Shown: positions 1 through 14,816 of the stretch, piece by piece
How the letters are laid out: every line of letters begins with the position of its first letter
Position numbering within the stretch: position 1 is the stretch's first letter
IMG/VR virus record: IMGVR_UViG_2548876941_000006
DNA from: a virus
Taxonomy: Duplodnaviria; Heunggongvirae; Uroviricota; Caudoviricetes
Direction: 5' to 3' (one strand)
Length of the DNA stretch: 14,816 bases
The notes under the pieces: generated by a model
What the model saw: only the letters and a program-made list of their open reading frames with translations
Databases searched by the model: none
What the model was told of the DNA's origin: nothing
Program-made: the position numbers and the translations under genes

Positions 1-611
1 TGTTCAGGAATATGGTGCAGCAGCTCGCCGTCACCACAGTAAATGGCGGCATGATTCGGCACCGATGAACCAAAACAGCACAGCAGCACATCACCCGGTT
101 GTGCTGATGACAACGGCACCTGATACAGCCCTGTGGCCTCCAGATTATCCAGATAGAGATTCTGGTCGTTACGCCACCAGTCATCCTCACGATGAAAATC
201 CGGCATCTCAATCCCCGCCAGATGGTAAGCGTCCCGGAACAGCGTGTAACAGTCCGTCACCCCGTGCTCAAAGCGCCGCCCGGTGAGATGCGGCACACAG
301 CGGAACTTGTGAATCGCCCCCCGGCAGACCAGCCACCACGGCAAATCACTCTGCACCTGCAATCTCCGGTCAGCCTCACTCAGCCAGGGCAGACCACCGG
401 GGTGGCTGTGGACCAGCGCCACAATCTCACCCTGCATCTCTGCCCGCAGCCAGTCCTCCGGCGACAGCCTGAAATAATCCTCCGGCTCACCGGAGATATT
501 CACGCAGGGAAAATATCTTTCTCCCTCCGGCGTTCTCACCACGAAGCCGCACGACTCCGCTGGCGCACATCGCCGGGCGTGCGCCAGAATCGCTGAATCT
601 GTCTGTGTCAT
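1..611 (-). CDS. K: Tail tip assembly protein K-like (JAMM/MPN plus NlpC/P60 motifs); C-terminus truncated by window edge
   Basis: Minus-strand frame is open from ATG (plus 609-611) to position 1 with no stop (about 203 codons). Translation starts MTQTDSAILAHARRCAPAESCGF, contains a JAMM-like motif VHSHPGGLPWLSEAD and an NlpC/P60-like Cys (VTDCYTLF), and closely matches lambda gpK as I recall it. Start lies 4 nt after the L stop. Confidence 0.85.
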   Translation of the reverse strand, partial: MTQTDSAILAHARRCAPAESCGFVVRTPEGERYFPCVNISGEPEDYFRLSPEDWLRAEMQGEIVALVHSHPGGLPWLSEADRRLQVQSDLPWWLVCRGAIHKFRCVPHLTGRRFEHGVTDCYTLFRDAYHLAGIEMPDFHREDDWWRNDQNLYLDNLEATGLYQVPLSSAQPGDVLLCCFGSSVPNHAAIYCGDGELLHHIPE

Positions 612-615
612 GGAT

Positions 616-1314
616 TTACTGCGAAAGTTTGTTAATGGAAAGGAAGCCGCCAAAGTTGCCGACGTTATTGCGAAACTTACAGCCGCTCAGGCATTTGCTG
701 CATTTATCCTTCGTGATATCGGACGTCGGCTGGTCATATTCATCCGCGACCGCCGGACCGTGATAACCGCACTCATCACCGCGATAGGTCCAGGTACAGG
801 TGTTGGCCAGCATGGTGCGCCCCGGAAAAACGGCACCATCCGTTTCCGTCGGTGTGGACAACACAAAGCTCGCGCTGACCGAGCTCAGTTCGCTGCACTG
901 CTCAATGCGCCAGCGGCTGATCACCTCCTGCTCAGGATCGGCGTCACTGTTTCCGTTGACGAAGTTCACCGCATCCAGAAAACGGGCGTAAACCTTACGC
1001 CTGACCACCGTTCCGCCGACCAGGCTCTGCAAATCTTCCACCATCCCGGTGACCATGCCGTGCAGATTAGAGACTTTCAGAGTTGGCCTGGCGCTGGCTC
1101 CTTTACCGTTCATCTCAAATCCGCTCCCCTGAATGGGGTACGCCTGATACTGTCGCCCCTGCCAGGTGACCGGCTCACCTTTTTCGTTCTGCTCATTACA
1201 GAAAAAATAACGCTCTCCGCCGACTTCTGTCAGATCGACTTCCCAGAGCACGACCAGCGCGGATTGCTCCGCTTTTGTACACTCATTCAGTGTTTCCTGC
1301 TGTATATCCTGCAT
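616..1314 (-). CDS. L: Minor tail (tail tip) protein L
   Basis: 232-aa ORF beginning MQDIQQETLNECTKAEQSALVVLWEVDLTEVGGERYFFCNEQNEKGEPVTWQGRQYQ, near-identical to the lambda gpL sequence as recalled. C-terminal cysteine cluster CSKCLSGC. Start ATG overlaps the M stop. Confidence 0.9.
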   Translation of the reverse strand: MQDIQQETLNECTKAEQSALVVLWEVDLTEVGGERYFFCNEQNEKGEPVTWQGRQYQAYPIQGSGFEMNGKGASARPTLKVSNLHGMVTGMVEDLQSLVGGTVVRRKVYARFLDAVNFVNGNSDADPEQEVISRWRIEQCSELSSVSASFVLSTPTETDGAVFPGRTMLANTCTWTYRGDECGYHGPAVADEYDQPTSDITKDKCSKCLSGCKFRNNVGNFGGFLSINKLSQ

Positions 1315-1655
1315 CAGTGAGTGACCTCTTCAAAGGTACAGTTAAAATCGGTATACATGGCATTATCCGAAATACTCCACTCCCTGCAGACAACCCGGAC
1401 GGTTTTGTTGTGTTTTGGCGGACGCCACAAAAAAGCACGTATCCCGGCATGACGGGATAAAAAACTGTCCAGCGCAGCACGGGAATATTCATCTGTGACA
1501 CGAAACACCGGTTTAAACGTTTTCAGATCCGCATTCAGACCACCAGCCCGTCGCTGTTCATATCCGTCACCGAACTTTACCGTAATAACAGATGGCTTTC
1601 GTGTCGTCTCCATCCCCTCGCGGGGGATCCAGTTAAAAACTTCAGGCTCAGGCAC
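1314..1655 (-). CDS. M: Minor tail protein M
   Basis: The frame contains KFGDGYEQR, GLNADLKT and FLWRPP, which match lambda gpM. Similarity extends upstream of the first internal ATG (FNWIPREGME versus lambda FRWKVKPGMD), so I place the start at GTG 1653-1655, preceded by GGAGGA with a 7-nt spacer. This overlaps the tape measure stop by 8 nt. The ORF-track start at 1700 is a TTG; ATG 1613 is an alternative. Confidence 0.8.
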   Translation of the reverse strand: MPEPEVFNWIPREGMETTRKPSVITVKFGDGYEQRRAGGLNADLKTFKPVFRVTDEYSRAALDSFLSRHAGIRAFLWRPPKHNKTVRVVCREWSISDNAMYTDFNCTFEEVTH

Positions 1656-4600
1656 TGTATAATCCTCCGTCCCGACGTGATGACTGCATAATTGACACAA
1701 CCCTGCTGTCGATCAGATCCACCAGCCCCCTGGCTGACTGCGTATCTGTCTCGCCATTGCTCCCTTTATTCTGAATACTGATGTGATACACGGGAGAATA
1801 GACAAATCCGCCGCCACCATTCACATTGCCAATGGCTCTGACCCCAAGAGAGCCGTCCGCTGCCCGCGTCAGTGGCATGATAGCTTCAGGCCCGGCCTCG
1901 CCCATCAGTCCGGCACCTTTCGCAAAAGCAAAATACGTCGGCGTATCCACAATAGTGTTACTGTAAGCACTCAGATTTGCCGATGTGTAAACACCACCTT
2001 TTGCGTTTGCCACTGCCCCCGAAATCCATCCTCCTACCGTACCAAGCCACCCTCCGGCGCCGGAGAGTGATTTCAGTCCGTTAACAATGGCCGCATTCAT
2101 CAGAATTTTTGAAACTTCCTGGAGAACTGAACTTCCCCAGTTCCTCCAGTCCACAACATTCCCGGCCAGTGCATCGGAAATATTTGATACCAGCCCGTCC
2201 ATGGTGGAAACGACAGCATCTGCCGCCAGTGAAGCATAATCGGTGGCGCTGTCTGCCCAGTTGATCAGTCCCTCCTGGAGTCCGGCATTCCAGTTATTAC
2301 GTAAAGCATCGGCCTTTGCATAATAATCCTGCTGATCGCTGAGACGCTCTTCCAGATATTTTTTATTCAGTTCTTTCTCCTGTTTCCACAGGGCTTCTTC
2401 AATTTCTCCGGTCTGATACTGTCTCAGGAGTTCGTTATTTTTCTGCTCAAATGCCTGCCGGATACTCCACATTTCCTGAAGTCGTTCACGCATCCGTGAG
2501 CCTTCACCATATCCCAGCAACTGCGCGTTGTTAGATGCCCTGGCACTGGCATTACTGTCCGCCAGGCTGCTTTCATACGCGGCAAGCTGCTCACGAATCT
2601 TTTTCTGGTCGATGAGTGCCGCATTCTGTAAAAGCATTTTTTTTTGCGCTTCTGACAGTGTTGATAATTCGCCCTGACTGACCTGATATTTCATCTTAGC
2701 CAGTTCAGTATTTTGCCCTGCCAGTGCTATTTGTTCTTTTTGCTGTTTAATCAGCCGTTTATAAATATCTTCTGTTTTTTCCGCTTCGGTCTTTTTATGT
2801 GTTTTGGGTTTATTTGCCTGGTTATTTCGCCATGCATCCAGTGAGTTATTGATATAATTCTGTCTGGCTGTCTGATACGCCTCCCCCACAAAACCAAGAT
2901 CATCCGCAACATAGCCCAGTCGGGCACGCTCACGCGCTTCCCCCTTCAGACGGGACAGAGCCAGTTCGCGCTTGCTGTTATTCAGTGCAGTCTGCTGCTT
3001 ATCATCCAGGGTGGCCTGTGGCAGCCGTAATGGTGCATTCACCAGCCCCTGTCGCTGCTGAAGTAATTCATTACCAAGTCCGAGAAGGCGATTAAACTCG
3101 GTATGCTGCCCGTTCATGATCAACAGGGACTGATACGCTTTGTTTTGTTCCGCCGCCTGTTGACGGATCAACGCCACCCGTCGCTCCTCCAGCCCGGCAA
3201 GCACATCCTGAATGGATTGCGCTTTACCCTGCATTTGAGTTAGGCGAGACTGTTCAACTGCCAGTTGATTTGTTGCTTCTGCAAGCCCTTCTGTGACAGT
3301 TTTTACCGACGTCATATGGTTAATCATAAAACCGTTATCGGTTGTCCAGCCCGGGTTTGCCAGCACATACTGATAGCCGGCAATTTTTTCCTGTAAGGAT
3401 TTGATCTTACTTTTCTGCTCGTCAATTAACCTGTTCTGCTCCTTCAGTGCCTGCCGCGTCTTTTCTTCATTATCTGACGTTTCAGGAAGCGACATTGCCG
3501 ACGTTTTCTGGCGAATTTCGTCGATTGTTGCGGCATACTGGCGTGCAGATTCTCTGGCCTGCTCCTGATTCTGATACATTGTGTACCAGGCCGTCGCCCC
3601 CAGCATGACGAGTCCCGGCACACCACCAACCAACCCCAGCGCACCACTTAACAGACGGCTCCCCACTGACGTAACATTATTCAGCGTTGTCTGTGCCGCT
3701 GTTCTGGCCGCAATATTACGGGTAAGCGACGCCTGGGCAACTGTCAGCTTCGCTTCTGCTGCTGCCTGCCTTTCGGTACCGCGAGCAGCAACAACCGCCT
3801 GTTGCGCACGATAAACCGCCGCACGCGCCCTGGCGGTTGCTATCTGTGTCCCCCGGAGTTGCGCTTCCGCAAGAGCTACTTCGTTTCTGGCTGCAGTAAT
3901 TAATCCGGCAGTTGCAGATCCAGCAGAAGCCGCCATATTGCCAAAATATCGGGCTACCCCGACAGCAACCAGAGCACCGGCAGCGGTTGCCACGGTGTCA
4001 ATATTGCCTGCAATACCATTCAGCACACCGGAGAGCGTCTTCGTCACTCCGCTTGCCTCGTTCGCACCACCAACCCAGGCCATAAAGGCGTTTTCAACTT
4101 TGGTTGCAGAGGATGAAACCGTATCAGGCATTGCCGCATATTCATCACGTAATGCCCCAAGCTGACTAATCAGTGCAGGAACAACCTTATCGGCAGTTAA
4201 CTTTCCGTTATCCGCCATGGCCTTCAGATCCTTACGGGCAACTCCCATTCCCGCAGCCAGCGCACGAATAACACGATCGCCGTTCTCATTCACCGAGTTA
4301 AACTCTTCACCGCGCAGCACCCCCTGCGCCAGAGCCTGACTGAACTGCGTGATCACCGAACTGGCTTCTGCTGTACTGGCACCGGATAATTTCAGGCCAG
4401 TAGAGATCGCCTCGGTGACTTTCAGTACCTCCTCAGAACTGTAACCATACTCCCGCATGGAAGCTGCAGAACGGGCAAAAAGGCTGGCGTTATCAGAAAA
4501 CGCCGTCCCCGTTCTCTGGCTGATCGCCATTAATTCACGCTGTGATGCCTGAAAATCATCACTGGACTGTGAGGCCTGCTTCAGACGGGCATTTACTGAA

Positions 4601-4881
4601 TTCCACTCATCGGCGAGAGAAATAAGATGACCGGTAGCAAAAGCCCCGGCAAATGCCCCAGCCATATTCAGTGCCGAAGATTTAGCTGTATTTATCTGAT
4701 CCGTCACTTCTGCCAGTGCACGCCGCATTTCACGGGATGCAGCAGCAGACTGTCGGCCTCCGTTCTGCATGGTGCGGTAGTAATCCTGCCCCATACGCGA
4801 AGCCCGGGAGATCTCTGACTGGAATGACCGGGAGTTTGCCGAGATTTTAATAATCAGTTCACGTAATGTCGCCACACTCAT
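1648..4881 (-). CDS. Tail tape measure protein (lambda gpH-like C-terminal region)
   Basis: 1077-aa ORF located between the GT chaperone genes and M/L/K. It is Ala/Gln/Glu/Leu-rich with long heptad-like stretches typical of tape measure proteins and has a central hydrophobic segment (LLSGALGLVGGVPGLVMLGATAWY). The C-terminal region (WRNNWNAGLQEGLINWADSATD ... RRDGGLYSA) resembles the lambda gpH C-terminus as recalled. GGAGA lies immediately 5' of the ATG, so the exact start is slightly uncertain. Confidence 0.9.
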   Translation of the reverse strand: MSVATLRELIIKISANSRSFQSEISRASRMGQDYYRTMQNGGRQSAAASREMRRALAEVTDQINTAKSSALNMAGAFAGAFATGHLISLADEWNSVNARLKQASQSSDDFQASQRELMAISQRTGTAFSDNASLFARSAASMREYGYSSEEVLKVTEAISTGLKLSGASTAEASSVITQFSQALAQGVLRGEEFNSVNENGDRVIRALAAGMGVARKDLKAMADNGKLTADKVVPALISQLGALRDEYAAMPDTVSSSATKVENAFMAWVGGANEASGVTKTLSGVLNGIAGNIDTVATAAGALVAVGVARYFGNMAASAGSATAGLITAARNEVALAEAQLRGTQIATARARAAVYRAQQAVVAARGTERQAAAEAKLTVAQASLTRNIAARTAAQTTLNNVTSVGSRLLSGALGLVGGVPGLVMLGATAWYTMYQNQEQARESARQYAATIDEIRQKTSAMSLPETSDNEEKTRQALKEQNRLIDEQKSKIKSLQEKIAGYQYVLANPGWTTDNGFMINHMTSVKTVTEGLAEATNQLAVEQSRLTQMQGKAQSIQDVLAGLEERRVALIRQQAAEQNKAYQSLLIMNGQHTEFNRLLGLGNELLQQRQGLVNAPLRLPQATLDDKQQTALNNSKRELALSRLKGEARERARLGYVADDLGFVGEAYQTARQNYINNSLDAWRNNQANKPKTHKKTEAEKTEDIYKRLIKQQKEQIALAGQNTELAKMKYQVSQGELSTLSEAQKKMLLQNAALIDQKKIREQLAAYESSLADSNASARASNNAQLLGYGEGSRMRERLQEMWSIRQAFEQKNNELLRQYQTGEIEEALWKQEKELNKKYLEERLSDQQDYYAKADALRNNWNAGLQEGLINWADSATDYASLAADAVVSTMDGLVSNISDALAGNVVDWRNWGSSVLQEVSKILMNAAIVNGLKSLSGAGGWLGTVGGWISGAVANAKGGVYTSANLSAYSNTIVDTPTYFAFAKGAGLMGEAGPEAIMPLTRAADGSLGVRAIGNVNGGGGFVYSPVYHISIQNKGSNGETDTQSARGLVDLIDSRVVSIMQSSRRDGGLYSA

Positions 4882-4891
4882 TCTCCGGACG

Positions 4892-4916
4892 AAAAAAAAC
4901 CGCCGAAGCGGTTTTT
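4892..4916 (-). terminator. Rho-independent terminator downstream of the moron gene (hairpin flanked by A-run and T-run, potentially bidirectional)
   Basis: Plus strand reads gAAAAAAAACCGCCGAAGCGGTTTTTg. On the minus strand this is a 6-bp stem AACCGC/GCGGTT with a 4-nt loop followed by T8. It sits between the moron stop (4924-4926) and the tape measure start (4881). Confidence 0.75.
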
Positions 4917-4923
4917 GTATTCT

Positions 4924-5265
4924 TTAAAGAAGTCCGGCCTTACGCCTTGCTTCCTGAAGATATTCATCATCCGTTTTTTGTGAAACGGAACTATCTGCAT
5001 TGCAAATTAAATCACTACCGCAATGCTTACATTTAATAGCCTCTTCTTTGATCAACTCCGCACAGTAAGGGCATTTCTTCATGCCATTGCTTACCATTTG
5101 TTGTTCATGTGCCTTCTCATCTCTTTGGATTACCAGCGAATGAACCAGAGCAACAATAAAGATCATCGCACCATATACCCACCATCCTAAAAATGAGCGA
5201 CCTTTGCTTTTCGCAATAATAGCTGGAATTAGTCCCAAAACTATTGAAATAAGTAAAAATTCCAT
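4924..5265 (-). CDS. Moron: small inner-membrane protein with two predicted TM helices and a C-terminal CxxC-x10-CxxC zinc ribbon; function unknown
   Basis: 113-aa ORF from ATG 5263-5265 (the ORF-track start at 5268 is a TTG). An AAGGAA ribosome-binding site lies about 7 nt upstream. Protein: [47 protein letters not shown] ... [24 protein letters not shown]. The gene is visibly AT-rich (roughly 35-40% GC by eye) compared with the flanking tail genes and is followed by its own terminator. Confidence 0.75.
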
Positions 5266-5279
5266 CAATGTTTCCTTAC

Positions 5280-5315
5280 TTTCTCAATAAAATGGGAATA
5301 ATAATCCAGTCAAGT
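5280..5315 (-). promoter_or_regulatory. Possible sigma70-like promoter for the moron (-35-like TTGACT; weak -10 candidates)
   Basis: Minus strand reads cacTTGACTggattattattcccattttattgagaaagtaaggaaacattgATG. TTGACT (plus 5308-5313) is a 5/6 match to the -35 consensus, but no clean TATAAT lies at 17 bp (candidates tttatt/tattga). Weak call based only on motif reading. Confidence 0.2.
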
Positions 5316-5322
5316 GAAAAGA

Positions 5323-5996
5323 TCACCGAGCAGCAACAAATAATGCCTTCTCAATCTCAGCAAATGGATCTGAGGTGCCTTCTGTATGCTCCTTCTCCCA
5401 CTGAAGAAGCGCATCATTCAGTGGCACTTTGACCCCCTGCGCACCGTAAACAGCTGAAACAATCTGGGCAGCCCGGATATCAGCCCGTTCGTCCCCCAGC
5501 GGGCTGAACCTGTCAAATTCTGCCCACATCATGATTTCTGATGCTGACATTTCCCGGCGTAACTCTGACAATGTGCGCCCCATCCTGAGCGCCAGCATCA
5601 TCAGAAAACGCATCCCCGGAAGCGCTACTTTTTTTTAACCTCGCCGGCATCACTGATCAGTTCCAGAGACTGCCGAAGAAGCCGCGCATGCACCGGGCCA
5701 TACACGGCAATTACCTGTTCACGATCATCCTCTGAAAATACAGGTTGCAGTCCGGTATCACACAGAACATCGATGAACAGTTCAACATCCGCTTCCAGAT
5801 TTCGGCGGGCGCGCTCCGCAACGGATAACGGTGTCTCATCATCTTTTGCTTTAACGATCTCCTGCCAGCGCAACCAGGCTTCTGCAGAAGGTTCCCGTAA
5901 TACAACCGTTGCGCCCTCCCATTCAGGCACATCAACAGTTTTATGGCGAAACCCCGACATCGTTGCCAGTGCCAGATTACGGATATTTTTAGTCAT
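5323..5996 (-). CDS. Tail assembly chaperone GT fusion (gpG N-terminus plus gpT-like C-terminus) made by -1 frameshift near 5628-5634
   Basis: The -1 frame ORF 5323..5613 (MRFLMMLALRMGRTLSELRREM...) has no convincing independent ribosome-binding site and is open upstream to the slippery site (...KKK/VALPGMRFLMM...). Predicted fusion is about 224 aa (123 from G plus 101 from T frame). Position and architecture match the conserved siphovirus G/GT pair. Confidence 0.7.
5625..5996 (-). CDS. Tail assembly chaperone (lambda gpG-like), zero-frame product
   Basis: ORF between the major tail and tape measure genes ending EVKKK-stop. I place the start at ATG 5994-5996 (MTKNIRN), 8 nt downstream of a GAGGA, rather than the ORF-track start at 6011. 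Its 3' end carries an A-run slippery site and is followed by an overlapping -1 frame ORF, the conserved G/GT arrangement. Confidence 0.8.
   Translation of the reverse strand: MTKNIRNLALATMSGFRHKTVDVPEWEGATVVLREPSAEAWLRWQEIVKAKDDETPLSVAERARRNLEADVELFIDVLCDTGLQPVFSEDDREQVIAVYGPVHARLLRQSLELISDAGEVKKK
5628..5634 (-). other. Programmed -1 ribosomal frameshift slippery heptamer A AAA AAG (G to GT)
   Basis: Minus strand reads GTT AAA AAA AAG TAG in the G frame. A -1 slip on A_AAA_AAG continues as GTA GCG CTT CCG GGG ATG CGT TTT (VALPGMRF...), which is the frame of ORF 5323..5613. Confidence 0.75.
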
Positions 5997-6010
5997 CACA
6001 TCTATCCTCA

Positions 6011-6715
6011 TTAACTGACGGTAACAGTGCAGGAAGTGGAGGTCACTTTGTTAACCGGGCTTGCTGAATCAGAAATCTCGCAGGTATACGCACCAGCATC
6101 ACCGGATGCTGCTGATGCCTTACTGAACGTTGCCGCCGTCTGTCCGGAAACAGGAGAACCACCTTTTTTCCAGGCATAAGAATAAGGCGGCACACCACCG
6201 GCAGCCTCAACCATCATTTCGAGTTTCGCTCCGGCAGAAACCTGCAACGTGCTGTTTAAATCGACCTTCACTTTCAGCGGCTCTGTCGTCAGCACAGGTT
6301 TACCTTTCAGGCGCAGGGAAAACGTTGCAGCCACAACACCATTGGTTCCTGCAGACCAGGTATGCTGACGCACCTCTGCCATAAAGGTAAATCCGTTGCC
6401 TGACGGAAAAATAACTTTAAAGCCATACGTGGTGTCATTGTCATAGGCACTGCGCAACGCGTTCTGGGCAGCATTGAGGTAAAAGTTGCCTGACATGGAA
6501 ATCTCTGACGCGGCACCAAGACCGTTAATATTTTCCTGCTCAACAGAACACAGCGTGGTGACATCAATATCCTGCTTTTGTCCTGCGGTAAACTGCACCT
6601 CTTTGATTGTACAGCTCAGGCCAAGATAGCTGGCAGAATCCAGGGTTTCTGCTGTTACCGGTGCAGACGAAATCATAATTTTCGTCAGTTGCGAACGCTC
6701 AAAATTAGAGGACAT
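6011..6715 (-). CDS. Major tail (tube) protein with C-terminal Ig-like domain
   Basis: Start ATG 6713-6715 (MSSNFERSQ) is preceded by AGGAG with a 6-nt spacer; the upstream extension to 6766 would run through a terminator hairpin and is rejected. Position is immediately upstream of G/GT. The C-terminal roughly 85 aa (...VSAGAKLEMMVEAAGGVPPYSYAWKKGGSPVSGQTAATFSKASAASGDAGAYTCEISDSASPVNKVTSTSCTVTVS) look like a bacterial Ig-like fold. Confidence 0.85.
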   Translation of the reverse strand: MSSNFERSQLTKIMISSAPVTAETLDSASYLGLSCTIKEVQFTAGQKQDIDVTTLCSVEQENINGLGAASEISMSGNFYLNAAQNALRSAYDNDTTYGFKVIFPSGNGFTFMAEVRQHTWSAGTNGVVAATFSLRLKGKPVLTTEPLKVKVDLNSTLQVSAGAKLEMMVEAAGGVPPYSYAWKKGGSPVSGQTAATFSKASAASGDAGAYTCEISDSASPVNKVTSTSCTVTVS

Positions 6716-6729
6716 ACTCGTCTCCTGAA

Positions 6730-6754
6730 AATAAAAAACCCGCCAGCGGCGGGT
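6730..6754 (-). terminator. Intrinsic terminator-like hairpin plus T-run between the tail completion gene and the major tail gene
   Basis: Plus strand reads tAAAAAACCCGCCAGCGGCGGGtggg. On the minus strand this is stem CCCGCC/GGCGGG with a 3-nt loop followed by TTTTTTATTTT, then the AGGAG site of the major tail gene. Confidence 0.65.
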
Positions 6755-6774
6755 GGGTAAAATCATTAACGACC

Positions 6775-7119
6775 TCAGGCTATTACCTGAAATTCAAGCG
6801 TGGCTCTGCTCAGACGGGAATCAGGATCATAACCCTGCGTTTTAGAAATAACGGAGGGTACAAGTTGCCTTACCGCATCAAGCGCCTGTTCTCGGATATC
6901 ATCTGCGTCATCAGGCACCGTTGCCCAGACATCGATCTGCACGGTAATTCTGGATTCAGCCTGACCATCAAGCACATCAGACGCCGTGTCAGACACCACA
7001 GAAAACACCAGCCACGGCGGAGATACCGCAGGCTTTCCCTCCGTCAGCGGGACCACATAAGGATAAACCTGTCCTCCGGCCAGTTGAGACAGCAGGGAAT
7101 ACAGTGTGGCTTCCCTCAT
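6775..7119 (-). CDS. Tail completion/terminator protein (DUF3168-like), putative
   Basis: 114-aa ORF (MREATLYSLLSQLAGGQVYPYVVPLTEGKP...). Its ATG overlaps the stop of the upstream gene (ATGA). It sits directly upstream of the major tail gene, where HK97-like clusters carry the tail terminator gene. Family assignment is from recall only. Confidence 0.75.
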   Translation of the reverse strand: MREATLYSLLSQLAGGQVYPYVVPLTEGKPAVSPPWLVFSVVSDTASDVLDGQAESRITVQIDVWATVPDDADDIREQALDAVRQLVPSVISKTQGYDPDSRLSRATLEFQVIA

Positions 7120-7562
7120 TTACTTAAGACCTCATCAATAGCCTGATTCATTCGCTGTATGGCAACCTGCACCGCCAGCTCCTCTGTCGTATCGAAAGCC
7201 GGGCGAATGAACGGATGCGCGGGCATGTTTATCGTTCCCAGCTCCACAAAGCGCCAGTAAAACGCATTTCGGGGATCGCTGGCTTTCATGCTGTTATCAC
7301 TGTTTCCGGTTCGCAGGTTCCGTCCGCGAATGTGGACACCCGAGATAATTTCTCCCCGACGCTTTGAACGCTGCGTGAGAACAACCACATTTTTCTTCAG
7401 TTTCCCGGTTCGCTCCGGCGCACGTTCAACAACTGCATCCCGCATAACTTCAGCACCGGCACGGGTGGCATCGCGCAGAACCTTATTGTTTTCTGCCCTG
7501 CTGAGCGTCTCCAGATCCCGTGCAATATCCGCCAGGCCGGAAAAATCAAGACTGAAATCCAT
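7116..7562 (-). CDS. HK97 gp10-family head-tail joining / tail component protein
   Basis: ATG at 7560-7562 overlaps the upstream stop by 1 nt (TGATG); the ORF-track start at 7565 is a GTG. The protein contains the ELGT...MPAHPFIRPA motif typical of the HK97 gp10 family as I recall it. Confidence 0.8.
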   Translation of the reverse strand: MDFSLDFSGLADIARDLETLSRAENNKVLRDATRAGAEVMRDAVVERAPERTGKLKKNVVVLTQRSKRRGEIISGVHIRGRNLRTGNSDNSMKASDPRNAFYWRFVELGTINMPAHPFIRPAFDTTEELAVQVAIQRMNQAIDEVLSK

Positions 7563-7900
7563 CACACATTCCCCTTCAGGCTGCAGAGTATTTCAAGCCG
7601 GGTAGCGCGTGCATCCGGTATTGGTGGACCTTCTATACCCAGAATGGCCCCTTTAAATGCACCGGTCAGCACTTTCAGACATGAAGTTGCTGTCACATCG
7701 CGCCGGAATCTCATCCAGACTCTGACCGTAGCCTGAGCGGTTTCTGCTCCGCCTGAGATTATCTCCCTCCCGCTGATACCCTTAACTTCTGCCCATACGG
7801 TAGCTCCCTCCGTCACCGTCTCCACCGGATGCCCTGACGGAGAGCGGGCGGTGGTGACATTCAGAATAATTACGCGATCACGTAATCTGCCCGCCTGCAT
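7562..7900 (-). CDS. Head closure / head-tail adaptor protein (HK97 gp7-like)
   Basis: 112-aa ORF, MQAGRLRDRVIILNVTT..., preceded by GGTGGAGG. Size, position after the connector gene and the N-terminal M.aGrLr.Rv pattern fit the head-tail joining family. Confidence 0.8.
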   Translation of the reverse strand: MQAGRLRDRVIILNVTTARSPSGHPVETVTEGATVWAEVKGISGREIISGGAETAQATVRVWMRFRRDVTATSCLKVLTGAFKGAILGIEGPPIPDARATRLEILCSLKGNV

Positions 7901-7908
7901 GCCTCCAC

Positions 7909-8226
7909 CTACAAAGGAATAAAACGATAAGGCTCCAGCAGAGAAGAAAAACCAAACGGGACTGGTGCCTTGCTGACATCTGAGGAATTTTCCCGGTTTT
8001 CGTACCAGTGCCCGACCAGCAACATGAGCGCCAGCAAAACATCATCAGCTATAAGCACCCCTTCAGGATCACCTTCCGGCACCGTCTCCTCATAAAGCTT
8101 ACGGTTGATAAAATTTTCTGCCTTGCGGCAGGCAGCCCGGAAATACAGCATCAGTAACTCATCATCAGTTGCATCATCTGTATCAATACGGCACTGCGCC
8201 CTGAGTTTTTCCACTATTGCTGCCAT
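7909..8226 (-). CDS. Head-tail connector protein (HK97 gp6-like)
   Basis: Start placed at ATG 8224-8226 (MAAIVEKLRAQCRIDTDDATDDELLMLYFRAACRKAENFI...) with CAGGAG upstream. The ORF-track extension to 8406 overlaps the capsid gene and two hairpins and is rejected. It is the first gene after the major capsid gene, as in HK97-like head modules. Confidence 0.8.
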   Translation of the reverse strand: MAAIVEKLRAQCRIDTDDATDDELLMLYFRAACRKAENFINRKLYEETVPEGDPEGVLIADDVLLALMLLVGHWYENRENSSDVSKAPVPFGFSSLLEPYRFIPL

Positions 8227-8257
8227 CAGAAACTCCTGCCCGCAACACTGTGCGGGC

Positions 8258-8282
8258 ATAAAAAAACCGCGTCGGCGCGGTC
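8258..8282 (-). terminator. Intrinsic terminator-like hairpin plus T-run immediately downstream of the major capsid gene
   Basis: Plus strand reads tAAAAAAACCGCGTCGGCGCGGTc. On the minus strand this is stem ACCGCG/CGCGGT with a 4-nt loop followed by T7-8. A second hairpin, GCCCGCacagtgttGCGGGC, lies at about 8237-8256. Confidence 0.65.
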
Positions 8283-8302
8283 TGTAACTGAACAACGAGT
8301 GG

Positions 8303-9520
8303 TTATTTGCCAGTGAGCGCCTTGATGGCTGCCACATCTTCCAGCACACAGTCAAAACGATGGAAAGCCAGAAATGCCACCTGATCAAACTCAGCATAAC
8401 GCTCAACCAGACGTTTCAGTTCCATATAAGTAACGCGGCGAATGATAAAGCGGTTGAAATCCCCCAGGAAAATGAATTTTTTTCCGGTACCAATCCCGTC
8501 AATAGCCTGATCAATAACATAAGGGATCCCCAGCACAGTAGCCGGCGTACCGCCTGCAATATCCGGCAGCCATAACGGGCGTTTCTGTCCATCCTCCATC
8601 TCTTCAATAGTCTGCAATGTGGCATCATTGAATGCCCAGCGGTATTTCGGCCCACCACGATATGCCGGATCAATGGCATGTTTCAGGGCATTCATTTCTT
8701 TCCAGGTGAAAGCGGCAGAGGCTGCAGTCTGGATGGTTCCCGTCACCGACGCTGCCAGCCCTTTTGGCTGTAACGGTGATCCCGTTCCGGTCCCCTGAAC
8801 CAGATATTTTGCCTCTCCACGACCAATACGCTGGGCAATACGGTTTGCCAGATAAGATTCAATATCCACCCCACTATCCTGGAGCAGCTCATTGGACACA
8901 CGAATTATTTTTGATGACAGCTTTTTAGCCCCCAGAATAGCGGTCCCGAACGTCACATCTTGTTCCGTTGCGGCTGTATTTTCCGCCAGCAGTTCGCCCT
9001 CTTCAGTCGTGCCATCAGACGTTGACCAGGTGATATCCTGCCCGGTTGATGTGGTCAGAAGTTGCGCCACACTGGCAATCCCGCCATAAGCCTTCATGGT
9101 GTCAATGATTTTGTTACGCATCTGCGTGGGCACCGTATATCCGCCCTGAGAATCCGTTGTTACACTCTGAGCCCGCAGTTCACGCATCAGATTACGCTCT
9201 TCAGCATTCAGTTCTGCAAATCCGGCACGCAGAAAACGGTTAAATGCCGCAGCGCGCTTCTCTTCCACCGCCTTTTTCCCGTTCTCCGCCTCATTATTCT
9301 GGCGCTCTTCCGGCCCGGACTCATCCACATATGCCTGATCCTGACGGCGCAACTCTTCTTCACGGGCGATTTGCTCATCCAGCGCATCCAGCTCAGCTTT
9401 CGCCCTGTTCCACTCTGCCCGTTGCTCATCAGTCCATGCGTTATCACCAATTTTTTCATGCAGTGCACGCATATCCTTTGCAATGGTGTTTCGTTTTTGC
9501 TTCATCTCATGAAGTTTCAT
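8303..9520 (-). CDS. Major capsid protein, HK97 fold, with N-terminal scaffolding (delta) domain
   Basis: 405-aa ORF directly downstream of the prohead protease gene with no separate scaffold gene. The N-terminal roughly 100 aa is charged and helical (MKLHEMKQKRNTIAKDMRALHEKIGDNAWTDEQRAEWNRAKAELDALDEQIAREEELRRQ), as expected for a delta domain. The remainder has size and order consistent with an HK97-type capsid protein. Confidence 0.9.
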   Translation of the reverse strand: MKLHEMKQKRNTIAKDMRALHEKIGDNAWTDEQRAEWNRAKAELDALDEQIAREEELRRQDQAYVDESGPEERQNNEAENGKKAVEEKRAAAFNRFLRAGFAELNAEERNLMRELRAQSVTTDSQGGYTVPTQMRNKIIDTMKAYGGIASVAQLLTTSTGQDITWSTSDGTTEEGELLAENTAATEQDVTFGTAILGAKKLSSKIIRVSNELLQDSGVDIESYLANRIAQRIGRGEAKYLVQGTGTGSPLQPKGLAASVTGTIQTAASAAFTWKEMNALKHAIDPAYRGGPKYRWAFNDATLQTIEEMEDGQKRPLWLPDIAGGTPATVLGIPYVIDQAIDGIGTGKKFIFLGDFNRFIIRRVTYMELKRLVERYAEFDQVAFLAFHRFDCVLEDVAAIKALTGK

Positions 9521-9534
9521 CGTCAGTAGTATCC

Positions 9535-10134
9535 TTATGCATTAAGAAGGGTCAAAAGACGCTCACGCGCCATTCGTTCGTTAACAGCTTTCTTCAGCGC
9601 ACCACTCGCCCGCGCTTCCTGCCAGGCTTTCATTGAGCGGACACCAGAGTCTGCGTCCTGATAGGCCGGATATGTCACCGGGCTGACGTCATACAGACGA
9701 GAAATGCGCGTGATTTCCCGGATAACAATCCCCTCGTCGTCTTCATACCAGCTCTCTCCATCACGGGCGACGCGAAACGCGAACGAGGACTGATTAATGT
9801 CACCACGCAACATTGGTGACAGCACCAGGTCACAAATCGTCGGCGTATCCGGTGCAACAATGTCATAACGCAAACCACGTTCATCCACTGATAATGACAA
9901 CTTGCCGGCAGAACTTCGTCCGAGAATGAAATTAGGATCATGATTAAACAAGCCACGTACATCATCATTCAGCACGTCGTCAAAAGCCCCCGGCTTGATG
10001 ATTTCACGAAATCCCCACAGAGGTTCTGAACGACTGTTAAATACCGAGCCATACCCCAAAATATGAGTCGGGGCATTATCATATTGTTCTGCCCGCACTT
10101 CCCCGCAGTAACAGCGCGTTTCACGGTCATTCAT
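9535..10134 (-). CDS. Prohead maturation protease (HK97 gp4 family)
   Basis: Start placed at ATG 10132-10134 (MNDRETRCYCGEV...), overlapping the portal stop by 8 nt. It lies between the portal and capsid genes, and size and sequence are consistent with the HK97 prohead protease family. Confidence 0.85.
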   Translation of the reverse strand: MNDRETRCYCGEVRAEQYDNAPTHILGYGSVFNSRSEPLWGFREIIKPGAFDDVLNDDVRGLFNHDPNFILGRSSAGKLSLSVDERGLRYDIVAPDTPTICDLVLSPMLRGDINQSSFAFRVARDGESWYEDDEGIVIREITRISRLYDVSPVTYPAYQDADSGVRSMKAWQEARASGALKKAVNERMARERLLTLLNA

Positions 10135-11353
10135 CGTTCTTTTCCTCTTTGCCTTTCGTATCTTTAAAATCATTCAACGGATTTGCTGCATTTACGCTGA
10201 CCAGCATTTCATCCAGACCATCAACCGGGTTCATGTCCTCAAATGCCCTGGCTTCATTCCGGCTCATCCAGCCATCTGTAATGGCAAAGTGATAAAACTG
10301 CGCACGCTCCTGTGGAGTCCCGCGGAGCAATCCTGTAAGGTTGAAACGAACGTAATACCCGGCAGCCCGTTCTGTGCGGGTAAACAGGCGACGGTTAAGC
10401 TCCTGCTCCCAGTTCGCAACCCAGGGCATCATCGTGTAGCGAACAAACTGAATCGCCTGCTGTGTAATATTCGAAAATGTGGCTTTTTCCAGGTCATTAA
10501 TCATGTGCGCCGGGACATTAAAAATTCCGGCAATCATCGACCGGTTCAGCTTGGTCATATCAATGATCTGAGCATCCACCGGAGAAACTGTCAGGGCACG
10601 GTAATCCAGTTGCGCAGGCAGCAGCATGGTTTTATTTTCCTGACTGCGAAGCGCTGTCACCGCCCGCTGCCACATATTCTTGAGCCTGCTCCAACTCTGT
10701 TCGTTCAGTTCATTTTTCACAGAGATAATCCCGGCAGGACGGGCATTACCGTTAAAAAAAGCACTGGTATACTGCTGACCACTCATTCCCATACCAATGG
10801 TTTCAGCATGCTGCATGATCGGACTCAGTCCCATTTTCTGATTGTTTCCCAGCGCCCTGATATGGATCATATCGTCCGGACTTACCGCAAATGCCCCCTC
10901 TTCGTTATACACCCCGTAGGTATGACGCCCACCAGTATTAAGTAACGTGGTTTCCCATGGCATACAGCATTCAAGACTGGTAACCTCGCCACGACGATTA
11001 CGTTTTACCCACGTATAACCATTGCCCCACCCCAGCACATGACGCTGCTTCAGTTCCCGCCACTTATAGCTGGTCTGCCAGGCATTAGGTTCATCATGAA
11101 CGAGCCAGAACAACGGATGATCGCGTGCCGGCTGAACATGCTCATTCGTTTTTCGCATCACATGCAGGGGCATCTGAGCCACACTGGATGAAATAACATA
11201 AATACAGGCATAGACAGCAGCCAGCTTCATGGATGTTTCCGGACTGACATACACATCCCGGGCAAAAATATTATCCGTCTCAGCGGCCTCTCCGGTTACC
11301 GGAACCGAGGGATTTTCCAGAGGCTCACTGCGAAACAGAGCATCAAGAAGCAT
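10127..11353 (-). CDS. Portal protein (HK97 family)
   Basis: 408-aa ORF with GAGGAGAAAAC immediately before the ATG. Position directly downstream of the large terminase gene and size are typical of HK97-family portals. Confidence 0.9.
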   Translation of the reverse strand: MLLDALFRSEPLENPSVPVTGEAAETDNIFARDVYVSPETSMKLAAVYACIYVISSSVAQMPLHVMRKTNEHVQPARDHPLFWLVHDEPNAWQTSYKWRELKQRHVLGWGNGYTWVKRNRRGEVTSLECCMPWETTLLNTGGRHTYGVYNEEGAFAVSPDDMIHIRALGNNQKMGLSPIMQHAETIGMGMSGQQYTSAFFNGNARPAGIISVKNELNEQSWSRLKNMWQRAVTALRSQENKTMLLPAQLDYRALTVSPVDAQIIDMTKLNRSMIAGIFNVPAHMINDLEKATFSNITQQAIQFVRYTMMPWVANWEQELNRRLFTRTERAAGYYVRFNLTGLLRGTPQERAQFYHFAITDGWMSRNEARAFEDMNPVDGLDEMLVSVNAANPLNDFKDTKGKEEKNDE

Positions 11354-11483
11354 GTTTTCTCCTCATGGACACCACCAGTGCATAAAGCAGCAACAAACAG
11401 CCAGACAGCATCAGAGACGCTGGCAGACCTGCATAAAGATAAACGCCAGCAGTGAGCAAACCGAAACCGATCAGCCCGGTCAT
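11343..11483 (-). CDS. Hypothetical small hydrophobic protein (46 aa) between large terminase and portal genes
   Basis: Read by hand; below the ORF-track length cutoff. ATG (plus 11481-11483) to TGA (plus 11343-11345): MTGLIGFGLLTAGVYLYAGLPASLMLSGCLLLLYALVVSMRRKHAS. It fills an otherwise unexplained gap of about 145 nt in a tightly packed operon, and its 3' end overlaps the portal start. No obvious Shine-Dalgarno sequence, so this is speculative. Confidence 0.35.
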   Translation of the reverse strand: MTGLIGFGLLTAGVYLYAGLPASLMLSGCLLLLYALVVSMRRKHAS

Positions 11484-11500
11484 ATCAGTAATAAGCTGTT

Positions 11501-13258
11501 TCACAGAATTAACAGGTCCTCATCAGGATCAAGCGTGGACAGAAAGTCATTCACGCCCCCACCATTTACCAGAAAGCGGCTCATGGCTGTAAAAAGCGCA
11601 ACAGGGCCGTCGATTTTGGCTTCCGGCGTGGATTTATTCGGGAAGATATTGTCGTTTTTGTCCGGTTTTACTGTAACGTTAGACATCATCCAGTTCATGA
11701 CCGGATGATTGCTGTGATGGAAACGCCCGGCATAGACCAGTGATTCCGTTTCCTTCATGGCCTCTGACAGATTGCGGACCGTCTGCGGAACCTCCACCAG
11801 CGGTATCCCTTCTTCAGCCAGTGCCAGGCTGAACTGCATTGCGCTCCACGGGTCAAATCCCAGTTCCCTGAGGTTTTCACCGCCAATCCATTCCAGTAAG
11901 TCACTTTTTATCTGAGCATGATCGATAACATCACCATCCGTCAGGATGAGCTTATCCATCTCCGCCCACTTCCGGTAAAGTTCTGCCTGCTGCCGTGAAC
12001 ACCGTTCCAGTCGCCCTTCCGGAAGCCAGAATTTAAAATCAGCATGAACATGCCCGTTATCCGTTCGCCAGAGTTTTGCCGCCGCACAGATATCAATCTT
12101 ATGAGCAAGGTCGACGCCGACCCACATGGGATACGTTTTCAGCTCATGCTGTGGGGCAATATATTCGCACTTCTCCCACTTAATCATATCCATCCAGGCA
12201 GATTCGGCAGTGACCCACACATTCATGTGTTTGGTAAAAAAATTCACCCGCGCAGAGACCTGCTCCTTCGCTTTTTTCGCCAGACGACGCAGATCATCCC
12301 AGCGTTTACAGATGCCCAGGCCAGGATTCGCTTTCTGCCAGACCGTTTCATCAAACGGATCATCTCCCTCATCGAGCGTGTAAATGATCGCAAAGTAGGA
12401 GTCGTCTTTTACCGCGCCCTCCACGTCGCTGTTATAGCCTCGCAATACCTTAATGGCGTAATCGCGCTGCTCGTAACAAATCCCTTCCTTGTTAAAGCCA
12501 GCCGTGGTGATGCCAAATAACAGGGACTGCAGACGGGCACCGGTTGCCGTCTCCAGAACGTCCCACACGTCGCGGGTTTTATGTGCATGCAGCTCATCAA
12601 TAATGGCGCAGTGGATGTTCAGACCGTCCAGGTTGTTTGCATCCGAGGAAAGCGGTTCAAATTTTGATGCGCTCTGCTCCTGGTAAATCGCCAGCTTGTT
12701 GAAATCAAACAACCGCCCGAGTGTCGACCGGGCTTTTCTGACCATATTTTTGGCGTCTTCAAACACGATTCTGGCCTGGTCACGCGTGGTTGCGGCTGAA
12801 TACACCTCAGCACCGCCTTCACCATCTGCCCCCGTCATATACAGGCCGATACCCGATGACAGGGTTGATTTTGCGTTTTTACGGGCGACTTCGTTGTACG
12901 CCGTCCGGAACCGGCGCACCATCACCGGGCGTCCGCTGCCATCGCTGCGCATGACAACTTCCCCGGTCTCTTCATTGACCAGCGGAATGACAAAACCAAA
13001 AATATTAATGAGGATAAATACATGCCAGTCCATCAACTCAATGGGCTGGCCTGCCAGCGCCCCTTTCACATGGGGCACAAATTTGTAGAAATTCAGGATG
13101 TGCTGCGCACGGGGTTCACTGAAATAAATCCCCCGCTCTTCGCCGTACTTCAGATCATCAAGAAAACGCTGGCAGGCCAGACGGACAAATTCGCCAGCAA
13201 CAATTTCTCCTGCAACAACACGTTCGGCGTAGCGGATCCCGTCAGCCACTTTTGCCAT
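11501..13258 (-). CDS. Terminase large subunit
   Basis: 585-aa ORF whose ATG overlaps the small terminase stop (ATGA). Size and position between the small terminase and portal genes fit; N-terminal ATPase and C-terminal nuclease regions are expected but motifs were not formally searched. Confidence 0.9.
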   Translation of the reverse strand: MAKVADGIRYAERVVAGEIVAGEFVRLACQRFLDDLKYGEERGIYFSEPRAQHILNFYKFVPHVKGALAGQPIELMDWHVFILINIFGFVIPLVNEETGEVVMRSDGSGRPVMVRRFRTAYNEVARKNAKSTLSSGIGLYMTGADGEGGAEVYSAATTRDQARIVFEDAKNMVRKARSTLGRLFDFNKLAIYQEQSASKFEPLSSDANNLDGLNIHCAIIDELHAHKTRDVWDVLETATGARLQSLLFGITTAGFNKEGICYEQRDYAIKVLRGYNSDVEGAVKDDSYFAIIYTLDEGDDPFDETVWQKANPGLGICKRWDDLRRLAKKAKEQVSARVNFFTKHMNVWVTAESAWMDMIKWEKCEYIAPQHELKTYPMWVGVDLAHKIDICAAAKLWRTDNGHVHADFKFWLPEGRLERCSRQQAELYRKWAEMDKLILTDGDVIDHAQIKSDLLEWIGGENLRELGFDPWSAMQFSLALAEEGIPLVEVPQTVRNLSEAMKETESLVYAGRFHHSNHPVMNWMMSNVTVKPDKNDNIFPNKSTPEAKIDGPVALFTAMSRFLVNGGGVNDFLSTLDPDEDLLIL

Positions 13259-13740
13259 CAGTCTCTCGCTTTTAAAAGCTCCGCCAGCGGATCAACATCA
13301 TCCGGTCCGGCGGTATTTACTTTAGCCCGGCTTGCCGGTGACATACCAAACTCTGCAAGCATCGCCCGGATCCGCTTCCAGACATCCGCCTTCATCGCAG
13401 CAGCCGGGTGTGCCTTAATCAGCACATCACCGTTCTGCGTTTCCGTGCGGTAGGTATAACCCTCAGCATCAAGTGTTTCGCAGTGATGCCGGTATTCGGT
13501 GTAGGCTTCCACCAGTAACTCGAGTGCACGCGCATCAAGCTGAGAAATGATCCCTTCCGCATTCAGTTCTTCCGCCGTTCGCCTGAACCAGTACTTCCCC
13601 TGCGCCCCTAAATGTTGCGGAATTTTAGGGAGACCTTTTTCATCCTTTTTAGCGTTTTTTTTGGGGTCTTTAACGGGGCGCTTTGAGGGGTTGCCTCGTA
13701 TCAAATGCAGGCGTGGCGGGGTTTTCGGGGGTCCGGACAT
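13258..13740 (-). CDS. Terminase small subunit (P27-family-like)
   Basis: 160-aa ORF with a basic N-terminus (MSGPPKTPPRLHLIRGNPSKRPVKDPKKNAKKDEKG), immediately upstream of and translationally coupled to the large terminase gene. This type is commonly paired with an adjacent HNH endonuclease. Confidence 0.85.
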   Translation of the reverse strand: MSGPPKTPPRLHLIRGNPSKRPVKDPKKNAKKDEKGLPKIPQHLGAQGKYWFRRTAEELNAEGIISQLDARALELLVEAYTEYRHHCETLDAEGYTYRTETQNGDVLIKAHPAAAMKADVWKRIRAMLAEFGMSPASRAKVNTAGPDDVDPLAELLKARD

Positions 13741-13887
13741 AATCGGTTTTACCTATCAATCATTTAATCACATTCCAAAAAAAAGTTTTCGAACCTGCGG
13801 CGATGCGAGGAAAGGTCAGGCGGCGGTCCTGAGCAGCCTGGGTTGCAGAGATTTGACCCGCCCCTCCCCTGCAGATGGGAACTGTTA
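13741..13887 (-). other. Candidate cos (cohesive end / packaging initiation) region between the HNH and small terminase genes
   Basis: 147-bp non-coding gap exactly where HK97-like genomes place cos. It contains a GC-rich element TCAGGCGGCGGTCCTGA (13816-13832) with inverted 5-bp arms (TCAGG/CCTGA) around an asymmetric core, plus an A8GT4 tract (about 13777-13790). Functional assignment is inferred from position. Confidence 0.35.
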
Positions 13888-14238
13888 TCAATTGATGCGT
13901 TCGCGCGCTGTTTTTGCTTTATGGCAGGGCCAGCACAGACTCTGCAGGTTACTGTCTGCATCCGTGCCACCATGAGCTTTCGGAATGATGTGGTCCACCG
14001 TTCTGGCTTCAACGGCTCTCCCATTGCGCAGGCAGTTCTGACACAGATGATTATCACGCTTCAGTATGCGCGCACGTATGGCATCCCATTTCGAGCCATA
14101 GCCACGCTGGTGGCGACTCAGTCCGCGTTGATGCTGTACCCATCCTTCGCCACGATGTTTATCGCAGTAACCAGAACTGTCTGTTGTTGTGCCTGCACAT
14201 CCACGCTTACGGCAGGCGCGTGGGATTAGTGATGGCAT
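13888..14238 (-). CDS. HNH endonuclease (packaging-associated)
   Basis: 116-aa ORF preceded by GAGGT. It contains paired cysteine motifs (CRKRGC...CDKH and CQNC...CWPCH) and a DHIIPKAHGGTDADSNLQSLC core typical of HNH nucleases. It lies directly upstream of the terminase genes. Confidence 0.85.
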   Translation of the reverse strand: MPSLIPRACRKRGCAGTTTDSSGYCDKHRGEGWVQHQRGLSRHQRGYGSKWDAIRARILKRDNHLCQNCLRNGRAVEARTVDHIIPKAHGGTDADSNLQSLCWPCHKAKTARERIN

Positions 14239-14280
14239 AAATACCTCATACCCTGCGAAATGTTTACCACGATAAAAAGG

Positions 14281-14748
14281 CTACTTAATGCACTGAGTGC
14301 GGATATACTCCTGTGCCCCTTCCAGTTGCATCTGCATCGTCATCAGCCGCTCTCTGAGGGTGAAATAATCCCGTTCAGCGGTGTCTTCCAGTCGGGGGCT
14401 GGTTGCATTATCCACGCGGGTGGGTCCGGTGGCTTCACGCACGGCTGCGGAGCAACTGGCATTGACCCGCAGGCGCTTACGACCAGCGGCAACATCAGCG
14501 CGCAGAGTTTCATTTTCAGCTTTCGCATTGGCTAATTCTCTCGAGTACTTTGCATCGAGCACAGCAACATCACGCTGACGCTGCTGCATGTCAGCGATGG
14601 TGGCGTTCGCCAGCTTCAACTCTCTGGCGTTTTTGTCACGCTGCTCTTTGTAGGAGATGGCGTTATCACGGTAATGATTAACAGCCAACAACAGGCAGGC
14701 GATGATGCAGATAACCAGTGTGGAGATAATCGCGGTAACTCTGCTCAT
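14281..14748 (-). CDS. Rz: Rz i-spanin (inner membrane spanin subunit)
   Basis: Start placed at ATG 14746-14748 ([55 protein letters not shown]...), which overlaps the stop of the upstream endolysin frame (ATGA). N-terminal TM helix followed by a coiled-coil periplasmic domain. Very similar to lambda Rz as recalled. Confidence 0.9.
14343..14528 (-). CDS. Rz1: Rz1 o-spanin lipoprotein, embedded in the +1 frame of Rz
   Basis: 61-aa ORF entirely inside Rz: [61 protein letters not shown]. It has a lipobox (LVVSAC) and a proline-rich mature region, and resembles lambda Rz1. Confidence 0.85.
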
Positions 14749-14816
14749 TGTTGCCCCCATAAACAGACTTCACGCTCAATCTCACGGCGAGTCATCAGCC
14801 CTTTCCATTGCTTACC
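14745..14816 (-). CDS. 3' end of endolysin gene (probably a lysozyme-type R); 5' portion outside window
   Basis: Minus-strand frame is open from the window edge to a TGA at 14745-14747 that overlaps the Rz start. The C-terminal peptide is ...[23 protein letters not shown]. Position immediately upstream of Rz/Rz1 is where the endolysin sits in lambdoid lysis cassettes. Only 23 codons are visible. Confidence 0.5.

Follow-up and report, generated by a model that had tools for sequence, protein, structure and literature searches.

The presence of morons at the junction between the tail assembly chaperone and tape measure genes has been textbook knowledge since HK97, and to our knowledge the product of HK97 gene 15 is the only moron at this junction to have been studied. 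HK97 gp15, a member of the YebO family, is an inner-membrane exclusion protein whose phenotype has been tested (Juhala et al., 2000; Cumby et al., 2012; PMC3594210). Other lambdoid morons include lom and bor of lambda and cor of phi80, N15, and HK022: these are accessory genes found in or by late operons, with their own expression signals, and they alter the lysogen surface or its susceptibility to phage (PMC3594210). The T4 Imm protein is reported to bind the T4 tape measure directly, and its W50A and R33A substitutions to weaken exclusion (bioRxiv 10.64898/2026.03.06.709160).

The gene considered here is part of a 14,816-nt stretch of viral DNA (IMG/VR record IMGVR_UViG_2548876941_000006; this whole stretch is referred to below as the window). 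The window covers the structural arm of a siphophage resembling HK97, with every gene on the minus strand; the Pfam assignments are TerL, portal, capsid, a head completion protein, an HK97-gp10-like protein, a tail completion protein, the tube protein, G, T, tape measure, M, and L. An Rfam search found no RNA families in the window. The features around the gene, which we call the cargo gene, are as follows:

1648..4875, minus strand: tape measure gene, HK97 type (Pfam Phage_HK97_TLTM, TMP_3, and Tape_meas_lam_C)
4892..4916, minus strand: intrinsic terminator (stem AAAAACCGC / GCGGTTTTT, UUCG loop, T8)
4914..5357, minus strand: variable cassette, 444 bp versus 44 bp in the insert-less PhiR49_2 (pairwise alignment)
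4924..5265, minus strand: cargo gene, 113 aa by translation, between T and the tape measure gene
5266..5322, minus strand: intergenic region upstream of the cargo gene, GC 0.30
5323..5613, minus strand: T part of the G/GT chaperone (Pfam Phage_tail_T, E 4.5e-20)
5625..6011, minus strand: tail assembly chaperone G (Pfam Phage_TAC_1, E 2.8e-58)

Gene G has a slippery A AAA AAG run (5636..5628) immediately 5′ of its own stop codon, which fits the expected G/GT frameshift. On the other side of the cargo gene, the tape measure gene probably starts at GTG 4875, 7 nt past a ribosome-binding site (GGAG, 4886..4883), rather than at the ATG 4881 of the program-made ORF list; the start was placed here because the resulting N-terminus, MATLRELIIKISANS, is common to HK97 gp16, to which the protein is 56% identical.

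The cargo gene thus occupies the same slot as HK97 gene 15, between a G/GT chaperone and an HK97-type tape measure, and the equivalence of the two slots proposed in a first-pass annotation of the window holds. The likeness extends further: both genes are small and AT-rich, and each is followed by a hairpin/T-run terminator that directly precedes the ribosome-binding site of the tape measure gene; both products are membrane proteins (a predicted one, in the case of the cargo gene); and both genes are optional among relatives. The differences are in the sequences themselves. HK97 gp15 has 62 aa, one hydrophobic segment, and no zinc ribbon, whereas the window protein has 113 aa, two predicted helices, and a Cys4 ribbon; the terminator sequences are not the same; and a BLASTP comparison of the 113-aa protein with gp15/YebO found no similarity (best E 0.30 over 11 residues), in agreement with the caution in the same annotation that this is not the HK97 gp15 sequence. 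An exclusion phenotype has been tested for gp15; for the window protein it is a prediction. The products of lom, bor, and cor are unrelated to it, being outer-membrane or lipoprotein factors acting on receptors as opposed to a predicted inner-membrane hairpin protein. The type of moron is already known, but the cargo family, which is widespread, is new to study: it places in an HK97-type slot a family different from gp15, with an architecture of the T4 Imm type.

The cargo gene begins at ATG 5265, 7 nt after a Shine-Dalgarno sequence (AAGGA, 5277..5273), and its translation bears out the earlier call of a 113-aa minus-strand gene with its own ribosome-binding site. The program's ORF entry (4924..5268) begins at a TTG upstream of this ATG. 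The gene had been described, by eye, as AT-rich compared with its neighbours, and calculation of windowed GC agrees: its GC content is 0.389, versus 0.517 for the window, and its GC3 is 0.325, versus 0.47-0.66 for the other 15 genes (about 0.5 in its neighbours), a strong difference from the flanks. Among 342-bp segments of the full 14.8 kb, the GC minimum starts at 4960, and just 0.9% are as low as the cargo ORF. GC3 is also low in all 50 distinct homologues from the chaperone/tape-measure slot. Recent foreign insertion was considered as the cause of the low GC and rejected, in view of these 50 homologues and of the saturation of synonymous sites. Compared with an 86%-identical homologue, the gene has a dN/dS of 0.087 at a dS of 0.84, and the reading frame is intact in all of the 80 best IMG/VR loci; judged by these comparisons, it is a real gene under purifying selection.

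The gene is far from universal among close relatives. Of the complete E. coli genomes searched (5,426), 902 have this T/tape-measure junction; the cargo gene is present in 44 of these, among them SC516 and Ecol_545 with a 99.6% identical cassette, and missing in about 858. It is not, then, a core tail gene, and the description of an accessory low-GC gene in the HK97 gene 15 slot is upheld. The large number of complete genomes without the cassette makes it unlikely that insert-less relatives are assembly artefacts. It is also missing from 11 sequenced E. coli phages, whose flanks are 97-98.5% identical to those in the window and span 700 bp as against 1101 bp; two-piece megablast matches of this kind mark the roughly 858 genomes as well. 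In the alignment with PhiR49_2 the cassette boundaries fall at 5358/5357 and 4914/4913, with 98-100% identity in the flanks on both sides, and the cassette comprises the last 35 nt of gene T, the intergenic region, the cargo gene, and a further 10 nt. One boundary is thus within gene T, whose last 35 nt are an allelic variant of equal length; the exchange therefore resembles homologous recombination between conserved flanks, and not insertion with target duplication.

Across 57 distinct IMG/VR loci, identity to the window copy is at least 62-70% for the cargo protein, 42-61% for T, and 58-87% for the tape measure N-terminus, so that the cargo protein is better conserved than T. Since its identity tracks that of T and the tape measure, the gene has long occupied this slot across a large enterobacterial clade. 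This divergence in step with the tail genes over the wider clade makes its loss from the majority of E. coli prophages no less likely than its gain in the window lineage, and the earlier statement that the gene was inserted into the operon is accordingly not established. Irrespective of its direction of change, the cassette is very probably a moron as Juhala and Hendrix used the term, optional and compositionally distinct, within the tail operon of an E. coli prophage that resembles HK97: it has a patchy presence among collinear relatives, a deviant base composition, and its own terminator (although this hairpin is also found at empty sites).

The terminator has the layout AAAAACCGC-UUCG-GCGGUUUUU followed by T8, with the hairpin at 4916..4895 and the T run at 4899..4892. 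It lies 7 nt past the cargo stop codon and directly before the tape measure ribosome-binding site; its predicted folding energy is -15 kcal/mol (z = -2.4). A terminator scan reported the same palindrome, on the plus strand only. In relatives the hairpin is always directly 5′ of the tape measure ribosome-binding site, and its stem varies by compensatory changes (CCGC/GCGG, CCCCGC/GCGGGG, CCTCAC/GTGAGG, CCTGC/GCAGG). The hairpin/T8 terminator in the first-pass annotation is real; its arrival with the insert, as part of a promoter-gene-terminator unit, is contradicted by the insert-less PhiR49_2-type prophages, where the hairpin at the empty site is identical base for base. It therefore belongs to the conserved right flank. 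In HK022, which has no moron at this slot, the junction between T and the tape measure gene is a plain 19 nt, without the hairpin. The terminator at empty sites could be either a scar left when a cargo gene was lost or a permanent landing pad.

The upstream region gives a similarly mixed picture of the promoter claimed for the gene. The -35-like TTGACT is there (5313..5308), but it is followed, after 16 nt, by a weak -10-like TTTATT (5291..5286) with no A at -11, and a consensus promoter scan called no promoter upstream of the cargo ORF. Among relatives, 45 of 56 distinct upstream regions have the motif GTGAC[AT]-N17-TA[GA]GAT, strictly spaced, 27-34 nt before the ATG, and with its -35 overlapping the T stop codon. 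Because of this conserved motif, the family as a whole looks independently transcribed. The sub-lineage of the window does not have it, however, and has lost the spacer; given the poor promoter in this lineage, transcription of the window copy in its own right, and hence lysogenic expression, is uncertain.

The 113-aa product is predicted to be a small membrane protein, with a two-helix hairpin, a linker, a Cys4 zinc ribbon, and a C-terminal helix. Hydrophobic segments at residues 1-21 and 24-48 (Kyte-Doolittle) agree with helices at 2-20 and 25-45 in an AlphaFold model (pLDDT 75, with 70 homologues as input), as expected from the two transmembrane helices of the first-pass annotation. Past these, residues 50-59 form a linker helix and residues 62-85 a small beta ribbon, residues 86-98 are disordered, and residues 99-109 make up the C-terminal helix. 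The region with CPYC-x10-CKHC matches Pfam Zn_ribbon_3 (PF13248) over residues 62-86 with 34.7 bits, above the cut-off of 27, and its four cysteines (C65, C68, C79, C82) are among the 18 columns that are invariant in the 70 homologues. The ribbon had been called cytoplasmic; the ribbon itself is well supported by this match, but its side of the membrane was an assumption, for which the charge distribution is ambiguous: the conserved loop SKGRS has a mean of 2.2 K+R, while the 15 residues past helix 2 have 3.0, with a net charge of -1.1.

Over its full length the protein matches phrog_8436 (PHROGs, function unknown; E 2e-50), and this family and Zn_ribbon_3 were the only matches in scans of Pfam, NCBIfam, PHROGs, and PADLOC. 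Neither an enzymatic nor a sensor domain turned up in the Pfam and NCBIfam results, and the 5,027 models of PADLOC-DB v2 gave no defence-family match, but only two zinc-ribbon hits at chance level (E 1e-3 and 7e-3). A Foldseek comparison of the AlphaFold model with viral structures returned unnamed zinc-ribbon proteins only.

A database search at E <= 0.001 returned 1,623 clusters. These more than 1,600 homologue clusters are annotated only as “zinc ribbon domain-containing protein”, and a literature search, including zinc ribbon combined with superinfection exclusion, moron, or tape measure, as well as PF14373, found no paper on the family. The first ~86 residues are conserved among homologues, and the C-termini are variable. 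All homologues examined are in prophages or mobile elements. The order chaperone, cargo gene, tape measure is found in 73 of the 80 best IMG/VR loci, and the same slot is occupied in Salmonella FSL SP-016 (67% identity), Pseudomonas YMC11/02/R656, Pseudomonas D14C and PP9W2 (both lacking an annotation for it), and Klebsiella ST846, ST974, and ST11 prophages, in which the tape measure belongs to a different Pfam family. In Microcystis phage Mae-JY04 the gene is again between a chaperone-like gene and one whose product matches tape-measure PHROGs, but on the opposite strand.

Homologues are also found at other sites: between K and I, between L and K, before baseplate genes, or at a prophage end adjoining the host psp operon. 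In Marinomonas phage P12026 the gene is in the early region; in a Desulfobaccales genome it is part of an integrase-bearing element; and one Pantoea member belongs to a small island whose genes are short and lack annotation, with no phage structural genes. Proteins that combine Imm_superinfect with a zinc ribbon (see below) are found beside the repressor, beside the integrase, or at the prophage end. Judging by these gene neighbourhoods, this is a mobile, lysogeny-associated cargo gene for which the tape measure junction is a preferred but not an exclusive location. A gene locked to the tape measure was considered and rejected, with homologues also at K/I, L/K, prophage ends, and immunity regions. 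Since the slot is a general hot spot for morons, position alone says little about function.

More specific suggestions come from the Imm_superinfect proteins. The gene at this slot in Pseudomonas YMC11/02/R656 encodes a protein (YP_009187462) with a Pfam Imm_superinfect domain (PF14373; 66.8 bits, E 1.6e-18) followed by the same ribbon, and this combination of Imm_superinfect with Zn_ribbon_3 is a common architecture. Aligned with residues 3-86 of the window protein, the YMC11 protein is 33% identical (E 5e-15), but the membrane part needs a 10-residue gap, which drops part of the Imm core. Both proteins have their parts in the same order: first membrane helices bearing an (I/L)PAxIA-basic-...-GW motif, then a linker of ~20 aa, and lastly a near-identical CPYCAExIKxxAIKC+xCGxD ribbon. 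T4 Imm differs in having no zinc ribbon. BLASTP found no match between the window protein and T4 Imm, and PF14373 had no hit in the window protein at E <= 1 (gathering score 27.9 bits). When the ribbon was removed, hhalign alignments of the membrane parts gave P values of 4e-4 to 1e-3, with a probability of only 19%; the score was 22.7, compared with a mean of 10.4 and a maximum of 20.9 for 200 column shuffles, and cross-HMM scores of the two membrane domains were 8-14 bits. Homology of the membrane domain to Imm_superinfect is thus no more than suggestive.

Of nine Pseudomonas Imm_superinfect-zinc-ribbon proteins, eight have a C-terminal domain with sub-threshold matches to Pfam SPOR (best E 0.011). 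A PDB sequence search with this domain found no match; its predicted beta-alpha-beta-beta-alpha-beta fold is similar to generic ferredoxin-like domains (UreE, ACT). Were it a periplasmic SPOR domain, the zinc ribbon too would be in the periplasm, an unusual location that would alter the model given below.

As the most likely function of the cargo gene we would tentatively suggest superinfection exclusion, acting at tape-measure-mediated DNA entry, with a likelihood somewhat below even. The entry block is proposed from what has been reported for HK97 gp15 and T4 Imm. The protein would be made in lysogens from a weak promoter of its own, with a contribution from read-through late in infection; it would be located in the inner membrane, and would block the genomes of superinfecting siphophages where the incoming tape measure opens this membrane. 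Contact with the tape measure would be made by the membrane hairpin, and the zinc ribbon might serve in oligomerisation or in binding a partner. HK97 itself depends on PtsG for its entry. The statement as a whole, a moron whose inner-membrane protein is made by the lysogen and blocks entry of superinfecting genomes, seems possible, though not quite an even prospect. Against exclusion, homologues also occur far from any tape measure gene, and the ambiguity in topology clouds which part of the protein could meet an incoming tail.

Instead of acting on phage entry, the protein might be a lysogenic-conversion factor, a small membrane protein that modulates an envelope or membrane process of the host and raises host fitness; transporters, stress responses, proteases, and signalling are among the processes that could be affected. 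Such roles are frequent among morons (PMC3594210). They would suit the homologues at a prophage end by host genes, beside a repressor, or beside an integrase, as well as the Pantoea member in its island, and the widely varying C-terminal extensions suggest different partners. However, no domain indicating a host target is present, the architecture is common to the Imm_superinfect proteins, and the family recurs beside tape measures of different families in six phage lineages; conversion of this kind seems rather unlikely. Somewhat less likely again is a late-expressed accessory of the phage's own lytic cycle, produced by anti-terminated read-through of the tail operon, for protection against secondary injection, lysis tuning of the holin/antiholin type, or handling of the tape measure at the membrane. 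The two helices and charged tail do resemble small holins, nearly all loci have the gene oriented like the late operon and placed 41-62 nt before the start of the tape measure gene, and its own promoter is weak in the window lineage; its divergence across the clade also keeps pace with that of T and the tape measure, with conservation above that of T (62-70% vs. 42-61%). But the gene is missing from about 95% of the E. coli prophages that have these tail genes, isolated phages such as PhiR49_2 do without it, and homologues are found outside structural operons as well. The terminator 3′ of the gene, the promoter-like motif 5′ of it in most relatives, and the Mae-JY04 copy on the strand opposite to the tail genes also argue against a late role.

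Small membrane proteins encoded by prophages are frequent defence effectors, and the cargo-like distribution on mobile elements would be compatible with an abortive-infection or other post-entry effector, in which the zinc ribbon senses an infection cue and membrane collapse stops phage growth. This is quite improbable: the gene is small and stands by itself, no partner gene being conserved from one context to the next, it encodes no enzymatic or sensor domain, and PADLOC gave nothing above chance-level zinc-ribbon hits in 5,027 models. As for a chance ORF or a decaying remnant without function, which a short, AT-rich reading frame with a weak promoter could bring to mind, this is effectively refuted by conservation: by the low dN/dS at a dS of 0.84, by the 18 invariant columns in 70 homologues, and by a frame that is intact in 80 of 80 loci, in a family of more than 1,600 homologues.

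If superinfection exclusion at genome entry is indeed the function of this family, it would provide a second, easily handled system, of the E. coli/HK97 type, for studying how the tape measure crosses the inner membrane, and a common prophage gene affecting phage susceptibility in clinical Enterobacteriaceae and Pseudomonas would gain a function. If not, it would be one more uncharacterised lysogenic-conversion gene. A wider proposal, which we consider doubtful, is that the two-helix zinc-ribbon family, the Imm_superinfect-zinc-ribbon fusions, and at least two further membrane-domain variants make up one widespread Imm-like class of exclusion proteins targeting membrane penetration by the tape measure, with adjacency to the tape measure gene a functional link and not the result of a hot spot. 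In that case the recurrence beside unrelated tape measures in Escherichia, Salmonella, Klebsiella, Pseudomonas, and Microcystis would reflect function. A lead for mutagenesis, which should not be taken as evidence, is that hand-chained alignments put the invariant W28 and the conserved K21/R23 of the cargo protein opposite W50 and R33 of T4 Imm.

The cargo gene (window 4924..5265, minus strand), which encodes a two-helix membrane zinc-ribbon protein between gene T and the tape measure gene, belongs to a family with low GC3: over this gene and 50 distinct homologues (loci L035-L113 of relatives), the mean is 0.349, versus 0.510 in the adjacent tape measure. GC3 is low in every homologue, despite saturation of synonymous sites between them; the AT-richness is therefore maintained, and is more than a trace of recent transfer. 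Silencing or expression control may be the cause.

Two further features concern the junction itself:

Window 4892..4916: hairpin/T8 "solo" terminator; PhiR49_2 counterpart at L001 3388..3410
L047 6930..7000: example of the promoter-like motif upstream of a homologue

The motif, GTGAC[AT]-N17-TA[GA]GAT with strict spacing, is conserved in 45 of 56 distinct regions covering the 130 nt upstream of the homologue ATG (loci L046-L110), its -35 overlapping the gene T stop codon; the spacer has been lost in the window's sub-lineage and in the L056 group. Where the cargo gene is missing, as in 11 phages and about 858 E. coli genomes, the T/tape measure junction still holds the identical hairpin/T8, whereas the HK022 junction (L128 1455..1480) is plain, at 19 nt. 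At cargo-less junctions the terminator either marks the scar of a lost cargo gene or serves as a conserved boundary for cassette exchange.

The same slot is occupied in other phages, in several deposited Pseudomonas phage genomes by zinc-ribbon membrane genes that are unannotated:

L006 3501..3773: unannotated gene of phage D14C
L134 3001..3273: unannotated gene of phage PP9W2

The D14C annotation has a short opposite-strand ORF instead. In Microcystis phage Mae-JY04 this junction, here between a gene resembling a tail chaperone and the tape measure gene, holds a "reverse moron": a two-gene unit (L009 3501..4159) on the opposite strand that encodes a zinc-ribbon membrane protein and a member of phrog_914.

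Two C-terminal regions of the encoded proteins stand out:

Window 4927..4980: C-terminal peptide of the cargo protein, residues 95-113
L005 4300..4552: predicted C-terminal domain, residues 112-195 of the Pseudomonas phage YMC11/02/R656 protein; also in proteins P0121-P0137

The peptide is conserved within the 113-aa subfamily and weakly matches the C-terminal ends of proteins in two further PHROG families, phrog_5031 (E 0.0013) and phrog_19323 (E 0.011); it may be a short binding motif common to them. In the Pseudomonas Imm_superinfect-zinc-ribbon proteins, the C-terminal domain is predicted to be beta-alpha-beta-beta-alpha-beta (pLDDT about 82). In 8 of 9 members Pfam SPOR matches it with a sub-threshold score; should it be a SPOR domain that binds peptidoglycan, the zinc ribbon would lie in the periplasm.

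As for the tape measure start (window 4873..4881), the ATG at 4881 given by the ORF listing lies only 1 nt after a GGAG. GTG 4875 has proper GGAG spacing, and agrees with the HK97 gp16 N-terminus and the PhiR49_2 annotation.

What the first reader, a model, noticed from the sequence alone, without database searches (positions are those of the whole stretch)
5613..5640. Programmed -1 frameshift site (A AAA AAG) producing the G/GT tail assembly chaperone pair
The G-like ORF ends ...GTT AAA AAA AAG TAG, a run of eight A followed by G that forms the canonical X_XXY_YYZ slippery heptamer. The -1 frame continues directly into the T-like ORF (VALPGMRFLMM...), which has no convincing ribosome-binding site of its own. 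This is the conserved siphovirus G/GT recoding event, here supported by direct reading of both frames. No obvious downstream stimulatory stem-loop was noticed, which is common for this site type when the stop codon follows immediately.
Basis: partly seen in the sequence, partly recalled or inferred. Interest (0 to 1): 0.5.

Follow-up and report, generated by a model that had tools for sequence, protein, structure and literature searches.

The report
Phage tail chaperone G/GT frameshift site
This is the well-known "slippery" spot in an E. coli prophage tail-assembly gene, where a few percent of ribosomes slip back one base and make a longer fusion protein; it is real but ordinary, and the only gap is that databases do not annotate it.

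Summary
The G-like gene (5625..5996) ends GTT AAA AAA AAG TAG. The heptamer A_AAA_AAG is 5628..5634 and the stop is 5625..5627. The -1 frame opens only 7 nt before that stop, just after a TAA at 5635..5637, and runs into a T-like ORF ending at 5323.

- G matches Pfam Phage_TAC_1 (3e-58) and T matches Phage_tail_T (5e-20). The pair sits between the major tail gene and the tape measure gene of an HK97-like E. coli prophage.
- The conceptual 224-aa fusion aligns without gaps to HK97 gp14, the annotated -1 frameshift product (63% identity).
- In 84 diverse relatives, 81 keep T in the -1 frame. Of those, 80 have an in-phase A_AAG lysine shift site at the same alignment column.
- No conserved start signal for T and no conserved downstream RNA structure were found.

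Published reporter assays (Antonov 2013) measured 7% frameshifting on an orthologous prophage cassette that also has the A_AAA_AAG_TAG site. Sharma 2014 lists this cluster as a true case.

So this is an already known recoding event in a common prophage. Only the database annotation is missing: T is annotated as a separate 92-aa CDS. Interest is low.

The parts
5625..5996 (-). G-type tail assembly chaperone gene (123 aa plus TAG stop). A longer ORF reaches an ATG at 6011 that overlaps the major tail gene stop.
   Evidence: Pfam PF06222 Phage_TAC_1, E 2.8e-58, covering residues 6-128 of the 128-aa ORF. GAGGA lies 8 nt before ATG 5996, with an anti-SD duplex of -6.1 kcal/mol. RefSeq and GenBank relatives start here.
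5628..5634 (-). Slippery heptamer A_AAA_AAG, part of an A8 run (5629..5636) that ends in G.
   Evidence: Read directly; coordinates. A8 is invariant in 82/82 near-identical loci. The aligned site in 81 relatives is A_AAA_AAG 48, G_GAA_AAG 11, G_GGA_AAG 7 and N_NNA_AAG 14, plus 1 scored AAA.
5625..5627 (-). G-frame stop codon TAG directly 3' of the heptamer.
   Evidence: A stop directly follows the heptamer in 48 of 81 relatives. It does so in 14/14 unique relatives whose P-site codon cannot re-pair well.
5635..5637 (-). TAA stop in the -1 frame immediately 5' of the heptamer. It restricts any productive shift to the heptamer.
   Evidence: overlap of the two open frames is 7 nt.
5323..5628 (-). 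T segment read in the -1 frame after the slip: 101 aa, VALPGMRFLMM...FVAAR, then a TGA stop.
   Evidence: Pfam PF06223 Phage_tail_T, E 5.3e-20. [quoted passage not shown]
5323..5996 (-). Conceptual GT fusion (224 aa), made by re-reading base 5628.
   Evidence: 63% identity over 224/224 residues without gaps to the HK97 gp14 fusion, E 1e-108. phrog_14766 (224 positions) is matched over residues 1-222, E 1.1e-90.
5563..5606 (-). Predicted local RNA hairpin: an 11-bp outer helix plus a GCGCUC/GGGCGC inner helix, starting 21 nt after the heptamer. Probably not a stimulator.
   Evidence: MFE -33.4 kcal/mol, z -1.89, 8/200 shuffles as good. Not conserved: RNAalifold gives 0 pairs on 70 junctions; 60.3% of cells paired against 59.1% when shuffled, and covariation no better than slid controls.
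5599..5613 (-). In-frame ATG codons of the T frame (5611..5613, 5599..5601). RefSeq annotation on relatives starts T at the position corresponding to 5601.
   Evidence: Anti-SD duplex is -1.0 kcal/mol for ATG 5613 and -5.7 for ATG 5601, but the GGGGA lies 11 nt away. The family median is -1.7, against about -6 for most real starts in the window.
6011..6766 (-). Major tail (tube) protein gene with a C-terminal Ig-like domain. This is the upstream neighbour.
   Evidence: Pfam Ig_2/Ig_3 hits and weak Phage_TTP_11/Phage_tail_2 hits. RefSeq names on relatives.
1648..4881 (-). Tape measure protein gene, the downstream neighbour.
   Evidence: Pfam Phage_HK97_TLTM E 3.7e-94, TMP_3, Tape_meas_lam_C.

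Best explanation
The site is the programmed -1 ribosomal frameshift that makes the GT fusion of an HK97-type tail assembly chaperone pair in a temperate E. coli siphovirus (prophage).

Most ribosomes translate G (123 aa) and terminate at TAG. A minority, probably a few percent, slip back one nucleotide on A_AAA_AAG. E. coli has a single tRNA-Lys (anticodon mnm5s2UUU) that pairs weakly with AAG and re-pairs better with AAA. After the slip the ribosome reads GUA GCG CUU ... and adds the 101-aa T domain, giving a 224-aa GT protein.

By analogy with lambda, many G subunits and a few GT subunits coat the tape measure protein, and the T domain recruits the major tail protein. The fixed low G:GT ratio is therefore set by the slip frequency.

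Shown here:
- the sequence anatomy;
- family membership;
- synteny;
- conservation of the frame relation and of the phased A_AAG site;
- lack of a conserved T start signal.

Inferred, not shown: the fusion is actually made from this allele, at what frequency, and the chaperone roles of G and GT.

Unresolved: whether both tRNAs slip together on the heptamer, or only the P-site tRNA-Lys slips while the stop codon waits in the A site. Both routes give the same protein.
For: - Anatomy.
- Pfam Phage_TAC_1 (2.8e-58) and Phage_tail_T (5.3e-20), with tape measure and tail tube genes flanking.
- HK97, HK106 and KS9 records annotate the homologous pair as a joined CDS; HK97's note reads 'translated due to a -1 frameshift'.
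- The fusion aligns gaplessly to the HK97 gp14 fusion, 63% identity, and phrog_14766 is matched end to end.
- In 84 diverse loci, 81 have T in -1. 80 of those 81 have an in-phase AAG preceded by A at the aligned column, although AAA is the commoner E. coli lysine codon. The base 3' of the heptamer is T in 66, C in 14, A in 1 and G in 0.
- A8 is invariant in 82/82 close copies.
- Variability is 3-periodic in the -1 frame straight after the slip.
- No conserved SD precedes T-frame starts.
[quoted passage not shown] A G_GGA_AAG relative gave 6% (PMC3711429).
- Cluster A_AAA_AAG_25, 'tail assembly chaperone [true]' (PMC4066793).
- Lambda G:GT is 30:1 and that ratio is needed for tail assembly (PMC5009743).
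Against: - No product was observed for this allele.
- Unstimulated V_VVA_AAG heptamers gave only about 0.3% in one reporter context, rising to 3.7% with the best 3' context (PMC4066793). The efficiency here is therefore uncertain, and no conserved stimulator was found.
- The A8 run could also allow some RNA polymerase slippage, which would give the same protein.
- In this allele a GGGGA lies 11 nt before ATG 5601, so some independent T initiation cannot be excluded.
Confidence: 0.9

Rival explanations
1. Transcriptional slippage. RNA polymerase stutters on the A8/T8 run and adds one A to a fraction of the mRNAs. Ordinary translation of those mRNAs gives the same ...VKKKVALPG... fusion, with no ribosomal slip needed.
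For: The run is 8 A long. Poly-A/T runs are slippery for RNA polymerase (PMC3711429; PMC5009743). A +1 A insertion gives an identical protein (from the sequence).
Against: - Documented bacterial cases use runs of about 9 or more (PMC3711429 cites An, n>7).
- Among unique A_AAA_AAG relatives the run is 6 A in 5, 7 A in 31, 8 A in 6 and 9 A in 1.
- 32 relatives have no homopolymer at all (G_GGA_AAG, G_GAA_AAG, GCA_AAG and similar) yet keep the phased A_AAG.
- The run always ends in G at codon position 3. That phase constraint matters only to ribosomes.
- The tested orthologous cassette has only 6 A before the G and still gave 7%.
Slippage may contribute a little here, but it is not the selected mechanism.
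Confidence: 0.06
2. T is an independent gene, as current RefSeq and GenBank annotation has it. It is translated from its own start (ATG 5601 or 5613), perhaps coupled to G termination, and no fusion is made.
For: Annotation lists a separate 92-aa 'phage tail assembly protein T'. In this allele GGGGA lies upstream of ATG 5601 with a -5.7 kcal/mol anti-SD duplex. The G stop is only 11-23 nt upstream, so re-initiation is conceivable.
Against: - The SD spacing is 11 nt, which is long.
- The family median SD energy for T-frame starts is -1.7 kcal/mol, against about -6 for most real starts.
- Many relatives, HK97 included, have no start codon between the slip site and the conserved FLM motif. The residues before that Met (V-x-x-P-G-x-x-F-L) are nevertheless conserved, with third-position variability in the -1 frame.
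- In all 81 relatives that keep T in the -1 frame, that frame stays open back to the shift site. In 31 of them it is closed within about 9 nt upstream of the heptamer (total overlap of 16 nt or less).
- Fusion-length proteins form their own PHROG family.
Confidence: 0.04
3. Artefact or decay. A homopolymer sequencing error or a frameshift mutation split a single GT gene.
For: Homopolymers are error-prone. Three of 84 relatives (L107, L121, L150) do show broken frame relations.
Against: Exactly A8 is found in 82/82 independent close copies. The two-frame layout is found in 81/84 diverged relatives and in inducible phages. A TAA closes the -1 frame just upstream, so no single in-frame GT ORF would exist with A9 further upstream.
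Confidence: 0.01

Closest known systems
HK97 gp13/gp14 (tail assembly chaperone and its -1 frameshift product; Pfam PF06222 + PF06223)
   Same: Same two Pfam families. Same position between the major tail and tape measure genes. The fusion is 224 aa, 63% identical without gaps. The slip is at the same residue (Lys123 then Val124). Even the moron plus terminator between T and the tape measure gene is mirrored.
   Different: HK97 uses G_GAA_AAG with the G stop 15 nt further on and a 49-nt overlap. Here the site is A_AAA_AAG with the stop adjacent and a 7-nt overlap.
E. coli O157 / Stx-phage prophage tail assembly chaperone cluster (ECs1801; Sharma 2014 cluster A_AAA_AAG_25; Antonov 2013 Phage_TAC cassette)
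   Same: Same A_AAA_AAG_TAG site at the same column. The proteins are 63-66% identical. This cassette was measured at 7% frameshifting in E. coli. Its predicted downstream hairpin is no more stable than background, which matches.
   Different: The codon before the heptamer differs (AGA here becomes GTT AAA, giving A8 instead of A6), as do the 3' flanking codons. This particular allele has not been tested.
Lambda G/GT
   Same: Same logic and gene position. The T domain matches the same Pfam family, Phage_tail_T. A low-level -1 shift on an X_XXA_AAG heptamer near the end of G sets the G:GT ratio (PMC5009743).
   Different: Lambda uses G_GGA_AAG (7 relatives in this family do too), and its G belongs to a different chaperone family. 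No lambda sequence was compared here.
E. coli dnaX -1 frameshift
   Same: Identical heptamer A_AAA_AAG, decoded by the same single tRNA-Lys (PMC5009743).
   Different: dnaX reaches about 50% using a Shine-Dalgarno-like element about 10 nt upstream and a stem-loop about 6 nt downstream. Here the only SD-like GAGG is 4 nt upstream, and the only hairpin is 21 nt downstream and not conserved. In dnaX the shifted product is the shorter one; here it is the longer.

Membership tests
Conserved tailed-phage G/GT tail assembly chaperone frameshift (lambda G/T paradigm, Xu-Hendrix-Duda 2004) | Two overlapping ORFs located between the major tail protein gene and the tape measure gene | tested here: met
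   On the minus strand the order is major tail 6011..6766, G 5625..5996, T 5323..5628 and tape measure 1648..4881, with one small moron inserted after T.
Conserved tailed-phage G/GT tail assembly chaperone frameshift (lambda G/T paradigm, Xu-Hendrix-Duda 2004) | Downstream ORF in the -1 frame relative to the upstream ORF, with a slippery sequence inside the overlap | tested here: met
   T is in the -1 frame. The overlap is exactly the heptamer A_AAA_AAG.
Conserved tailed-phage G/GT tail assembly chaperone frameshift (lambda G/T paradigm, Xu-Hendrix-Duda 2004) | Frame relation and shift site conserved among diverged homologues | tested here: met
   81 of 84 loci have T in -1. A phased A_AAG is found at the aligned column in 80 of those 81.
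Conserved tailed-phage G/GT tail assembly chaperone frameshift (lambda G/T paradigm, Xu-Hendrix-Duda 2004) | Downstream ORF lacks its own translation start signal | tested here: inconclusive
   There is no conserved SD in the family (median -1.7 kcal/mol). This allele has GGGGA 11 nt before ATG 5601 (-5.7 kcal/mol, poor spacing).
Conserved tailed-phage G/GT tail assembly chaperone frameshift (lambda G/T paradigm, Xu-Hendrix-Duda 2004) | A fusion protein is produced at a low fixed ratio and is needed for tail assembly | not testable with these tools
   Only indirect evidence: 7% on an orthologous cassette with the same heptamer and stop (PMC3711429), and the lambda 30:1 ratio (PMC5009743).
Pfam Phage_TAC_1 (PF06222) and Phage_tail_T (PF06223); HK97 gp13/gp14 type | Score above the Pfam gathering threshold for both halves | tested here: met
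   195.7 bits against a cut-off of 25, and 72.1 bits against a cut-off of 25.9.
dnaX-type stimulated A_AAA_AAG frameshift | Shine-Dalgarno-like stimulator about 10 nt (6-17 nt) upstream of the heptamer | tested here: not met
   The only SD-like element (GAGG) ends 4 nt before the heptamer and is not conserved among relatives.
dnaX-type stimulated A_AAA_AAG frameshift | Stable, conserved stem-loop 5-9 nt downstream of the heptamer | tested here: not met
   The strong local helix starts 21 nt downstream. There is no consensus structure in 70 relatives and no excess pairing or covariation. No Rfam match.
Programmed transcriptional slippage (Thermus dnaX, IS elements, Shigella mxiE) | Homopolymer run long enough for RNA polymerase slippage (about 9 or more A/T) and independent of codon phase | tested here: not met
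   The run is 8 here and 6-7 in most relatives. 32 relatives have no run at all. The phase is always A_AAG.

The most novel reading that the evidence does not exclude
In this chaperone family the stop codon directly after AAG is part of the signal. The productive event would then be a P-site-only slip of tRNA-Lys from AAG to AAA while the ribosome waits on UAG/UAA (a 'shifty stop'), not a tandem two-tRNA slip. The G:GT ratio, and hence tail assembly, would then depend on release-factor kinetics (RF1 for the UAG here).

The hint is that every unique relative whose P-site codon cannot re-pair well (GCA, GTA, and GAA after A) has the stop immediately after AAG (14/14). Relatives with the lambda-type heptamer G_GGA_AAG all place it 3 nt further on (7/7), and G_GAA_AAG relatives place it 3 or 15 nt on.
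Probability: 0.3. Interest if true: 0.35.

Novelty: already known. Interest (0 to 1): 0.12.

Why it matters
It matters mainly for annotation. About 900 of 5,426 complete E. coli genomes carry this G/T pair. In the RefSeq and GenBank records examined, T is listed as a free-standing 92-aa protein starting at an internal ATG, and the 224-aa GT product is missing.

Correct annotation matters for proteomics searches, for phage engineering and for automated frameshift predictors.

Biologically the site adds nothing new. The G/GT frameshift is a textbook case, HK97 gp13/gp14 is its annotated relative, and an orthologous cassette with the same heptamer and stop has already been measured at 7%.

Tried and rejected
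- **Downstream stimulatory RNA.** The window folds into a long hairpin, and a window-versus-L102 comparison seemed to show two compensatory pairs. On 70 aligned junctions, though, RNAalifold found no consensus. The named structure paired 60.3% of cells against 59.1% when shuffled, with covariation no better than slid controls. L098 carries the window's 3' arm with the other 5' arm. I rejected it as a conserved stimulator. The inner GCGCUC/GGGCGC helix is explained by the conserved ALRxGR coding sequence.
- **Upstream SD stimulator.** GAGG lies only 4 nt upstream and is not conserved. Rejected.
- **Rfam.** An E-value scan of 5300..6000 found nothing.
- **Chance enrichment of AAAAAAG in the window.** Not significant, so the case rests on phase and conservation, not on motif counts.
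- **IMG/VR scan with the G protein.** It returned only 100%-identical copies. That was useful for the A8 invariance check only.
- **Ten-sequence alignment including Burkholderia phages.** It was too diverse for the locus search and was replaced by an 8-sequence alignment.
- **NCBIfam.** No model matches the fusion.
- **Antonov 2013 supplement.** A search for 'tail assembly' found nothing. The cassette was found by searching for the sequence instead.

Full report
**1. The observation**

The genes in this part of the window run on the minus strand. The reverse complement of 5613..5640 reads ...GGC GAG GTT AAA AAA AAG TAG CGC TTC CGG GGA TGC... in the frame of a 123-aa ORF (128 aa from an upstream ATG). 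In the -1 frame it reads GGT TAA AAA AAA GTA GCG CTT CCG GGG ATG CGT TTT CTG ATG ATG, that is *KKVALPGMRFLMM.

So there are eight A followed by G, phased as A_AAA_AAG (5628..5634), with the G-frame stop TAG (5625..5627) directly after it. A TAA in the -1 frame (5635..5637) sits directly before the heptamer. The two frames are therefore both open over only 7 nt, which is the heptamer itself.

The quoted sequence, the continuation VALPGMRFLMM and the 224-aa fusion size (123 + 101) are all correct. The finding omits only that the feature is on the minus strand.

The bare motif is not statistically unusual: 6 copies in the window against 2.9 +/- 1.8 expected. By my phasing from the ORF coordinates, the other two copies inside minus-strand genes are phased AAA_AAA_G.

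**2. What the genes are**

- The upstream ORF matches Pfam Phage_TAC_1 (PF06222, E 2.8e-58).
- The -1 frame ORF matches Phage_tail_T (PF06223, E 5.3e-20).
- The upstream neighbour is a tail tube protein with an Ig-like C-terminal domain.
- The downstream large gene is an HK97/lambda-type tape measure protein.

The whole window is the structural module (terminase to tail tip) of an HK97-like temperate siphovirus of E. coli. The G/T segment is found at 80% or more coverage in 897 of 5,426 complete E. coli genomes, in 11 deposited E. coli phage genomes and in many IMG/VR contigs.

In the RefSeq and GenBank records examined, G and T are two separate CDS. T starts at an internal ATG (92 aa) and no ribosomal slippage is annotated.

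**3. Comparison with relatives**

HK97 itself carries the same two families. Its record annotates gp13 plus a joined CDS 'translated due to a -1 frameshift'. HK106 and Burkholderia phage KS9 are annotated in the same way.

The conceptual fusion from the window aligns to the HK97 fusion over 224 of 224 residues without a gap. Identity is 63% (E 1e-108), and the frame change falls at the same residue. A PHROG family of fusion-length proteins (phrog_14766, 224 positions) is matched end to end (E 1.1e-90).

I collected 12 diverged phage loci and 72 loci from different bacterial species at 40-70% identity, 84 in all.
- T is in the -1 frame in 81 of them. The three exceptions look like decayed prophages.
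- At the aligned C-terminal column of G, the site in those 81 is A_AAA_AAG in 48, G_GAA_AAG (HK97 type) in 11, G_GGA_AAG (lambda type) in 7, and [A/G]_G[C/T/A]A_AAG in 14.
- One locus (KS9) was scored as AAA by my script.
- The A-site lysine codon is therefore AAG preceded by A in 80 of 81, although AAA is the commoner lysine codon in E. coli.
- The base 3' of the heptamer is T in 66, C in 14, A in 1 and G in 0.
- Among 82 near-identical copies the run is exactly A8 in all. That excludes a sequencing error or a DNA-level phase switch.

**4. Is T translated by shifting or on its own?**

Several observations favour shifting.
- The first codons after the slip point already show the coding signature of the -1 frame. 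Mean column entropy is 0.91/1.04/1.68 for codon positions 1/2/3, with a near-invariant Pro CCN three codons after the slip and Phe TTY before the conserved L-M.
- Many relatives, HK97 included, have no start codon in this stretch.
- The best anti-Shine-Dalgarno pairing upstream of any T-frame start has a family median of -1.7 kcal/mol. Most genuine starts in the window give about -6.
- In the window, ATG 5613 has none (-1.0). ATG 5601 has a GGGGA (-5.7), but it lies 11 nt away.

Independent initiation is therefore unlikely to be the main route, though a little cannot be excluded for this allele.

**5. Stimulators**

The window RNA folds into a long hairpin (MFE -33.4 kcal/mol, z -1.89). Its solid part (5563..5606) begins 21 nt after the heptamer. 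That is too far for a classical 5-9 nt spacer, as I understand the mechanism.

Across 70 aligned junctions RNAalifold finds no consensus structure. The named structure is paired in 60.3% of cells against 59.1% after shuffling, with covariation no better than slid controls. The inner helix coincides with the conserved ALRxGR coding sequence.

Rfam has no match. The only Shine-Dalgarno-like element upstream (GAGG) ends 4 nt before the heptamer, outside the 6-17 nt range searched by Sharma et al., and it is not conserved. This agrees with Sharma et al. 2014, where the predicted hairpin of the orthologous cluster was no more stable than background.

**6. Mechanism**

This is a -1 ribosomal frameshift on A_AAA_AAG. 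The heptamer is among the most shift-prone in E. coli because the single tRNA-Lys pairs weakly with AAG and better with AAA (PMC5009743; PMC4066793).

Without stimulators such heptamers gave about 0.3% in one reporter, and up to 3.7% with a favourable 3' context.

A direct measurement exists for an orthologue. [quoted passage not shown] It is identical over the compared stretch to the phage 2851 junction in L084 and comes from a protein 63-66% identical to this one. A G_GGA_AAG relative gave 6% (PMC3711429). Sharma et al. list the cluster (A_AAA_AAG_25, ECs1801, tail assembly chaperone) as a true case.

By analogy with lambda, the low fixed G:GT ratio (30:1 there) is what tail assembly needs. 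G and the G part of GT bind the tape measure protein, and T recruits the tail tube protein (PMC5009743). This functional step is inferred, not tested here.

**7. Rivals**

- RNA polymerase slippage on A8 would give the same protein, but several facts argue against it as the selected mechanism. Most relatives have runs of 6-7 A. Thirty-two have no run at all. The run always ends in G at codon position 3, which is a ribosome-specific phase constraint. The tested cassette has only six A before the G. A minor contribution in this A8 allele is possible.
- Independent T initiation and artefact or decay are dealt with in section 4 and section 3.

**8. A modest open point**

All 14 unique relatives whose P-site codon cannot re-pair well (GCA, GTA, or GAA after A) have the stop directly after AAG. 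All 7 with G_GGA_AAG have it one codon later.

This suggests that, in part of the family, the event is a single P-site tRNA-Lys slip while the stop codon waits in the A site. Here both routes are available and cannot be told apart from sequence.

**9. Verdict**

The event is already known: HK97 gp13/gp14, catalogued and experimentally measured E. coli prophage orthologues, and the lambda paradigm. Its only practical value is as an annotation correction. Interest is low.

Noticed in passing
window 4924..5265 (-), with the terminator hairpin at 4895..4916: A 113-aa moron-like gene sits between the T stop and the tape measure start. It has two N-terminal hydrophobic helices and a C-terminal zinc ribbon (PF13248; phrog_8436, function unknown). 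A textbook hairpin plus T-run terminator (AAAAACCGC-TTCG-GCGGTTTTTTTT) follows it, ending a few bases before the tape measure gene's Shine-Dalgarno sequence. HK97 has its moron gp15 plus a terminator at the same position. The gene is absent from phage PhiR49_2, and the DNA match to all 11 phage records stops before it. It could be a lysogen-expressed membrane protein (for example superinfection exclusion), but that is untested.
   Followed up: partly
window 5323..5601 (-) and related RefSeq/GenBank records (L001, L002): In the records examined, public annotation of this common prophage lists T as a separate 92-aa CDS starting at an internal ATG. It omits the 224-aa GT product. HK97, HK106 and KS9 records carry the joined CDS.
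   Followed up: yes
window 6163..6169 (-), inside the major tail gene 6011..6766: A second AAAAAAG lies on the coding strand within the Ig-like C-terminal domain region of the tail tube gene. It is phased AAA_AAA_G rather than A_AAA_AAG, so it is not a -1 heptamer. The Ig-like domain is in frame here, not added by a frameshift.
   Followed up: partly
L107, L121, L150 (genome contigs relatives): Three of the 72 species-level relatives have lost the -1 relation between G and T, through an in-frame fusion, a +1 relation or an early stop. One is in a Symbiopectobacterium symbiont genome. They are probably decaying prophages.
   Followed up: no
L087, L111, L112, L115, L126, L130, L131, L134, L135, L155, L157, L162 (Klebsiella, Raoultella, Pantoea, Erwinia and related relatives): These relatives have no tandem-slippery heptamer (GCA_AAG or GTA_AAG), only the A_AAG tetramer, and the stop codon always directly follows it. 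This hints at single-tRNA 'shifty stop' slippage in part of the family.
   Followed up: partly
window 5996..6013 (-): An upstream ATG at 6011 overlaps the major tail gene's TAA (TAATG) and would give a 128-aa G. The ATG at 5996, with GAGGA 8 nt upstream, is the start supported by Pfam and by homologues.
   Followed up: partly

Follow-up and report, generated by a model that had tools for sequence, protein, structure and literature searches.

A predicted HK97-type cos site between the HNH endonuclease and small terminase genes of an Escherichia coli prophage

Our analysis indicates that the 147-nt gap between the HNH endonuclease and small terminase genes described here is very probably the cos site of a prophage with HNH-dependent, HK97-type cos packaging, and that two modules are arranged there around a predicted staggered cut. 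The window, by which we mean the whole 14,816-nt stretch of IMG/VR record IMGVR_UViG_2548876941_000006, carries an ordinary member of the well-studied HK97-type kind of cos. An earlier reading of the sequence alone had placed a candidate cos in this gap, with the virion ends falling inside the prophage, and homology to phages with defined ends supports that placement, the predicted overhang (13816-13825) lying within the 17-mer that the reading had singled out. The evidence that carries the cos call is homology and conservation, not the symmetry of that 17-mer. The genes around the gap are as follows.

14281-14760, minus strand: Rz spanin gene, from the ORF map
13888..14238, minus strand: gene of a 116-aa HNH endonuclease, the accessory nuclease in HK97-type packaging (Pfam HNH PF01844, E = 1.9e-16)
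13741-13887: the 147-nt gap, between the HNH ORF and the TerS ORF
13258..13740, minus strand: small terminase (TerS) gene, 160 aa, P27 family (Pfam PF05119, Terminase_4)
11501..13258, minus strand: large terminase (TerL) gene, 585 aa (Pfam TerL_ATPase PF03354 and TerL_nuclease PF20441)

Every gene in this part of the window lies on the minus strand, and in gene direction the ORF map and Pfam matches give the order Rz, HNH, gap, TerS, TerL, portal, S78 protease and HK97-fold capsid (Phage_capsid), with all packaging and head ORFs full length and strongly matched in Pfam. The gap thus occupies the position of an HK97-type cos, between the HNH gene and the small and large terminase genes that open an HK97-like head module, and all 32 related genome loci likewise have an HNH gene ahead of terS. 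An HNH gene beside the genes for TerS and TerL is the HK97-type cos arrangement according to PMC13595956, which cites Kala et al. 2014. The window HNH protein is 90% identical to that of phiP27, 37% identical to HK97 gp74 and 51% identical over 67 aa to the HNH protein of D3, and the window TerL is 37% identical to phiP27 TerL and 28% identical to HK97 TerL (gp2), with which it has the PF03354 and PF20441 domain pair in common. The statement that this is the only sizeable non-coding gap in the packaging module is roughly right; another interval of 147 nt separates TerL from portal (11354-11500), and a 53-aa ORF spans it.

In the direction of the genes, the gap runs ...GGGGAGGGGCGGGTCAAATC-TCTGCAACCCAGGCTGCTCAG-GAC^CGCCGCCTGA^CCTTTCCTCG-CATCGCCGCAGGTTCGAAAACTTTTTTTT-GGAATG...ATG(terS), where carets mark the edges of the predicted overhang (below, a single caret marks the junction). 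Its features are listed here from the HNH side to the terS side.

13874..13891, minus strand: box TTGATAACAGTTCCCATC, weakly conserved, which overlaps the stop codon of the HNH gene and reads ATGAnAnnnATTCTCATC in relatives
13850..13869, minus strand: G-box GGGGAGGGGCGGGTCAAATC, a conserved right-end element of the virion DNA
13829..13849, from G-box to junction: spacer of fixed length and variable sequence, free of indels in 41 sequences and low in information content
13816..13832: 17-mer TCAGGCGGCGGTCCTGA of the earlier reading, made up of the predicted overhang and 7 nt of the right-end side
13816..13825, minus strand: predicted 10-nt 3' cohesive end 5'-CGCCGCCTGA-3', in register with HK97, SfI, phiP27 and Pm34
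13816/13815 on the minus strand and 13825/13826 on the plus strand: predicted nicks, by homology
13777..13805, minus strand: candidate small-terminase recognition site CATCGCCGCAGGTTCGAAAAC-T8, at +11..+39 from the minus-strand nick and including the A8GT4 tract
13754..13766, plus strand: IHF consensus match WATCAANNNNTTR (TATCAATCATTTA), lying past the candidate TerS site and ahead of the terS start

The register of the predicted cut is set by four references that align with the window in one ungapped frame, namely the ends of HK97, the cos of SfI, the annotated cos-site of phiP27 and the termini of Pm34, and in this register the predicted overhang is homologous to defined cohesive ends. HK97 has 10-nt 3' overhangs, with the cleavage site numbered between -1 and +1 of its record, and its cos cleavage is stimulated by the HNH protein gp74 (PMC9410871, PMC11331095). 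The HK97 GenBank record ends ...ATCAAATC-N24-GAC CGCCGCCAAA (in longer form ...GGGGGGGGATCAAATC-N24-GAC CGCCGCCAAA) and restarts with GTTTG (GTTTGAATTT...), and its counterpart in the window is GGGTCAAATC-N24-GAC CGCCGCCTGA CC, with identical spacing. Alignment against the cos regions of HK97 and its relatives, which the sequence-only reading had named as a check on its proposal, is ungapped and keeps the same register: from the G-box through the 10-mer, 35 of 54 positions are identical to HK97 (shuffle p <= 1e-5), and over the next 45 nt past the 10-mer the agreement is at random level (14/45). Direct sequencing of SfI virion DNA gave a 10-nt gap, TGCCCGCCCC (PMC3636060), and this 10-mer is the end of the SfI record, where it is preceded by ...CCGGAC. 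The feature annotated as 'cos-site' in the phiP27 GenBank record (NC_003356, 21806-21815) is the homologous 10-mer CGCCCGCCCC, following ...GGGAC. The linear Pm34 record starts and ends at ...CTAGGAC^CGCCCCCTTACC... (GGAC^CGCCCCCTTA), exactly at the predicted plus-strand nick; its termini mark the opposite edge of that 10-mer, where a record written in reverse orientation, with its 3' extension on the right, would have them.

From homology to these four references, the minus strand is predicted to carry the cohesive end 5'-CGCCGCCTGA-3', running from 13825 to 13816; HK97, SfI and phiP27 are the source of the predicted nicks and of the predicted polarity of the overhang. A conserved GAC at 13826-13828 precedes the predicted overhang, the (G/T)AC^CGCC junction is nearly invariant across 41 distinct sequences, and the 10-mer differs among relatives at positions 5-10 (CGCCGCCTGA, CGCCGCCTAA, CGCCCGCCAA, CGCCCCCTTA). 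Because the 10-mer varies in this way, and because the overhang of D3 is what we take to be a 9-nt 3' extension, GCGCCCCCA, which gives a 31-nt G-box spacing like that of the window, the exact overhang length and the minus-strand nick could be one base off. Among near-identical E. coli relatives no record is linearised at cos, and no IMG/VR contig was found to start or end at the predicted nick.

Conservation around the junction was followed in 32 genome loci, drawn from other Enterobacterales, whose TerS is 49-73% identical, and in 80 loci of IMG/VR (96-100%), aligned with the reference phages. The 41 distinct sequences, including HK97, SfV, SfI, ST64B, phiP27 and Pm34, align from -62 to +55 without a single indel, and the spacing between junction and terS ATG is confined to 86-89 nt. 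Across 30 loci, columns conserved at 97% or more make up 22% of the 150 nt upstream of terS, against 7.5% of terS third codon positions. The affinities of the two sides are distinct. On the right-end side the window is identical to phiP27 at 39/44 positions, to SfI at 34/44 and to HK97 at 27/44, and on the TerS side it agrees with Pm34 and the loci L011 and L038 at 35-36/45 positions and with HK97, SfI and phiP27 at 14-15/45, which is 78-80% within the same TerS family versus 31% for HK97, SfI and phiP27. The closest relative is phiP27 on the right side and mEp235 together with Pm34 on the left, and DNA similarity to phiP27 ends at window position 13819, inside the predicted overhang. Fourteen E. 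coli loci are natural hybrids that combine a phiP27-like right side with a window-like left side and carry the hybrid 10-mer CGCCCGCCAA; the right-end module pairs freely with unrelated TerS-side modules, the recombination joints falling inside the 10-nt overhang. The alignments indicate that the right-end side is common to phages with unrelated or barely related TerS proteins and that the left-end block tracks the TerS family. A G-box held at fixed distance, together with a left-end block that is swapped along with TerS, suggests that different proteins may read the two sides of an HK97-type cos.

On the right-end side, the G-box stands upstream of the predicted plus-strand nick at a fixed 31 nt, counted from the T of TCAAA to the junction, and its consensus over the 41 distinct sequences is GGGGAGGG(G/C)GGG followed by (T/A)(C/A)AA(A/G). 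It is common to HK97, SfV, SfI, ST64B, phiP27, Pm34 and the Pseudomonas phage D3, and is retained from E. coli to Pseudomonas phages in which TerL and HNH are only 28-51% identical. In IMG/VR the G-box occurs ahead of more than 10 different downstream modules, each time with a GC-rich stretch 31 nt later, and in PhiR49_2 the HNH gene is separated from the G-box by an insertion of 730 bp, with G-box, predicted nick and TerS side staying together. The weaker box at 13874..13891 has similar sequences in HK97 (ATGAGAATGAATCGCATC) and D3 (ATGAGAAAAATTATCAT) and is not kept in PhiR49_2, where the insertion abuts the G-box. On this comparative evidence we propose that the G-box would serve as a cosQ-like site or as a docking site for TerL/HNH. 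A broader reading, which we advance tentatively and with some doubt, is that the G-box GGGGnGGGGCGGGTCAAA and the weaker ATGAnA...TCTCAT box may together form a distinct, widely conserved HK97-type recognition element, either a cosQ-like termination signal or a TerL/HNH docking site; if true, the G-box would be a handle on how HK97-type motors recognise the genome end. No description of the G-box was found in the literature examined, and full-text searches with the overhang and G-box strings returned no phage matches. Two other roles were considered for the G-box and rejected: a ribosome-binding site, as no start codon follows GGAGG, and a G-quadruplex, as there are three G-runs only. A repeat search also paired the G-box with the 5' end of terS in an inverted match (16 nt, 75%), the other repeats being short and at chance level.

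On the opposite side of the predicted cut, 13777-13805 is assigned as the candidate TerS site because a block at +11..+39 ending in T8 lies where HK97 TerS binds an A-tract site, the minimal HK97 site being 15 bp at +15..+29, of which TerS reads one G:C pair and the adjacent A-tract shape (PMC11331095). The block has the general form CCGCAGGTTnGAAAAC-T6-8 at +11..+39 and the consensus CATCGCCGCAGGTT(A/C)GAAA(A/C)(C/T)T5-8, and GGTTCGAAA is part of the candidate site in the window. Across 30 loci with TerS proteins 49-73% identical, CCGCAGGTT is invariant and the T-run is conserved. The A8GT4 tract (13777-13789), which had been taken for a bend or IHF-type site, is present, but it is the T8 tract of this conserved block read on the other strand and so sits in a block that covaries with TerS, while the only IHF consensus match lies elsewhere, at 13754-13766. 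On this analysis A8GT4 is more likely to be part of the predicted TerS site than an IHF site. The match at 13754-13766 is the only one in the 14.8-kb window, where 0.55 would be expected, and the IHF consensus is kept in the E. coli variants (TATCAATCGTTTG) and absent from other genera; it is possible that this stretch is a putative bending site. A GGGGnnCCCC palindrome follows the T-run in nearly all other genera and is missing from the lineage of the window.

Comparison with individual phages places the site within the known HK97-type systems. HK97, whose cos requires TerS gp1, TerL gp2 and the HNH protein gp74, and the window have in common a cos between HNH and terS, the G-box with its 31-nt spacing, the GAC^CGCCGCC junction, 8 of 10 overhang positions, and an A/T-tract block one to four helical turns downstream, where HK97 TerS binds. 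They differ in TerS, which is of the P27 family in the window and shows no similarity to HK97 gp1 in BLASTP, hhalign or PDB sequence searches, and in the downstream module, which is unrelated (14/45). The T-run lies at +32..+39 in the window and at +24..+30 in HK97, the terS ATG at +76 and +50, respectively, and the HNH gene ends ~320 nt before the genome end in HK97 as against ~60 nt in the window. phiP27 and the group of SfV, SfI, SfII, SfIV and ST64B share with the window the HNH protein (90% for phiP27, ~75% for the Sf phages), the register of the 10-mer and a TerS of Pfam PF05119, but their overhang is CGCCCGCCCC or TGCCCGCCCC instead of CGCCGCCTGA, their TerS is only 21% identical, and their downstream module reads TTTTTAyACCCGCGAAA where the window has CCGCAGGTTCGAAAAC-T8. 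Pm34 and mEp235, whose TerS proteins belong to the same family as that of the window (62% and 71% identical, respectively), share all modules with it, the TerS-side block of Pm34 agreeing at 35/45 positions; Pm34 differs in its overhang, CGCCCCCTTA, and in the palindrome GGGGAACCCC after the T-run, which the window lacks. The D3 record has the G-box GGGGTGGGGCGGGTCAAAAC 31 nt ahead of its final 9 nt and an HNH gene upstream (51% over 67 aa), and its TerS is distantly P27-like, whereas the junction is GGACACC^ rather than GGAC^ and both the host and the downstream module differ.

It could be argued that the gap does hold a cos, but one in which the symmetric 17-mer is a nicking site like lambda cosN, with the arms read by a symmetric nuclease dimer and the A-tract acting as an IHF or bending site. 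The strings on which the sequence-only reading based its suggestion lie where it placed them (TCAGGCGGCGGTCCTGA at 13816-13832; A8 at 13777-13784, G at 13785 and T4 at 13786-13789), the 17-mer overlaps the predicted overhang, and GGCGGCG is shared with lambda cosN, occurring within lambda GGGCGGCGACCT. There are further parallels with lambda in the order of a termination-side element, nick site, TerS-binding region and terS, in GGCGGCG at the nick site and in a possible IHF site on the terS side. The arms TCAGG/CCTGA, flanking CGGCGGT, make up the one perfect 5-bp inverted repeat in the gap whose spacer does not exceed 12 nt; however, such repeats are expected by chance, with a mean of 1.7 per 147 bp in shuffles (74% of which contain at least one) and 2.4 in the whole window. 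In about 60 of 66 near-identical E. coli IMG/VR loci of this junction type, or ~90%, the sequence is TCAGT...CCTGA (TCAGTACCGCCGCCTGA), with one arm base broken, and other genera lack the arms, having AAAGG...CCTAA, TAGG...CCTTA and similar (AAAGGACCGCCGCCTAA, TAGGACCGCCCCCTTA, AAGTACCGCCGCCTTA); the conserved part of the 17-mer is its asymmetric core. The arm centre (13824) and that of the predicted overhang (13820/13821) are also 3.5 nt apart, so no two-fold symmetry is centred in the overhang as in lambda-type sites. The 5-bp arms are therefore a chance feature and no evidence of a two-fold nicking site, contrary to the partial symmetry that had been read into them. The lambda resemblance is superficial: the heptamer is real, but it lies on the opposite strand relative to the terminase genes, and in place of gpNu1/gpA with cosN in the lambda orientation the window has a TerS of PF05119 and a TerL of PF03354 and PF20441, families unrelated to those of lambda. 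Lambda moreover has a 12-nt 5' overhang where a 10-nt 3' overhang is predicted here, the window is without conserved two-fold symmetry, and an HNH protein is needed in systems of its type. With the A-tract itself inside the block that covaries with TerS, we regard a lambda-cosN-like site as very unlikely.

Of the remaining explanations, that of a cos relic, in which case a defective prophage or a site that has ceased to be cut would form no virion ends here, draws on the fact that many E. coli prophages are cryptic, on the window being part of an element only and on the loss in this lineage of the GGGGnnCCCC palindrome of other genera. We consider it unlikely, in view of full-length packaging and head ORFs with strong Pfam matches, of cos blocks preserved intact, with identical or near-identical sequence, in hundreds of genomes, and of phage genome records deposited for close relatives (phi467 and the vB_EcoS/vB_EcoM series, at 94-97% identity in this region). 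A mainly transcriptional or RNA regulatory gap, holding a promoter, terminator, antiterminator or terS leader RNA, would suit a location inside the late transcript just 5' of terS and the Shine-Dalgarno-like GGAGG in the G-box. Yet a scan of 13500-14300 found no sigma-70-like promoter and no intrinsic-terminator-like site, an Rfam search of the gap gave zero matches at E <= 1, GGAGG has no start codon after it, and the conserved blocks coincide with the physical genome ends in HK97, SfI and Pm34, all of which makes a primarily regulatory function highly improbable. Headful packaging, in which the gap would hold only a pac-like initiation site, was a generic alternative raised by the sequence-only reading, with nothing specific in its favour. 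It is confronted by the HNH gene beside the terminase genes (the arrangement of Kala et al. 2014, as cited above), by a TerL with the Pfam domain pair of HK97 TerL and 28% identity to it, and by SfI and SfIV, related phages for which cos packaging with defined ends is reported, and we judge its probability to be close to negligible.

An HK97-type cos in this gap, by analogy with the systems compared above, would operate as follows. After excision and concatemer formation, the P27-family TerS would bind CATCGCCGCAGGTTCGAAAAC-T8 (13777-13805), 11-39 bp to the terS side of the cut, and recruit TerL, whereupon TerL and the HNH protein would nick the two strands 10 nt apart and leave 3' cohesive ends 5'-CGCCGCCTGA-3'. 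Packaging would then run from the terS end through the genome and terminate at the next cos, which the motor would reach by way of the HNH gene and then the G-box (13850-13869). The G-box would be met 31 bp, or about three helical turns, before the junction and on the same helix face, in a position like that of lambda cosQ, and our working hypothesis is that it probably positions the nuclease or signals termination, as lambda cosQ does.

The region is present in 1022 of 5426 complete E. coli genomes (~19%), almost always on the chromosome, and bears no feature annotation there; among the carriers, strain EPSSH018 is 100% identical over 13650-13990. E. coli genomes give no sign that the cos core has additional copies away from HNH and terS, of the kind that satellites might carry, as the core is found in 902 places, fewer than the 1118 of the larger query. 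The result will not surprise a specialist, since the mechanism would be that of HK97, and the modular anatomy of the site is a side observation of some value. What the analysis fixes is the predicted position of the virion chromosome ends, at 13815/13816 and 13825/13826. This should be useful for annotating a prophage family carried by about one fifth of complete E. coli genomes, and may help in interpreting read termini and in judging which DNA could be transduced or which satellites would be able to hijack the phage.

The conserved G-rich element upstream of the predicted cos junction (the G-box) extends well beyond the close relatives of the window. The motif GGGG(A/T)GGGGCGGGTCAAA lies at the right end of Pseudomonas phage D3 (ends, L254/L253) and, in IMG/VR (L255-L317), 5' of a wide variety of putative cos junctions, some of them in GC-rich genomes, and in every case a GC-rich stretch begins 31 nt past the T of TCAAA. 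The G-box is accompanied upstream by a weaker conserved box, found in most relatives as well as in HK97 and D3 (L254), which is listed below with further features of the region and of the packaging module.

Additional features of the cos region and packaging module
13874-13891: weaker conserved box, ATGAnAnnnATTCTCATC, a short inverted repeat ATGA...TCAT
13706-13721 and 13858-13873: 16-nt inverted repeat, 75% complementary, pairing a terS arm with a G-box arm
11343-11504, minus strand: 53-aa ORF between TerL and portal, occupying the packaging module's second 147-nt interval
About 90-160 nt upstream of terS: hybrid region in 14 E. coli IMG/VR loci

In the window the weaker box overlaps the HNH stop codon, and the HK97 copy (L127) lies approximately 60-75 nt from the right end; farther upstream, AATCATTTCAAATGCAAT is common to HK97 and some relatives. 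In phage PhiR49_2 (L130, PV340570.1) the G-box is separated from the HNH stop by a 730-bp insertion with an opposite-strand ORF of approximately 170 aa, and despite this insertion the G-box, nick and terS side are still contiguous.

On the terS side, alignment of window positions 13740-13776 with relatives revealed a GGGGnnCCCC palindrome directly after the T-run of the candidate TerS-recognition block in nearly all relatives from other genera. The window lineage lacks this palindrome, reading GGAATGTGATT, and carries instead the window's sole IHF consensus match (13754-13766). The arms of the 16-nt repeat, CCGCCCCTCCCCTGCA in the G-box (plus strand) and TGCAGGCGTGGCGGGG at the 5' coding end of terS, are 136 nt apart with the whole cos between them; this repeat may be a chance product of GC-rich sequence. 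Where the window has the 53-aa ORF, between TerL and portal, phiP27 carries a small gene for a 'membrane protein' (L37).

Two assemblies show an anomaly that coincides precisely with the cos region. In phage Evi (L131, LR597642.1) an inverted terS piece stands in place of the entire nick region and the 3' portion of HNH, and the circular record of Providencia phage PSTRCR_117lys (L125/L126, MW358929.1) is missing approximately 45 nt across the nick, reading ...CTCTCGCC|GGTTAGAAAAC... Both may have arisen as artefacts of assembly where the DNA physically ends.

The hybrid E. coli loci (L059, L060, L064, L068, L069, L077, L084, L085, L095, L102, L104, L105, L109 and L117) combine a window-type TerS (96-97% identical) with a phiP27-type HNH side. 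Because the modules join inside the predicted 10-nt overhang, so that the resulting 10-mers (for example CGCCCGCCAA or CGCCCGCCTA) are hybrids, cos looks, from these sequences, like a recombination joint between phiP27-type HNH-side and window-type TerS-side modules.
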